From an uncultured Chloroflexia bacterium (lineage in GTDB: Bacteria > Chloroflexota > Chloroflexia > QHBQ01 > JADMIH01): a stretch of 64,000 nt of DNA. The stretch spans positions 768,001-832,000 of the forward strand of contig CAWCNY010000006.1 in the NCBI GenBank assembly GCA_963797095.1. The letters run 5' to 3'. Below are positions 1-64,000 of this stretch, in pieces. Below the pieces are notes generated by a model. The model made no database searches. It was not told where the DNA came from and was given only the letters and a program-made list of their open reading frames with translations. Positions within the stretch are counted from its first letter, which is position 1. Each line of letters begins with the position of its first letter. A program made the translations under genes and the position numbers.

Positions 1-36
1 CCGTATGGGGAATTCGGGGGATAGGCGTATAGGAAA

Positions 37-1035
37 TCAGTATGCCCAGCGGAGGAGCACTGAACCAACTGTGAAGCCTGCGCCAACGGCAGAGAGGAGC
101 GCCAGGCTACCCTTCTTGAGGCGGCCATCATCGATGGCGTCGCCTATGGCGAGCGGTATGGTGGCGGCGGTGGTGTTGCCGTACTTGTGAATGTTGGTGA
201 CCACCTGCCGCTCGGAAAGTGCCAGTCGCTCGGCGGCGGCGTTGATTATGCGGATGTTGGCCTGGTGAGGGATGAAAAGGTCCAGGTCTTCGCTGTTCAA
301 CTCGTTTCTTGCCAGTATTTTGCGGCTGGTCTCCTCCATCTTGGTCACGGCGAACTTGTATACGGGCTGGCCGACCTGGTGGACGAAATGCATTCTGGCG
401 TCTATAGTCTCATGCGTAGGCGGATGGAGGCTGCCGCCCGCAGGCATGTACAGGTACTGGCCGCCCGAGCCGTCGATCTCATGCAGGCAGTCAATTATGC
501 CCGCGTCCTCGCCCTGCTCGGTTGGCTCAAGGAGCACTGCCCCCGCCCCGTCGCCGAACAGAACGCAGGTTGTGCGGTCTTCCCAGTTGACGATACTTGA
601 CATAACATCCGCACCAACAACCAGCACTTTACGATGCGCCCCGCTCTCGATGAAGCGCGCCCCAACCGTGAGGGCGTAGGTGAAGGCCGAGCAGGCGGCT
701 GAAATATCGAAGCCCCAGGCGGAGCGCGCGCCGATCTTGTCCTGGATCACACAGGCGGTCGCTGGGAAGAACATATCGGGCGTGACGGTGGCGACGACGA
801 TTAGCTCGATCTCGTCGGCGCTGATGCCGCGCTTATCGAGGAGATCGCGTATAGCCTGAACCGCCAGGTCGGAGGTAGGAGTGCCGGGCTCGACAAGGCG
901 GCGCTCCCGGATGCCTGTGCGCGTGACGATCCACTCGTCGTTGGTGTCTACGATCTTCGCAAGGTCGTCGTTGGTGACCACCCTCGGCGGCACATAGCTG
1001 CCCACGGCAGTGATCTTGGCCCTCTGCTTCTCCAA
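37..1035 (-). CDS. fabH: 3-oxoacyl-ACP synthase III (beta-ketoacyl-ACP synthase III)
   Basis: Motifs [21 protein letters not shown] (catalytic Cys), [11 protein letters not shown] and GNTTAAT. TTG start at 1035 follows a GGGAGGG RBS. Confidence 0.95.
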
Positions 1036-1121
1036 TATGCCCTCCCTCGTTCGAAATGAAATGCTCTCGCAGGGAGAGCAAAGGAGATCACACGATGCCA
1101 CTGCACCCCGTAGCGGTCGCT

Positions 1122-3647
1122 CTAGATCGCTCCGCCCGTGTCGCGCTGCACATCGTAGACGCCACGAATCCCGCGCAGGCGGTCCATGACGCTGTAAAGC
1201 TGTTCAACACCGCTAACTTCGAGGGCCATTATCAGGGAAGTGGTGGCGGCTGCGGGTTTCTTCTGGGTGTGGATGCTGTTGATATTTACCTTCTCGTCGG
1301 CGAGCATGGTAGTCACGTCGCGCAGCAGTCCAGCGCGATCCAGTGCCTCGATGCGCACCCCGGCCGGGTATTTGGTAAGCCGCCTGTCACCCCACGAAAC
1401 ACGCATCAGCCTGCCTGTGTCCTGCACGTTGGCAAGGTTGGTGCAATCCGAGCGATGGACTGTGATCACCCGGTTCTTGGTGACATACCCGATGATCTCG
1501 TCGCCCGGCATCGGCTTGCAGCAGCGCCCAAGCTGCATCAGCACGCCCTTCATATCCCCGATCTGCATCGTATCGGTGGAGGTGTCGGGCAGTGATGTGC
1601 TCAGGTTGGTGGGGACCCTGACGGCCTCCACGTCACCTTCCGGCAGCAACTCCTCGTGCTTCTGCTCGGCCAGTTTAGACGTGATGTTGGTCTGCGAAAG
1701 ATCGCCGCTGCCGATGGCCTCGTACAGGTCGTCCAGGTCTTTGTACCTGGGGAAATACTCAAGCATATCGGCCAGGCTGAAATTGACCAGTCCCAGGTGC
1801 TTGATCGTCTGGTCCAGGATGTCGCGGCCCTGCGCGATCTTCTCGTCGCGGCGCTGGCGGCTGAACCACTGGCGCACCTTCTGGCGGGCGTTGCCCGTCT
1901 TGAGGAAGCGGTCCGATTGGAGCCAGTCGCGGGATGGGCCTGCGCGGTTCTTGTCCTTCAGGATTCGCACCACCGCCCCGTTTTCGAGGGGCGTATCGAG
2001 AGTGATCAGGCGGTCGTTCATCTTGGCCCCACCAACCTGGTGGCCGAGGTCTGTGTGGATACGGTAGGCGAAGTCGATGGGGGTCGCACCCTTCGGTAGC
2101 TCCACGATATCGCCTTGCGGAGTGAAAACGTAGATGTGCTCCTGGAACACATCGGTCTTGAGCGATTCCACGAAATCCTGGGCCGATTCGACCTCGTTGC
2201 GCCACGACATAAGCCTGCGAAGCCATGCGATCTTCTGCTCGTACTTGGCGTCGCGCTTGCCCCCTTTTTGCTCTTTATAGCGCCAGTGGGCCGCGATCCC
2301 ATACTCGGCGATCTCGTGCATCTCGTGGGTGCGTATCTGTATCTCCAGCGGCTTGTTGTCCAGGGCCCACACCGCCGTGTGCAGCGACTGGTACATCAAC
2401 TCCTTGGGTCTTGCTATGTAATCGTCGAACTCGTTGGGGATGGGGGGCCATAGCGCATGGATCACACCCAATGCCGCGTAGCAGTCCTTGACCGTATCGA
2501 CAATAATACGCACGGCCAGCACGTCGTAGATATGCTCGACGGGGCGGCGCTTGCGCTGCATCTTCTGCCAGAGCGAATAGACGTGCTTGACGCGCCCCTT
2601 GATCTCCGCCTTGATATCGGCTTTCTCCAACTCGGCGTTCAGCAGCGCGATCACCCGCTTGAGATAGCGGTCGCGGGGGGCTTTGGTGTCTTTGAGGAGA
2701 TCTGTTAGCTCGTGGTAGCGCGGCGGATCGAGGTACATGAAGGAGAGGTCTTCAAGCTCGCCTTTGATCTGCCACATACCGAGCCGGTTGGCGAGTGGCG
2801 CGTAAATCTCAAGCGTTTGAGCAGCGATCCGCTCCTGCTTCTCAGGGGGGAGGCCGCTGAGGGTGCGCATGTTGTGCAGTCGGTCGGCCAGCTTGATGAG
2901 TACCACGCGTGGATCATCGAACATCGCGAGGAACATCTTACGTAGGTTCTCGGCCTGCTGCTGGTGGCTGTCTCCCTGCGGGCGAGTCTTCTCCTTCGTT
3001 TGCGCAGCACTCTCCGCGACTCCGTCGCCCGCTTCGGCTTTCCTTCTTTCGGCCTTCTGCTCGCTTTCGCGTTGCAGCTTGCTGACCGTGCCGAGCTTGG
3101 TCACGCCTTCAACCAGGTTGGCGACCGTGGTGCCGAATTGTTTGACGAGATCTTCGTTGGTGGCGGCGGTGTCCTCGATGGTGTCATGAAGGATGGCAGC
3201 CTCGATTGTCTCCAGGTCGAGGTGCATCTCGGCGAGGATGATCGCCACGTTCGATGGGTGGGTGATATAAGGCTCGCCTGTGCCTCGCATCTGCCCTTCG
3301 TGGGCCATCTCGGCGAACTGGTACGCCTTGCGCAGGCTGTCGATATCGGCGTTGGGGTTGTAGGAGCGGACCAGCTTGATCAGGGTGTCGAGGGCGGCTT
3401 TGAGCGCTTGCTGGGTGCGTGCCGCGGATGGCTGAGTACGCCCGTGCGAATCGGCTGACGGGCGTGCCTTTACCTCGCTCTTCACAGGTTCTTCGATGGC
3501 ACTAGCAGGCCGCGCTCCGTTCTGGCCCTCCGTGAGGCCGTTGTAGGAGGGGTGGGGTGTAACGTTCGCGGGTTGCTCCGATTTTGCCTGGGGAGCTGTC
3601 GCTTGCGCTTCCGCGAGGTCGCCCATTTGGAGGTCGGTTGCGCTCAT
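1122..3647 (-). CDS. relA: RelA/SpoT family (p)ppGpp synthetase/hydrolase with TGS and ACT domains; low-complexity N-terminal extension
   Basis: Motifs AILHDTIED (HD), [33 protein letters not shown] (TGS), CCKPMPGD and DRAGLLRDV (ACT). Start placed at ATG 3647. Confidence 0.95.
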
Positions 3648-3779
3648 CTGGTTGCCGGTAGAGAATATAATAGCGCACACGACATTGTGTGTAGATTTAA
3701 TTGTAGCTTATTGCGTGGGGGGTGTCAAACAGTAAGGCCGCTTTGACGCCTGAATCGTGGTTATTGTGACGCGCTACTT

Positions 3780-3995
3780 TCAAACCGAGTCGCGTACCCT
3801 CCACAGGCTGATGAACAGCAACGCCACCACTACAAGCGGCAATATGTACGCCCCATAATCGCTTATTGTCGAGCCTATGGTTCGCACGCCCACGTAGAGC
3901 AGCGCCAGGATCAGAACCACCCCTGCGGCCACCTCCCAGGCGTCGCCCACGATGAAATCATACCAGAATGCGAAGAAGCCTTTGATGTATTTCAT
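3780..3995 (-). CDS. small two-TM membrane protein coupled to the upstream gene
   Basis: MKYIKGFFAFWYDFIVGD followed by two hydrophobic segments. ATGA overlap with the stop of 3992..4762. Confidence 0.7.
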   Translation of the reverse strand: MKYIKGFFAFWYDFIVGDAWEVAAGVVLILALLYVGVRTIGSTISDYGAYILPLVVVALLFISLWRVRDSV

Positions 3996-4762
3996 ATCTC
4001 GGTCACCGTCTTGCCTCTCCCAGCGCCAGGCGCAAGCCGCTGTCTCAAAGCCATGATCAGCAGCCCCGCTACTACCACGTAGAACACCATCAACCCCAGG
4101 ATCGCCAGGTCTTCGCCCGGCCATTCCAGTCCTATACCTTCTCCCGCCCAGAACGTGCCGAAACCTGTGAGCATGATGCCTACCACAAATTTCAGCGTGT
4201 TCTCAGGTACCTGGCTGAGCGGCCCCTGCACAATCACAGCCAGCACAATAACGAGGATGGCAGCCGCAATCGAGCCGAGCAGGGCAGGCGTGATATCTCC
4301 CGCCGTCAGGCCGAATGTAATGACTATGAAGACCACCTCCAGCCCTTCAAGCAGTACCCCCTTGAAGGCTACCGTGAAAGCGGTCCAGTCGAGCGCACCA
4401 GCGGCGGGAGCAGACTCGGATTTTAGCGCGGTCACTTCGCGCTGGTATATCCTTGTCTCGTCATGGATCTCTTTAAGGCCCGTGTAGCGCATGATCGCCT
4501 TGCGTAGCCACTGCAATCCGAATATTAGGAGCAGGGTTCCGATCACGATTCGCAGGGCATCTATGGGAATGAAGGATTCGAGGGCAGGCCCGAGGACGGC
4601 AACCAGGGCGGCCAGCACTACGGCAGCCGAGATCACCCCGGTCCAGGTGCTGCGCCAGCCTCGCGTTACGCCCACAGCCAGCACAATCGTTACAGCCTCC
4701 ACTACTTCGACGCCGCTTGCAAGGAAACTGGATACCAGCCCGATCCACCATTGTGTGTTCAT
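3992..4762 (-). CDS. uncharacterised membrane protein (COG4280-like) with duplicated ExxE motifs
   Basis: Multiple TM helices; repeated motifs VEVVEAVTIV and LLEGLEVVFIV; VPENTLKF. Confidence 0.75.
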   Translation of the reverse strand: MNTQWWIGLVSSFLASGVEVVEAVTIVLAVGVTRGWRSTWTGVISAAVVLAALVAVLGPALESFIPIDALRIVIGTLLLIFGLQWLRKAIMRYTGLKEIHDETRIYQREVTALKSESAPAAGALDWTAFTVAFKGVLLEGLEVVFIVITFGLTAGDITPALLGSIAAAILVIVLAVIVQGPLSQVPENTLKFVVGIMLTGFGTFWAGEGIGLEWPGEDLAILGLMVFYVVVAGLLIMALRQRLAPGAGRGKTVTEI

Positions 4763-4827
4763 AATGATTTGGTCCTCAAGGTTAGCGTCAGGTCAAGATG
4801 GCAGAAGATGTAAATCCCCAACTATTC

Positions 4828-6780
4828 TTACCGAAGATATAGCCAGTAGGAACTGAGGCGGTTTTCGGCCTCTATGGAGAGCACCCCCTGCTCAAGCACC
4901 AGGTCATTTGCACCATCGTAGCTGCGCAAGTGGAGATTGCCGCCATAAGTATACGCGAAGATGGTATCGCCGAGTGCGAACTGTGGGCGCTCGGCGGGGT
5001 CCTCGGAGAAGAGGCTGTATATCTGGCTATACGCAAGTGTGGGGGTGATGGTGCCGCCGGTCATCAGCGTGCGTTGCGCGCTGATGACCGAGATAGTGAT
5101 GAGAGGCTCGGCAGTCCTTGCATCGAAGAGGTAGGTTGCAATCGCCAGCGTGTCCGGTCCCTTCCTGATCGCCAGAGGCATGGTGTTGCTTTCAACCGCG
5201 ATATCTTCTAGCCGGTACGCGCCGCCCGGCTCCATTGTGACCAGGCTCAGGGTGCCGGTCTGCGGCACCTTTGACGACATGTATTCAAAGCCGGCAAGCA
5301 CTATGTCGTTGCTGTCTTCAGGAAGCACTAGCCAGGTCCTAGAGCCTGTGTCGCTGGGTGTGGCCTGGGCGATCTGGCGCAGCCCGTGATCGCTGCCGGT
5401 TGGGTACGATGGCTTTAGCAGTTGGATCAGGGTATGGTCTGTCCGGAAATGGGTTAGTATTATGTCCCCAGCGAAAGGCCCGGCTGTCACGAAGGATGAG
5501 TTGATGGGCGCCTGGGACGATGCTAAGGAGTCGTCCGGCACGAGCTCGTCCAGTATTACCTGCGGGGTGGGGACATCCGAGGTGTCCTGAAGATCGATCA
5601 GTAGGATAGACTGTCGCTCGGCCGGGTCGCCTTCCTGCACCGTGAATGTATGCACCATCACGTAGCGCCCATCGGGGCTGAACTGCGCGCTGACCAGGCC
5701 GCCCGCCTTGTGCGTGTAGATGAGCCGGGCGTCGTTCGTTCCTGCCACAGCCAAATAGAGATTCACCACGGTGTCAGGCCCCACGCTTGTTGGCTTGCTG
5801 CTCGTCCACCCCGCCACCAGGTAGCGGCTACTGCTTGGGTCTATGTTTACCACTACGCTCCTGGCTCCTGCTACACCGGGCATTGGGGCATAGCCTACTG
5901 TGACGGTGGGTGCGCTGCTGTATGGCTGGTAGGCGATTTCAGCGTCCGCGAATCCCTCGCGCACTACGTTGCTGATCCCGATGTAGCCGTTGTTGTAATG
6001 TATCCCCCAGACACCCGTGGTACCGGCCAACAGCGAATAGTAGCTGGGGTCCAGCGATAAGTCCACGTATTCGATGGTGTCGCTCAGGGTGTGGTGCGCG
6101 TAGATCAGGTGGCGGCCCCTGAGGCCATTGTCGTTGGGCTTGAGTGGAACCCAGCCTTCGTCGGGTGCGTCGTAGATGAATTGCCCGTCGATAAAACTCG
6201 TTTGCAAGGCGCTGAACCTGTCGCTATCGTTGAGATAGGTCCAGCCTTTGGCGGTCCTGTAGTACAGGCCCTGCGGATTCACCCCGGTTCTCAGAGTGAC
6301 GGTGCCGCTCAGGACGCCTGTGTAAATCCGGTCGAGGGTGGTTTGCTCCATCTGTGGCAGGTCGCGGTAATCGGGCTGGATTCTGGCGGCTTCGCGGATC
6401 TTGCTGAGCGCTCCAACCCAATTGCCCTGATTGGAGTAAGTGGTCGCCTGGGTATAGAGTTGATTGCGCGTGTCGATCTGCCTCTGGGCGCTCTGGGCCA
6501 GCTCGTCGGCGTTGCTGTAGCCTGAGGCTTCGCGATAATCGTGCAGGGCTGTATCCCAGTCGTTGCGGCCCTCGGCTTCCTGCCCGGCTCGGTACTGGCT
6601 CGATTGGTAGCTCTGGTGCCACCACTGCCACCCTGCGAAAAGGATCACCGCCAGCAGGAGAGGTATACCGAGCAGCAAGTCAAGCCGCAACCCCGGCCAG
6701 CGCCGCCGGGCAGGTTCCGGATCGAGGTCTTCGATAATGGAGATTTCGTTGTAATTGTCAGGGCGTTCCTGGCCGCTCAT
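4828..6780 (-). CDS. membrane-anchored protein: N-terminal TM, helical TPR-like region, beta-propeller-like C-terminus (paralog of 6802..8814)
   Basis: Single TM, helical repeat region, FSPDGRY motif, C-terminal LHLRSYDGANDLVLE. Confidence 0.7.
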   Translation of the reverse strand: MSGQERPDNYNEISIIEDLDPEPARRRWPGLRLDLLLGIPLLLAVILFAGWQWWHQSYQSSQYRAGQEAEGRNDWDTALHDYREASGYSNADELAQSAQRQIDTRNQLYTQATTYSNQGNWVGALSKIREAARIQPDYRDLPQMEQTTLDRIYTGVLSGTVTLRTGVNPQGLYYRTAKGWTYLNDSDRFSALQTSFIDGQFIYDAPDEGWVPLKPNDNGLRGRHLIYAHHTLSDTIEYVDLSLDPSYYSLLAGTTGVWGIHYNNGYIGISNVVREGFADAEIAYQPYSSAPTVTVGYAPMPGVAGARSVVVNIDPSSSRYLVAGWTSSKPTSVGPDTVVNLYLAVAGTNDARLIYTHKAGGLVSAQFSPDGRYVMVHTFTVQEGDPAERQSILLIDLQDTSDVPTPQVILDELVPDDSLASSQAPINSSFVTAGPFAGDIILTHFRTDHTLIQLLKPSYPTGSDHGLRQIAQATPSDTGSRTWLVLPEDSNDIVLAGFEYMSSKVPQTGTLSLVTMEPGGAYRLEDIAVESNTMPLAIRKGPDTLAIATYLFDARTAEPLITISVISAQRTLMTGGTITPTLAYSQIYSLFSEDPAERPQFALGDTIFAYTYGGNLHLRSYDGANDLVLEQGVLSIEAENRLSSYWLYLR

Positions 6781-6801
6781 GCTGCCTTCTCTCTGTGATC
6801 C

Positions 6802-8814
6802 TTAGCGCAATACCCCCGCATAATAACTGAACGTAAGGCTATTCGAGATCGTGACTACTCCTGACTCCAGCACCAGGTCGACCTGCCCATCGTAGCTTCG
6901 TGCGTGCAGTTCACCATCTTTCGCGTACGCCATCAATCTATCGCCCATATTGACGCTGTCCAGCACGTTCCATGGCGGATCGCTCGAATCTCGGGCGTCG
7001 CGGGTTGTGTATATTTGTTGCGGTCCTGCTGTGCTGTCGCTATTGTAGGTCCGGTGCAGGCTGAACACCGAAAGGGCAGGAAGGCGCATGCCCTGGCCTT
7101 CGTACTCGCGGACGGCCCAGGCGATGTGGCAGTTGGTTGTAGCGGCTGCCTGAATCTCGCCGTCTCCCGTCACGCCTGCCTTATAGACCTCAGGTTCGCG
7201 ACCCGGTTGAAACAGGATCAGGGCGCATTGGGCGAAAGTGAACAGGCCATTGTCAAGGCTGCGACCCATCAGCATCAATCCATCGCCATTCTGCTCAACC
7301 ACGCGCCAGGTGTAGTCAATTGACCCGTCAACCGGTGCATCCGCAACTGCATAATCGGCTTCCAGGCCTGTCATCGCCTTTGCGGGGTCAATAATGCGGG
7401 CCGTAGCATGCCCCGATCCCGATTGAATGTCGTCGAGCGGCACATCATATTCGTTTTCGACGAGCAGAAGCTTGCCTGCATAAGCCCCTCTATCAATGAA
7501 GGCTGAGGCCAGCGTTTCAATCGGCCCCGACCAGGGGTTAGCGTTTGCGTAGGCCGTTGCCAGCATATGCTCCTGCCCGTCGCCGTCCAGGTCTACGAGC
7601 AAGACAGTGGATGTCTGGTAGGTGTCCGATCCCCAAGAGTATTCTTCGTATTTATGCACCAGCAGGTACCGCCCATCGGGGCTGACGGAGGCGCTTTGCA
7701 GGCTGCCGCCATACTGCGTGTATACAAGGCGTCTGGTGCTTTCTCCGGCGGCGCACAGGTAAAGGTTGATAATCGTGGCGTCGCTGGGACCATAGGAGTG
7801 CGCGCCTGTCCACTCGGCCAGAAGATAGCGGTTGCTGTCAGGATCGATGGCGACGATACTGGAGCCTGTGGAGATATCCTCGGTTGCCGTCATTTTGACG
7901 GTGGCTCCCACCTCCCCAGAATAGGGCTGGTATACCGTCTCCGAGGCCGGTAGCGGATCGTGGACTACAGGGTTGGGCTGGTTATCAACCCCGGTTGAGT
8001 TTACATAATGCAAAGCCCATAAGCCTTCCTTACCTGCCACGAATGGCAGGAAGTAGCTGGGGTCTATAGGCATCTGCGTGAACCGCAGGCTGTTCCCGAT
8101 AGGCTCGGCGGACATGATCAACCGCCCGCGATAGGTATCGCTAGCCCGGCTGACAGTGCCTGGATTCGGCGTGGGAGTAGTGGTTAGCGTCGTATTCGGT
8201 ACATCGTATATGATGTGACCATCCTCTCTCGACGAGAAAATGACCGTGCGAGTATCGCTCCCTTGCAGCCACACCCACCCGGAAGGCGAGCGGTAATAGA
8301 ATCCAGGCGGATCTGCCGTATCTCTGAGCGCAATCGTACCGCTCAGGGCGTCCATGTACACGTTGTCCAGCGCGGTCTCTTCGCGTTCCGACAGGTCTTT
8401 GTAATCCGGCTCAATTTTGGCGGCGGCCCTGATATCGCGCAAGGCCGGTAGCCACTGCCCTTTGTCGGCATAATCCTTAGCCGAATCATAGAGACGGTCG
8501 CGCTCGTTGATCTGCTGCTGAGTGCTTTTCGCGAGGGCATCGGCGTCGTTGTAGCCGGAAGCCTGCAAGAAATAATGCAGGGCGCTATCAAGGTCGCTAC
8601 GGTTGGCGGCATCTCGCCCCGCCTGGTACTGGCTCGATTGGTAGCCCTGGTACCACCACAACCAGCCGGCGAACAGTACTATCCCAACAATCAGGAGGAT
8701 GCCCAGCATCAAGTCGGCACGTGCCACAGGCTTAGGCTCGCGGGCAGGTTCTGGGTCCAGGTCTTCGATCATAGAGATCGAATCATCGAAATCAGAATCG
8801 TTCGGCTGGGTCAT
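6802..8814 (-). CDS. membrane-anchored protein, paralog of 4828..6780
   Basis: Shares IEDLDPEPAR, YQSSQY, ASGY, SPDGRY and LHARSYDGQVDLVLE with its neighbour. Confidence 0.7.
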   Translation of the reverse strand: MTQPNDSDFDDSISMIEDLDPEPAREPKPVARADLMLGILLIVGIVLFAGWLWWYQGYQSSQYQAGRDAANRSDLDSALHYFLQASGYNDADALAKSTQQQINERDRLYDSAKDYADKGQWLPALRDIRAAAKIEPDYKDLSEREETALDNVYMDALSGTIALRDTADPPGFYYRSPSGWVWLQGSDTRTVIFSSREDGHIIYDVPNTTLTTTPTPNPGTVSRASDTYRGRLIMSAEPIGNSLRFTQMPIDPSYFLPFVAGKEGLWALHYVNSTGVDNQPNPVVHDPLPASETVYQPYSGEVGATVKMTATEDISTGSSIVAIDPDSNRYLLAEWTGAHSYGPSDATIINLYLCAAGESTRRLVYTQYGGSLQSASVSPDGRYLLVHKYEEYSWGSDTYQTSTVLLVDLDGDGQEHMLATAYANANPWSGPIETLASAFIDRGAYAGKLLLVENEYDVPLDDIQSGSGHATARIIDPAKAMTGLEADYAVADAPVDGSIDYTWRVVEQNGDGLMLMGRSLDNGLFTFAQCALILFQPGREPEVYKAGVTGDGEIQAAATTNCHIAWAVREYEGQGMRLPALSVFSLHRTYNSDSTAGPQQIYTTRDARDSSDPPWNVLDSVNMGDRLMAYAKDGELHARSYDGQVDLVLESGVVTISNSLTFSYYAGVLR

Positions 8815-8980
8815 GGCGTAGTCTCCTGTCCGGTACCATTATTCCCCACTACACGGCAAGGTCCCCGCAAGGGCAGTGCGAGTGCGAAGTTACGGGTACC
8901 CTTTGAGGGCAATCCTATCACATAAAGGCATCGTTTGCAGAGGCATCCTGGTGTGTGCGCGCCTCATCGCTACCCACCCA

Positions 8981-9259
8981 AGTCCCGAAAGGACGTAAGA
9001 GAGTAGCCCAGGGCGTAAGCCATGTAACTCAAATGCCACCCAAGCCAAGTCCCATAGGGACGATAGAACATAGCCCAGGGCTTACGCCCTGTGGTAAGCC
9101 CAAGATAATGCCCTAGCCCCGTAGGGGCGTAAGAACAAGCGCTCAGGTCTGTATGATGCAATGATGCAACCCTTTACGTCCCTACGGGACTACCTACCTG
9201 GGTGGCGTGCGATTCACACTCTTACGCCCTGGGCTACTCTCTGCCGTCCCTCCGGGACT
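8981..9259. repeat. REP/REPIN-like composite palindromic cluster
   Basis: Five small hairpins (GTCCCGAAAGGAC, GTCCCATAGGGAC, GCCCCGTAGGGGC, GTCCCTACGGGAC, GTCCCTCCGGGAC). The unit at 8981-9019 is the near-perfect reverse complement of 9221-9259. Confidence 0.75.
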
Positions 9260-9432
9260 ACTGCTTAGATGGCAATGGAGCGCTGTCCTTTGCGCGTGCA
9301 CAGCCCCTATAGTAAAATGTAACCCAGCCAGGCCGAGCGCATAGCCCTTCACCTATCCTATACGCGCAGATGCTTGCCGTTATTACCGGATAGACCCGGT
9401 ATCGAAGATCCTCAATAATCTGGGGGTGGCCC

Positions 9433-12171
9433 ATGTCCGAAATCGAGGTCAAAAAGATCAAGGTGCTCACAGGCCCCAACATCTGGGCTTACAGGCCGGT
9501 GTTGGAGGTGCTCGCCCAGATCGGCAAGTACGAGGAACTCCCTTCCAATAAGATCGACGGCTTCACCGACCGCCTGGTGGCCCTCATCCCCACTCTCTGG
9601 GAGCATCGCTGTTCCGAGGGGAGGCCCGGCGGCTTCCTTGAGCGCCTCCGCGTCGGCACCTACATGGGCCACATCATCGAGCACATAATCCTTGAGCTAC
9701 AATCGCTGGCCGGGCTGGATGTGGGTTTCGGGCGCACCAGGGGCACCGAGCGCTACGGCGAGTATCGTATCGTGGTCGATTACAAAGACGAAGAATCGGG
9801 CAAGATGTGCGTCTACCTCGCCGTCGAGCTAGCCGCGAAACTGGCCGAAAGCATCCCTATCGATTTCAACCTCGCTGACAAGATCGCCGAGATCCGCGAA
9901 GTCTCCGAGGATAACGTGCTCGGCCCATCCACCCAGGCCATAGTAGATGCTGCCCGGCGTCGGCGCATCCCCTGGTTCCGCCTCAGCACAGGCTCGCTTG
10001 TGCAATTGGGCATGGGCAAGCTGGCCCGACGGATCCAGGCCAGTGAGACCTCCAACACCTCCAACATCGGGGTCGAAATCGCCTCCGACAAAGACCTCAC
10101 CAAAGAGCTACTCGACAAGGTGGGCGTACCCGTGCCCCACGGCTCGGTAGTGCGCAGCGCCGACGAAGCATGGGACGTTGCCCAGGACCTGGGGAGGCCC
10201 GTCGTGCTCAAGCCCTACGACGGCAACCAGGGCAAGGCAGTGAGCGTCAACCTCACCACAGAGGAGCAGGTACGCACAGCTTTCAACCTCGCCGGCGAGT
10301 TTTCGCGCAGAGTGATCGTAGAGCAGTATCTGCCCGGGAAGGATTTCCGCCTCCTCGTAGTCGGCGGCAAATTGGTGGCTGCAGCCGAGCGCAAGCCCGC
10401 GCAGGTGGTGGCCGATGGACAGCACGACATAAATAATCTCGTCCGGATGCTGAACGAAGACCCCCGCAGGGGAGCGGGCCACGGCTCTGTCCTCACCCGC
10501 ATCAGAATGGACGCCGCAGCCGAGCTAACCCTCAGCAAGCAAGGCTACACCTGGGAATCGGTGCCCTCCGCCGGTACGGTCGTCTTCCTGCGCGACAATT
10601 CCAACCTCTCCACCGGCGGCACCGCCACCGACGTTACCGACCTCGTACACCACGACAATGCCGCCATCGCGGTGCTCGCCGCCCAGACCATCGGCCTGGA
10701 TGTGGCTGGTGTCGACGTGGTTTGCGAGAATATCAAGCGCCCCCTTGCCGAGCAGGGCGGTGGCATTGTTGAGGTCAATGCGGCCCCCGGCTTGCGCATG
10801 CACGTCTACCCCTCCGAGGGAAAGTCGCGCCCTGTGGGCGACGCCATAATCGACCTCCTCTTCCCAGACAAAACTGATGCTCGCATCCCGATCATCGCGG
10901 TTACGGGCACCAACGGCAAGACCACCACCACCCGCATGATCGCCCACATCTACTCGACCATGAAGAACTACGTAGGCATGACCACCACCGACGGCATCTA
11001 CTTCGACGGCATCAGGCGTGTGAAAGGCGACTGCGCCGGGCCCCGTTCAGCCGAGGCTGTGCTCCAACACCCGATGGTGGAGGTGGCCGTTCTGGAAACC
11101 GCCAGAGGTGGTATCCTCCGCTCAGGTCTAGCATTCGACAAATGCACAGTGGGCGTGGTGCTCAACGTGGCCGCCGACCACCTCGGCCTCGAAGGGATCG
11201 AGACCCCCGAACGGCTGGCCCGCGTCAAGCGCGTGGTGATCGAGAGCGTTTCCGACAAGGGCTACGGCGTGCTCAACGCCGATGACCCCCTTACGGTCGA
11301 TATGGCCGAGGACTGCACAGGTGAGGTCATCTTCTTCGGAATGAACCGCTCCTCGCGCCCCCTGGCTCTCCATCTCGCGGGTGGCGGCAGGGCGGCCTTC
11401 TACCGCAACGGCGATCTGGTCCTCGCCGAAGGCTCCCATGAGGATGTGCTGGTGCGAGCCGCCGACATCCCCGCGACCTACAACGACCTCATCCCCTTTC
11501 AGGTCAGCAACGCCCTCGCAGCAGCTGCCGCGTGCTGGGGCGCGGGGGTGCCCCTCGACGCCATCAGCCTGGGCCTTCGCACCTTCCAGACCGACGAGAA
11601 CAGTGCCCCCGGCAGGTTCAACATGTTCCCCTACGGGCAGGCAACAGTGATCGTGGACTACGGCCACAACCCCCACGCTATGCGCGCCATCCAGACCGCC
11701 CTCTCAGCCATGAAGCCCAAGCGCAAAATAGGCGTGATCGCCGCCCCCGGCGACCGCCGCGATGTCGATATCCAGGAGTTTGCGGTGGTGGCCGCCAACA
11801 CATTCGACCGCATCATCGTGCGCGAGGATTACGCTCTGCGGGGTCGCGACCGGGGCGAAATCGCCAACCTGATAGCCGAAACCATCCAGAGGACCAGGCC
11901 TTCACTTCCTTTGACCGTAATACTCGATGAGCACGAAGCGGTTCAAGAGGCCCTGGGCATGGCCCGCCCAGGTGACACGCTCGTACTCTTAATAGACAGC
12001 GTGGACGACGTGATAGAGCAGGTGAAGCAGGCGGGCAAAGCGGTCGAGATGGAGGAGAGCGAAGCCCTGTGGTGCCCTGTCCCCGAACTGCCCTCCACCA
12101 ACGGCCAGCGCCCCAAAGCCCTGGTAGCCGAAGGCGCGATCCACGACGGAGAGCCTGATGGACACAGCTAG
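9433..12171 (+). CDS. cphA: cyanophycin synthetase
   Basis: N-terminal GPNIW and HRCSEGRPGGFLERLRVGTYMGHIIEH; ATP-grasp region (VLKPYDGNQGK, NLSTGG, EVNAAPGLRMH); Mur-ligase region (VTGTNGKTTTTR, LETARGG, DYGHN). Confidence 0.95.
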   Translation: MSEIEVKKIKVLTGPNIWAYRPVLEVLAQIGKYEELPSNKIDGFTDRLVALIPTLWEHRCSEGRPGGFLERLRVGTYMGHIIEHIILELQSLAGLDVGFGRTRGTERYGEYRIVVDYKDEESGKMCVYLAVELAAKLAESIPIDFNLADKIAEIREVSEDNVLGPSTQAIVDAARRRRIPWFRLSTGSLVQLGMGKLARRIQASETSNTSNIGVEIASDKDLTKELLDKVGVPVPHGSVVRSADEAWDVAQDLGRPVVLKPYDGNQGKAVSVNLTTEEQVRTAFNLAGEFSRRVIVEQYLPGKDFRLLVVGGKLVAAAERKPAQVVADGQHDINNLVRMLNEDPRRGAGHGSVLTRIRMDAAAELTLSKQGYTWESVPSAGTVVFLRDNSNLSTGGTATDVTDLVHHDNAAIAVLAAQTIGLDVAGVDVVCENIKRPLAEQGGGIVEVNAAPGLRMHVYPSEGKSRPVGDAIIDLLFPDKTDARIPIIAVTGTNGKTTTTRMIAHIYSTMKNYVGMTTTDGIYFDGIRRVKGDCAGPRSAEAVLQHPMVEVAVLETARGGILRSGLAFDKCTVGVVLNVAADHLGLEGIETPERLARVKRVVIESVSDKGYGVLNADDPLTVDMAEDCTGEVIFFGMNRSSRPLALHLAGGGRAAFYRNGDLVLAEGSHEDVLVRAADIPATYNDLIPFQVSNALAAAAACWGAGVPLDAISLGLRTFQTDENSAPGRFNMFPYGQATVIVDYGHNPHAMRAIQTALSAMKPKRKIGVIAAPGDRRDVDIQEFAVVAANTFDRIIVREDYALRGRDRGEIANLIAETIQRTRPSLPLTVILDEHEAVQEALGMARPGDTLVLLIDSVDDVIEQVKQAGKAVEMEESEALWCPVPELPSTNGQRPKALVAEGAIHDGEPDGHS

Positions 12172-12202
12172 TAGTTGGTAGTCAGAATTAGGAGCACTCG
12201 TC

Positions 12203-12244
12203 CGACTACCGACTACCGACTACCGACTACCGACTACCGACTAC
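12203..12244 (+). repeat. heptamer tandem repeat (CGACTAC)x6 with inverted partial arm at 12172-12186
   Basis: Directly visible between the cphA stop and the cphB start. Confidence 0.95.
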
Positions 12245-12255
12245 CAGAGAAAACC

Positions 12256-13215
12256 TTGTCACAAGATAACGGAAACACACCACACATACGATTGAAAGCC
12301 ACCCAGGATGGGCAACTGGCGGATGCCCCCTGGCGCACTCCAGGCTACCTCATGATCATCGGCGGGGCCGACAAACTCGATCCTGAGGCCCGCCTTGCCC
12401 GCCTTTTCCTGCAACTGGTTGACCGCGCCGAAGCCCACACCAGCCTGCGCGACATCATACTGATCAGCACCGCCACCCGCCACCCCGAAATCCTCACAGG
12501 CGACTACATCAATATCTACACCCGCATAGGCGTGCCCCGCTCCCGCATCCAAACTCCCCTCATTCGCAACCGCGACGAGGCAATGGATGTTCACAACGCC
12601 GACCTCGTTCGCAATGCGGCGGGCATCTTCATAACAGGCGGCGACCAGTACGCGCTCACCCAGGCCCTCGATCGCACCCCCGTAGAGGAAGCTATCCGCG
12701 ATGCCTACGGCAAAGGCGCTATCGTCGCGGGCACCAGCGCGGGAGCGACCGCCATGGGCAGGCCGATGATCGTAGCGGGCGGCAGCAGCGGTGAGCTTCG
12801 CAAGGGCATGGTGCAACTCTCTCACGGCCTCGCCTGGGCGGGCGACGACCTGATCCTCGATACCCATTTTGGGGCACGTGGCCGCTTCCCGCGTCTTGCC
12901 TCCGTGGTGGCCGAGCATCCCCACGCCCTTGGCGTCGGCATCGACGAGAATACCTGCTTGCTGGTTGATCACGAAGGCCGTGCCCTCGTGATCGGCGCTG
13001 GCGTAGCCTATTTCGTGGACGCTTCGCACGCCGCTATGAATACTGCACAGCGCGTGCGCACAGGCCAGCCGGTCTCTATCGGCGCTCTCAGCGTACACAT
13101 CCTCGCATCGGGACAGGAGTACGATTTGCACTCCCGCCAACTCCTCTCCCACATTCCCGCGACCGCCCACCCCGGCGCTACAGCCGCCATCACAGCCCCC
13201 AACAAGAACGCATAG
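12256..13215 (+). CDS. cphB: cyanophycinase (peptidase S51)
   Basis: Motifs LMIIGGA, GIFITGGDQ, GTSAGA (catalytic Ser), DTHFGARGR and GIDENT; adjacent to cphA. Start uncertain (TTG 12256). Confidence 0.9.
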   Translation: MSQDNGNTPHIRLKATQDGQLADAPWRTPGYLMIIGGADKLDPEARLARLFLQLVDRAEAHTSLRDIILISTATRHPEILTGDYINIYTRIGVPRSRIQTPLIRNRDEAMDVHNADLVRNAAGIFITGGDQYALTQALDRTPVEEAIRDAYGKGAIVAGTSAGATAMGRPMIVAGGSSGELRKGMVQLSHGLAWAGDDLILDTHFGARGRFPRLASVVAEHPHALGVGIDENTCLLVDHEGRALVIGAGVAYFVDASHAAMNTAQRVRTGQPVSIGALSVHILASGQEYDLHSRQLLSHIPATAHPGATAAITAPNKNA

Positions 13216-13444
13216 CGAGCAGTCTTCAAATTCACACTGGCTGGGCGAAGGCTTCAGCTATTTCAGGTTCTAGTCTCCCTTATATCCCACCTGTATATCC
13301 CAATTGTATATCTCGTTGTATACGGGGCACCTCTTGTATGCGCATTGTGGTGCCTGTATACTGACTCCAGTGTGCGCCAGACAGGTTCGAGGAGATGGCC
13401 GCGCACCAACATCAAAATCCGACACTGGAGAAAGGAGTAAAACC

Positions 13445-14674
13445 ATGAGAAAAGGACGCTTCTTGATGGCCCTGAGCGTTGGCATCCTTGCACTCGGTAT
13501 GATGCCCGCAAGCATCGGCCTCGCCGCCGATTTGGGCACTGTAGTTGCCACCGGTCTCAACGGGCCGCGCGGCCTCAGCATGGGGTCTGATGGCAACCTG
13601 TACGTGGCCGAGGCAGGCACCGGCGGCGACCAGACAGTCACATTTGGCGAAGAAACCGGCAAGGTGGGCAACACCGGCCAGATCACCAGGATCGCTCCCG
13701 ACGGCACCAAGACCGCTGTAGTCACGGGCATGCTCTCCCTCGTATCAGAAGAGGGCGAGGCAATAGGTCCACAGGGCGTGATCTACGCGAATGGCACGCT
13801 CTGGATAACAGGCGCCTACATAGGTGACGCTGGCCCCGCGTTCGGCCTGATGAAGGCCGATCCTGCTACGGGCGTAGTGACCCCGGTAGCTGACCTCAGC
13901 GCCTACGAAGCAGCCAACAACCCCGATGGTTTTATCGTAGATTTCGATCCCTACGGGCTGGCTCTCGGCACCGACGGCATGATCTATGTCGCGGATGCCG
14001 CCGCTAATGACCTGCTTAAAGTAGATCCCGCCAGTGGCGAAGTGAGCCTGGTTACCGTCTTTGCAGGTATCCCCCTCCCCGACGTTCCCGATACAGCCAA
14101 CCCTGACCGTGGCGGCGCGCACGAAGCCGACCCTGTTCCCACAGGCGTTTCAATTGCCGAGGACGGCCACATCTTCGTGGGCCTCCTCACCGGCTTCCCT
14201 TTCCTCGAAGGCACTGCTAAGGTCGAGCACGTTACCCAGGATGGCACCATCAGCGATGCGGTTATCGGCCTCACGATGGTCACCGACGTGGCAGTAGGTC
14301 CAGGCGACGTTATATATGCAAGCGAGTTCGATAGATTCGACCTCTCAACCACTCCTCCAGGCTTCGTTGACAACAGCGGGCGCGTGGTGCGCAATATGCC
14401 TGACGGCACGACCGATGTTATCGCTGATGGGCTGAACCAGGCCAACGGCATAGCTCTCGATGCGAGCGGCGACAACATCTATGTGGTCATCAACAGCGAC
14501 GCGCCCGCAGGAACGGGCCAGGTCCTCAAGTTCAGCACAGCCGGCGCGCCCACTACGATAGGCATGCCGGTCACAGGCGTTCCTTCATTCCCGTTTGAGG
14601 CTTTCCTCGCGGCGCTCCTGCTGGTAGTGACCGGCGCGGTCCTGCGCACATTGCAGACCCGCCACTCCAGGTAA
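13445..14674 (+). CDS. secreted ScyD/ScyE-family beta-propeller protein with C-terminal MPVTG-TM sorting signal
   Basis: Signal peptide; GLNGPRGL, LYVAEAG, YVADAAAN, DPVPTG and LTGFPF motifs; RBS AAGGAG. Confidence 0.8.
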   Translation: MRKGRFLMALSVGILALGMMPASIGLAADLGTVVATGLNGPRGLSMGSDGNLYVAEAGTGGDQTVTFGEETGKVGNTGQITRIAPDGTKTAVVTGMLSLVSEEGEAIGPQGVIYANGTLWITGAYIGDAGPAFGLMKADPATGVVTPVADLSAYEAANNPDGFIVDFDPYGLALGTDGMIYVADAAANDLLKVDPASGEVSLVTVFAGIPLPDVPDTANPDRGGAHEADPVPTGVSIAEDGHIFVGLLTGFPFLEGTAKVEHVTQDGTISDAVIGLTMVTDVAVGPGDVIYASEFDRFDLSTTPPGFVDNSGRVVRNMPDGTTDVIADGLNQANGIALDASGDNIYVVINSDAPAGTGQVLKFSTAGAPTTIGMPVTGVPSFPFEAFLAALLLVVTGAVLRTLQTRHSR

Positions 14675-14687
14675 ATCCCTCTCCTTC

Positions 14688-14732
14688 TGAAAAAGCCAAA
14701 ATGGCGGCCCAGCCGCCATTTTGGCTTTTTCA
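14688..14732. repeat. palindromic repeat (AAAATGGCGGC-n-GCCGCCATTTT family), copy 1; may act as a terminator
   Basis: 21-bp perfect stem followed by a T-tract; related copies at 18883 and 51692. Confidence 0.8.
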
Positions 14733-14795
14733 CAATCCTTTTCTAATCTTGCTCCCCTCCCATCAATCAAGTATAATTATTAATACTCCACATGA

Positions 14796-14868
14796 GCGCC
14801 TGTAGCTCAGAGGATAGAGCAGAGGTTTCCTAAACCTTGTGTCGGGGGTTCGACTCCCTCCAGGCGCA
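14796..14868 (+). tRNA. tRNA-Arg (anticodon CCT); CCA not encoded
   Basis: Acceptor stem GCGCCTG/CAGGCGC, D arm GCTCAGAGGATAGAGC, anticodon loop TTCCTAA, T loop GGTTCGACTCC. Confidence 0.95.
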
Positions 14869-14992
14869 CTGCACAGGACTGAGGTATGAGCACTGAGCAC
14901 TGAGTGGGCGCACCAACGTGGATACATATATTGATGCCCGCCTGCCGCTTGGCCTCTACCCCCGTCCTGATTTTATTTATGGAGGCATAGCG

Positions 14993-15649
14993 ATGACAAT
15001 GGACGTGACCATCAGGCCCAAGAACTTCAGACTTTCTGATTCCCAGGAGACCCAGATTCGCAAGCGGGTAGAGCGCCTGCCCCGTCACCTGGACAACCTC
15101 GAACAGGGCGAAGTTCTCCTCTCGATGGAGCCGACACACTACAATTCGCAACGGCACCAGTTCGTGGCTCAAATTACCCTTCGCACTCGCAACCACAATC
15201 TCATCAGGTCCGAAGTAACTCACGCCGACCTCCTTACCGCCGTTGACGACGCCATAAGCCGCGTTTCAAGGCAGATCGAGCGCTTCAAGGGGCGCTATTA
15301 TCAGAAGAAGAAGGGCAAGCTGGGTATAGGCAAGTCCTCTGCCGACCTCGTAACTCTGAACACCGTCCCGGCCAATTCAGGCCCGTCTCCCTCTACGGTA
15401 GATACCACCATACTCGCGAATGAAGACGTAAACCTCACCACCGGGCCTCTCTCTGATGAGGAGGTGGGTGATATCGTGCGTATCAAACACTTCGCGCTCA
15501 AGCCAATGTTCCCCGACGAGGCTATTGAGCAGATGGAATTGCTTGGGCATAGCTTCTACGTCTTCTATAACGCCGGCGAGGACAGCCTGAACGTGCTCTA
15601 CCGCCGCACCGATGGCAACTACGGCCTGCTACAGCCTGAGTTGAGCTAG
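14993..15649 (+). CDS. hpf: long-form ribosome hibernation promoting factor (HPF/RaiA family)
   Basis: N-terminal HPF domain (QIERFKGR) plus C-terminal KPMFPDEAIEQMELLGHSFYVF...LYRRTDGNYGLL; RBS GGAGG. Confidence 0.92.
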   Translation: MTMDVTIRPKNFRLSDSQETQIRKRVERLPRHLDNLEQGEVLLSMEPTHYNSQRHQFVAQITLRTRNHNLIRSEVTHADLLTAVDDAISRVSRQIERFKGRYYQKKKGKLGIGKSSADLVTLNTVPANSGPSPSTVDTTILANEDVNLTTGPLSDEEVGDIVRIKHFALKPMFPDEAIEQMELLGHSFYVFYNAGEDSLNVLYRRTDGNYGLLQPELS

Positions 15650-15653
15650 CCTA

Positions 15654-16835
15654 ATGCACCCTACCCTTGTGGTATTCCAGGGTGGGGTTTGCGCCTCCGA
15701 CACTCCGCTGGAGCGACTGGTGGCCGAGGGGCAGAACGCCGCCGCGCTCGACCTGTTGGTCAACGCTGCGCAAGCTGGCGTATTCGACCGGGCCATCCTG
15801 GTCACCGAGGATCGCGATCTCGCTGGCGCTGCCGCGCGTCTCCCCCTGGCTGACCTCCCTCTCCACATAGAGCCTGCCGCAAAATCCGAAACCGCCGGGT
15901 TTCGCCTGGGTGAGAACCTTCTGCGAGTGTGCCGCGACTATAAACTGGAGCGCGTGGTCTATGTCGGGGGTGGCGCGATGCCTCTCGGCACACCGGAAGC
16001 GCTGGCCGACCTCGCCCTTTCGGTGAGCGGCGCAGGCGAGTGCGTCGTCTCCAACAACCTATTCTCAGCCGATCTGGCGGCGTTCTACCCTGCCTCCGCC
16101 CTTGAGCGCATCGCCCTTCCCAAAAGCGATAACGACCTGGCCTGGCTGCTACACTATCGCGCCGGGTTGCCCCACGCCCCCACCGTTAAAAGCCTTGCTA
16201 CCCACTTCGACATCGACACACCCACCGATCTCGTTACCCTCTGGTGTTCCACTTTGAGCGCTCCGCTCGACCGCTCTTCTGGTCCCCACCTTGCCGCCTT
16301 CCTGAAGCGAGTGCCCCAGGAATTGCCTGCGCTGGCCGCTGCCACGCAACGCGCCTACTCAGTGATGGCGACCCGGCGCGCCCAGGTCTTCGTGGCCGGG
16401 CGGGTCAGTAGCTGGACCTGGCGGCGCATGGAGATAAACCTCCCCTGCCAGACGCGCATTCTCTCAGAGGAACGCGGTATGAGTGCATCAGGTCGCGAGT
16501 TGCGAGGCGAATCGCGCTCGCTACTCGGCCTCTTCACCGCGCTGGCCGGTATCGGTGGGCTTATCGATGCGCTCCAAACCACCTCTGATGCCACCTTTCT
16601 CGACACGCGCATCTTATTCGCGCACATGGGCCTGAAACTAGCACGCCACGAGCGATTCGCTTCAGATGCCTTGATGCTTTCCCAAATGGCCGGGGGTTGG
16701 GCGCGTGACTTGACCGAGGCTGTACTTGCAGCGAACATTCCCGTGGTCCTGGGCGGCCACTCCCTCATCGCAGGCGGACTCTGGGCCTTATCCGAGCGTG
16801 TGCGTGGATCGGCCTCGTCCGCCGCAAGGTGCTAG
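15654..16835 (+). CDS. uncharacterised protein with CofC/nucleotidyltransferase-like (GT-A) features
   Basis: Long ORF 4 nt after hpf; FDIDTPTDL motif resembles the CofC/MobA-like D-D-T-P-x-D-L end motif. Confidence 0.55.
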   Translation: MHPTLVVFQGGVCASDTPLERLVAEGQNAAALDLLVNAAQAGVFDRAILVTEDRDLAGAAARLPLADLPLHIEPAAKSETAGFRLGENLLRVCRDYKLERVVYVGGGAMPLGTPEALADLALSVSGAGECVVSNNLFSADLAAFYPASALERIALPKSDNDLAWLLHYRAGLPHAPTVKSLATHFDIDTPTDLVTLWCSTLSAPLDRSSGPHLAAFLKRVPQELPALAAATQRAYSVMATRRAQVFVAGRVSSWTWRRMEINLPCQTRILSEERGMSASGRELRGESRSLLGLFTALAGIGGLIDALQTTSDATFLDTRILFAHMGLKLARHERFASDALMLSQMAGGWARDLTEAVLAANIPVVLGGHSLIAGGLWALSERVRGSASSAARC

Positions 16836-17199
16836 CTTGCGGCCCCTCCACTTAGCGACCCGGCGCGCCAACATTCGTGACGCCAAGAGCGAAGTAGCCA
16901 GACCTCTGAATAGACCGTCTGAGCGACTTATACCGGTGCTTGTCAGCTTTGACGTACGAGTGGAGGCTAGACTTACAGATGTTGAGGGGCGAAAATATGA
17001 ATATGTTCGCCACCGATCTGCTCTTGAATGGAAACCTGGGCTTGGCCCGCCTACATAGGGACAGAGCTTCAAAACTCAGGTGAGGATAGAACGCACCCCT
17101 TGCTCGTGGGAGAGGACCTCGAGTGCTGTCTTGATAGGTAAAGGCACAGACAACCCGGGCATAGAGAGCGGCACAATTCCTCTGCGAACCCGCTACGTA

Positions 17200-18528
17200 T
17201 TAACTGTCCGGAGCGACCCAGCCCTCTATCCATTGGGCGATATCCTTCACAACTTCGGGTGCTACGTGCCCAGGCACGTTGTAGTCCTCCGGTTTACCTT
17301 CGCCCGGCATAAAGGTGTGGATGAGACCCGGGTAGAGCTTGAATGTGACGTCAGGCCGCTCTATAAGCTCGGCTTTCCATCCTCGATAGTCCACCATGGT
17401 CACCTGGTAATCTCGCTCGGCTTGCAGCACCAGCATTGGCATGTGCAGTCGCCGGGCTGTCTCAGGTGGGTTATATCCTCGTAAGTCGAGCCAGTAAGAG
17501 GCCGGAATGCCTAGCAATTGGTCGGAAGGCGTGCTGAGCGAGAGGGCGGGGTCTTTGACGTGAGCGATCTGCTCCCGCAGAGTATCCAACTGTCTCTGCT
17601 GATCCTCTGAGACAGATCCGGATAACGAGAAGAGATAGGTGAACTGGTCGAGCATCGTATCCTCGAACGGACGGGTGAGCCCCGCCATGATTACCAACCC
17701 CGCGATCTGAGGGTCGGCCTCACCGATGCGAGGAGCTAGCATGGCGCCCAGACTGTGGCCCAGCACGAAGATGCGGGCAGGATCAATAGCGGGTGTGGCG
17801 CGCAGCAGGGCAACCGCTGCCAACGCATCGTCTGTCACCTCTTCGCGTATGGTGTAATGCGGTAGGGCGAGAAACTGGTTGGGATACACCTTGGTGCGCT
17901 TATCATAACGAAGAACCGCAATGTCCCTGGAAGCCAGGCCCCAAGCCAGGTCGCGGAAAGGCTTGAGGGGACCGATGGTCTCGTCGCGATCCTGCGGGCC
18001 GGAGCCCTGTACAAGCACCACTGCAGGGAACAGCCCTTGCCCCTCCGGTATGGTTAGCGTGCTCGGCAGCACCCATTCGCCCGAGCCCACCTGCGCTTCG
18101 TGCTCGTGGAACGATCCGGGCTGCACATAAGAGGGTGCCTCGTATGTCCCGGGCGTGAGCAGGCTCTCATCTGGGTGGGCCTCTAACCAGACGACCTGCC
18201 CTGCGTCGTCGAAGATAATTTGGAATGTGACATTCCCGCGCTCGAAAACGGCCATCGTTATGACCGTCTCGTATTGCAGGAGTTTGGCCTGCTTGGAGCT
18301 TTCTATGCGCTGGAACGCGCCTGCCTGGGCAGTCAGGCCAGCCCACGTCTGGGCGAGTTTGTCTGGCGGGAGTTGTTCTCGCAGGCCCTCAGCAAATGGG
18401 TGGGTGGCAGACTTAAAGTCGCCTGCAGAGGTCTGTATGATGATCCCTTCGGCTACTTCGACCAGAGTTGATCGGCGACCCGGCTCCTGGGGTGTCGGCG
18501 AGGTCTGTTTGTTATCAGAAGCGGACAT
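17200..18528 (-). CDS. alpha/beta hydrolase with N-terminal DUF3887-like domain
   Basis: Motifs VQGSGPQDRDE, LRYDKR, GHSLG (nucleophile), DYQV and LIHTF. Confidence 0.85.
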   Translation of the reverse strand: MSASDNKQTSPTPQEPGRRSTLVEVAEGIIIQTSAGDFKSATHPFAEGLREQLPPDKLAQTWAGLTAQAGAFQRIESSKQAKLLQYETVITMAVFERGNVTFQIIFDDAGQVVWLEAHPDESLLTPGTYEAPSYVQPGSFHEHEAQVGSGEWVLPSTLTIPEGQGLFPAVVLVQGSGPQDRDETIGPLKPFRDLAWGLASRDIAVLRYDKRTKVYPNQFLALPHYTIREEVTDDALAAVALLRATPAIDPARIFVLGHSLGAMLAPRIGEADPQIAGLVIMAGLTRPFEDTMLDQFTYLFSLSGSVSEDQQRQLDTLREQIAHVKDPALSLSTPSDQLLGIPASYWLDLRGYNPPETARRLHMPMLVLQAERDYQVTMVDYRGWKAELIERPDVTFKLYPGLIHTFMPGEGKPEDYNVPGHVAPEVVKDIAQWIEGWVAPDS

Positions 18529-18689
18529 TATGCTTTCTCTCTTTCTGTCGGGCTATGCCTTCCTTGCGGCTGGATCATGTGGGTTAGGCGATGCCGCGCA
18601 GCATGGAACGTCAGAGCATCTCCCGATGCCTATCTCTCAATATAACACAGGGCACGCGCAGACCATAAACTTCACCCTCCCGACAGGTC

Positions 18690-18882
18690 TAGAAGCATCG
18701 CCTATAGATAAAGGCTCCCCCGATTGCGGCAACCGTTCGTAGTCTTTGCTCAGCCGACGATTGCGGTTCAGCCATGCGAAAGTGCGTTCCACAACCCATC
18801 GTCGGGGTAGCGCCACAAAGCCTTTTTGCCTTTCCGTCTTCTCTACTATCTCCAACTGCCACCGCAGCGCAGGCTTCACCCA
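18690..18882 (-). pseudogene. IS5-family transposase C-terminal remnant
   Basis: [30 protein letters not shown] signature; N-terminus absent and a frameshift near 18715. Confidence 0.85.
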
Positions 18883-18935
18883 TTCTAAAACAGGCAAAAA
18901 TGGCGGCGCAGCCGCCATTTTTGCCTGTTTTAGAA
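18883..18935. repeat. palindromic repeat, copy 2
   Basis: TTCTAAAACAGGCAAAAATGGCGGC-GCA-GCCGCCATTTTTGCCTGTTTTAGAA, a 25-bp perfect stem. Confidence 0.85.
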
Positions 18936-19033
18936 AGCCCCAATATTTAGGGAGGGTTGGGGTTTTGGAGCATCCTGATGCCGTTTTGTACCAATTTCAA
19001 ACATCGGGATGCTCACGAACATGAGCAAAGGCG

Positions 19034-19081
19034 TTATTTCTTCTTGCCGCCTTTCTTGCCGTCCTTCTTCTTTGCTCGCAT
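19034..19081 (-). CDS. putative 15-aa lysine-rich peptide MRAKKKDGKKGGKKK
   Basis: Perfect AAGGAGGTGA Shine-Dalgarno just upstream of ATG, TAA stop and a downstream hairpin at 18968-19015. Confidence 0.5.
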   Translation of the reverse strand: MRAKKKDGKKGGKKK

Positions 19082-19288
19082 CGTCGTTCACCTCCTTCGT
19101 CGAGAAATCACTACACTTGCCTCTGTTTCGGAGGTAGTGCATACACTATAGCGTAAGTAGATTCCACTATAGTGTAGAGAGAGTACATTATAGTGTATTC
19201 TCTGCGCCATATTATACCACATCTTGTCAAATCACCCCACATAGCCTTTTCGACGTATAGACGTATAATAGTATTGGAGGATATAGAA

Positions 19289-19663
19289 ATGGGCAAGCAA
19301 TGGATAGCAGGCGCGGTTCTTCTACTCGTTTGGGTTGGTGCCTCGATGTATTTCATCGTGGCGGGCCTCGACGTAGATCTACCCCCCGAAGTTACCGCTT
19401 ACCTGCCCCACTTCGTGGTGGTGCTCGTGGCGGGCCTCGTCTTTTTCCGCTTCCACCGTACAACCGGCGATCCCGCTCTCGATGCCGCTAATCTATGGGC
19501 CGTTGCCTCCGGCGTCGTCCTGCTGGTCCTCCTCGGTTTCGCACTGGTCACCTGGGGCACCGACCCCAACCTGGGGAAAGATTGGCTGCTCACCGCCATC
19601 GCCTGGTCGCCCATCGCCCTTTTCCTGATTTTTCGCTACCGCAACCAGCTCAGGCCCCGCTGA
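19289..19663 (+). CDS. four-TM membrane protein, unknown function
   Basis: RBS GGAGG, TATAAT at 19265 and four hydrophobic segments. Confidence 0.7.
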   Translation: MGKQWIAGAVLLLVWVGASMYFIVAGLDVDLPPEVTAYLPHFVVVLVAGLVFFRFHRTTGDPALDAANLWAVASGVVLLVLLGFALVTWGTDPNLGKDWLLTAIAWSPIALFLIFRYRNQLRPR

Positions 19664-19670
19664 TTGCATT

Positions 19671-21599
19671 TCATCTGTCCGTGCCGCAACTGGGGAAGAA
19701 GACGCTCGACACGATCTTAGAAGTTTGCCCCCTCGTGACCAGTGCCCCTGGCCTGAAGTATGGCCTGTTGTCCGGTCCCACGCACGGTTCTCCCGGCCCT
19801 CCACAGGGATAGCCGTTGATCGCGCCCAACCCATGTAGCGCCTCTATATACTCGTAGAAGGTGTGCGTTGGAGGCACATCCTCGAAACTCTGCACCGCAA
19901 TCGTATCGCTGCACCCGTACGCCAGGCACACTATCTTCGATAGCTGGCCCCTGGTGGTGTTGCTTCCAGGCCGGAAGTAGGGCTTGTTGTCCGGCCCCAC
20001 GCATGGCTCTCCTGGCCCTCCACAGGGATACCCATTGATAATAGCGCGGCTTGCCAACCTCTCGATGAAGTCGTGGAATGTAGACCCCACAGGCACATCC
20101 TGGAAGGTCTGTTCAGGGTGCGCTTCTGCATAGCCTGCGGCATTAGCCACGATCTTGGCAATCTGACCCCTGGTGACGTCGTTGTTGGGTCTGAAGGTGC
20201 CATCCGAATAACCCGAAACGATGCCATTGCAAGCCAGGCACTCTATATAAGTGTAGAAGGTAGAGCCGGAAGGCACATCGGAGAACTCGATCGCGCAGAT
20301 CGTAGGGCCAGGCGTAGGGGTGGGTGTGGTTGGGCATGGGTTGTAGTGCTCGATTAGCGTAAGAGGAGTAGCTGTATTATCCGCATAGTAACCCGCCGCC
20401 CACACATCCGTTGATGACACCGCGGCCACACCGTACAGGAAGTTATCGCCTGAGCTGATGTCGGGGCTTGACACCGCGCTCCACGCGCTTCCGTTCCAAT
20501 GCAGGATCAGCGCCTGCGGAACGCCCACGTTCTCATAATATCCCACCGCCCACATATCGCTTCCCGAAACCGCCGTTGCACCGTACAGATAGTTATCCTC
20601 CCTCCCCACGTTCGGGCTGGTAACCACGCTCCATGCGCTCCCGTTCCAGTGGAGGGTAAGGGTCTGCTCCACACCTCCCGCACTGTCATTGTAATCTCCT
20701 ACCGCCCACGCATCACTGGACGATATGGCGGTCACTCCGTACAAATAATTCTCGTTAGCTCCCACCCCTGGACTCGACACAACCGTCCAACTGCTACCGT
20801 TCCAATGGAGCGTGAGCGGCTCCCGAACACTCCCTGCCCCGTTGTCATAGTTCCCCACAGCCCACACATCGCTCGCGGATTTAGCGTCAACTCCGTAAAG
20901 GTAGTTCTCACTCGTACCCGCATCGGGACTCGACTGCTGGACCCACGTGAGGCCACTCCAATGGAGAGTAAGTGTGTGCTCATTGGTGCCATCAAAGTAC
21001 TCGCCAACGGCCCACACATCGCTCGCAGAAGTGGCTGTTACTCCATTAAGCTCGCTCTCCAACCCCGGGCTGGGACTTGTCACGGCGGACCATGAGCTCC
21101 CGTTCCAGTGAACAATAAGGGTCTTGAAGCCTGAGCTATCAGATTGATGGCCCACAGCCCACACATCGCTCGCTGAAATGGCCGTTACACCCTGAAGCTC
21201 ATTCGCCACAATGCCCGGGTTAGGGCTTGATACAACGCTCCATGTAGTGCCGTTCCAGTGCTCTATTAGCGTCTGGTGTGCGCCGACGTTGTAGTACCCC
21301 CCTACGGCCCACACATCGTTGGACGATATTGCAGCTATTCCGTTGATGAAGTGCTCTGCTGCACCGGGATTGGGGCTGGGCACCACAACCCAGTCATTAT
21401 CGCAATCAGGTGCGCTTGCGACCTGCGAGACAGCAGGCGTTTCTGCAAAAGTTGGCTGAACGGCTAGGGTCAACGCCCCCCATACAGCAATGGCCCCCAC
21501 GATAAGCGTAAATAACAAAACGATATTGCGAATGAAAGGTCTGGCCGGTTCGATTGAGGCTCGTGCTCTCGCGATAAAAATAGCAATCTTCGTAGACAT
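19671..21599 (-). CDS. cell-surface protein: WAVG/HWNG repeat beta-propeller plus S-layer homology (SLH) domains
   Basis: About eight repeats of DVWAVG...TLxxHWNG, a PT linker, and SLH motifs FSDVP, GYSDGTFRP, TRGQ and GYPCGGPGEPC. Confidence 0.85.
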   Translation of the reverse strand: MSTKIAIFIARARASIEPARPFIRNIVLLFTLIVGAIAVWGALTLAVQPTFAETPAVSQVASAPDCDNDWVVVPSPNPGAAEHFINGIAAISSNDVWAVGGYYNVGAHQTLIEHWNGTTWSVVSSPNPGIVANELQGVTAISASDVWAVGHQSDSSGFKTLIVHWNGSSWSAVTSPSPGLESELNGVTATSASDVWAVGEYFDGTNEHTLTLHWSGLTWVQQSSPDAGTSENYLYGVDAKSASDVWAVGNYDNGAGSVREPLTLHWNGSSWTVVSSPGVGANENYLYGVTAISSSDAWAVGDYNDSAGGVEQTLTLHWNGSAWSVVTSPNVGREDNYLYGATAVSGSDMWAVGYYENVGVPQALILHWNGSAWSAVSSPDISSGDNFLYGVAAVSSTDVWAAGYYADNTATPLTLIEHYNPCPTTPTPTPGPTICAIEFSDVPSGSTFYTYIECLACNGIVSGYSDGTFRPNNDVTRGQIAKIVANAAGYAEAHPEQTFQDVPVGSTFHDFIERLASRAIINGYPCGGPGEPCVGPDNKPYFRPGSNTTRGQLSKIVCLAYGCSDTIAVQSFEDVPPTHTFYEYIEALHGLGAINGYPCGGPGEPCVGPDNRPYFRPGALVTRGQTSKIVSSVFFPSCGTDR

Positions 21600-21928
21600 C
21601 TCTGGCGTACCTCCTTGGCAGAAAGTGACAATCGCGGCACGCCGCAACTCTACCGGGATAACGCCTCAAAGATGCAACCTGGTTAGCAACACGTGCCGCG
21701 CCGACTATTGTGCCGGTCGCGCTCGCACCGCTATTGCCGATCCCTTTCTGAGCAGGTGGGTAAACCCAAATATGGCAAATAAGTATGGTGAGCCGATAAG
21801 TAAGACAGGCCATCTCTTGAGATGGACAAATGAATAAGAAGGACCAGGGGGCGAACGCGCCGGCAACACTACAGTAGGGGGTACTCATTATATCACTAAC
21901 TCCCCAGGAATCAAGGCACCCACCCTCG

Positions 21929-23414
21929 GTAAATGTCCAGATTTGCGGTGGGGCAATTTCCACGATATTGTATGAGGCATGAGCTGGGAAGAAGAAGTAA
22001 TGGCTTTGCGGGCTGAAGTAGTCATCCTCAAAGAGCAGCTTGCCCAAGCATTGGCTGCGAACAGCCAGTTGCAGGCACAACTAGACAAGTACCGAAGCGA
22101 ACCACCCTCTTTCGTCAAGCCCAACACTGCCAAGTCCAAAGACCAGGCTAACTCCGAGAAGAAACCACGCCGCAAACGAGCCAAAGACCAAAATGGTGCC
22201 AGGCGTAGAGAGCAAACACCCACCCAAACGGTGCAGCACCACATAGAGATGTGCCCTGACTGTGGATATGGACTAAGCCAGCCCCAACTGGCCTCCGGCT
22301 CCAGACGCCAGGTGATAGAACTCCCTCCTCCCCTTCCTGTAGAAGTCACCGAGCACCAGTTGTTCAAGAGTTGGTGCGCCCGATGCTCCAAATGGCATTA
22401 TCCTCCACTCGATTTGAGCGCTCAGGGGGAGGTGATTGGACAAAGCAGAATGGGGATACGCATCGCCTCCCTGATAGCTTACTTACGCACCACCCTGAGA
22501 ATGCCGGTGCGTCTGATTAGAGAATACCTGCACATCGTGCACAACTTGCTCATCTCTACAGGTGAGATTGCGGACCTGCTGCATCGAGTGGCCGAGGCAG
22601 AGAAGGTGAGAAAAGCAGCACAAGATATCAAAGAGGGGATAAGACAGAGCAGTGTGGTGCATGGGGACGAGACAGGGTGGCGAGAAGGTGGGCAGAATGG
22701 CTATATCTGGTGCTTCTGCACGCCCCATGGTGAGCGATACTACGAGTATGACCACAGTCGGGGAGGAGCAGTGGCCAGGCGTATCCTCGGCTCACAGTTC
22801 AAGGGTACACTGGTCACCGACTTCTACGCGGCATACAATGAATTCCCAGGAGAACACCAACGATGCTGGGTGCATCTGCTGAGGGACTTACACGAGTTGA
22901 AGGAAGAGCACAAAGGGAATGAAGAAGTGGTGGAGTGGGCCAAAGGGGTGCGCGCTCTGTATGACACAGCCCAAGAGTGCCTGCGAGCTGAACAGTGCGA
23001 ACAGGGTGAACACGGTCCACCTTCTGCGGTAGAGAGAGAAGTGTTGTACATTGAGCTAATGGAGGGTGTGAGAGAGTTGGGAGGTAAGTACGCCTCAGCC
23101 AAGCCTCACAAGGAGCACCCATGTCATGCTCTGTGCAAGAGGCTGCTTCGCCACCAGGACGAGCTATTCCGCTTCGTACTACAAAGTGGCCTCTCGGCGG
23201 ACAACAACCTGGCGGAGAGGAGTGTGCGGGCGGTGGTGGTGATGCGCAAGGTGTCGGGAGGGTCGCAATCAGCAAGGGGGAGTGCCACACGCATGAGGCT
23301 GGCTACATTGTTCGGCACCTGGCGAGCTAAGGGTCTCAACCCCTTCTTTGAGTGTTTCACCCTTCTCTCTCAACCCCAACCCCAGCCCCTCACACCCTAA
23401 TTCTGAACGCTATC
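21929..23414 (+). mobile_element. IS66-family element (single tnpC-type ORF) with 8-bp target duplication CACCCTCG
   Basis: CACCCTCG at 21921-21928 and 23415-23422; imperfect terminal IRs GTAAATGTCCAGATTT and AATTCTGAACGCTATC. Confidence 0.88.
21979..23400 (+). CDS. IS66-family transposase
   Basis: Coiled-coil N-terminus, CxxC zinc motifs, HGDETGW, LVTDFYAAY, QRCWVHLLR and DNNLAERSVR. Confidence 0.93.
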   Translation: MSWEEEVMALRAEVVILKEQLAQALAANSQLQAQLDKYRSEPPSFVKPNTAKSKDQANSEKKPRRKRAKDQNGARRREQTPTQTVQHHIEMCPDCGYGLSQPQLASGSRRQVIELPPPLPVEVTEHQLFKSWCARCSKWHYPPLDLSAQGEVIGQSRMGIRIASLIAYLRTTLRMPVRLIREYLHIVHNLLISTGEIADLLHRVAEAEKVRKAAQDIKEGIRQSSVVHGDETGWREGGQNGYIWCFCTPHGERYYEYDHSRGGAVARRILGSQFKGTLVTDFYAAYNEFPGEHQRCWVHLLRDLHELKEEHKGNEEVVEWAKGVRALYDTAQECLRAEQCEQGEHGPPSAVEREVLYIELMEGVRELGGKYASAKPHKEHPCHALCKRLLRHQDELFRFVLQSGLSADNNLAERSVRAVVVMRKVSGGSQSARGSATRMRLATLFGTWRAKGLNPFFECFTLLSQPQPQPLTP

Positions 23415-23440
23415 CACCCTCGGCGGGTGCGGGCCAGCAT

Positions 23441-24382
<942 letters not shown>

Positions 24383-24440
24383 TATAATGGCCCTGGAAAA
24401 CTGGACCACGAAACGGCGAAAGCTCCTCTGAAAATAAGAG

Positions 24441-25685
24441 TTAGGCCACTTGTTGAACCTGTTGAATAGGCACAAGCTGCACCTGGTATCCAAGGCTCTC
24501 CAAGCGACGGACTGCCCGCTTCTCTACCATCTGCCGTTCTCGCTCATCAAAGTAGTTGCCTCCCAACTCCTGGTATGATACCCGACGCAAAAGCACATGA
24601 TACACAATCACCAAGATAGAATGAGCTACCGCTACCATCGCTCTCTTGCTCCCTCTTCTACGCACCAACCGCCCGTATTGAGCCGCCAGGTATGTGCCTT
24701 TGGTACGCACTGCCCCATGTGCTGCCTCTATCAGCACCGCCTTGAGCCACGGACTTCCCTTGCGCGTCTTCCCACTCAACCGTTTACCCCCGCTCTGGTT
24801 GTTGCCCGGACACATGCCCGCCCAAGAAGCCAGGTGGTGCGCAGACGCAAATCGGGTCATGTCCACTCCTATCTCCGCTACCAGCACTTGAGCCGCTCGC
24901 TCCGAGATGCCCGGCACACTGTCCAACATTTCCAACTGCCCCTCCTCAACGAAAGGGCGCGCGCTCTCCTCAATCTCGGTGCTCACTCTCTCTATGGACG
25001 CATCAAGATAGTCAATGTGTCCAAGGTGCTCGGCTATCATGAAGCGGTGGTATCCGCGCACTCTACCGGAAAGAGCCGCCACCAACGCTTCGTGCTTCTC
25101 CCTCAGCCGTCCCTGGGCGAGATCGGCCAAGATATTGGCATCAGTCTGCCCATCAACCAGCGCACCCAACATGGCTCTGGCCGATACACCCATAATATCG
25201 GTGGCAACTCCTGCCAGCTTGATGTTGGCATCCTCCAGTATCTTCTGCAACCGATTGATGGTATTCGCTTTCTCCCTCACCAGCGTAGTGCGGAAGCGGG
25301 TCAACTCCCGCAGGTCACGTTGTGCGGCATCTGGGATGAAGCTCCCTCGGAGCAACCCGTGCCGAAGCAGATCGGCTATCCACTCCGAGTCCTTGACATC
25401 GGTCTTACGACCAGGCACTGCCTTGATATGCTGGGCGTTGACCACCAACAACTCGAACTGCTCGTAGCCTTCCAACAGGTTGTAGATTGGCTTCCAGTAA
25501 ACGCCGGTGGACTCCATCGCCACATGGGTGCACCCAACTTGCGCCAGCCAATCAGCCATGTGCAATATGTCGGCGGTCATGGTACTGAAGGTACGTACCG
25601 CCTTACCAGAGGGAGTGAGCAAACAAGCCACTATCGTCTTCTTGTGTACATCAAGACCACAGCATCGCTCGTAAATCGCGTTCAT
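24441..25685 (-). CDS. IS110-family DEDD recombinase/transposase
   Basis: GLDVHK, MESTG and KTDVKD (DEDD); NQSGGK serine motif; AAGGAGGT RBS before ATG 25685. Confidence 0.95.
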   Translation of the reverse strand: MNAIYERCCGLDVHKKTIVACLLTPSGKAVRTFSTMTADILHMADWLAQVGCTHVAMESTGVYWKPIYNLLEGYEQFELLVVNAQHIKAVPGRKTDVKDSEWIADLLRHGLLRGSFIPDAAQRDLRELTRFRTTLVREKANTINRLQKILEDANIKLAGVATDIMGVSARAMLGALVDGQTDANILADLAQGRLREKHEALVAALSGRVRGYHRFMIAEHLGHIDYLDASIERVSTEIEESARPFVEEGQLEMLDSVPGISERAAQVLVAEIGVDMTRFASAHHLASWAGMCPGNNQSGGKRLSGKTRKGSPWLKAVLIEAAHGAVRTKGTYLAAQYGRLVRRRGSKRAMVAVAHSILVIVYHVLLRRVSYQELGGNYFDERERQMVEKRAVRRLESLGYQVQLVPIQQVQQVA

Positions 25686-25710
25686 GGACCACCTTACCTC
25701 CTTGCTTGTA

Positions 25711-25750
25711 ATCTGATCCGATCTGATCCGATCTGATCCGATCTGATCCG
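25711..25750. repeat. (ATCTGATCCG)x4 inside the IS110 leader; seven GATC sites
   Basis: Directly visible; also present at 54507-54546. Confidence 0.95.
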
Positions 25751-25757
25751 CGTAACG

Positions 25758-25978
25758 CTTTACAGTCAGTGCGAAGAGGTCAGCCAACAGGGTGCCCACT
25801 ATGCAAAGAATCTCCTCTACGTGCTTCCCAAGAGAGACCCCAGTACAAGGATCCCCAGAATGGGAGCGACAGACAATGGTGCCTGGGGACACCCAGGTCA
25901 TACTTAGGTACAGGCTCGTGGCACCAGACTTCGCCCGACCTTTAGCGTTGGCTGCCTCTCGCAGACTGCAGACTAAAG
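25758..25978 (-). ncRNA. putative bridge/seek guide RNA of IS110 copy 1
   Basis: TATACT -10-like box at 25977-25982 (minus strand). Long-range stem AGAGGCAGCCAAC/GTTGGCTGACCTCT; internal hairpins; internal matches to both junctions at 25809-25818 and 25901-25909. Confidence 0.65.
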
Positions 25979-26044
25979 TATAACCATTTTCATTCGCTAT
26001 GGTGGCCCGTAGGGTCATGATTACTTAGGTGAGATAGAACGGCT

Positions 26045-27304
26045 ATGACGACCATGAAAAAGCTCAACGGATTGCGCAACAACTATTCGCCGGAATACAA
26101 GGCTAACATTGTGCGGGAAATCCTGCGTGAGGAGAAGAGCGTCGCACAAATAGCTGCCGAACACGGCATCCACCCCCATCAGCTCTACCAGTGGCGAGAC
26201 ATCGCTTTGCAGGGATTGCCCACCCTTTTCTCAGGCCAATCAGCCAAAGAGCAGGCAGAGCGGGAAGCTGCCCACGCGCAGAAGGTATATGAATTGTATG
26301 CCCAGATAGGCATGTATGCCCAGATAGGCAAGCTAACCACCCAGTTGGAGTGGCTGGGAAAAAAAGCTGGAAGAATCGATGAATAAAGAGGAGCGTGTGG
26401 CGTTGCTGGAGCGGGAGCCCGTGGTCACCAGTGTGGCGGGGCTGTCCATTCGTGCGCAAACTCAGCTTCTGGGGTTGAACCGCTCCTCCTTGTACTACCG
26501 AAGTGTGCCGCCCTCGCCGTAGGAACTTTGGCTCAAGAGGCGCATAGACGAAATCTACACCGCTCACCCCTTCCCCTTCTATGGCTCCCGGCGTATCGCT
26601 GTCCAGTTGCACAACGAAGGACATTCGGTCAACCGCAAGACGGTGGCCCTCCATATGAGGGAGATGGGTCTGGTGGGGATAGCTCCCGGCCCCTCCACGA
26701 GCATGGGTAGCAAGCGAGCAGCTGATTCGAAATATCCCTATCTGCTGAGAGGAGTGGTTGCCGACTACCCAAATCACGTCTGGGGGGTAGACATCACCTA
26801 CATAAGAATGGTAGGCGGCCCACAGGCTTATCCGGGGTGGCTGTACCTGGTGGCGGTGTTGGACTGGCACTCGTGGACTGGCACTCGCGCTACATAGTCA
26901 GTTGGGAACTGAGCCAGAACATGGGGCAAGGCTTTGTCATGGACGCTGCGCGAGCAGCCCTTGCCAAAGCGACGCCTTTCATCTGGAACTCTGACCAGGG
27001 AAGCCAGTTCACCTCCCCTCAGTACACCGCCCTGCTGGAGGGGGCGGGAGTGCAAATCAGCATGGATGGCAGAGGCCGGTTCGTGGACAACATCTTCACC
27101 GAGCGGCTTTGGCGAACGAATAAATACGAAGAAGTCTACTTGCATGAGTATTGCAGTCCTAAACAGGCCAGGCACAGCCTGAGCGAGTACATCCACTTCT
27201 ACAACAACGAGCGGCCCCACCAGGCCCTGGACTATCAGACGCCGGCGGCAGTGTACCACTTGCACCGGCTAGCTACCCCACAAGAAGGAGGCAATCTCAC
27301 CTAA
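26045..27304 (+). pseudogene. IS3-family OrfA/OrfB transposase, OrfB disrupted
   Basis: OrfA HTH at 26045-26386 and an A7G frameshift motif near 26359-26366. OrfB motifs WGVDITY, NSDQGSQFTS, DNIFTERLW and YNNERPHQAL. In-frame TAG at 26520 and a 14-bp duplication at 26860-26887. Confidence 0.9.
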
Positions 27305-27345
27305 GAAATGGCCTTCCAGTGGTCTTGACAACCTGGGCCACCATA

Positions 27346-27850
27346 TCCATCGCCTGAGACGCTCTATCGAAAGGCATCTGCACTCCCAACAGGCAGACCC
27401 CTTGTTGGACACCCTCCGAGAAGCGCTCCCTTGCCTGTATAGCCAGGGTCTCATCTAGTGGGTAGCGCCCTGTGCCACACCCTTCACAGTACCACACCCT
27501 TCACAGTAGAAGTATCCCCGCTCCAATGTGACCATACCTACCCACGTCTGAAGGGTGCGCTGTTGCCTACCTTTGTACCGAGGTATCTGCCCACACTCGC
27601 AGCGGTTGTTCCCCAGATGCCAGCCTTCTTCTACTTGTTGGACGCTTAGTTGGGCTGCCATTTGCAAGGCTGAGGCAAAACATTGCCTGTTCAGATGGCG
27701 AGCTTGCTCTTCGAGTTGGTAGAGGTCCGCTTGTGGGTTGCGCTTAGCGAAGCACCATAGCTGTTTGACATAGCCCTCAAACTCTTGCACAATACTGTTG
27801 AGCATAGGTGACAGGTCGTAGACGGCCTCAAGCTGATTGTTCGCTTCCAA
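27346..27850 (-). pseudogene. ISKra4 transposase, 5' part (frameshifted)
   Basis: Motifs CECG, RTLQTWVG, YFYCEGCG and YPLDE; a 17-bp duplication at 27475-27508 shifts the frame. Confidence 0.85.
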
Positions 27851-27975
27851 AGATGATACCCTCCAGGATTTCGGCCTCAGCCGGGATGTTTTAGCACCTG
27901 TAGGGTATCATCTTTTCTTCTTGCCTAAAAGCTGGCCCGCACCCCCCTCGGCCAACCACCCCCAAACCATCAATC

Positions 27976-29175
27976 CTATTTGCAAGGGTCCGAATACCGC
28001 AGGATCACAGGCAGGTTGTTCCCCAGTTGATCCGCTATGCTGGCCCCCGCCGCCCACAACTCCCCACCCGACCCAGGCACCGCCACCACCGCCGACAGCA
28101 CATCCGAGTAGTCCCCCAGGCTCGGCGCTTGCACCTGCCGCCATTCATCCCCATCCCACTTTGCCGCCAGCGACCTATCCTTCCCACCCTCGCTGTACGA
28201 CCCCACCGCCCACACCTCGCCCTGCGATACCGCCGCCACCGCGTTCAACCCGTTGTTCCCGCTGCCATCCCCCGGATTGGGCGTCGCCACCCGCTTCCAA
28301 TCCACGCCGTCCCAATGTAGCGATAAAGTCTGCGGCCCGAACGCGCCCACAGCCCATATATCATTCTTAGACAGGGCCGACATCCCCCACACAGCCCCGT
28401 CGCTGTTCGCCTCCACACTGCTCCACTTCACCCCATCCCAGTGTGCCAGCAGCGGCTTCAGCACCGTCCCCGAAGCATCCGAATACGACCCCCCCACCCA
28501 CACATCATCAGGCGCGATAGCCGCCACCACGCTAAGGGTAGCGTTCTGCTCTACGATCCCCGTTTCCACCGTCCTCCACACCGTCCCATCCCAGTGCATC
28601 ACCAATGCCTGCGTGCCCGTCGTGCGGTTCCCCGCCAACTCCTCCCCCACAGCCCACACATCGTCGGCACCCAGCGCCCCCACCGCGTTCAAACTGCTGA
28701 TCTTGAGCCTGCTCGGTGTCGGCACAATCGTCCACACCGTCCCATCCCAATGCAGCGCCAACGTGCGCCACAGGTCGGTGCCCTGGTGACTTGCCCCCAC
28801 GATCCAAATATCGTCGGGCGTGATCGCCGCCATCCCGTAGAGGTGGTTGCTAAAATCGGCTACGCTAGGGCTTGGGCTCTCGGTCCACTCCGTTCCATCC
28901 CAGTGCTCCACCAGGGTGAGTGCATATTCCTCTCCTCCATATATCCCCGCCGCCCACACATCGTCAGCCGAGAGCGCGGCCAGCGCGTGCAACTCGTTAT
29001 AGGTCCTGCTGGCCGAAGCCGCTGCCACGGGCCTCCACGCAGGCCCGCACTCCGGGATCCCCCCTCTCCCAAACAACCCCGCCAGTGGCCCGAGCTTCGC
29101 AAACGCAGAAATGCTTGCCAGCCCTACGACCAGCAAGCACCCCACAAGAACAATCCAAAAATATCGTCGTTGCAC
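27976..29175 (-). CDS. secreted WAVG/HWDG repeat beta-propeller protein (paralogous to 19671..21599, no SLH)
   Basis: Signal/TM segment and about seven DDVWAVG...HWDG repeats. Confidence 0.8.
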   Translation of the reverse strand: MQRRYFWIVLVGCLLVVGLASISAFAKLGPLAGLFGRGGIPECGPAWRPVAAASASRTYNELHALAALSADDVWAAGIYGGEEYALTLVEHWDGTEWTESPSPSVADFSNHLYGMAAITPDDIWIVGASHQGTDLWRTLALHWDGTVWTIVPTPSRLKISSLNAVGALGADDVWAVGEELAGNRTTGTQALVMHWDGTVWRTVETGIVEQNATLSVVAAIAPDDVWVGGSYSDASGTVLKPLLAHWDGVKWSSVEANSDGAVWGMSALSKNDIWAVGAFGPQTLSLHWDGVDWKRVATPNPGDGSGNNGLNAVAAVSQGEVWAVGSYSEGGKDRSLAAKWDGDEWRQVQAPSLGDYSDVLSAVVAVPGSGGELWAAGASIADQLGNNLPVILRYSDPCK

Positions 29176-29213
29176 GGCACTATTGTAAATGATCGCCCTG
29201 CCAACGACCCACG

Positions 29214-29708
29214 CTAATCCGCGATCTTAATATAAGAAGCTGTCTCCCACTTCGCAGGATCTGGCTCATCGGCGGGATTCGTCAGCGACAATTCGTATCG
29301 CGAGCGGAAAGCGTCGCCATTCGGGTCGTCCCACCTGTCCCACTCCAGCCCATGCGCTCTCGCCCATTTGATCAGGTCATACGTGGCCGGGATGGCGTTT
29401 TCAATCCCGGTGAAGACCATTGTCGCATAGTTCCCCTCGGGCAGCACCTTTGACTGTACCTGGCCATCTCCTTCAAATGGACTGCCCACTATCCACCCCA
29501 GGTCTATATCCATCAGTTTTTCCATGTCGATCACATTGTATCGGATCACGGGTGGTCCCGAAGGCTCGATTCCCCTCTCCTTCAGCCAGCCCATCACCAC
29601 CCCATGCAGTCGTGGTATCACCTCCCCAAACTCCGAGATCGGCACCCGTATATTGATGCCCGCGTAATTCAGTTCATCTCTGTGCTCAACCTTTGGCTCT
29701 GTGTGCAT
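29214..29708 (-). CDS. GyrI-like small-molecule-binding domain protein
   Basis: PSGPPVIRY, LPEGNYA, LIKWAR and YELSLTNP pattern typical of GyrI-like domains. Confidence 0.8.
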   Translation of the reverse strand: MHTEPKVEHRDELNYAGINIRVPISEFGEVIPRLHGVVMGWLKERGIEPSGPPVIRYNVIDMEKLMDIDLGWIVGSPFEGDGQVQSKVLPEGNYATMVFTGIENAIPATYDLIKWARAHGLEWDRWDDPNGDAFRSRYELSLTNPADEPDPAKWETASYIKIAD

Positions 29709-29772
29709 AGCTTTCTCCTGAATTGATATAGTCGCGTCCGCCTTGGCACTACTGGTCGGTCCTCTCATTTGG

Positions 29773-31005
29773 CTAAAACTCTATAATAGGTCTGCGCTCT
29801 GCCGCCACCTGTTCAACCAACTCCACCCCATACTCAATCCCCGGCAAGGCGTGCATTTCCCCCTGCAACCTCTCCACGTTCTCCCTGTATTTCGGGTTGC
29901 CCAGCACCTCCTCTACCACCTCACAGATGCTCGCGGGCGTAAGCTGATCGTCCTGCACCACCCTCGACATGCCCATAGCCTCGGCCACCTCGGCGTTGAA
30001 GAACTGGTCGGCAATCAACGGCACGATCACCGTCGGCAGCCCTGCATCTATTGCTTGCAACAGCGTATTCGTGCCGCCGTGCATCACCATCAAATCGCAC
30101 TTCGGCAGCAGCAAGCTCTGCGGTATGTATTGCTTTATATGCACGTTCTCCGGTTGTGGGCCGAACACCTCAGGGTCCTGTCCCTTCCCAAGTGTCACAA
30201 TCAAGTTGATCGGCACATCCCTCAACCCGTCGATAAGCGTCTTCATCACGCGCGGGTACAGAGTAGGCTCCCGATTTATCTCAGTGCCCAGCGTCAGATA
30301 TACAGTAGGTTGGTCGGGCAGGTCGTCTATCCAGGCGGGCAAACTCTCGCCCGCCGAAGTGTCGTAGAAGTCGGGACGCACATAGTGGGTGGTCGCCGGG
30401 ATCTCGCCTGTTTGCCACCTTGGTCCCAGTTCGTGCGTGCTGAAGCTCGGCGGCGAAAACGAGATCAGCAGGTAGCGAGTAAGCGCGTCCATTTTCGGAT
30501 CAGGCTCCAGCCCGAATGCCTCCCGCGTAGGATCGAGGAACTTCGCCCCCTCCCGCTCAAACACCGTCATTCCCTTCAGCGACGCCGCGACGGCCACCGT
30601 CACATGCGGCAGCCCCAGGTGCTCGGCGGCCATCACCGCCCTGTACGATCCTGCCTCGTTCACAACTACGTCGGCTCCCCAGCTACGACACGCCTCTACA
30701 AGCTGGGATGTGCCCACGCGCGCCCCTATGCCCATAAATAGCCGGGGGTAGGCGTATATCTCGGTCTCCAGGCCGACAGGCATCTTGTCCAGTTCGTCGC
30801 GTATCGCCTGATAGTCAGGGTCGGCGTTCCTGTCTATCCTGGTCAGAACAAACGGCATATCGATGCCTTCGAACTTCTCTTGCAGCGCTTCGCTCCCGGC
30901 AAAGGCTACCTCGTGCCCTGCCTCGCGCAAAGCCCGCGCCAGCGGCATCAGAGGGTGCAAATGCCCGTACCCTGCCACCGAGCTGAACAGGAATCGCTTC
31001 TTCAT
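29773..31005 (-). CDS. GT1 family glycosyltransferase (MGT/UDP-glycosyltransferase-like)
   Basis: Motifs GHLHPLMPLARAL, VYLTLGT, YIPQSLLL, HGGTNT and PLIADQ. Confidence 0.9.
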   Translation of the reverse strand: MKKRFLFSSVAGYGHLHPLMPLARALREAGHEVAFAGSEALQEKFEGIDMPFVLTRIDRNADPDYQAIRDELDKMPVGLETEIYAYPRLFMGIGARVGTSQLVEACRSWGADVVVNEAGSYRAVMAAEHLGLPHVTVAVAASLKGMTVFEREGAKFLDPTREAFGLEPDPKMDALTRYLLISFSPPSFSTHELGPRWQTGEIPATTHYVRPDFYDTSAGESLPAWIDDLPDQPTVYLTLGTEINREPTLYPRVMKTLIDGLRDVPINLIVTLGKGQDPEVFGPQPENVHIKQYIPQSLLLPKCDLMVMHGGTNTLLQAIDAGLPTVIVPLIADQFFNAEVAEAMGMSRVVQDDQLTPASICEVVEEVLGNPKYRENVERLQGEMHALPGIEYGVELVEQVAAERRPIIEF

Positions 31006-31099
31006 TCCTTCTGCTCCACACTCAGCCTGACCACTTCCCTCAATACCCGCTCCAACTTGGTCCTTTTCGACCCTATCTCACCGCACATTGCAGCAAATC

Positions 31100-31945
31100 T
31101 CATCTCGAAACGGTATTAGTGCCCGCGCCCACCTCAGCAGTTTTGCCGCCCACGCGTATCACCCACACATCGACCGGCTCATTACGCCCCTTCACCTCAA
31201 GCCTCCGCCTCTCCATTCCATCCCTTGATAGCCCGGCCGCGACACGCGTTGCCTCCGTGACAAGTATCTCTCCCGCCGAGGCCAGCGAAGCGAGTCGTGC
31301 TGCCAGGTTCACGTCATCCCCCAGGGCTGTAATATCAGTGACGCCCGACGTACCGACCGCCCCCACAAACGCGTGCCCCGTGTGAATACCCACCCCGACG
31401 GGCACCCATGGGCCCTCGGTCGTCGCGTGTCCCGTCGCGCTCAATATCGCCCTGGCCCCCTCCAACGCCGTCTGAGCGTGCTTGTCTCCCGTCAGCACAG
31501 GCACAAATAGCGCGATCACCTCATCCCCTATCAGCCTGTCTATCAATGCGTCCACTTTCAGCAGCTCATGTGTAACAGCGCTGTAGAACCGCGCGATCAG
31601 CGCCGAAAAGCGCGCCGTGCCCAGGCTCTCTGCAAGCCTGGTAGAGCCTCGTATATCAGCGAATAGCAGCGATAACGGTATCTCAGCGCCGCCCGGATGT
31701 TCTTCAGCAAAGCGCTCGCACGAGTTGCATATGTTAGGGTTCATCTTGGACGGCGCTTTGTCCATAAAGCGCATGATAATGCGGCCCGGCCCGCGGAATG
31801 GCGCTGCGCACAGCTTGCATCTCGGCGATGCAGGTATAACGCTGAATACCTTGCGTGCTCGCTGAAACGCAGACCCGGTCTCGCCCATCATGAACACGCG
31901 CCATATCTCGTTTATGCGCGCCTGTTCTTCCGCCGACTTATCCAT
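31100..31945 (-). CDS. class III adenylate/guanylate cyclase with N-terminal CxxC...CxxC motif
   Basis: Motifs LFADIRGST, IGDEV, GVGIHTG and GDDVNLAARL; CKLC and CNSC upstream. Confidence 0.88.
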   Translation of the reverse strand: MDKSAEEQARINEIWRVFMMGETGSAFQRARKVFSVIPASPRCKLCAAPFRGPGRIIMRFMDKAPSKMNPNICNSCERFAEEHPGGAEIPLSLLFADIRGSTRLAESLGTARFSALIARFYSAVTHELLKVDALIDRLIGDEVIALFVPVLTGDKHAQTALEGARAILSATGHATTEGPWVPVGVGIHTGHAFVGAVGTSGVTDITALGDDVNLAARLASLASAGEILVTEATRVAAGLSRDGMERRRLEVKGRNEPVDVWVIRVGGKTAEVGAGTNTVSR

Positions 31946-32120
31946 TTCTTTCCCTCATGTTCGGACTTGTTTTCTGCTTCAGGCAATAAAAGATCGTAAT
32001 AACTAATGCAAAGATCCCGCGCGCTCAACTGCGAGACTAAATAGTGCTAACAGTATGGCAGCGCGTACCTGCTCTGTCAATGCCGCCAACGAACAGGCCA
32101 ACAACATTTCGCACCCGCCT

Positions 32121-32341
32121 ACTAAATCTTGTGCCAAACATACTACCCTGGACCCTTGAAGAACAGAACTTTTGTGCGGTATAACATGTATAACTCCTAC
32201 AACATATTGTGGAAAACTAATCCACAAATCCCCCTTCCAAACTAAATGTTGTGGAAAAACCCCTTGACTCCTCATATCTTGTAGCCTAAGATTTGCAATA
32301 CAACATCTTGGGTATGAGATATGAGACCTACAAAATATAGT
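32121..32341 (+). promoter_or_regulatory. nrdR-nrdJ promoter (TTGACT 32264, TAAGAT 32287, 17-bp spacer) with about six NrdR-box-like sites
   Basis: ACTAAATCTTGT 32121, ACAACATATTGT 32199, ACTAAATGTTGT 32241, CTCATATCTTGT 32271, ACAACATCTTGG 32300 and ACAAAATATAGT 32330, compared with the core consensus ACWATATATWGT. Confidence 0.75.
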
Positions 32342-32370
32342 ATTTACTGGAAAGCCCAGGGTGCATCACT

Positions 32371-32883
32371 ATGAAATGTCCTTATTGCCACTACGAAGAT
32401 ACGCAAGTAACCGACAGCCGCATGGCCGAGGATGGCTCTGCCATCAAGCGACGCCGCCAGTGCAAGAACTGCGGTCGCCGATTCACTACGTACGAGCGAA
32501 TCGAGCGGATCGGTCTCACAGTAGTCAAAAAGGACGGCAAGCGCGAGGAGTACAGCCGCGACAAGCTCCACAAAAGCATCATGATCGCCTGTACCAAGCG
32601 CCCTGTGCCCGCCGACCGGCTCGAGGAAGCGGTCAACGAAATAGAGGCACAGCTTTTCAGACTGGGCACATCCGAAGTGCCCACCGAAGCAGTAGGCGAA
32701 CTGGTCATGCAGAAATTGAGAGAACTTGATGAGGTCGCCTATATCCGTTTCGCTTCCGTCTACCGCAACTTCGCAGACCTCGAGGAAATGCGAGAAGCCA
32801 TGGAAGGCATGCCAAGCCTCCACCCGGATGACGTAGCGAAAACGGCTAGAAGAGGCGGCAAAAAGGCAAACGGGAGTTCCTAG
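32371..32883 (+). CDS. nrdR: transcriptional repressor NrdR
   Basis: MKCPYC...DSR...[16 protein letters not shown] zinc ribbon, ATP cone and [11 protein letters not shown]. Confidence 0.97.
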
Positions 32884-32973
32884 TTCCTGGTTCCTGGTTC
32901 CAAGTTTCGACCCACCCAACCAGGAACCAGGAACCAGGAACCAGGAACCAGGAACCAGGAACCAGGAACTCCC
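32872..32973. repeat. mirrored heptamer repeat: inverted (GTTCCTG)n arm and (AACCAGG)x7 forming a long hairpin
   Basis: GGGAGTTCCTAGTTCCTGGTTCCTGGTT...AACCAGG x7 AACTCCC between the nrdR stop and the nrdJ RBS. Confidence 0.92.
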
Positions 32974-32990
32974 GCCCACAGGAGGCACAC

Positions 32991-35900
32991 GTGCATATTC
33001 CACGACACTACACCAAATCCGATGACGCATTCGAGGGGTTGAGCTTCGTTCCACGCACGTCCAAGATCATCAATCCGGACGGCAAAGCAGTTTTCCTGGC
33101 CGAGAACGTCCAGATACCCGAGACATGGGATCAGGTAGCTCTCGATATCCTGGCACAGAAATACTTCCGCAGGGCAGGCGTGCCCAAGGCGCTGAAGAAG
33201 ATCAAAGAAAAAGGCGTTCCAGAGTGGCTCTGGCGCTCCGTCCCCGACGATGCCGCCCTCTCCGAGCTACCCGATAACGAGCGCTACGGCGGCGAAACCA
33301 ACTCGCGCCAGGTGTTCCACCGCCTCGCGGGCTGCTGGACCTACTGGGGCTGGAAGGGCGGCTATTTCTCCTCCGAAGCCGACGCCCGCAACTACTACAA
33401 CGAGATGCGCTTCATGCTCGCCACGCAGCGAGCCGCCCCCAACTCTCCTCAGTGGTTCAACACCGGCTTGCACTGGGCTTACGGCATCGAAGGCCCACCC
33501 CAGGGCCACCACTACGTGGACGACGCCACGGGCGAGCTAAAGAAATCGACCTCCGCCTACGAGCGACCACAACCCCATGCTTGCGCTCGTGGCAACACAA
33601 AGCTTTTCACCTCCCAGGGCGTTTATCAAATCGGCGAAGTGGTAGAGAACAACCTGATCAATCTTCAAGTCTTTGACGGCGATCGTTTTGTCAAGGTGCT
33701 TGCAGTCAAGAATAATGGGGTTCGGCAGATATTCCGGGCCACTTTGCGAAATGGCAACTTCATCGAATTCACTGACGATCACTTGATCCTTACTGCTGAC
33801 AAGCGCAGCAAGGATGGTGGCTCGTATTCCTGGCAAGAACTAAGGACCATTCTTGGCAACAAGGTTCAGCAGATTAGCTTGCAAACGGTTCCCAGCCGAC
33901 TTGAAGCAGAGCTAGCCCTTGCTGAGGTAAATAGACTGTTTGCTGGCTCTGTTGGACAAGGTAAGTCAAATCTCTCGTCTGAGACGATAGGAACTGTCTT
34001 GGGTCAGGAGCAAGAGCCAGGTGCTGATGACTTGGCGGTCGCCAAAGCTGCTCTGGCAGGTTGGATACTTGGTGATGGCTACTATGGCAAATACAATCGT
34101 AATCAAAAGACTACTCTCTTTGGTGCGATCACCATAAATGACGACGAATATGCTTATGTTACTCGACTATTCACAAGCATATTTGGCGAATACAGGACAG
34201 CTGTTCGCCGAAATGTCCACGACCTCTATCGGACCGTGAAACTCGATTCCAAACGAGTTGACAGCTTTGTGGAAGAGTATGAGCTTAACTCTTCTTCCTA
34301 TACAGCCAATGTCCCACAACTCATCTTCAAAGGCTCTATCGCTGAGAAGCGTGCATTCTTGCGCAGTTTGTTTCAGGCTGATGGTTGTGCACGAATTCGT
34401 AAGGATAAAGGCCGAAACTCAGGTGATGTAATTCTATCAACCATCTCCGAAGAACTAGCTCATGACGTTCTCACCCTTCTCCTTAGTCTGGGCATCTATT
34501 CCACCATCTCCTCTTCTGAAGATGCGAGAGAGAATAGAAAGCGTCTCTATCAAGTCTCTATCTCCTATCATTCGGAGCGTCGCAAGTTTGAAGACTTGAT
34601 TGGTTTTGTTTCTTCAGATAAGATCGCCAAACTTCGCCTATTGAACGAATCGGTTGAAGGCAAGACTACGTCAGCATTATCAGAAGAAACCGTGATGTCC
34701 ATTGACTTCATAGGCGAAGAAGAAGTCTACGACATCCAGACCGAAACAGGTCGCTTCCTTGCCAATGGCGTAGTCGTACACAACTGCTTCATCCAGTCGG
34801 TGGACGATGATCTCGTCAACCCCGGCGGCATCATGGACCTGTGGGTGCGCGAGGCCCGCATCTTCAAGTACGGCTCCGGCACAGGCTCCAACTTCTCCAA
34901 CATGCGCGGCGAGAACGAGCCTCTCTCCGGCGGCGGCAAGTCCTCCGGCCTTCTTTCCTTCCTCAAGATCGGCGACCGCGCGGCGGGCGCAATCAAGTCG
35001 GGAGGCACCACCCGCCGCGCCGCCAAGATGGTCATTGTCGACATCGACCACCCCGACATCGAGCGCTTCATCGACTGGAAAGTGGTCGAGGAGCAGAAGG
35101 TGGCCGCCCTCGTCGCCGGCTCCATCATGTGCCGCAAGCACATCAACGCCACCATGGCCGCCTGGCACGCCCTTCACGAAGCTAAAGAAGCCGACAAGCT
35201 CGCAGCCGAGAAAGCCTACAAGAAATCGATCCGCGAAGCCCGAGCCGCAGGCGTCCCCGACGGCCTGATCGCTCGCGGCCTCGCCCTCGCCGAGCAGGGC
35301 GACAAGACCTTCGACTTCCCAATCTACGACACCGACTGGGAGAGCGAAGCCTACGTGACCGTCTCCGGCCAGAACGCCAACAACTCCGTCCGCATGTCCA
35401 ACGACTTCATCGAAGCCGTCCAGCGCGACCACGATTGGCACCTCACTCGCCGCGTCGACAAGAAGGTCTCCAAGACCCTCCCCGCCCGCGACCTGTGGGC
35501 CCGCATAGGCCGCGCGGCCTGGGCCAGCGCCGACCCCGGTGTCCAGTACGACACCACCATCAACGAGTGGCACACCTGCCCCAACGATGGCCGCATCAAC
35601 GGCTCCAACCCCTGCTCCGAGTACATGTTCCTGGACGACACCGCCTGTATCGCGCCTGATACAAGGATCAGCACGCCCAATGGTTTGCGTACAGTAGCAG
35701 AACTATACGCCGCGCAGGAGCATGGCGAAAATGTATTCGTTACTACCGATCTCTATTCCGAACATGACCATCGCCGTATCACTTCTCATCGTCCGGCATA
35801 TGTTACGCAGGTTGGTGAGCGCGAGGTTTACAGGGTAACCCTCCAAGATGGTCGCTCTGTACGTGCTACCGCCGACCATCGTTTCCTGACCGACAAAGGT

Positions 35901-38900
35901 GAATGGAAGCAAGTTGATGAGTTGGCGGTGGGCCGGGATCGCCTCAGCATACGCGAAAGTGGGAATCCCATAGCCTACACATCTTCTGAAGATGATATCA
36001 AGCGCTGGCAGATGCTGGGCTGGCTCACCGGTGATGGCGTCTTCTCGGAAGGCATAGCTGCACTCGTTTTTGGCCCCGATGAAGGCGAAACCGCCCGCCA
36101 GATGGAAGGCGAGTTCAACCGCCTTGTGGCAGATTCTTATGCTCATGTAGCAACTTCTCCATCCTCAGGTAACGACTTTACTTCTTGGCCTGAATACTCC
36201 TCTACGAATACATCTCAGAGCACAACCGGTGTGCTTGAGCGAGCCTCTATTCGAGCTACCGCGCCCTACAAACTCTGTCACATCGGCGTCCAGAAGAGCG
36301 GTGTGATGCAGATTAGCTCGCAAGCGAAGCCTCTCATACAGCACCTGGAGCAGCACTACGGCTTCAAGCAGGGCACAGCTATCCACAAAGATGTGCCTTC
36401 CTCTATTCACCGAGTGGCTGACGATCTCAAAGTTGCTTACCTTCAGGGTCTTTTCTCCGCAGACGGCACGCTCCGTCCTAACTACACCGAGCATGAGGTG
36501 ATGCTGGCCTCATCCTCGCCTGAGCTATTGCGCTCAGTGCAATTGCTCCTGTCCGATTTCGGTATAGTGAGCAGGATCACCTGGATGCACCCCACGGGCC
36601 GCAAGAATCCACAGGGTCAACTCCACATATACAATCAGCAGGCGCGCAAGTTCCTCACTCTCTTGGGCTTCCCTTGCTCGGTTAGCAAGAACGCCCTCGC
36701 ACAGGAGATACTGAGCCAGCCGTTCCACGGCGCTCTCAAGAACCCACGCCCATCTCGTGTAGTCTCTATCGAGGCTGAGGGCATAACTACAGTGTTCGAT
36801 ATTACCGAGCCTGTCACCCACTCATTCATCGCTGAGGGCATGGTCACGCACAACTGCAACCTCGCGTCCCTCAACCTGATGCACTACCTCAACGGCGACC
36901 CCGATACCATCATCGACGTAGAGGCATACAAGCACGCCTGCCGCCTCTGGACCCTCACCCTCGAAATCTCGGTCGCGATGGCCCAGTACCCATCCGAGAA
37001 GATCGCCGAGCTATCCTACCTCTACCGCACCCTCGGCCTCGGCTACGCCAACCTCGGCGCGCTCCTCATGCGCCTCGGCATCCCCTACGACTCCCCTCGC
37101 GGCTACGCCCTCTGCGGCGCTTTCACCGCCATCATGACAGGCGTCGCCTACGCCACCTCCGCCGAGATCGCCTCCGAGTTGGGTGCCTTCAAGCAATTCG
37201 AGGCCAACCGCGACCCCATGCTCCGCGTGATCCGCAACCACCGTCGCGCCGCCTACAACGCCCCCAACTCCGAGTACGAGGGCCTCACCGTCAAGCCCTC
37301 CGGCATCTCCCCCGCCAACTGCCCTCCCGGCCTCCTAGCCGCCGCCAAAGAAGCGTGGGACGACGCCCTCGAAAAAGGCGAGACCTCAGGCTACCGTAAC
37401 GCCCAGGTCACCGTGATCGCTCCCACAGGCACTATCGGCCTCGTCATGTCCTGCGACACCACAGGCATCGAGCCAGATTTTGCCCTCGTCAAGTTCAAGA
37501 AGCTGGCAGGCGGCGGCTACTTCAAGATCATCAACCAGTCGGTGCCGCCCGCCCTCGCCTACCTCGGCTACTCCGACGAGCAGATCGACGACATCATCAA
37601 GTACGCGGTAGGTCACGGCACCCTCAAAGGCTCGCCCGCCATCACCCACGACAACCTCCGCCTGCTCGGCTTCGACGATGCCGCCCTTGAGCGCATCGAG
37701 TCGGCCCTCCCCTCGGCCTTCGAGCTTGGGTTCGCCTTTAGCCCCTTCGTCCTCGGCGAAGAGTTCTGCAAGGACACCCTCGGCCTCACCGACGACCAGC
37801 TAAACGACCGCGCTGGCATCCTTCCCGCCCTCGGCTTCACCAAAGCCGATATCGCCGCCGCCAACGACTACGTGTGCGGCACCATGACCGTCGAGGGCGC
37901 GCCCCACCTGAAGGACGAGCACCTCAACATCTTCGATTGCGCCAACAAGTGCGGTCGCAAGGGCACGCGCTACCTCTCCCCCTCCTCCCACCTCCACATG
38001 ATGGCCGCCGCCCAGCCCTTCATCACTGGCGCTATCTCCAAGACCATCAACATGCCCCAGGGCGCGACCATCTCCGAGATCGGCGACATCTACATGAAGT
38101 CGTGGCGGCTCATGCTCAAGGCCGTCGCCATCTACCGCGACAACTCCAAGCTGTCTCAACCCCTCAACTCGGCCATCGCCGATGACGAAGAAGAAGAGGA
38201 AGAAGAGGCCGCTATCCCCATCGACAAGCGCATCATGGAGATCGCGGCAGCGGGCGCGCAGGCCGTCCAGACCTCCTACATCGCCCGCCGCCAGAAACTC
38301 CCCAACCGACGCGCCGGTTACACCCAGAAGGCCAACATCGCCGGTCACAACCTCTACATCCGCACAGGCGAGTATGTGGACGGACGCCTCGGCGAGATCT
38401 TCATCGACATGCACAAAGAGGGCGCGGCCTTCCGCTCCGTCATGAACTGCTTCGCCATCGCCGTCTCTCTCGGCCTCCAGTACGGCGTGCCCCTCGAAGA
38501 GTTCGTTGATGCCTTCATCTACACCCGCTTCGAGCCTGCGGGCCGCGTGATCGGCAACGACCACATCAAAATGGTCACCTCCGTTATCGACTACATCTTC
38601 CGCGAGCTAGCCATCTGCTACCTCGACCGCCTCGAACTGGCCCACCTCCCCGAAGGCGAGCAGGGTCGTGGCAACTCGGTCCAGAACCTCGAAGGCCCCA
38701 AAAGGCCCACAGTGAACATCGGCCCCGCAACCAAGGCCACCCCCTCCATGCACCTCGCCTCCCCCGCCCACACCAACGGCAATGGTAACGGCAACGGCCA
38801 CGCCAAGGCCCCCAACGGCAACGGCTCCTCCTCAGCCGCCATCACCCTCACAGCCACAGCCGTAGTGCCCAAAGCCTCCACAGCCACAGCCACCCCCACC

Positions 38901-39044
38901 TCTACCAAAACCTCGGCCATAGCCGAAGCCCGCCTGAAAGGCTACGAAGGCGAATCCTGCCGGGAATGCGGCAACTTCACGTTAGTGCGTAACGGTACCT
39001 GCCTCAAATGCAACACCTGTGGGAGCACTAGCGGATGTAGCTAG
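32991..39044 (+). CDS. nrdJ: class II (adenosylcobalamin-dependent) ribonucleotide reductase precursor with two inteins; C-terminal TSCPD-like and Zn-ribbon domains
   Basis: Motifs [15 protein letters not shown]|[26 protein letters not shown]|[31 protein letters not shown] and terminal CRECG...CNTCG. Confidence 0.95.
33582..34784 (+). mobile_element. intein 1 in NrdJ (401 aa) with LAGLIDADG homing endonuclease
   Basis: Begins CARGNT and ends VVHN|C; motifs LAGWILGDG and [10 protein letters not shown]; visibly AT-richer than the exteins. Confidence 0.93.
35646..36854 (+). mobile_element. intein 2 in NrdJ (403 aa) with LAGLIDADG homing endonuclease
   Basis: Begins CIAPDT; block B ATADHRF; motifs MLGWLTGDG and [10 protein letters not shown]; ends VTHN|C. 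Confidence 0.93.
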
Positions 39045-39075
39045 CTATGTGACATAGCAATCACACCAAGAAACC

Positions 39076-39109
39076 GAGGCGAGCAACAGTTATGACTGTT
39101 GCTCGCCTC
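39076..39109. terminator. 15-bp stem hairpin between convergent genes
   Basis: GAGGCGAGCAACAGT-TATG-ACTGTTGCTCGCCTC. Confidence 0.7.
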
Positions 39110-39151
39110 ACTTTCGACTCTCTAATACGTCTACATCATGACGCTATTTTC

Positions 39152-39529
39152 CTATTTCGAAGTAGATATCGCAGTCACCGAATTTGCTACAACCTCACTA
39201 AGTGGTTCGATAACCATATTGCCAGTCACCGTCAAACTGTATGGAAACGTTTGAGTAACCATTGTTTGAAATGGTGTGCTAGGTTGCATCCATACTGGTT
39301 TGCCTTGGTTTCCCCTACCTAGAGCCTTTTCAATTGCGGCTTCCCGGATGAAGGCAGATAGTTTCATATGCATTTGTTCGGCCCGCCCTGCCACGAGCTC
39401 AAAATCTTCCTGTGCAAACGCCACAGACACTATGCTGCGGCTTTGCTTTACCGGAGTTCTTTCTTCTGCACTAGAAAAATCCCAATTGCTTGGATTTGAA
39501 AGGTCGTCCTGTTGGTTTTTCGCATTCAT
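39152..39529 (-). CDS. putative ribbon-helix-helix antitoxin (BrnA/CopG-like)
   Basis: IVSVAFAQEDFELV...KLSAFIREAAIEK; ATGA overlap with the upstream toxin-like ORF. Confidence 0.55.
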   Translation of the reverse strand: MNAKNQQDDLSNPSNWDFSSAEERTPVKQSRSIVSVAFAQEDFELVAGRAEQMHMKLSAFIREAAIEKALGRGNQGKPVWMQPSTPFQTMVTQTFPYSLTVTGNMVIEPLSEVVANSVTAISTSK

Positions 39530-39828
39530 TCTTTCCTCTCCTTTTTGGTCAGTGCTGTAAGTTCGCTTTCTTTGCAGTACCAGCCTGTCACCGGTCGCCA
39601 TATTGCCTTATCAATTGTCGGTTCGATGGGGATTGTGATACAGGCCCCTCCATTATCTTTTCCGATCAGCAAAAGAGGAGCCCGCCGCCCTTTTCGATTT
39701 GGGACCACAATATGTTTGTTCAGTAATATCTGTGCAACCTGCCGTGGCGTGAGCCTGCGCGACGCAAGTTTGTCCTCATTCTCGTCATCAAAGGCAAATC
39801 CATCGATGAATGATATTGACAGATCCAA
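39526..39828 (-). CDS. putative BrnT-like ribonuclease toxin
   Basis: FAFDDENEDKL, LIGKDNGG and WRPVTGW pattern; small; coupled to an RHH gene. Start uncertain. Confidence 0.55.
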   Translation of the reverse strand: MDLSISFIDGFAFDDENEDKLASRRLTPRQVAQILLNKHIVVPNRKGRRAPLLLIGKDNGGACITIPIEPTIDKAIWRPVTGWYCKESELTALTKKERKE

Positions 39829-39932
39829 ACCACTGTAGTATAATAGCCGCAGAAACACTACAAACCACTACACATCCACGATTGTAGTTAGACATTGGTT
39901 CAATAATAACGCATAAGTGAGCAAAATACAAG

Positions 39933-40397
39933 ATGGAAACTGAAAGAAGCCGAGACATCGCAGACGAAACGAGTGGTGGCATTGATCAAGTAGATTGCGA
40001 ATGGCTCATCTTAGCTGATGGTGCCCAAGTCGCAAACAACAAACTTTACCTAATGGGTGGCGGATGGGATGTATTGACTGTGAATGGAGGATTCCCCGCA
40101 CATAAGCATCTGGGCATTGCCTCCAGCTTCCGAATACCTTGGAACGAGACGAATAGAAAGCACAATATTGAAATTACGATCGCGGACGACGATGCAACTG
40201 AATTGGCCAAGCTAGAGGCCCAAGTGGAGGTTGGTCGCCCTCCGGGTGTACCTTTAGGGCACTCACAGAGAGTGCAACTAGCTCTCGAAACTGTCATGGT
40301 GTTGCCTAAGGCGTGCACGTACGTGATTACCGCGTATATCAATGGGAAAGAAGCTCAGCGAACGACTTTCTTCGTTCGAGCCTTAGCAGCACGCTAG
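39933..40397 (+). CDS. DUF6941-like protein
   Basis: LILADGAQVANNKLYLMGGGWD and IPWNETN motifs. Confidence 0.65.
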   Translation: METERSRDIADETSGGIDQVDCEWLILADGAQVANNKLYLMGGGWDVLTVNGGFPAHKHLGIASSFRIPWNETNRKHNIEITIADDDATELAKLEAQVEVGRPPGVPLGHSQRVQLALETVMVLPKACTYVITAYINGKEAQRTTFFVRALAAR

Positions 40398-40443
40398 TTT
40401 TACTTCTATCGTACAATTTCCAAACACAAAGGAGGTGATTACT

Positions 40444-40575
40444 ATGGCGCGCCGTCGCAAAGGTGGAGGCTATCATTCCACCCATAGTGGTAAATTCGTC
40501 ACGACTAAGTGGGCCGAATCCAAGACAGGTAAAGGCCACACGACCTTCGTAACGAACAAAACCGGTAAGAAGTAG
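40444..40575 (+). CDS. 43-aa basic protein not in the ORF track (MARRRKGGGYHSTHSGKFVTTKWAESKTGKGHTTFVTNKTGKK)
   Basis: Perfect AAAGGAGGTGAT RBS, ATG 40444, TAG 40573 and a downstream terminator. Confidence 0.65.
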   Translation: MARRRKGGGYHSTHSGKFVTTKWAESKTGKGHTTFVTNKTGKK

Positions 40576-40618
40576 CAGTATTTAGGAGGCTAGAATTCGA
40601 TGCCTAAGTGGCACCGCT

Positions 40619-40662
40619 CATCAAGGTCGAGAGCATCGTTGCTGTCGACCTTGATGCTTTCT
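40619..40662 (+). terminator. probable intrinsic terminator
   Basis: Stem CATCAAGGTCGA/TCGACCTTGATG followed by CTTTCT. Confidence 0.6.
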
Positions 40663-40834
40663 AAGTTTTCGTGTACTAAGAGATTCTACCAGCATGACAA
40701 ATACAACTTCGCGCCTTCGTTCCCATACCCCCGCTTGCAACCGCAGAACGCTCTTCCCTTACACCCACAAATCTGCCATCACACCCCAGCATAGCGCCCA
40801 TGCCCGCCAAACACCACCTACAGGCTGTTAATCT

Positions 40835-41182
40835 ATGCTAGCCCACTTCACCATCGCAGGCGGCATCCTAGTGTGCCCCGCCTGTGATGGTAACATTGAC
40901 ATAGAGTTCGAACTCCTCGACCATCGCCCAACCCTTGATCCTAGCGCCTGGGATCACGTCGTAGAGTGCAGCATAGACGTCCGATCAGGGCGCATCCGCG
41001 TCTACGGCTGCTTCTCAGACCCCGCCACCGCTCCCACCCTTGACCTGCCGTCCGGCACCTATAGCGTGCTCGTCTATTATGGCGGCTTCGATACGATAGA
41101 CCGATATGGACTCACAGGTGACGACCACTACCGACTCACCTTCTGGCCCGGCACGTTCATTGAGCCTCGCGTGCTCAAATAG
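40835..41182 (+). CDS. hypothetical protein, probably N-terminally truncated
   Basis: Protein-like WDHVVECSI...GTYSVLV...DHYRLTFWP; no clear RBS. Confidence 0.5.
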   Translation: MLAHFTIAGGILVCPACDGNIDIEFELLDHRPTLDPSAWDHVVECSIDVRSGRIRVYGCFSDPATAPTLDLPSGTYSVLVYYGGFDTIDRYGLTGDDHYRLTFWPGTFIEPRVLK

Positions 41183-41202
41183 TTCAGCTATCTTCCCAGC
41201 AT

Positions 41203-41254
41203 AGTCCGCGAAGGTGGGCCTCGTTTGCGTAGCCCCCGATTTCAATCGACAGGC
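41203..41254 (+). repeat. REP-like element AGTCCGCGAAGGCGGACTTCGTTTGCGTAGCCC..., copy 1
   Basis: Near-identical to 42474-42525 and 43144-43176. Confidence 0.85.
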
Positions 41255-41313
41255 AATCTCTGTTATCATATCCCCACCCTCCGCTCGTCACTCACATATC
41301 ACGTATCAATCTC

Positions 41314-42390
41314 ATGACCACTCTCCCCACCACCCCCACCTCCATCACCGCCGCTTACCTCGACGCCCTCCTGCGCGACTACCCCGACGCGCCCTACAGC
41401 CCCGTAACCGCCTTCACTATAGACCGCCTATCCAAAGGCACCTCAGGCGCGGGCCTCTACGTCGTCACCATCGACCGCGACCCCGCCACCGACCCCCTAC
41501 GCTTCATCCTCAAACTATCCGGCGGCCCCAAAGAAGTCTACTTCTACCGCGACCTCGCCCCCCGCCTCCCCATCGACACCCCCGCCGTCCTCGACGCCCG
41601 CATACTCGACGACGGCACCACCTGGCTCCTCATGGAACAGATCACAGGCGTCAAAGACGGCCTCGCCTGGGACCAATCCGACTACCGCGCCGTCCTCACC
41701 GGCATGGCCCGCCTTCACGCCGCATACTGGTCGCGCCCCGACCTCCTGGCCGGCTGCCCCTGGCTCTGGCGGCCCGACCCCACCTCCCTCCAAACCCTCG
41801 TCGCCGCCCGCAAAACCGACCTCCAAGCCATAGTCGCCTCCACCCTCCCCCAACAGCTACCCAGCATCTTCACCCCCGACCGCCTCTCCCTCGCTCTCCA
41901 CCTCCTCGACCACCCCCACAAACTCTTCGACCCCCTGCTCGCCCCCGGCACCACCCTCGTCCACGGCGACTACTGGTTCCACAACGTCCAGATCACCCGC
42001 ACAGGCCGCATCGTCCTCGTAGACTGGCAAGATCCCCAGACCTGGTCCGGCCTCTGGGAGCTAGCCTACTTCCTCAACCTTCTCCTTCCCGTAAGCGCCA
42101 CCGAATACCGCACATCCCTCCCCCTCGACGAAACCCTCATGATAAACTGCTACACCGCCGCCCTCTCCGACCAGGGCGTATCCCTCCCCCAGCCCGACTT
42201 CGACGCCGCCCTCCTGGCCGCCCGCGTCTGGCACCCCATCCAGCACTGGATACGCCAGTACGGCTACGCCGCCGCCAAAGGCCTTCTCCCCACCGGCGAC
42301 CTTCAGGCCCTCAACCCCGGCGCAGCCCAATTCCTCGCCTCCACCTTCTCCCGCTGGGACCACGACGCCCACACCCTCCTGAACACCTAA
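41314..42390 (+). CDS. aminoglycoside-phosphotransferase/choline-kinase-like protein
   Basis: Motifs FILK, EVYFY, WLLME, LVHGDYWFHN and LVDWQ. Confidence 0.85.
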   Translation: MTTLPTTPTSITAAYLDALLRDYPDAPYSPVTAFTIDRLSKGTSGAGLYVVTIDRDPATDPLRFILKLSGGPKEVYFYRDLAPRLPIDTPAVLDARILDDGTTWLLMEQITGVKDGLAWDQSDYRAVLTGMARLHAAYWSRPDLLAGCPWLWRPDPTSLQTLVAARKTDLQAIVASTLPQQLPSIFTPDRLSLALHLLDHPHKLFDPLLAPGTTLVHGDYWFHNVQITRTGRIVLVDWQDPQTWSGLWELAYFLNLLLPVSATEYRTSLPLDETLMINCYTAALSDQGVSLPQPDFDAALLAARVWHPIQHWIRQYGYAAAKGLLPTGDLQALNPGAAQFLASTFSRWDHDAHTLLNT

Positions 42391-42473
42391 CCCCAACCAA
42401 CCCCACCAACCAACCCACCAACCAACCCCACCGACCACCCGCCAAACAAAACCCACCTAACTCCCCCCAACCC

Positions 42474-42525
42474 AGTCCGCGAAGGCGGACTTCGTTTGCG
42501 TAGCCCCCGATTTCAATCGGCGGGC
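42474..42525 (+). repeat. REP-like element, copy 2 (full length)
   Basis: Two hairpins, AGTCCGC-GAAG-GCGGACT and GCCCCCGATT-TC-AATCGGCGGGC. Confidence 0.85.
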
Positions 42526-42563
42526 GCTCTTGCCCTCTTGCAGCCTTCCAGTATACTTACCCC

Positions 42564-43145
42564 ATGCCCGAAATCTACATATCCACCGACATCGAGACCG
42601 ACGGCCCTATCCCCGGCCCCAACTCCATGCTCAGCTTCGCCTCCGCCGCCTACTTAGCTGACAAAACCCTTGTTAGCACCTTTTCCGCAAACCTCGTCAC
42701 CCTACCCTCCGCTACGGGCGATCCTACTACAATGGCCTGGTGGCAAACCCAACCCGAAGCGTGGCAAGCCTCCCGCGAGAACCCCCAGCCACCCGAACTC
42801 GTCATGCCTCAATACGTCACGTGGCTTAAGGCTCTTCCAGGTAAGCCCGTCTTCGTCGCCTACCCTGTCGCCTTCGATTTCATGTTCGTCTACTGGTACC
42901 TCATCCGCTTCGCCGGAGAAAGCCCCTTCTCCTACTCCGCACTTGACATAAAAACCTACGCCATGGCCCTTCTCAAGAAGTCCTACCGCAACTCCACAAA
43001 AAGGAATATGCCCCACCGCTGGTTCGACCCACTCCCCCACACTCATAAAGCCCTCGATGATGCCATCGAACAAGGTGCGCTCTTCTGCAACATGCTTGCG
43101 GAACGCCTCAGCGCCAACGACAATCTCAACAATCAGCCAGACTAG
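42564..43145 (+). CDS. DEDDh 3'-5' exonuclease (Rv2179c-like exoribonuclease family)
   Basis: Motifs [18 protein letters not shown] and HKALDDA. Confidence 0.85.
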
Positions 43146-43176
43146 TCCGCGAAGGCGGACTTCGTTTGCGTAGCCC
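43144..43176 (+). repeat. REP-like element, copy 3 (truncated at GTAGCCC)
   Basis: Identical to the first 33 nt of copy 2. Confidence 0.85.
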
Positions 43177-43796
43177 AGAAACTGATCCCACAGCACCTCA
43201 ACTCCGGCTATCCTCCCCTCATTGTCTACTACCACCGCTCTGCCCCGTTCATCACCGCCCAGAACAACAGGCACATCTTGCCCCTTCAAGCCCACCCCGA
43301 CATTCTCGACAGTGTCATCCACATGGGGCACATCGCAGACTTCTTCGTGATAACATCAAATGCCGCTCATCTTATAAAAGACCAGATCGAACAACGTGCC
43401 GGTCGCCCCGTCCTCTCCATGATCGACCTCACCGTCGCCGAGGTTCAACGCCGTGGCTGGAAGCGCGTGGGCCTGCCCGCTTTCGGCTTCCCTCGCGTTT
43501 ACGTCGAATGCCTCCAACCTCTCGGCATCACCTACGAAACCCTCCCCGACGAACCCGGCGGCCTCCGCGACCAGCTTGATGACGCTATCCACGCCGTCAT
43601 GACCGGGCAAAACAGTCTCCCCGAAACCTGGCTCATGACTAGCATCCTCGATGTCCTGCGTGCCCGAGGCACAGATGGCATCATCCTCGGCTGCACAGAG
43701 ATCCCCATCATGCTCGGCGACCTCGCCGTTGCCCCCGACCTCATCAACCCCCTCGAACTCCTCGCCGAAGCTGCCGTCAAATTCGCTATCGACTAG
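43170..43796 (+). pseudogene. aspartate/glutamate racemase family gene lacking its N-terminus
   Basis: Motifs ITSNAAH, VLSMID and IILGCTEIP. The open frame extends back into the REP with no start codon or RBS, and the family's N-terminal IGxxGG strand is missing. Confidence 0.65.
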
Positions 43797-43817
43797 GCAT
43801 CCAAAAAGGATATCCCT

Positions 43818-44270
43818 ATGCAACTCAAACCCCTCTACCGCATCCGCTTCAACTACCCCGAAGATTGGTCCGTAGACCTCACAGGCCCGCGCGGCACCGA
43901 AACCTACCACTTCTTCATCGCCGAAGGCCGGTGTGAGGGCGCTATCAGCGGGCGCTACCGGGGCGCTAACCACCCCCTGCAGCGCACCGACGGCACCTTT
44001 GTTCCCGACTTCCAGGGCGTCATCGAAACCGACGACGGCGCTACCATCCTCTTCAACTCCCACGGCTTTGGCCGCACCTACCCTCCAGGCCGCCGCCAGA
44101 TCGTCGCCTCCACCACCCATATCACCAGCGATGAGCGCTACTCCTGGCTCAACGATGTAGTCTGCGTGGGCGTCGGCGAAGTCCGCGCCCCCTCCCCCGC
44201 CGCCCGTTCCCCACTCCCTGAGCTAGTCATCGACATAGCCGAGCTAATCTGGGAGCCAATAGCCGATTGA
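43818..44270 (+). CDS. DUF3237-like beta-barrel protein
   Basis: Motifs RTDG, IETDDGATI and DERYSWLN. Confidence 0.7.
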   Translation: MQLKPLYRIRFNYPEDWSVDLTGPRGTETYHFFIAEGRCEGAISGRYRGANHPLQRTDGTFVPDFQGVIETDDGATILFNSHGFGRTYPPGRRQIVASTTHITSDERYSWLNDVVCVGVGEVRAPSPAARSPLPELVIDIAELIWEPIAD

Positions 44271-44373
44271 CCGCGCGAAACGGAATCCCCTCCCCGGCAG
44301 TATATAGCTCAGAACTCTATCACTATCAAGCCCCATCTGCACCCACCAAACCCAACTGTCCAGGAGGCCAGCC

Positions 44374-44670
44374 GTGAACAGCCAACCGGCAAACGATGCC
44401 AACCCCCAGGTCACAATCTACACATCCAGCGATTGCGTTTGGTGCCCGCGCCTCAAAGATTACCTCTCCCAAAACGGAGTAGCCTACACCGAAAAGAACG
44501 TCGAACTGGACGTGGCAGCAGCGTCCGAGGCCCTCAACTTCGCGGGCCGCCGCCAGACCCCCGTAACCGTCATCGGCTCCAACGTAGTGGTGGGCTTCCA
44601 GCGCGCCCAACTCGATGCCCTTCTGGGACTCAAGGAACAAGGGCTTACCGGCTCCGACGCGCCCGCCTGA
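44374..44670 (+). CDS. glutaredoxin/NrdH-like protein
   Basis: VTIYTSSDCVWC, TP and VVGF motifs; RBS AGGAGG. Confidence 0.85.
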   Translation: MNSQPANDANPQVTIYTSSDCVWCPRLKDYLSQNGVAYTEKNVELDVAAASEALNFAGRRQTPVTVIGSNVVVGFQRAQLDALLGLKEQGLTGSDAPA

Positions 44671-44814
44671 CCCATTTCCCCGCTCCCGCAGCCACAGACT
44701 TCCCGCACTCGTCCCAATTTGACAAACCCGTTCCCCGGTGCTATCTTACAGCACATTTCACCATTCCGTCTCTCAACCACCGGCAACCTTCCATCCACAC
44801 AAAGGAGTATGGTT

Positions 44815-46038
44815 ATGGAGAATATCAACGCGGGTGATACGGCATTGGTCCTCATAAGCGCAGCCCTCGTCTGCCTCATGACGCCGGGCCTGGCCTTCTT
44901 TTATGGCGGTCTTGTCCGGCGCAAAAACGTCCTATCGATCATGATGCAGAGCTTCATCTCGATGGGCATTGTAACCATCATCTGGGTCTTCATCGGTTTC
45001 AGCCTCTCCTTCGGCACCGACCACGGCGGCCTCATCGGCGACTTCCAATACGTCGCCCTCCGGCAAGTCGGCTTCGGCCCTAATCCCGCCTATGGCCCCA
45101 CCATCCCCTTCCTGGCGTTCTTCCTCTTCCAGGAAATGTTCGCAATCATAACCCCCGCCCTCATTACCGGCGCTTTCGCCGACCGGGTCAAGTTCAAGAG
45201 CTATCTGATCTTCCTTGTCCTCTGGAGCCTCCTCGTCTACGTCCCCTTCGTCCACTGGGTGTGGGGCGGCGGCTTCCTCGCACAGTGGAAGGTGGTCGAC
45301 TTCGCCGGTGGCATCGTGGTACACCTTAGCGCGGGCATCGCGGCCCTCGCCTCTGTCTTCGTGGTTGGCAAGCGCAAACTCGCCCCCGGCGAGAAGGTGA
45401 TCCCCCACAACATAGCCTTCGTAGCCCTCGGCACCGGCCTTCTCTGGTTTGGCTGGTTCGGCTTCAACGGCGGCAGCGCCCTATCTGCTGGCGGCCTTGC
45501 TGCCACCGCTTTCGTCAACACCGACATCGCCGCCTCCGTAGCCATGATCACCTGGCTCTTCATCTCATGGGTGCGCGACACCAAACCTAGCATGACCGGC
45601 GCTCTCACCGGCGCTGTGGCCGGCCTCGCTACTGTCACTCCCGCCGCCGGCTACGTCGAACCCTGGGCCGCTGGCCTGATCGGCCTCGCCGCTGGTGTCG
45701 TTTGCTATCTCGCCGTGCAATTCAGGATCAAGCGAGACTGGGACGACGCCCTCGACGTGTGGGGTGTGCATGGAGTTGGAGGCGGCCTCGGTGTCATACT
45801 CACCGGTGTATTCGCGGTCAAGGCCATAAACGGCGTCAGCGGCCTGATCGAGGGCAACGTGGGACAGTTCGGCGCGCAGGTGCTGGCCGTCGCCATCACT
45901 GCCACCTACTCGTTCGTCGTCACCTACCTCATCCTGAAGCTGATCAACATCTTCGAGCCGGTGCGTGTCTCCGAAGATGCTGAAGTCGCCGGACTGGACA
46001 CCTTCCTGCACGGAGAAGCCGCTTACGACACGATCTAA
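44815..46038 (+). CDS. amtB: ammonium transporter
   Basis: Motifs MTPGLAFFYGG, FQEMFAIITPAL, HWVWGGG, DFAGGIVVH, LWFGWFGFNGGS and DDALDVWGVHG. Confidence 0.96.
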   Translation: MENINAGDTALVLISAALVCLMTPGLAFFYGGLVRRKNVLSIMMQSFISMGIVTIIWVFIGFSLSFGTDHGGLIGDFQYVALRQVGFGPNPAYGPTIPFLAFFLFQEMFAIITPALITGAFADRVKFKSYLIFLVLWSLLVYVPFVHWVWGGGFLAQWKVVDFAGGIVVHLSAGIAALASVFVVGKRKLAPGEKVIPHNIAFVALGTGLLWFGWFGFNGGSALSAGGLAATAFVNTDIAASVAMITWLFISWVRDTKPSMTGALTGAVAGLATVTPAAGYVEPWAAGLIGLAAGVVCYLAVQFRIKRDWDDALDVWGVHGVGGGLGVILTGVFAVKAINGVSGLIEGNVGQFGAQVLAVAITATYSFVVTYLILKLINIFEPVRVSEDAEVAGLDTFLHGEAAYDTI

Positions 46039-46270
46039 TATCTCGTCTTCCCTCGGTTATTCAGATCGAAGCGATGGACCTCGCTCTCCGCAATCGCATA
46101 TGGGGAACGAGATCCTTCGAGCCGCCATGCCCCACACTCGACACCATAGTATCACCAACCCCAAGTACAGCCTGCCCACTGCATAGTGTTACCGTCTCCT
46201 GTATACTGATTGTATTCCAGCGATCTAATACCTGCGCAAAACTACCCGCCCTTACCAGGAGCACTACTGT

Positions 46271-46603
46271 ATGAACACTGTTCTCCAACTTCGCACAGGC
46301 GACACCGTCAGCAACCCCGATACCGAACAACTGCGCGAAGCCCTCTCCAGGCTTAGCCCCGGCAGCACACCAGGCTACGACACATGGCTCTCCGCTAAAA
46401 TAGGCGATAGCGACTGGTACATTACAGCCCATGAGGGCGGCTCCCTCAGCCTCACCATTGTCGATTACTCCACAGGCACCGGCGAGTATAAGATCTATGA
46501 ACTGCCCAACGTCTCCCGCGCCCACATCATTGAAGTGTGGAAAGAGCTTCAGCGTGGTGATATAGACGCCATCATGGGCAGGTCCTGGCAGCGCACCACC
46601 TAG
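46271..46603 (+). CDS. hypothetical protein
   Basis: ATG with AGGAG RBS; protein-like composition. Confidence 0.6.
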   Translation: MNTVLQLRTGDTVSNPDTEQLREALSRLSPGSTPGYDTWLSAKIGDSDWYITAHEGGSLSLTIVDYSTGTGEYKIYELPNVSRAHIIEVWKELQRGDIDAIMGRSWQRTT

Positions 46604-46837
46604 CCCCACTCTCCCTGCTCTGTCCCCTCAACAAGTGACGCTCAAAATTGCGACAATAATGTACCCATTTGGGCGTATACACAACGCACAACTCCTGATA
46701 TATTGGTACTAGAGCCTTAGTCAAGCACTACATCATCTACAGGCAAAAAAGCAGTACAGGCTGGTTGCATATGCGGCTGGTCCCTTGCTGCCCTAGTTAA
46801 TATAGCAACCCAGAATCATACGCGGAGGTATAGACCA

Positions 46838-48037
46838 ATGGCTACTGCCTGGTGCCCATTCGCCGACCAGCGCCCCACCACCTGGAAGCGCTTCACCGGC
46901 AATCACGGTCGCAAAGCCGTAGTATTGCACATAGCCGAGGGGAGCTACGAGGGCACCTTGCAGGAGTTCGCCGATAGCAACCCCGCTCAGAAAAGCTCCC
47001 ACTTTGTGATCGCCAAAGATGGCCGCATCGCCCAGCTTGTCTCCATGAACGATAGCGCCTGGGCCAACGGCCTCTGCTGGCAGAACAACCACTGGCGTAC
47101 CCCCGATTGCAGCAAGCTCGACAATCCCACCTGGGCCGACATCATCCCAGGCGTCAATCCCAATATGTACACCATCTCAATCGAGCACGAAGGCTTCCAC
47201 GACCAACCCCTTACCGCAGCTATGAAGGCAGCCAACATCAAACTGCTCCGCTGGATCGCTGGCGAGCTTGGCATCGTCTATACCCTCGGCCACACCCTGA
47301 TCGGTCACCGCGACATCGACCCGCTTCGGAAGTCGTTTTGCCCAGGCTCCGGGTTTGACTTCAACGAAATCGCCCAGGCCGCCAACGCCGGCCCCTCCCC
47401 CGTTGCCTCTATCACCGAAGATACCCCCCTCCTGGCCCCACCCCGCGCCACTATCCAACAAGCCAGGGCCTACATAGCCCACAAAGGCGGCAGCACCGCT
47501 TATACCTCCGGCGACATCGACCTCATCACCCAGCACTACTGGACCCACGGCCCTTCCGTTGGCCTTGACCCTCTCCTCGCTCTCGCCCAGTGCGTCCACG
47601 AGACCAGCGACAACGGCCACCCCATTTCAAGCTGGTGGTCGCAACGGCCCCGGCGCAACCCCGCCGGCCTGGGCGTCAGCGGCCAGTCACGCAACACCGA
47701 TCCAGGCGACTCTCATAACTGGGCGGGCGACCCCCCCGATAACCCGACCGTTTGGCGGGCCGGGCTCTCCTTCGCTTCCTGGGAGGAATCGACCCGCGCT
47801 CAGATCGGGCGTCTGCTCGCCTACGCAATCCCCGCCGGCCAGGGCACCCCCCAGCAGCAAGCCATGATCGATTTCGCTCTCGCCCAGCGTCCTCTGCCCG
47901 CTGCCCTGCGCGGCACGGCCCCCGCTCTCAAGCAGTTGGGAGCAGCCAACAACCCCTCCGGTCAGGGCTGGGCAACCCCAGGCGCCCAGTATGGCGCACA
48001 CATTGCCGCCATCGCCCAGGAGGTCCTCGATCTCTAG
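46838..48037 (+). CDS. N-acetylmuramoyl-L-alanine amidase (Amidase_2) fused to a lysozyme/glucosaminidase-like domain
   Basis: Motifs VVLH, SSHFVI, AWANG, SIEHEG and IGHRDI..K..CPG; C-terminal ALAQCVHET and RNPAGLG. Confidence 0.82.
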   Translation: MATAWCPFADQRPTTWKRFTGNHGRKAVVLHIAEGSYEGTLQEFADSNPAQKSSHFVIAKDGRIAQLVSMNDSAWANGLCWQNNHWRTPDCSKLDNPTWADIIPGVNPNMYTISIEHEGFHDQPLTAAMKAANIKLLRWIAGELGIVYTLGHTLIGHRDIDPLRKSFCPGSGFDFNEIAQAANAGPSPVASITEDTPLLAPPRATIQQARAYIAHKGGSTAYTSGDIDLITQHYWTHGPSVGLDPLLALAQCVHETSDNGHPISSWWSQRPRRNPAGLGVSGQSRNTDPGDSHNWAGDPPDNPTVWRAGLSFASWEESTRAQIGRLLAYAIPAGQGTPQQQAMIDFALAQRPLPAALRGTAPALKQLGAANNPSGQGWATPGAQYGAHIAAIAQEVLDL

Positions 48038-48255
48038 GCCTGCAAACTCCGATCCAAAGCACATACTCTGCTGTATAATATAGAGCAGGCTATCCGGCTG
48101 CATAGTAAAGGTAGTGCATGGGAACCCCCTGGCAGTGGCTACCCTCCGGGCGTTGGCGTATTCCTACTGCTCTTCCTTTCCAGGGATGGCCGCAACTCCA
48201 TATCATCTGGGGTCACAATATAGAGACCAGGAACCTTAATACCAAGAGGAGTGCC

Positions 48256-48726
48256 ATGCCTCGCCTACGCGCCGAATCCTCCGCGCCTATAGACGCACCA
48301 CCTGATCGCGTCTATGCGATCCTCGCAGACTACCGAGACAGCCACCCACGTATCCTCCCCAAAGCCAACTTTCGCGATCTCAAAGTTGAGCAAGGGGGCA
48401 AGGGTGCGGGTACGATAATCAGTTTTGTATCCCGCTCAGGGGGTGTGGAACGCCACTACCGCATGAAGATCATGGAGCCTGAGCCCGGCGTGCTGGTCGA
48501 GCAGGATCTTTCCTCCTCCCTCAGCACCACCTTCACTGTTACCAAACTCGATGGAGGCTCGCGCTCACAGGTGACAATAGCTAGCGAATGGGACGCCAGC
48601 AAAGGCATTACGGGCCTGGTCGAGCGCGTCTTCTACCCACTTGCCATGCGCGGTATCTACAAGAAGGAACTCGCCCAACTCGCCTCCGTCGTCTCGGAGG
48701 GGACAGATAGTGTCGCGGCCGATTAA
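48256..48726 (+). CDS. SRPBCC (polyketide cyclase/dehydrase-like) family protein
   Basis: IDAPPDRVYAILADY and VEQGGKGAGT motifs. Confidence 0.85.
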   Translation: MPRLRAESSAPIDAPPDRVYAILADYRDSHPRILPKANFRDLKVEQGGKGAGTIISFVSRSGGVERHYRMKIMEPEPGVLVEQDLSSSLSTTFTVTKLDGGSRSQVTIASEWDASKGITGLVERVFYPLAMRGIYKKELAQLASVVSEGTDSVAAD

Positions 48727-49651
48727 TTCTCGGTCCCGCCGCTCGCTCCTGGTGATCGCGCTGGTCTTCTTGCTGGTGGTGGGCGCAATCGCTACCCTGG
48801 TTGTCCTCTATTCCTCACCTACTTTGTCCTCCGCCGATGCCAGCGCCACCGCCGAGGCGCAGCAGTTCGCCACCTCCGAAGTCGAGCGCCAGTCTACAGC
48901 CGTGGCGGTTCGCCGCACTTCCACAGCCGCTGCCCGCGCCACCGGCACAGCCGAGGTGGTAGCACGGGCCACACGCGCCGTTCAATCCACAGCTACCGAA
49001 CAAGCGAACGTCCTTGCCACCGGCACAGCCGCTGCCATAGCCAGCGCAATCGCGCCCGGCACCCAAACCGCCGAAGCCACCGACTTCGAGCAGAGGCGTA
49101 CCGAGGCCGAGACCATCACGCGCAGGCTTGATAGCCAGGCCAGGCAGGTATTCGGCCCAACTTCCGGCACGCTCGACCACAAAACGGATGGTACACCCAC
49201 TTGCGCAGAAACGGATCTCGCGTTCCATAACTTCATCGCCTCCGCTCGCATCTTCAATCCCTACTCCGCTGCCCAGCACCCCTGGGATCACGGCATCACC
49301 TTCTCCAACGAGGGCGATGACACGTACTACAGCCTTGTTATGCGCTCCTCTGGGGACTACGCCCTCAAGCTGTCCGGCTCCGCCTTCTATGTCGAGACGA
49401 ACAACAGCACCGATCTGTTGGACCTTTCCCGCCCGGGCGACAATCTCATCAAGCTCTATATCAACAACAATGTGGCCTACCTCTACTTCAATGACTTCTA
49501 TGCCGACACTCTCGATCTTCGCCAGGTTAATCTCGGCCAGACCACCGCGCGCAATCACCGCCCAATGCTATGTGCCAACCTGGACGACGGCTCGGCTCTG
49601 GAAGGTGCAACCACTCGCTACGAGGATTTTACCGTCTGGTCGTTGCCGTAG
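48710..49651 (+). CDS. membrane-anchored protein with Ala/Thr-rich stalk and beta-sandwich C-terminus
   Basis: N-terminal TM, ATxTA repeats and terminal YEDFTVWSLP. Confidence 0.65.
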   Translation: MSRPINSRSRRSLLVIALVFLLVVGAIATLVVLYSSPTLSSADASATAEAQQFATSEVERQSTAVAVRRTSTAAARATGTAEVVARATRAVQSTATEQANVLATGTAAAIASAIAPGTQTAEATDFEQRRTEAETITRRLDSQARQVFGPTSGTLDHKTDGTPTCAETDLAFHNFIASARIFNPYSAAQHPWDHGITFSNEGDDTYYSLVMRSSGDYALKLSGSAFYVETNNSTDLLDLSRPGDNLIKLYINNNVAYLYFNDFYADTLDLRQVNLGQTTARNHRPMLCANLDDGSALEGATTRYEDFTVWSLP

Positions 49652-49714
49652 AGAATGGTAGTCGGAACCACAAACTCTAGCTTATCGTTCACCGGCAACC
49701 GGCAACCAACAACA

Positions 49715-50161
49715 ATGGAATCACTTATCTTCATCGGCCTGCAAGCGTCGGGCAAATCCAGCTTCTACCGGGAGCGGTTCTTCAATACGCACATCCGGCT
49801 CAACCTCGATATGCTCCGCACCCGCAATCGCGAGGCCATCCTATTCCAGGCATGCCTTCAGGCTCGCCAGAAGTTTGTGGTGGACAATACCAACCCCACT
49901 GCTGCCGATCGTGCACGCTATATCGAACCTGCGCGTGAAGCAGGTTTCTCTGTAATTGCCTACTATTTCCCGCCCGATCAAGCCGCCTGTCTCGCTCGTA
50001 ACGCCTCTCGCCCTGCCGCTGAGCGCGTGCCGCCCCAGGCGATCTGGGCCACCCTCAAGAAGCTGGAACCGCCCACCTTATCCGAGGGGTTCAGCACATT
50101 GTATGGAGTGCGGGTAGGTGCTGATGGAGAGTTTATCGTTGAGGAATGGCGCGAGGAGTAA
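49715..50161 (+). CDS. P-loop kinase (AAA_33/polynucleotide-kinase-like)
   Basis: GLQASGKS Walker A, VVDNTN and CLARNASR. Confidence 0.85.
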   Translation: MESLIFIGLQASGKSSFYRERFFNTHIRLNLDMLRTRNREAILFQACLQARQKFVVDNTNPTAADRARYIEPAREAGFSVIAYYFPPDQAACLARNASRPAAERVPPQAIWATLKKLEPPTLSEGFSTLYGVRVGADGEFIVEEWREE

Positions 50162-50375
50162 CGCAAGCGATCGCATTGCCCGACGAGATGCAGGCGATCT
50201 CTGAACTCGACCGGGCATAAGCAACTCTGCTAATGCTTACCTACTTGCATAACACCTTATTCTGTCCAGGCCCTTGAACACGCAGAACAAATGTGCTATC
50301 ATGTTCTTGGCAGTAGACACCCCACCCAGGCCACGATCCCAAATCGGTCACCCCCACCAAAGGAGACAAAACAAC

Positions 50376-50756
50376 ATGCCACTCACGGGAATACAGTCGG
50401 TTTCGATCTATGTAAACGACGTTGATCAGGCGATTGACTTCTATACCAACAAACTTGGCTTTACCAAGAATGACGACGCGCCTATGTTCGAAGGCAGCGA
50501 TCTGCGCTGGGTAACGGTCTCACCTCCAGATTCCGATACCCAGATCGTGCTCGTCAGCGGTTACGCCGATTGGTCACCTGAGCGCGTCGGCAAGTTCTCC
50601 GGCCTGGTATTCAACGTCGACAACATGGTCGATACCTTCAACCAGATGGAGGCCAACGGCGTGGAGATCGTCGAGAAGCCCAGCAAGCAAATGTGGGGCA
50701 TGCAAGGCCAGTTCAAAGACCAGGACGGCAATACTTTTGTGGTTGTAGGACACTAA
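50376..50756 (+). CDS. VOC/glyoxalase family protein
   Basis: IYVNDVDQAIDFYTNKLGF and FKDQDGN motifs. Confidence 0.88.
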   Translation: MPLTGIQSVSIYVNDVDQAIDFYTNKLGFTKNDDAPMFEGSDLRWVTVSPPDSDTQIVLVSGYADWSPERVGKFSGLVFNVDNMVDTFNQMEANGVEIVEKPSKQMWGMQGQFKDQDGNTFVVVGH

Positions 50757-50831
50757 TGGAGTTCAAGGCTTGAAGATCAAGGGTCTCAAACCTTGAACTT
50801 AGAACTTCAAGCCAATAAAGGAGCAAAAACC

Positions 50832-51641
50832 ATGGAAGGTTATGCCCCGGTTGAGAACGGACAGTTGTATTACCAAACAGCAGGCGAAGGCCCGGCAATA
50901 TTGCTCCTCCACGCGGGTGTGGCCGACCACTCTATGTGGGAGCCGCAATTAGAGCCATTCTCGCAGGGCCACCAGGTGATAACATATGACCTGCGTGGCT
51001 ATGGCAAGTCGCGCACAGAGTCGGCTCCGTTCTCTAACCGCCAGGACATCTACGACCTGCTAATGCACCTGGGAGTAGACAAAGCCATCTTGGTGGGCAA
51101 CTCTCGCGGCGGCATCATTGCTCTCGACTTTGCCCTGGAGCACCCTGAGATGGTCACGGCCATCGTATGGGTGTGCGGAGGAGTCAGTGGAGCCGACCAC
51201 GACGCTCCCCAGGCCGAGATCGACTGGTTCAATAATCTCGAAACCCGATGGGAAGCCAAAGATTGGGCTACCCTCTCCGATTTGGAGGCCCACACCTGGG
51301 CCGACGGCGTTGGTCAATCCGAAGATCGCGCGCCCGCCCCTGTTCGCGATAGAGTTCGCCAGATGATATATGACAACTACACCCGCCAGGATGGAGAAGG
51401 AGAACCGCGCCCTCTGGACCCGCCCGCTGTAGGGCGACTTGACCAGATCACCTGCCCCGTGTTCGTCATTATAGGCGACCTCGATACCTCAGGCACTCGC
51501 GCCTCCGCCGACCTTCTCTCAGAAAAGCTGCCCAACGCCGAAACGGTGCATTTCCCCAGCGTGGCGCACATGGTCAGCATGGAGGAACCTGAGGAGTTTA
51601 ATCGCCTGGTGCTCGACTTCCTAAGCCGGCACAGGTTATGA
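50832..51641 (+). CDS. alpha/beta fold hydrolase
   Basis: Motifs LLHAG, DLRGYGKS, GNSRGG, GDLD and AHMVSMEEP. Confidence 0.9.
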   Translation: MEGYAPVENGQLYYQTAGEGPAILLLHAGVADHSMWEPQLEPFSQGHQVITYDLRGYGKSRTESAPFSNRQDIYDLLMHLGVDKAILVGNSRGGIIALDFALEHPEMVTAIVWVCGGVSGADHDAPQAEIDWFNNLETRWEAKDWATLSDLEAHTWADGVGQSEDRAPAPVRDRVRQMIYDNYTRQDGEGEPRPLDPPAVGRLDQITCPVFVIIGDLDTSGTRASADLLSEKLPNAETVHFPSVAHMVSMEEPEEFNRLVLDFLSRHRL

Positions 51642-51691
51642 ACATGAGCAATCCCGAATCCTAGATGCGGGATCGCAACTGCACAATCCGT

Positions 51692-51742
51692 ATCTAAAAC
51701 AGGCAAAATGGCGGCGTCGCCGCCATTTTGCCTGTTTTAGAT
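51692..51742. repeat. palindromic repeat, copy 3, between convergent genes
   Basis: ATCTAAAACAGGCAAAATGGCGGCG-T-CGCCGCCATTTTGCCTGTTTTAGAT. Confidence 0.85.
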
Positions 51743-51751
51743 CACTAAGCC

Positions 51752-53136
51752 TCAAGGCAATACCAGATAAAGGGCCTGCATACCTGATCGAAGGTGATCG
51801 TTTACGTGGCAATGGAATAACCAGGTACCTACCGCATCGGGCACCATGTCCATCACCGTCATCATGCCGGGGAGCAACTGCGTCATATCTGTACGCATCC
51901 CTCCCGCCATTCCACCCATACCGCCCACCGTAACCAGGGTGTTGCCATGCCAGTGGGGGCTGTGCACGTCGGCTTCGTTACCCATATCGAAGACATACCA
52001 GCGCACCGTTTCACCCCTGTGCATTACCAGGCCTGGCAGATTACTGAAAATATACCCGTTGATCGAATGCTTCAGATTGTCTTCAAAGAAGGCGTCGTCA
52101 TGAGGGTCAATGGGGCCTTCAGACGCTGCCTTGGCCCTCGCCTGCTCTGCTTGATGCGCTGCTGCCCTATCGGCTGCCTCTTGTTGTGCGTCCTCCTGGT
52201 CTTCGGCCCCGCCTTGACCATGCTCCGCTGCCTCTTCTTGCGCCGATGATTGATTAGCTGGTGGTGCCGCCCCCGGTGGCGCGTCTATCAACGGTCGTCC
52301 TATATACGTGGCCGCATTGCAGCCTAGATACCAGCTCTCATTCTCGTCAATGATGCTGAACATAGCGACGAACTCTCGGTCCACATCAACAGGGCTGCCA
52401 TCGGCTCTTACCATACCGCGCGCAGTGATAATAATAGGGCCGACCAACCCGCTGTTCACATCCTTGATCTCGTTGACGTGCGAATGATACACCCAGAGCA
52501 CCGAGCTACCGTCGCCGGGGCCTGGACCTGCACGTTCCGGAACCTGCCAGGTATAAACATAGGTGCCGCCGGGAGGCACAGCATCGTCATCCTTATCCGA
52601 TCCTGTTGTGCCGTCATTATAAGGAGCGCCCTCTGAGTCCTTCCCATAGAGCACCCCATGCGGATGCATACTGGCGGGATACTCGGTGTTGTTCTTGAAG
52701 TGGATCACTATCGTATCGCCCACCACCGCGCGGATCAATGGACCCAGCATCCCCAGGTGTTCCCATTCGGGCGGGCGCGGTTTGAGCTCTGTGAATGTGT
52801 CGTCGGTATATTCACGATACAGTGATTTGCGATAGACACTGCCGATCTGCCTGTCCGTGGTCTGCACGTAGATACTCGCCTCTGCATCGAACGGCTGCCC
52901 GGTAATGTTGTTACGATTGAGGGGGCATAGTCCCAGACAACTTCATCAGCAGCTATATAGTCCCAGACAACTTCATCAGCAGCTATATAGTAGGTCCTCG
53001 TCACAGGGTTGTCGGCAAATATAGTATGACCTGCCACAGACCTGGCGGCAGACCACACACCAAGCACCAGTAGTGGGATAAGGATCAAAGCAAATATCAG
53101 GCGTATAAACCTGAACGAGGATTGCCGTAGCCGCAT
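51752..53136 (-). pseudogene. secreted two-domain multicopper oxidase, frameshifted near 52920 (possibly a sequencing error)
   Basis: Signal peptide and YYIAADEVVWDYAP in one frame; MHPHG, YHSH, HSPHWHG and HCHVNDH..GM in another. The shift falls at a G5 run; an in-frame 30-bp duplication lies at 52927-52986. Confidence 0.8.
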
Positions 53137-53236
53137 TGAATTCGCCCCTTACTGCCCCAATCATGCCTCAAGAGCAAGTCCCATTGAGCCTGTCAAAACC
53201 GCAGGCAACGCTGCCAATCTCCTCTGAAAATAAGAG

Positions 53237-54481
53237 TTAGGCCACTTGTTGAACCTGTTGAATAGGCACAAGCTGCACCTGGTATCCAAGGCTCTCCAAG
53301 CGACGGACTGCCCGCTTCTCTACCATCTGCCGTTCTCGCTCATCAAAGTAGTTGCCTCCCAACTCCTGGTATGATACCCGACGCAAAAGCACATGATACA
53401 CAATCACCAAGATAGAATGAGCTACCGCTACCATCGCTCTCTTGCTCCCTCTTCTACGCACCAACCGCCCGTATTGAGCCGCCAGGTATGTGCCTTTGGT
53501 ACGCACTGCCCCATGTGCTGCCTCTATCAGCACCGCCTTGAGCCACGGACTTCCCTTGCGCGTCTTCCCACTCAACCGTTTACCCCCGCTCTGGTTGTTG
53601 CCCGGACACATGCCCGCCCAAGAAGCCAGGTGGTGCGCAGACGCAAATCGGGTCATGTCCACTCCTATCTCCGCTACCAGCACTTGAGCCGCTCGCTCCG
53701 AGATGCCCGGCACACTGTCCAACATTTCCAACTGCCCCTCCTCAACGAAAGGGCGCGCGCTCTCCTCAATCTCGGTGCTCACTCTCTCTATGGACGCATC
53801 AAGATAGTCAATGTGTCCAAGGTGCTCGGCTATCATGAAGCGGTGGTATCCGCGCACTCTACCGGAAAGAGCCGCCACCAACGCTTCGTGCTTCTCCCTC
53901 AGCCGTCCCTGGGCGAGATCGGCCAAGATATTGGCATCAGTCTGCCCATCAACCAGCGCACCCAACATGGCTCTGGCCGATACACCCATAATATCGGTGG
54001 CAACTCCTGCCAGCTTGATGTTGGCATCCTCCAGTATCTTCTGCAACCGATTGATGGTATTCGCTTTCTCCCTCACCAGCGTAGTGCGGAAGCGGGTCAA
54101 CTCCCGCAGGTCACGTTGTGCGGCATCTGGGATGAAGCTCCCTCGGAGCAACCCGTGCCGAAGCAGATCGGCTATCCACTCCGAGTCCTTGACATCGGTC
54201 TTACGACCAGGCACTGCCTTGATATGCTGGGCGTTGACCACCAACAACTCGAACTGCTCGTAGCCTTCCAACAGGTTGTAGATTGGCTTCCAGTAAACGC
54301 CGGTGGACTCCATCGCCACATGGGTGCACCCAACTTGCGCCAGCCAATCAGCCATGTGCAATATGTCGGCGGTCATGGTACTGAAGGTACGTACCGCCTT
54401 ACCAGAGGGAGTGAGCAAACAAGCCACTATCGTCTTCTTGTGTACATCAAGACCACAGCATCGCTCGTAAATCGCGTTCAT
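53237..54481 (-). CDS. IS110-family DEDD recombinase/transposase
   Basis: Same protein as 24441..25685. Confidence 0.95.
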   Translation of the reverse strand: MNAIYERCCGLDVHKKTIVACLLTPSGKAVRTFSTMTADILHMADWLAQVGCTHVAMESTGVYWKPIYNLLEGYEQFELLVVNAQHIKAVPGRKTDVKDSEWIADLLRHGLLRGSFIPDAAQRDLRELTRFRTTLVREKANTINRLQKILEDANIKLAGVATDIMGVSARAMLGALVDGQTDANILADLAQGRLREKHEALVAALSGRVRGYHRFMIAEHLGHIDYLDASIERVSTEIEESARPFVEEGQLEMLDSVPGISERAAQVLVAEIGVDMTRFASAHHLASWAGMCPGNNQSGGKRLSGKTRKGSPWLKAVLIEAAHGAVRTKGTYLAAQYGRLVRRRGSKRAMVAVAHSILVIVYHVLLRRVSYQELGGNYFDERERQMVEKRAVRRLESLGYQVQLVPIQQVQQVA

Positions 54482-54553
54482 GGACCACCTTACCTCCTTG
54501 CTTGTAATCTGATCCGATCTGATCCGATCTGATCCGATCTGATCCGCGTAACG

Positions 54554-54774
54554 CTTTACAGTCAGTGCGAAGAGGTCAGCCAACAGGGTGCCCACTATGC
54601 AAAGAATCTCCTCTACGTGCTTCCCAAGAGAGACCCCAGTACAAGGATCCCCAGAATGGGAGCGACAGACAATGGTGCCTGGGGACACCCAGGTCATACT
54701 TAGGTACAGGCTCGTGGCACCAGACTTCGCCCGACCTTTAGCGTTGGCTGCCTCTCGCAGACTGCAGACTAAAG
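54554..54774 (-). ncRNA. putative bridge/seek guide RNA of IS110 copy 2
   Basis: Same sequence as 25758-25978. Confidence 0.65.
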
Positions 54775-54852
54775 TATAACCATTTTCATTCGCTATGGTG
54801 GCCCGTAGGGTCATGATTACTTAGGGGAAGAATTAGCCGGTGTCAACGAAAT

Positions 54853-54936
54853 TTAACAATTGATAATAAGATTTACAAGAAGTTTAACGATTGCGCACCC
54901 AGCCTTAAATGGTTCTTAACAGTTCTCATATATACT
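54853..54936 (+). promoter_or_regulatory. PHO-box-like direct repeats plus -10 box upstream of a phosphatase
   Basis: TTAACA 54853, TTTACA 54872, TTAACG 54884, TTAAAT 54905 and TTAACA 54916 (last pair 11 bp apart); TATACT at 54931. Confidence 0.55.
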
Positions 54937-55108
54937 GCTCGTCAGGGATCCAACATCCCACGAGGCGTGTTGCACCCGCTCCTGAAGAACACGCCCTCAA
55001 TTCTTACCACCTGCTATTGAGGCCATATTTACAGTTCAGGTGGAAAGGCTATCGAGTTTACTCTTTAGTTTCATTTAGTCACAGACTTTAATTCAGGAGG
55101 GAGCTCTT

Positions 55109-56626
55109 ATGTCTCTAAAGGTATGGTTCCGCGTGCTGGTGGCTGTGTTCATACTGCTTGCGGTGGCGAGTAATGCAAGCTTGATGGGAAGTAATAGCGC
55201 ACAGGCCGCTGGAACGTTCGACAAGATCAACCATTTTATCGTCATTTACCAGGAGAACCGCTCGTTCGATTCGCTTTATGGTCAATATCCGGGCGCAAAT
55301 GGGCTGGCCAATGCCGGGGCAGCCGTAAACCAGGTTGACAAAAGTGGCACCCCTTACACAACTTTGCCCCAGCCCCTCAACAGCAACCTCAAACCTGTTG
55401 CTCCCGATCCTCGTATCCCTGCTACTTTGCCTGTCCAACCGTTCGATCTGAGCCTCTATATAGCGCCCAATGACAAGACAGGCGACATGGTGCACCGCTA
55501 CTACCAGGAGCAATACCAGATCGACGGCGGCAAGATGGACAAGTTCGTCGCCTGGACCGATTCGCAAGGCCTGGTGATGGGCTACTACAACGGCACCAAC
55601 ATGCCCGAAGGTTTGCTTGCGCAGCAGTACACGATGGACGACAACTTCTTCCATGCAGCCTTCGGTGGCTCTTTCCTCAATCACATGTTCCTGGTCTGCG
55701 CGTGCGCTCCCTCCTGGCCTGATGCTCCCGCTTCCAAGGTCGCCAAGCTGGACGCCAACGGTGTTATTACCACCGATGGGGCAGTAACACCCGACTTCTA
55801 TGTGGTCAATACATCTTTCACGATCAATTCGCCCCACCCGCCCAACATCACCGATACCACCCAGCTCGTTCCTGAGCAGACCGCCCCCACAATCGGCGAC
55901 CGCCTGAGCGACAAAGGCATCTCCTGGGCATGGTATTCAGGCGGGTGGAACGATGCAATCGCAGGTAATCCCGATCCCTTGTTCCAATTCCATCACCAGC
56001 CGCTTGCCTTCTTTGCTAACTACGCTGACGGCACTTCCGGGCGCGCCGCGCACCTGAAGGATGAGAACGACTTCCTCACGGCTCTGCAAACCAACAGCCT
56101 GCCTGCCGTGTCGTTTGTCAAGCCTATCGGCGAGCAAAACGAGCACCCCGGCTACACCAGCCTGGCCGAGGGCCAGGAACACGTGGCGGACCTCGTCAAC
56201 GCTGTCAAGAACAGCCCGTACTGGGCCGACAGCGCGATCATCATCACTTACGATGAGAATGGCGGTTCCTGGGATCACGTAGCTCCTCCCGTTGTTGACA
56301 AGTGGGGCCCAGGTACGCGCGTGCCCACAATCATAATCTCGCCCTTTGCCAAGAAGGGGTTTGTGGATCACACTCAATACGATACCACCTCGATACTGAG
56401 GACAATCGAGCAGCGTTGGGATCTTGCGCCTGTGGCCTCGCGTGATGCCATCGTAAATGACCTTGCCAACTCGTTTGACTTCGGCACATCCGCTGTGAAC
56501 CCTGGAATGCCTACCACCGGCGAAAGTTCCTTCAACCTGTGGTGGGTCATTGTAGGCGCTGCCTGCCTGATCCTCATAGGCATGGCCATCGTCTTCCGCG
56601 ACCGCGTCCGCTCGCTACTTAGCTAG
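55109..56626 (+). CDS. secreted AcpA/phospholipase-C-family acid phosphatase with C-terminal MPTTG-TM sorting signal
   Basis: Motifs VIYQENRSFD, DMVHRYYQ, FGGSFLNH, HHQP, TYDENGG.WDHV and GPGTRVP; tail PGMPTTG + TM + RDR. Confidence 0.9.
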   Translation: MSLKVWFRVLVAVFILLAVASNASLMGSNSAQAAGTFDKINHFIVIYQENRSFDSLYGQYPGANGLANAGAAVNQVDKSGTPYTTLPQPLNSNLKPVAPDPRIPATLPVQPFDLSLYIAPNDKTGDMVHRYYQEQYQIDGGKMDKFVAWTDSQGLVMGYYNGTNMPEGLLAQQYTMDDNFFHAAFGGSFLNHMFLVCACAPSWPDAPASKVAKLDANGVITTDGAVTPDFYVVNTSFTINSPHPPNITDTTQLVPEQTAPTIGDRLSDKGISWAWYSGGWNDAIAGNPDPLFQFHHQPLAFFANYADGTSGRAAHLKDENDFLTALQTNSLPAVSFVKPIGEQNEHPGYTSLAEGQEHVADLVNAVKNSPYWADSAIIITYDENGGSWDHVAPPVVDKWGPGTRVPTIIISPFAKKGFVDHTQYDTTSILRTIEQRWDLAPVASRDAIVNDLANSFDFGTSAVNPGMPTTGESSFNLWWVIVGAACLILIGMAIVFRDRVRSLLS

Positions 56627-56703
56627 ACTATGCTGGTTCCCGAAATATGACGTATCACATCCTGGATTGCGCCTCATAAGGCGCGACAACCAAACAGTTG
56701 TTA

Positions 56704-56744
56704 CAGCGTCCGAATGAGCTACCACGCGGCTCATTCGGACGCTG
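56704..56744. terminator. 16-bp stem hairpin after the phosphatase gene
   Basis: CAGCGTCCGAATGAGC...GCTCATTCGGACGCTG. Confidence 0.6.
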
Positions 56745-56906
56745 CATTATTCGTAGCAGCAAACCCTGACTCTTACCCATCTTGGCGATTTCTCGCACCC
56801 TCGGTCCCTTCGCGGCTTATAATATGCCCATTCAAAGACGAGGCTGGTAAGCCCCTGGCCTGGGCCTCGAAGATCAAAGAATGAACATAAGGTTGTGGAG
56901 GGCAAC

Positions 56907-57335
56907 ATGCGAAAGCTATTCACTAAATTCGCCAAAGAAGCATCTCGCTGGACCGGCCATCCTGTAGCTTTCCTGACTGCGGTCCTGGTGATCGCTGTCT
57001 GGAGTATTACAGGTCCGCTCTTCAACTTCTCCGACACCTGGCAACTCGTCATCAACACCGGCACCACCATTATCACGTTCCTAATGGTCTTCCTGATCCA
57101 GAACACCCAGAACCGCGACACTGCCGCTTTGCAGGTCAAGATAGACGAGTTGATCTACGTTATCGAAAAGGCCAATAACTGTCTGCTCGACCTGGAAGAA
57201 CTTGAAGAAGATGAACTGGACGAAATTCGTTCCACATACGAGAGAGTGGCGCGTGAGGCCCGCGACTCCAGGAGGCAAGAGCAACGCGGCCCTTATGATG
57301 TAGAACCTGACGCTGCAAACACCCCGAATGGATGA
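56907..57335 (+). CDS. low-affinity iron permease family (Fet4-like) small membrane protein
   Basis: FSDTWQLVINTGTTIITFLMVFLIQNTQNRD..A.Q.K.DEL signature. Confidence 0.88.
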   Translation: MRKLFTKFAKEASRWTGHPVAFLTAVLVIAVWSITGPLFNFSDTWQLVINTGTTIITFLMVFLIQNTQNRDTAALQVKIDELIYVIEKANNCLLDLEELEEDELDEIRSTYERVAREARDSRRQEQRGPYDVEPDAANTPNG

Positions 57336-57520
57336 GCATTCCCCTCCTGAGCAAAACGCCAATCCACATCCTCAAGCAACTTTTCCACAGTACATCCGCA
57401 GCCATCCCACAACCACCCCACATGTTAGATATCTCATGCTATTATGTCCTACATCTGGCGACCGATCATGGAAGCCGCGAGCGATTCGCATCAAGCAGTA
57501 CCGAACTCAGGAGAACAGGC

Positions 57521-58729
57521 ATGATCCAACCGGCTATTTCCTCACCCTCTACACTCCCCTCCATTGGGGACCTGCTGGCGCGCGGCAAGCAAGCCGCGAT
57601 GATGGGCCAGCGCGACCTGGCGCGTGAGCTACTCGCGTATGTGGTCTATTTGGAGCCAGCCAACGCCGACGGCTGGCTCTGGCTCTCCGGCGTGGTCGAT
57701 TCTCCTGAGCAGGTACGCTACTGCCTTGAGCGTACGCTTCGCATCGATCCTCATAATGCACGTGCCCTGCGCGGTATGGAGTGGCTGGACTCTCGCCAGA
57801 AAGAGATCGATGAAGCGCGCGCTGCCGCCGAGCGCGTCAAGCCTTACTGGCAGACCTCCAAGCCCAAGCCGCTCCTGAACCTGATCAAGAAGCGCACTGA
57901 GGCTACCGGAGCCGTCACTGCCACCGGAGAGACTCACGGTGGGCGTAGCGTACCAAGTTGGACAGCTATGTCGCCCACCGCCATGACGCGCACCCGCTCG
58001 GCACGCTCCAATATGCCCACTATGCCGGTCTCAGCTGCCACCCTGGAAAAGATCACTGGCAGCAATTCCACTCTTTCGGCACCTGTCAAAGACCCCACTT
58101 ACAGGGATGAAGTGCTTTCCGCAGATGATGACCTTGCCCCCCGATTTGTGACCAATGCGGCGATCCACAACCTGTGGCATTCCGTCCAAAAGGTGACGGG
58201 CGACCTGGGCTTTGGGTCTATGCTCCAGCAAGCCGGGTTGGTCGAACTGAACGGCTATTTCCCGGAGCCTGACGAGATGCCTGCTATCAACTATACCCGC
58301 TTCAGCGCCTTCACCGAAGCTATGGAGGAGTTCTATGGCCCCGCTGTCGAGCCTATGGAGGTAAAGGTGGGGCGCGAGATGTTCAAAATTGAGCTTGCCA
58401 ATAAGACCAAGCTGGCGAACGCCAAGGGCATCACCTTCAAGTTGATGTCCGCTGAAAAGAAGCTCCAAACCATCCTCATGGAGCTTGCCGATGCCCATGC
58501 GCGGATGGGTATGGAAACCTACTTTGAGGAGCGTGAAGGCGGCTACCTGTTCGTTATCGAGACCTGCCCCTATTGCTACGGCAGACTGACCAATGCACGC
58601 TGCAACGTGACCACAGGCTACTTGCAGGCAGGCATCGAATGGGCCACCGGGCGCACAATCCCCGCCGAAGAGATCACCTGTCGCGGCCTGGACGAGCCTG
58701 AGTGTGCGTACTGGATACCTGCCGCTTGA
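57521..58729 (+). CDS. TPR-like N-terminus, low-complexity linker and C-terminal V4R domain
   Basis: AWLWLS-type motif GWLWLS...CLERTLRIDPHN; C-terminal CPYC, C..TTGYL and EITCRGLDEPEC. Confidence 0.75.
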   Translation: MIQPAISSPSTLPSIGDLLARGKQAAMMGQRDLARELLAYVVYLEPANADGWLWLSGVVDSPEQVRYCLERTLRIDPHNARALRGMEWLDSRQKEIDEARAAAERVKPYWQTSKPKPLLNLIKKRTEATGAVTATGETHGGRSVPSWTAMSPTAMTRTRSARSNMPTMPVSAATLEKITGSNSTLSAPVKDPTYRDEVLSADDDLAPRFVTNAAIHNLWHSVQKVTGDLGFGSMLQQAGLVELNGYFPEPDEMPAINYTRFSAFTEAMEEFYGPAVEPMEVKVGREMFKIELANKTKLANAKGITFKLMSAEKKLQTILMELADAHARMGMETYFEEREGGYLFVIETCPYCYGRLTNARCNVTTGYLQAGIEWATGRTIPAEEITCRGLDEPECAYWIPAA

Positions 58730-58762
58730 TATTGGATTTAGCTTAAGGTTGAGATTGACTGA

Positions 58763-58782
58763 AGGCGGCCTTAGGGCCGCCT
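58763..58782 (+). terminator. GC-rich hairpin, probable terminator
   Basis: AGGCGGCC-TTAG-GGCCGCCT with a T-tract shortly after. Confidence 0.5.
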
Positions 58783-58867
58783 ACGTCGATTTTTGAAATT
58801 GGAAAGAGAGACCGCTATGGGCAACCTACGCCGCACCAAACCGTTACACATCTAAAGGGGGCCTGCT

Positions 58868-61121
58868 ATGAGACCACTTCTGAAGATTCGCAACCTGGGA
58901 GTGCTTTTGCTCCTGTTCGTGCTGTTGACTCCGTCGGCCCTGGTACAAGCAGAATCCCCTTGTAGCAGACTCTGCGTCCAACGTCATTGATCCTGGGTCG
59001 TTCATAATTGGCGTGAACTACGAAGGACCGACCGACCGCGCCTGGATGATGTGGGAGCCTGACAAGTTCGATGCGAACCTCATATCGCAGGATTTCGCCC
59101 GCGCCATCTCGGTAGGCATTAACACCGTGCGCATTTTCGTGCAGAAGCCTTTGCGCGACGACATCAACAAAGGCGACTACTCCAAGCTTGATGCTGTCAC
59201 CGGTCTTGCTCGCAAGTACGGCCTGCACCTCATCCTTACATTGACCGATTGGGCCGAGCCGGACCTGTCCAGCGCCGCCGATCTCAACCGCCTTATCGCC
59301 GCTCATCTGGCGGGCGAACCCTCAATCCTAGCCTACGATGTGAAAAACGAGCCTCAATTCACCGATATAGCCGGTGCTATCTACCCTGATAGCAGCGTGG
59401 TGCCTCTCCAGTTACCGGATACCCTATCCAAATACGAAGAAAAGGTATCGCGCTCCTCAATAGGCGAGTACCGCCGCAACTCGAACGGCCTTATTCCATC
59501 GCGCATGACCGACGATCAGGCTTATCTCTTCGCCAACTACTACGAGTTATACCGCGACTTCCTGAGTGACGCTTCCGGCTGGGTCAATAAGCACCCATCG
59601 ACTACCACCCTCGACTATATGGACTCCCCCAATTCCTCCAAATGGAGTACATATCTGGAGGCGTTGGATAGTACACTGGCGGCATGGGTGGGTGTGCAGA
59701 TGGCTCCGTTGCGAGAGGCCGACGCGGGCAGGCCCATTACGGTTGGCTACAGCAACATCGTCTTTGCCAAGCTCCCGTCCAATGTGCGACTCGACTTCCA
59801 GTCGGTGCACCGCTTCACCGGTCACGGCTACTCCGGCCTCAACGCAACTTTCCTGGTTCTTGAGAACCTCAAACATACCTTTGCACCCCAGCCTCTGATG
59901 CTGGAGGAGTTCGGCTATCCCGGCCAGATCAAGAACACCGATGGCAGCCTCACGGGCTACGACCCACGCACTACGGCCAACCTGGAGGCGGCGATCTGGG
60001 CTTATCTGTATACCAACGGATACATGGGTGGCGCCAAGTGGATGTTGAACAACTTTCCACAGGGCTACGATCCCGCTCAAAACAGCTTCGGAATGTTCGA
60101 CAACAACGGTCAGCCGAAGGTCACGGCCACCACACTCCGCGCTCTCTCCCAGGCACTTAGCGAAGGCGACCCCGGCTCGATGTCATTCTCAGGAATTAAG
60201 AGCGACGATGCGAACGCCGTGCAGTACGCGTTTATATCGCGCGCGGTGGCTATAGTGGGAGGCAAACAGTACACGGGGAAGGCTCTCACCTACACGGCGG
60301 ACGCTCCTGCTACTCTTGTGGCGACTACCGATGGCGGAACGATCACTCTATTTTCGTCAACCGCCGCCACCGTCACTCTATCTCTTTCCGCACTGTTCAG
60401 CATACCGGCAAGCGAAATAGGGCGCATCTCGCTTACTTCACAGGATAGCTCCGGCGCGACGTATAGCCCCAACCCGCCCTCGCTCGAAGGTGACACTCTG
60501 GTTCTCTCGGCCATGTATGGGCTACACACCTATCATCTGACTGCCATCCCGGCGGCTTTCGACCCGGCTGGCCCAACGCCCGATCCCGATACGGTCTATT
60601 TCCCGCAAACGCACCACAATCTGGGTGGTGATTTCCTGCGCTACTGGCAAGCGGGTGGTGGCCTTCCCATCTTCGGCTACCCTATATCCGAGCCACTGGT
60701 CGAGTATGGCAAGACGGTTCAATATTTCGAGCGCAACCGCTTTGAACTGCACCAGGAAAACCAACCGCCCTACAACGTCTTGCTGGGCAGGCTTGGGGCT
60801 GATATGACCGCCAACAGGGTCTTTGTGTCGGTCGATCCATTCCAACCCGATCCCGACCATGCTTACTTCCCCGAAACAGGCCATTCGCTCAATTACGCCT
60901 TCCTGGGCTACTGGAACAGACACGGCGGCCTTCCGGTGTTCGGCTACCCTATCTCAGAAGAGATCAAAGAGCGTAGCGCCACCGACGGGCAGGAGTACAC
61001 GGTTCAATATTTCGAGCGTGCCCGGTTTGAATACCACCCTGAGTACAAGGGCACCGACGCTGAAGTGCTGCTCGGCCTGCTGGGGATGGACGTAGTCAAA
61101 GCGCGAGGGTGGCAGCCCTGA
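58868..61121 (+). CDS. secreted clan GH-A (GH5-like) glycoside hydrolase with C-terminal YFPETGH/GYPISE surface repeats; frameshift near 58955-58960
   Basis: Motifs GVNY, NTVRIF, YDVKNEP (acid/base) and LEEFG (nucleophile); two C-terminal repeats. The signal peptide from ATG 58868 is out of frame at a C run. Confidence 0.78.
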
Positions 61122-61161
61122 TAACTTCCTGGAGTATGCATCTGTCTCGGTCTTGATAAGG

Positions 61162-61800
61162 TTATTCAGCGCCCAGTTTAGGTTCTCTCCCGCTCAGGAG
61201 TTGCCCGATATTGTCGTGGAAGCCGAATATCACGAGCACGCCCCATAGCACCGCCCCAGGCACCAGCCATGATGAAATCGCGCCCGTCAGGCCAAGCGCG
61301 ATCACTGTGCCGACCCCTGCCAATGCGCCTACAATCGCGCCCCAGGCCATATAGCGCGTGACCAGGATCGCAACTCCGCCTGCCAGGAGTGCGGCAAGGG
61401 CCACCCACAGGCTGATTGTCAACATGGCTCCAACTCCTGTCATTATGCCCCTTCCTCCGCCCCACTTGCCCGCCAGCAAGCGCACCCACACCGACCGGTT
61501 GTGTCCAATTATGGCAGCACCGCCCGCAGTGCCCGCTGCTATGCCCGCCCACGCTTCATCAGGCCACCCTATGGAGCGCGCCACCAGCACCGCTACCAAG
61601 CCCTTGAGCAGGTCAAGGATCAGGACAATAGCGCCCGCCGCCGGGCCTGCCGCGCGGAAGGTATTGGTCGCACCCGTCTTACCGCTGCCAACGCTCAAGG
61701 GGTCGCGGCCCAGCAGGCGGCTGATGAGAAGTCCACTAGGGATGGCTCCCACCAGATAAGCGCCCGCCGCGACAGCGAGAAGGAGGAGGAGATCGGCCAC
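61162..61800 (-). CDS. plsY: glycerol-3-phosphate acyltransferase PlsY
   Basis: Motifs YLVGAIPSG, GSGKTGATN, DLLKG, IGHN, GGRG and HDNI. Confidence 0.9.
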   Translation of the reverse strand: MADLLLLLAVAAGAYLVGAIPSGLLISRLLGRDPLSVGSGKTGATNTFRAAGPAAGAIVLILDLLKGLVAVLVARSIGWPDEAWAGIAAGTAGGAAIIGHNRSVWVRLLAGKWGGGRGIMTGVGAMLTISLWVALAALLAGGVAILVTRYMAWGAIVGALAGVGTVIALGLTGAISSWLVPGAVLWGVLVIFGFHDNIGQLLSGREPKLGAE

Positions 61801-61803
61801 CGG

Positions 61804-62487
61804 TCAGTCGAGGATGGCGAAGGCGCGTACAGCAAATGAAGTGCCACCTACTATGGCAGGTGGCACAGCGAAAAAGCGGAATCCATCGGGCGGCAGCCCA
61901 TCGAGGCCGCGTATATGCTCGACAATAGGGATGTCGGCTGCCAGCAGGAGAGTATGGGCCGGGCGGGTGGTATCACCTCGCGTTCCCTTCGCGGGGTCGC
62001 CCATATTGTCAATATTGGCGCAATCAATACCTACGAGGGCTGCTCCACCTTTAACAAGTGCTTCGCAAGCAGCCGCTCCCAGGAAGGGGCCGGATCGGAA
62101 ATAGTCAGGGCTTTCCCACCTGCTGGACCAATCAGTCCGTATCAGCACGGCCCTGTCCCCGAAGTCCAGGCCATCGAATGTCTCAGGCCCGATCTCACCT
62201 TCTTGCACAGCGGTTACTAACAGGCCGGGGAGGTCGGCCAGCTTCTCAAGAGGCACTCCTGCAAGGTCGGCCCGTTCGGGGTGGCGGTGGAAGGGCGCGT
62301 CAATATATGTGCCCGTATTTCCACCCAACTCGAACACTGCCATCTGGAATGTCGTACCTGGGGCGTAGCTTCCTCGCTCCGCACTCTGCTCATGTGAGAG
62401 AAATACCCCAAAATGTGGCACGGGCAACCCGGGGTAAGCTGGCATACCCTCGTGCAGCTGGTGGCTAAGGTCGACAAACCTGGACAT
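61804..62487 (-). CDS. cyclase family metal-dependent hydrolase (kynurenine-formamidase-like)
   Basis: Motifs VDLSH, NTGTYIDAPFH, VLIRT, VGID, H..LL and IVE. Confidence 0.85.
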   Translation of the reverse strand: MSRFVDLSHQLHEGMPAYPGLPVPHFGVFLSHEQSAERGSYAPGTTFQMAVFELGGNTGTYIDAPFHRHPERADLAGVPLEKLADLPGLLVTAVQEGEIGPETFDGLDFGDRAVLIRTDWSSRWESPDYFRSGPFLGAAACEALVKGGAALVGIDCANIDNMGDPAKGTRGDTTRPAHTLLLAADIPIVEHIRGLDGLPPDGFRFFAVPPAIVGGTSFAVRAFAILD

Positions 62488-62587
62488 CGTTGTCCTCCTG
62501 CGTGATGCGTGATATGTGATACATGACCTGTAATATACTGCATACTTCGTACTGCTTACCTTGTCATTCGTAATCACGTTTCACGTT

Positions 62588-62803
62588 TCACTTTTGTTTG
62601 GCTTCCCCGAACCTTTCCTTTTTCACTTCTCGTTCGACGGCGCTTGCTTTTACCCACAGGTTGTCGTCTTCGTCAAGCCAGGTTTCGTTCATTGCATATC
62701 GAAGCGACTGGTGTGAGTAGCCGGGCAAGACGCGATAATCTCCTGTGATGGGGTCCCTCAACAAACCGTCTAATACTTTTAGTGAAGCTTCTAATTGTAT
62801 CAT
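62588..62803 (-). CDS. small hypothetical protein
   Basis: ATG with AGGAGG RBS. Confidence 0.55.
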   Translation of the reverse strand: MIQLEASLKVLDGLLRDPITGDYRVLPGYSHQSLRYAMNETWLDEDDNLWVKASAVEREVKKERFGEAKQK

Positions 62804-62935
62804 CGCGCTTTCCTCCTATCTCGACTTCTATAAAAGAGAGCAAGGGCCGCTCTTTTGTGAGAAGCGGTCCTTGCTCCTGCTTAGCTTGTCCAAGCATCTT
62901 TGCCTGTGTGTGCCTTATTATGGCATACTGGCGCT

Positions 62936-63268
62936 ATGCCGTCAATAGTTCGCTGGTCTGAATATATTCTAGGTACGAAGACCCAGGTAGTACGAAGCGG
63001 TCCGATCTACGTACGAACCGAGCGTGGGATCCAAACCTTGATAGGAGAAGCGACCTCCCATGAAGTAGGCGCGCCCGGCGGTCTGAGATTCGCAGCCGTG
63101 CGCCCTCGTATTGTTCACCTGATAGAAGATATGGGTGTGCGTAGCGCGCCAATAACGGGCGGTATAGGAAAAGGCGCTTTGATTATGCTGCTGGGCCTGT
63201 TATGGATGCCTTTGCAGTACTTGCGGATTTCCAGGAGGTTGAATCATGGGCAGAAACGGGAACGATAA
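62936..63268 (+). CDS. hypothetical protein with C-terminal TM
   Basis: Overlaps the start of the next gene; AVRP..V motif and hydrophobic C-terminus. Confidence 0.5.
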   Translation: MPSIVRWSEYILGTKTQVVRSGPIYVRTERGIQTLIGEATSHEVGAPGGLRFAAVRPRIVHLIEDMGVRSAPITGGIGKGALIMLLGLLWMPLQYLRISRRLNHGQKRER

Positions 63269-63689
63269 CGGCCATAGCTTGCCCAGGCTGCCGTTCGAAG
63301 ATGAAGAGGACGCTGTTTTCGACCTCACAGACGATATACCGTTTGCTGAGATTGACGATATACCCCTGACTGGTGGTCCTGGTGTCATGAACAGCACCCC
63401 GGAGGTCGAAGCCGCCACAGCGCACGTGTCGGCGGTATTTGGAGAGCCTCTGGTTGTAGGCGACAAAACTATCATCCCGGTTGCCAGCGTTCGCCGTGTC
63501 TTTGGTTTTCGCGGTGGGTGGACATCTGCTGCGCCTGTGGCCGTTATCGAGGTCGGTGAGGACGGGGTCAATATTAGGTCATTGAACACGCCGGTCTTGA
63601 TACCGCTGGCCGGGATTCTACTTGTCGCGTGGAATGTCTACTGGGTGATGCGCATGATCCGCGACGGGCGTGCTAAGCGCTCGGAATAA
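63246..63689 (+). CDS. GerW/YtfJ-like family protein
   Basis: VFGEPLVVGDKTIIPVASV and PVAVIEV motifs. Confidence 0.7.
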   Translation: MGRNGNDNGHSLPRLPFEDEEDAVFDLTDDIPFAEIDDIPLTGGPGVMNSTPEVEAATAHVSAVFGEPLVVGDKTIIPVASVRRVFGFRGGWTSAAPVAVIEVGEDGVNIRSLNTPVLIPLAGILLVAWNVYWVMRMIRDGRAKRSE

Positions 63690-63722
63690 AAGTATTCCAA
63701 GCAATGAAGTTTGCCGGACATC

Positions 63723-64000
63723 CTTAGCTCGACTTTGTACATTACCAACTCAATAGCAAACCGCGTAGGCCAGTCTCTCCACGTGTGAGCGTGGGACTAA
63801 ACAGACATCAGGGTCTGTGGGGGCTGTCTGAAAAGTGAAGTTGCCCCACAAGTGCCGTCTGACTTGTGCCAGCACGTCCGAGAAGGTAGCCTCCCTCTTT
63901 TGGTACCAGGCAGTGCGCTGCACAGGCACTTTTCCGTCTGGGTGTAGAGCCTTTCCAAACAGAGCCACCAGGCTGAACATGCCAAGCAAGCAGGGTGTGC
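63723..64000 (-). mobile_element. 3' end of a DDE transposase element (IS701-like), truncated by the window edge
   Basis: LLGMFSLVAL...TAWYQKREATFSDVLAQVRRHLW; probable end sequence ATGTACAAAGTCGAGCTAAG at 63742-63723. Confidence 0.7.

Follow-up and report, generated by a model that had tools for sequence, protein, structure and literature searches.

Bridge RNAs have been known since 2024, and the existence of one more in an insertion sequence of the IS110 family would be ordinary in itself. According to the texts of the reports on IS621, the target loop of its bridge RNA is made up of a stem, a first guide (LTG), a stem-loop and a second guide (RTG); LTG pairs with the bottom strand through the core, and RTG, starting at the core, pairs outward along the top strand and runs on into two handshake bases that match the donor (Durrant 2024; Hiraizumi 2024). 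The IS621 core is CT, with a T described as almost invariant (Hiraizumi 2024), and inverted repeats of 2-3 bp are reported for elements of this type (Durrant 2024). In the seekRNAs of the IS1111 elements ISEc11, ISPa11 and ISKpn4, the top-strand match is placed 5' of the bottom-strand match, and the text of the same report puts the non-coding region and RNA of IS1111 elements downstream of the gene and gives their transposases 330-350 aa and the motif GL-P----S/TG (Siddiquee 2024). The seekRNA of ISEc21, an element of IS110 type, is described with the bottom-strand match first and targets a site within IS3-family elements (Siddiquee 2024). The text of a 2026 preprint lists 86 covariance models for 32,190 bridge RNAs, many of them unlike that of IS621 in shape, and the subfamily treated here may well be among those models.

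We analysed a window of 64,000 nucleotides from an uncultured Chloroflexia bacterium (GenBank assembly GCA_963797095.1, contig CAWCNY010000006.1, positions 768,001 to 832,000), which holds two copies of an IS110-family element. A sequence-only reading of this stretch had proposed that the long non-coding end of the element encodes a guide RNA. The evidence presented below supports that proposal, and we put the probability at about 0.85 that the leader (25686-26023, minus strand) is the gene of a bridge RNA that serves a DEDD/serine recombinase and has loops that read target and donor. We regard this as a known kind of system in a modest variant. The anatomy of the element, its boundaries, its core and the covariation of three guides and of the stems are direct observations on the sequences, and together they provide a worked example from raw sequence for a distant IS110 branch in which all target-reading positions are legible.

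Boundaries, core and recombinase gene of the element

The sequence-only reading had described two apparently identical copies, at 24423-26025 and 53219-54821, and comparison of the two confirmed identity over 24423-26029 and 53219-54825. Within the shared block 24420-26029 the sole mismatch is at 24422, and identity stops at 26030. The genome (6.0 Mb, 8 contigs) contains these two full copies, one 140-nt right-end fragment and several paralogues at 64-69% DNA identity. The positions of all features are collected in Table 1.

Table 1. Features of the IS110-family element, in positions of the window; assignments to the RNA and its guides are predictions.
Feature	Position	Strand	Remarks
IS110-family element, copy 1	24423..26025	-	1601 bp plus a second copy of the CT core; bounded by both copies, the right-end fragment and contigs
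CT cores of copy 1	24423-24424 and 26024-26025		
Right-end tip	24425..24435	-	AGAGG read by the putative donor guide (element sense, 24425-24429) beside ATTTTCA (24429-24435)
Recombinase gene, 414 aa	24441..25685	-	Pfam and NCBIfam profile matches
Ribosome-binding site AAGGAGGT	25696-25703	-	precedes the recombinase ATG at 25685
Tandem repeat, 4 x 10 nt, perfect	25711..25750	-	between RNA body and ribosome-binding site
Putative bridge RNA body	25775..25960	-	outer stem 25947-25960 with 25775-25788; from the fold and kept in relatives
Putative donor-binding module	25790..25894	-	stem H (25887-25894 with 25790-25797), J2, upper stem (25866-25871 with 25820-25824) with variable hairpin, 3' strand with segment 2
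Segment 2 (AGAGG-AG-AUU), candidate 3'-side donor guide	25809..25818	-	same sense as right-end tip and core, then 3 bases weakly matching the right flank
J2, 5' strand of loop 2, CCAGGCACCAUUGUC	25872..25886	-	same-sense near-copy of left-end positions +18 to +26
Putative target-binding module	25896..25940	-	S1 (25937-25940 with 25896-25899), 5' guide, P2 (25921-25926 with 25911-25915), 3' guide
Segment 1 (ACCUA-AG-UA), candidate 3'-side target guide	25901..25909	-	same sense as left flank and core, then 2-nt handshake guide
Candidate 5'-side target guide GGCGAAGUCU	25926..25935	-	antisense to core and right flank; ends in CU
Left-end tip region	25986..26023	-	four parts, listed below from the tip inward
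Left-end tip TAATCATG	26016-26023	-	
Imperfect palindrome, left end	26003-26019	-	
Left-end segment CCACCATAG	25997-26005	-	positions +18 to +26
Left subterminal repeat ATGAAAAT	25986-25993	-	inverse of right-end ATTTTCA
IS110-family element, copy 2	53219-54821		every copy-1 feature recurs at +28796

In gene orientation, the left junctions read (A/C)CCTA-AG-TAATCATG, and the three right junctions share CAGAGG-AG and continue with CTT, ATT or TTA. A metagenome contig fuses 24421 to 26024 with one T between them, which yields AAT-CT-TAGG on the plus strand with a single CT; as its shorter side is only 26 letters long at 90% likeness, this contig supports the assignment of an empty site and falls short of proof. 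A variant of the element at 97.5%, with an alignment that spans 24423-26031, sits between other flanks in a second metagenome contig. The left and right junctions, together with the single-CT contig, indicate that the core is AG in gene sense, that is CT on the plus strand, and the sequence-only reading had arrived at the same core. It had also offered another possibility, that the core is the CT at 24426-24427 and that the two junction-like segments of the leader form one split target guide, for which a string match in this one element is all that speaks. The three right junctions share ...GAGGAG and only then diverge, the third of them included, the empty-site contig holds one CT between AAT and TAGG, and in relatives the second segment tracks the right-end tip of its own element, not the flank. 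The right junctions, the covariation columns described below and the empty-site contig thus refute the alternative core, which we consider practically untenable. Among unoccupied sites in the element's own genome, no 16-mer matched the target with one substitution or fewer, and six did so with two.

With the AG/CT core excluded, the right end lies 16 nt past the stop codon of the recombinase gene, and the leader extends for 338 nt upstream of the gene. Both ends carry one member of a 7-bp subterminal inverted pair, ATTTTCA and TGAAAAT, which is conserved among relatives and unequally spaced, at 6 nt from the right tip versus 30 nt from the left tip.

The recombinase matches the Pfam profiles DEDD_Tnp_IS110 (PF01548; 2.2e-36) and Transposase_20 (PF02371; 1.1e-21) as well as the NCBIfam profile NF033542, 'IS110 family RNA-guided transposase' (2.5e-87; score 293 bits, cut-off 140), and it distantly matches the transposases of IS621 (E 2.6e-13) and ISCro4 (E 5.4e-11). 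In the alignment its GLD, MESTG, KTDVKD and QSG pair with GID, IEATG, KTDTVD and ESG of IS621. These matches point to a protein that combines a DEDD RuvC-like domain with a Tnp domain bearing the catalytic serine.

On the minus strand, a 525-aa frame (24441-26018) starts at the left-end tip, spans the entire leader uninterrupted and continues into the recombinase gene, as would be expected if the leader were coding and the recombinase were extended at its N terminus from 26018. However, relatives align from residue 1 of the 414-aa form, the ATG of which is preceded by a ribosome-binding site, and related metagenome contigs are short by 10 or 5 bases at the tandem repeat 25711-25750, deletions that break the frame. 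Because of the alignment of relatives and these deletions we judge the leader part of the frame to be non-coding, and an N-terminally extended recombinase to be extremely unlikely. At the place of the tandem repeat, a paralogue (L003:3015-3410) has a (GAACGC)n array of unrelated sequence.

Signals of transcription were less distinct. The TATACT box to which the sequence-only reading had drawn attention is indeed there, in element sense at 25977-25982; its role as a promoter found less backing, in that a consensus sigma-70 promoter scan of 25600-26100 returned no promoter and, of 41 relatives, only 20 have a TAnnnT box after the conserved ATGAAA, which is not decisive. An RNA run (X20) yielded a single 263-nt contig, which maps to 24993-25249 only, inside the recombinase gene. 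The sole match in an Rfam scan of 24300-26200, with E values up to 10, was an unrelated viral pseudoknot at chance level (E 7.6).

Predicted fold of the leader RNA

A search of species-representative genomes identified 562 relatives, of which the best 80 (51-65% protein identity) were used; by their record titles they come from Chloroflexota, Bacillota, Acidobacteriota and other phyla. From these best 80 of 562, 51 distinct leaders were drawn into an alignment termed A2. Rows in which motif anchoring failed or was misplaced (17 of 86, counting the loci together with the elements of the genome itself) were left out of A2, as were near-duplicates and a paralogue bearing a long hairpin insertion. 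Since the relatives share kinship, the permutation p-values given below overstate independence. Pairwise walking gave no boundaries for L018/L019, L050/L051, L074/L075, L079/L080, L047/L052, L043/L049 and L044/L057/L045, the flanks of which are shared or the copies too diverged.

The long-range stem that had been picked out from the sequence alone is contained in the minimum-energy fold of the leader (-130.6 kcal/mol, z -3.03, with 1 of 100 shuffles as good), and relatives retain a helix that closes the structure: with cognate flanks the longest helix has a mean length of 8.5 bp, and with non-cognate flanks 5.5 bp (0 of 2000 permutations). Within this one closing stem, RNAalifold and pair counts on A2 resolve two modules, each composed of a stem and an internal loop. 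In module 1, an internal loop separates stem S1 from hairpin P2. S1 is 97% paired, with changes on both sides at 3 of its 4 pairs, and P2 is 100% paired, with such changes at 3 of 5 pairs. Module 2 consists of stem H and a near-invariant upper stem with a variable hairpin on top; H shows both-side changes at 8 of 8 pairs and is 73% paired in a fixed register, and the upper stem is 99% paired and nearly invariant. Segments 1 and 2 both lie on the 3' sides of their internal loops. These features argue for a structured RNA with two internal loops in the long non-coding end. Two earlier candidates for pairing were dropped: a hairpin CGGGC/GCCUG, since RNAalifold and pair counts favour UGG(U)GC/GCCYG, and a pseudoknot UGGUGCC/GGCACCA, which is broken by eye in relatives L018 and L022 and is likewise disfavoured against UGG(U)GC/GCCYG.

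Candidate guide segments in the two loops

Segment 1, TACTTAGGT at 25901-25909, is an exact copy of the junction at 26022-26030, and segment 2, AATCTCCTCT at 25809-25818, is an exact copy of the junction at 53216-53225. As the sequence-only reading had pointed out, both copies include bases from outside the element. That reading had assigned segment 1 to the left flank and core and segment 2 to the right-end tip and core, and had named guide-target covariation in homologues as a check; such covariation was found for segment 1, for segment 2 and for the 5' target guide, and it bears out both assignments at the level of single alignment columns.

In loop 1, segment 1 provides a 9-mer in which five flank bases precede the core and two donor bases follow it. 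Among 44 distinct relatives, 40 have a 9-mer that differs from the left junction of the same element by no more than one base, compared with 23 of 1700 mismatched pairings, and the other four relatives show 2-3 mismatches. The core of the junction lies 37-82 nt from the aligned start of the RNA in 39 of 40 elements and 126 nt away in one. A column scan found identity to left-flank positions -5 to -1, to the second core base and to donor positions +1 and +2 (columns 72-81; z 4.2-9.7, n = 40). The first two bases after the core match the donor, at the start of the left end, in 39/40 and 38/40 relatives, and the third shows no donor match (8/40).

The sequence-only reading had seen no clear antisense right-hand guide, yet the 5' side of loop 1 does hold a guide antisense to the core and right flank. 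Of its 10 positions, 8 are Watson-Crick paired with the flank of copy 1, one makes a G-U pair and one is mismatched; with the flank of the empty-site contig 9/10 positions match and one is G-U. Its pairing with copy 2 is confined to the core and the three flank positions next to it (4 Watson-Crick, 1 G-U), and it pairs with the right-end fragment at the core, through one G-U at flank position 2, and at two distal positions. Copy 2 therefore looks like a site that fits mainly one guide, to which a 2026 preprint on half-match recombination may be relevant. Across the family, complementarity of the cognate pairs is 5.27 versus 4.35 in a fixed register and 6.41 versus 4.97 when the best of three registers is taken (0/2000 permutations), and many relatives have 7-9 contiguous pairs. 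A fixed-register column scan for any antisense guide gave none at z >= 3.5, and the signal of this guide emerged only on anchoring at the hairpin with a shift of 1 allowed; pairing with the second core base is inconsistent in elements with an AC or AA core. Taken together, these results are consistent with a loop 1 that pairs with both target strands and overlaps at the core.

In loop 2, segment 2 follows the right end of the element. The right end of relatives has the form TTTTC + 5 nt + core (A-N), and the 7-mer at its tip is identical to segment 2 in 39 of 51 rows of A2, with one mismatch in seven, two in one and no usable end in four. Over columns 186-190, identity to positions -5 to -1 of the right-end tip reaches 91-98% among 43 elements (z 4.9-10.4). 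The bases of segment 2 after the core match the right flank more often than expected (44 matches vs 33.8, p 0.002), and the loop 2 handshake is weak when taken base by base (18/43 and 17/43, where 14.0 and 11.6 would be expected). Handshake matches to the non-cognate partner thus appear in both loops, strongly in loop 1 and weakly in loop 2. The core is the same in both segments in 51/51 rows, with AG in 43, AC in 4 and AA in 4, which corresponds to N-T on the other strand. Moreover, four paralogues of the same genome have different strings at the same places of the leader, each of which fits its own left junction and right-end tip.

Judged by this covariation, the junction copies are not due to chance. 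They could still be relics of nested insertions or end duplications that have no RNA function, with the protein alone picking the site, and it is true that many relatives adjoin right-end-like sequences and that tandem arrays of relatives occur. Relics, however, would keep neither fixed places in a conserved fold, nor a covariation with the flanks that extends to 40/44 relatives, nor cores in step in every one of 51 rows, so that we regard this origin as very unlikely and retain guide segments of a bridge RNA as the preferred reading.

The sequence-only reading had further concluded that the guides present are left-hand ones only, one for the target and one for the donor, around an AG core, that a new type of cross-pairing comes with them, and that the layout departs from IS621. 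In gene orientation both segments do have left-half sense (left flank and core; right-end tip and core), and no core-adjacent guide was found for the left-end tip. Against this, each segment occupies the 3' side of its loop and closes with AG and handshake bases, as RTG and RDG of IS621 do, and a 5'-side guide that ends in CU and is antisense to the other flank exists. Because the RNA has the IS621 form (a 5' guide ending in CU; a 3' guide ending in AG and two bases), the supposed cross-pairing is the known handshake, described in the text of Hiraizumi 2024, and the supposed departure corresponds at the RNA level to the published RTG+HSG and RDG+HSG (Hiraizumi 2024). The same order of guides is also given in the text on IS1111 seekRNAs (Siddiquee 2024). 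A layout of left-hand guides alone with a new cross-pairing is distinctly unlikely, and the bridge RNA reading can be spelled out instead as follows.

In that reading, by analogy with IS621, the RNA would be made, bound by the recombinase and direct strand exchange. The closing stem would hold two adjacent internal-loop stem-loops. The 5' strand of loop 1 (GGCGAAGU-CU) would pair with the gene-sense strand of the core and right flank and the 3' strand (ACCUA-AG) with the other strand of the left flank and core, the UA that follows serving as handshake guide for the incoming left-end tip. The 3' strand of loop 2 (AGAGG-AG) would pair with the right-end tip and core, and the 5' strand carries the copy of the left-end stretch that lies 18-26 nt from the tip. 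On the plus strand, the preferred target would be close to GGCGAAAT-CT-TAGGT, and recombination of this target with the joined ends of an excised circle at their shared CT would lead to insertion with no duplication beyond the core.

Of the two donor halves, the right-end half is seen in loop 2, and the match to the left end lies instead 18-26 nt inside, where it covaries. This left-end segment directly follows the imperfect palindrome and directly precedes the conserved ATGAAAAT. The J2 10-mer fits it with at most two mismatches in 14 of 41 elements, compared with 60 of 1318 mismatched pairs. When five variable positions were anchored independently on ATGAAA, 102 of 170 bases were identical versus 58.6 ± 5.4 expected (0/5000 permutations; 34 elements, 7 of the 41 being left out for a missing anchor or as duplicate rows). 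J2 showed no complementarity to the core and left-end tip in five registers (p 0.19-0.96) and no match to the reverse complement of the left-end tip (5.29 vs 5.34), and a core-adjacent donor guide for the left-end side was not found in loop 2. The left-end side of the donor is seemingly not read beside the core. The distal match of J2, which may represent either a DNA guide away from the core or something at the level of the RNA, is the sole feature that does not fit the IS621 complex.

It is possible, if doubtful, that the donor is read unlike that of IS621 in this subfamily of ~410-aa recombinases. Both strands of the donor loop would then pair with the CT-bearing strand, one at the right-end tip and core and the other 18-26 nt inside the left end, past a conserved palindrome, each site beside a 7-bp subterminal repeat, and this would be combined with an upstream RNA gene of IS1111-type polarity. 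If true, a folded donor (a hairpin or U-turn) or a reaction biased towards one strand would be implied; in IS621, the CT-bearing strand is the first to be cut. Should the distal match be a real guide, donor recognition in this branch would differ from the solved IS621 complex, which would matter for the engineering of orthologues.

Comparison with described elements and observations on flanking sequences

The element shares with IS621 a recombinase made of a DEDD domain and a serine-bearing Tnp domain, an RNA in the long left end upstream of the gene, and two stem-loops with internal loops, the first for the target and the second for the donor. In both, CU terminates the 5' guide, a 2-nt handshake guide comes after the AG at the end of the 3' guide, and the core is N-T with a fixed T. 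The recombinase is distant from that of IS621 (E 2.6e-13) and larger, with 414 aa as against the 328-aa PDB chain; an outer stem closes both modules here, and the subterminal inverted repeats are 7 bp long. In gene orientation, an IS621-type layout would have left halves (bottom strand) in the 5' guides, right halves (top strand) in the 3' guides and CT on the sense strand, whereas here the order is reversed and the core on the sense strand is AG. What the 3' guides of IS621 read is the right flank and the left-end tip; here it is the left flank and the right-end tip. As the 5'-CT-3' strand is antisense to both the RNA and the recombinase gene, the site is turned round relative to IS621. IS621 also has a donor guide next to the core for the left-end tip, and none was found here. 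Two real differences from IS621 appear to remain on the evidence of covariation, namely the polarity of the site and the way in which the left-end half of the donor is read.

With the IS1111 seekRNAs, as described in the text, the element has in common the top-strand-first order of guides. The subterminal inverted repeats of IS1111 elements, 7-17 bp long, are possibly matched here by the 7-bp pair, which lies at unequal distances from the tips; the RNA is upstream of the gene here and downstream there; and the recombinase has 414 aa with GMCPGNNQSG, compared with 330-350 aa and GL-P----S/TG in the published description. With ISEc21 the element shares an upstream non-coding region and a link to IS3, and differs in the order of the target matches, which is top strand first here and bottom strand first in the text on ISEc21. 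Only 19 bp separate copy 1 from a downstream IS3-like orfA (HTH_Tnp_1) and the frame with an rve integrase core that comes after it (26045-27304), so that the preferred target would lie at the outer edge of another insertion sequence. The combination of an upstream RNA with IS1111-type polarity was not found stated in the running texts searched; no description of this layout came from 10.1101/2025.10.25.684509, 10.1101/2024.06.21.599552, 10.64898/2026.08.14.744561 and PMC13604230. An IS1111-like polarity of the site together with the gene order of IS110 bears on the relation of the two groups.

Several observations on the flanks of relatives were made along the way. TTTTC, with at least 4 of 5 bases matching, occurs at left-flank positions -10 to -6 in 19 of 40 distinct elements versus 3 of 39 in a control window; examples, 12-14 nt before the core, are L021, L023, L041, L047, L072 and L086. 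The end of a recombinase gene lies upstream of such a flank in only two cases, and copies 1 and 2 have ATCTC and TCTTC at this position. With a TTTTC in the left flank, the half-site of the target mimics the right end (TTTTC + 5 nt + core), which suggests a motif read by the protein and common to target and donor, and this would explain tandem arrays.

Different members of the family were found head to tail at C8:92251-95779 and C5:605867-609422 of genome G000 (L003, L007), where B2 starts 5 nt past the right end of B1. The upstream element on C5 has a donor guide, AGAGC-AG, that misfits its own right end, AGAGG-AG. Over the final ~260 nt this element is identical to B1, and it apparently represents a chimera or a duplicated block. 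In L030, from a Dehalococcoidia MAG, one element occurs twice in immediate head-to-tail succession upstream of the match. The joined ends of the two copies (right-end tip, AA core, left-end tip) equal the junction expected in a circle, and the same copy has a right flank with two extra bases (TA) relative to its sister copy. Finally, the right flanks of L026, L027, L028 and L067 carry CCATGG, TCATGG or CCATGC at slightly different offsets, similar to the CATG that family members have close to their left-end tips.
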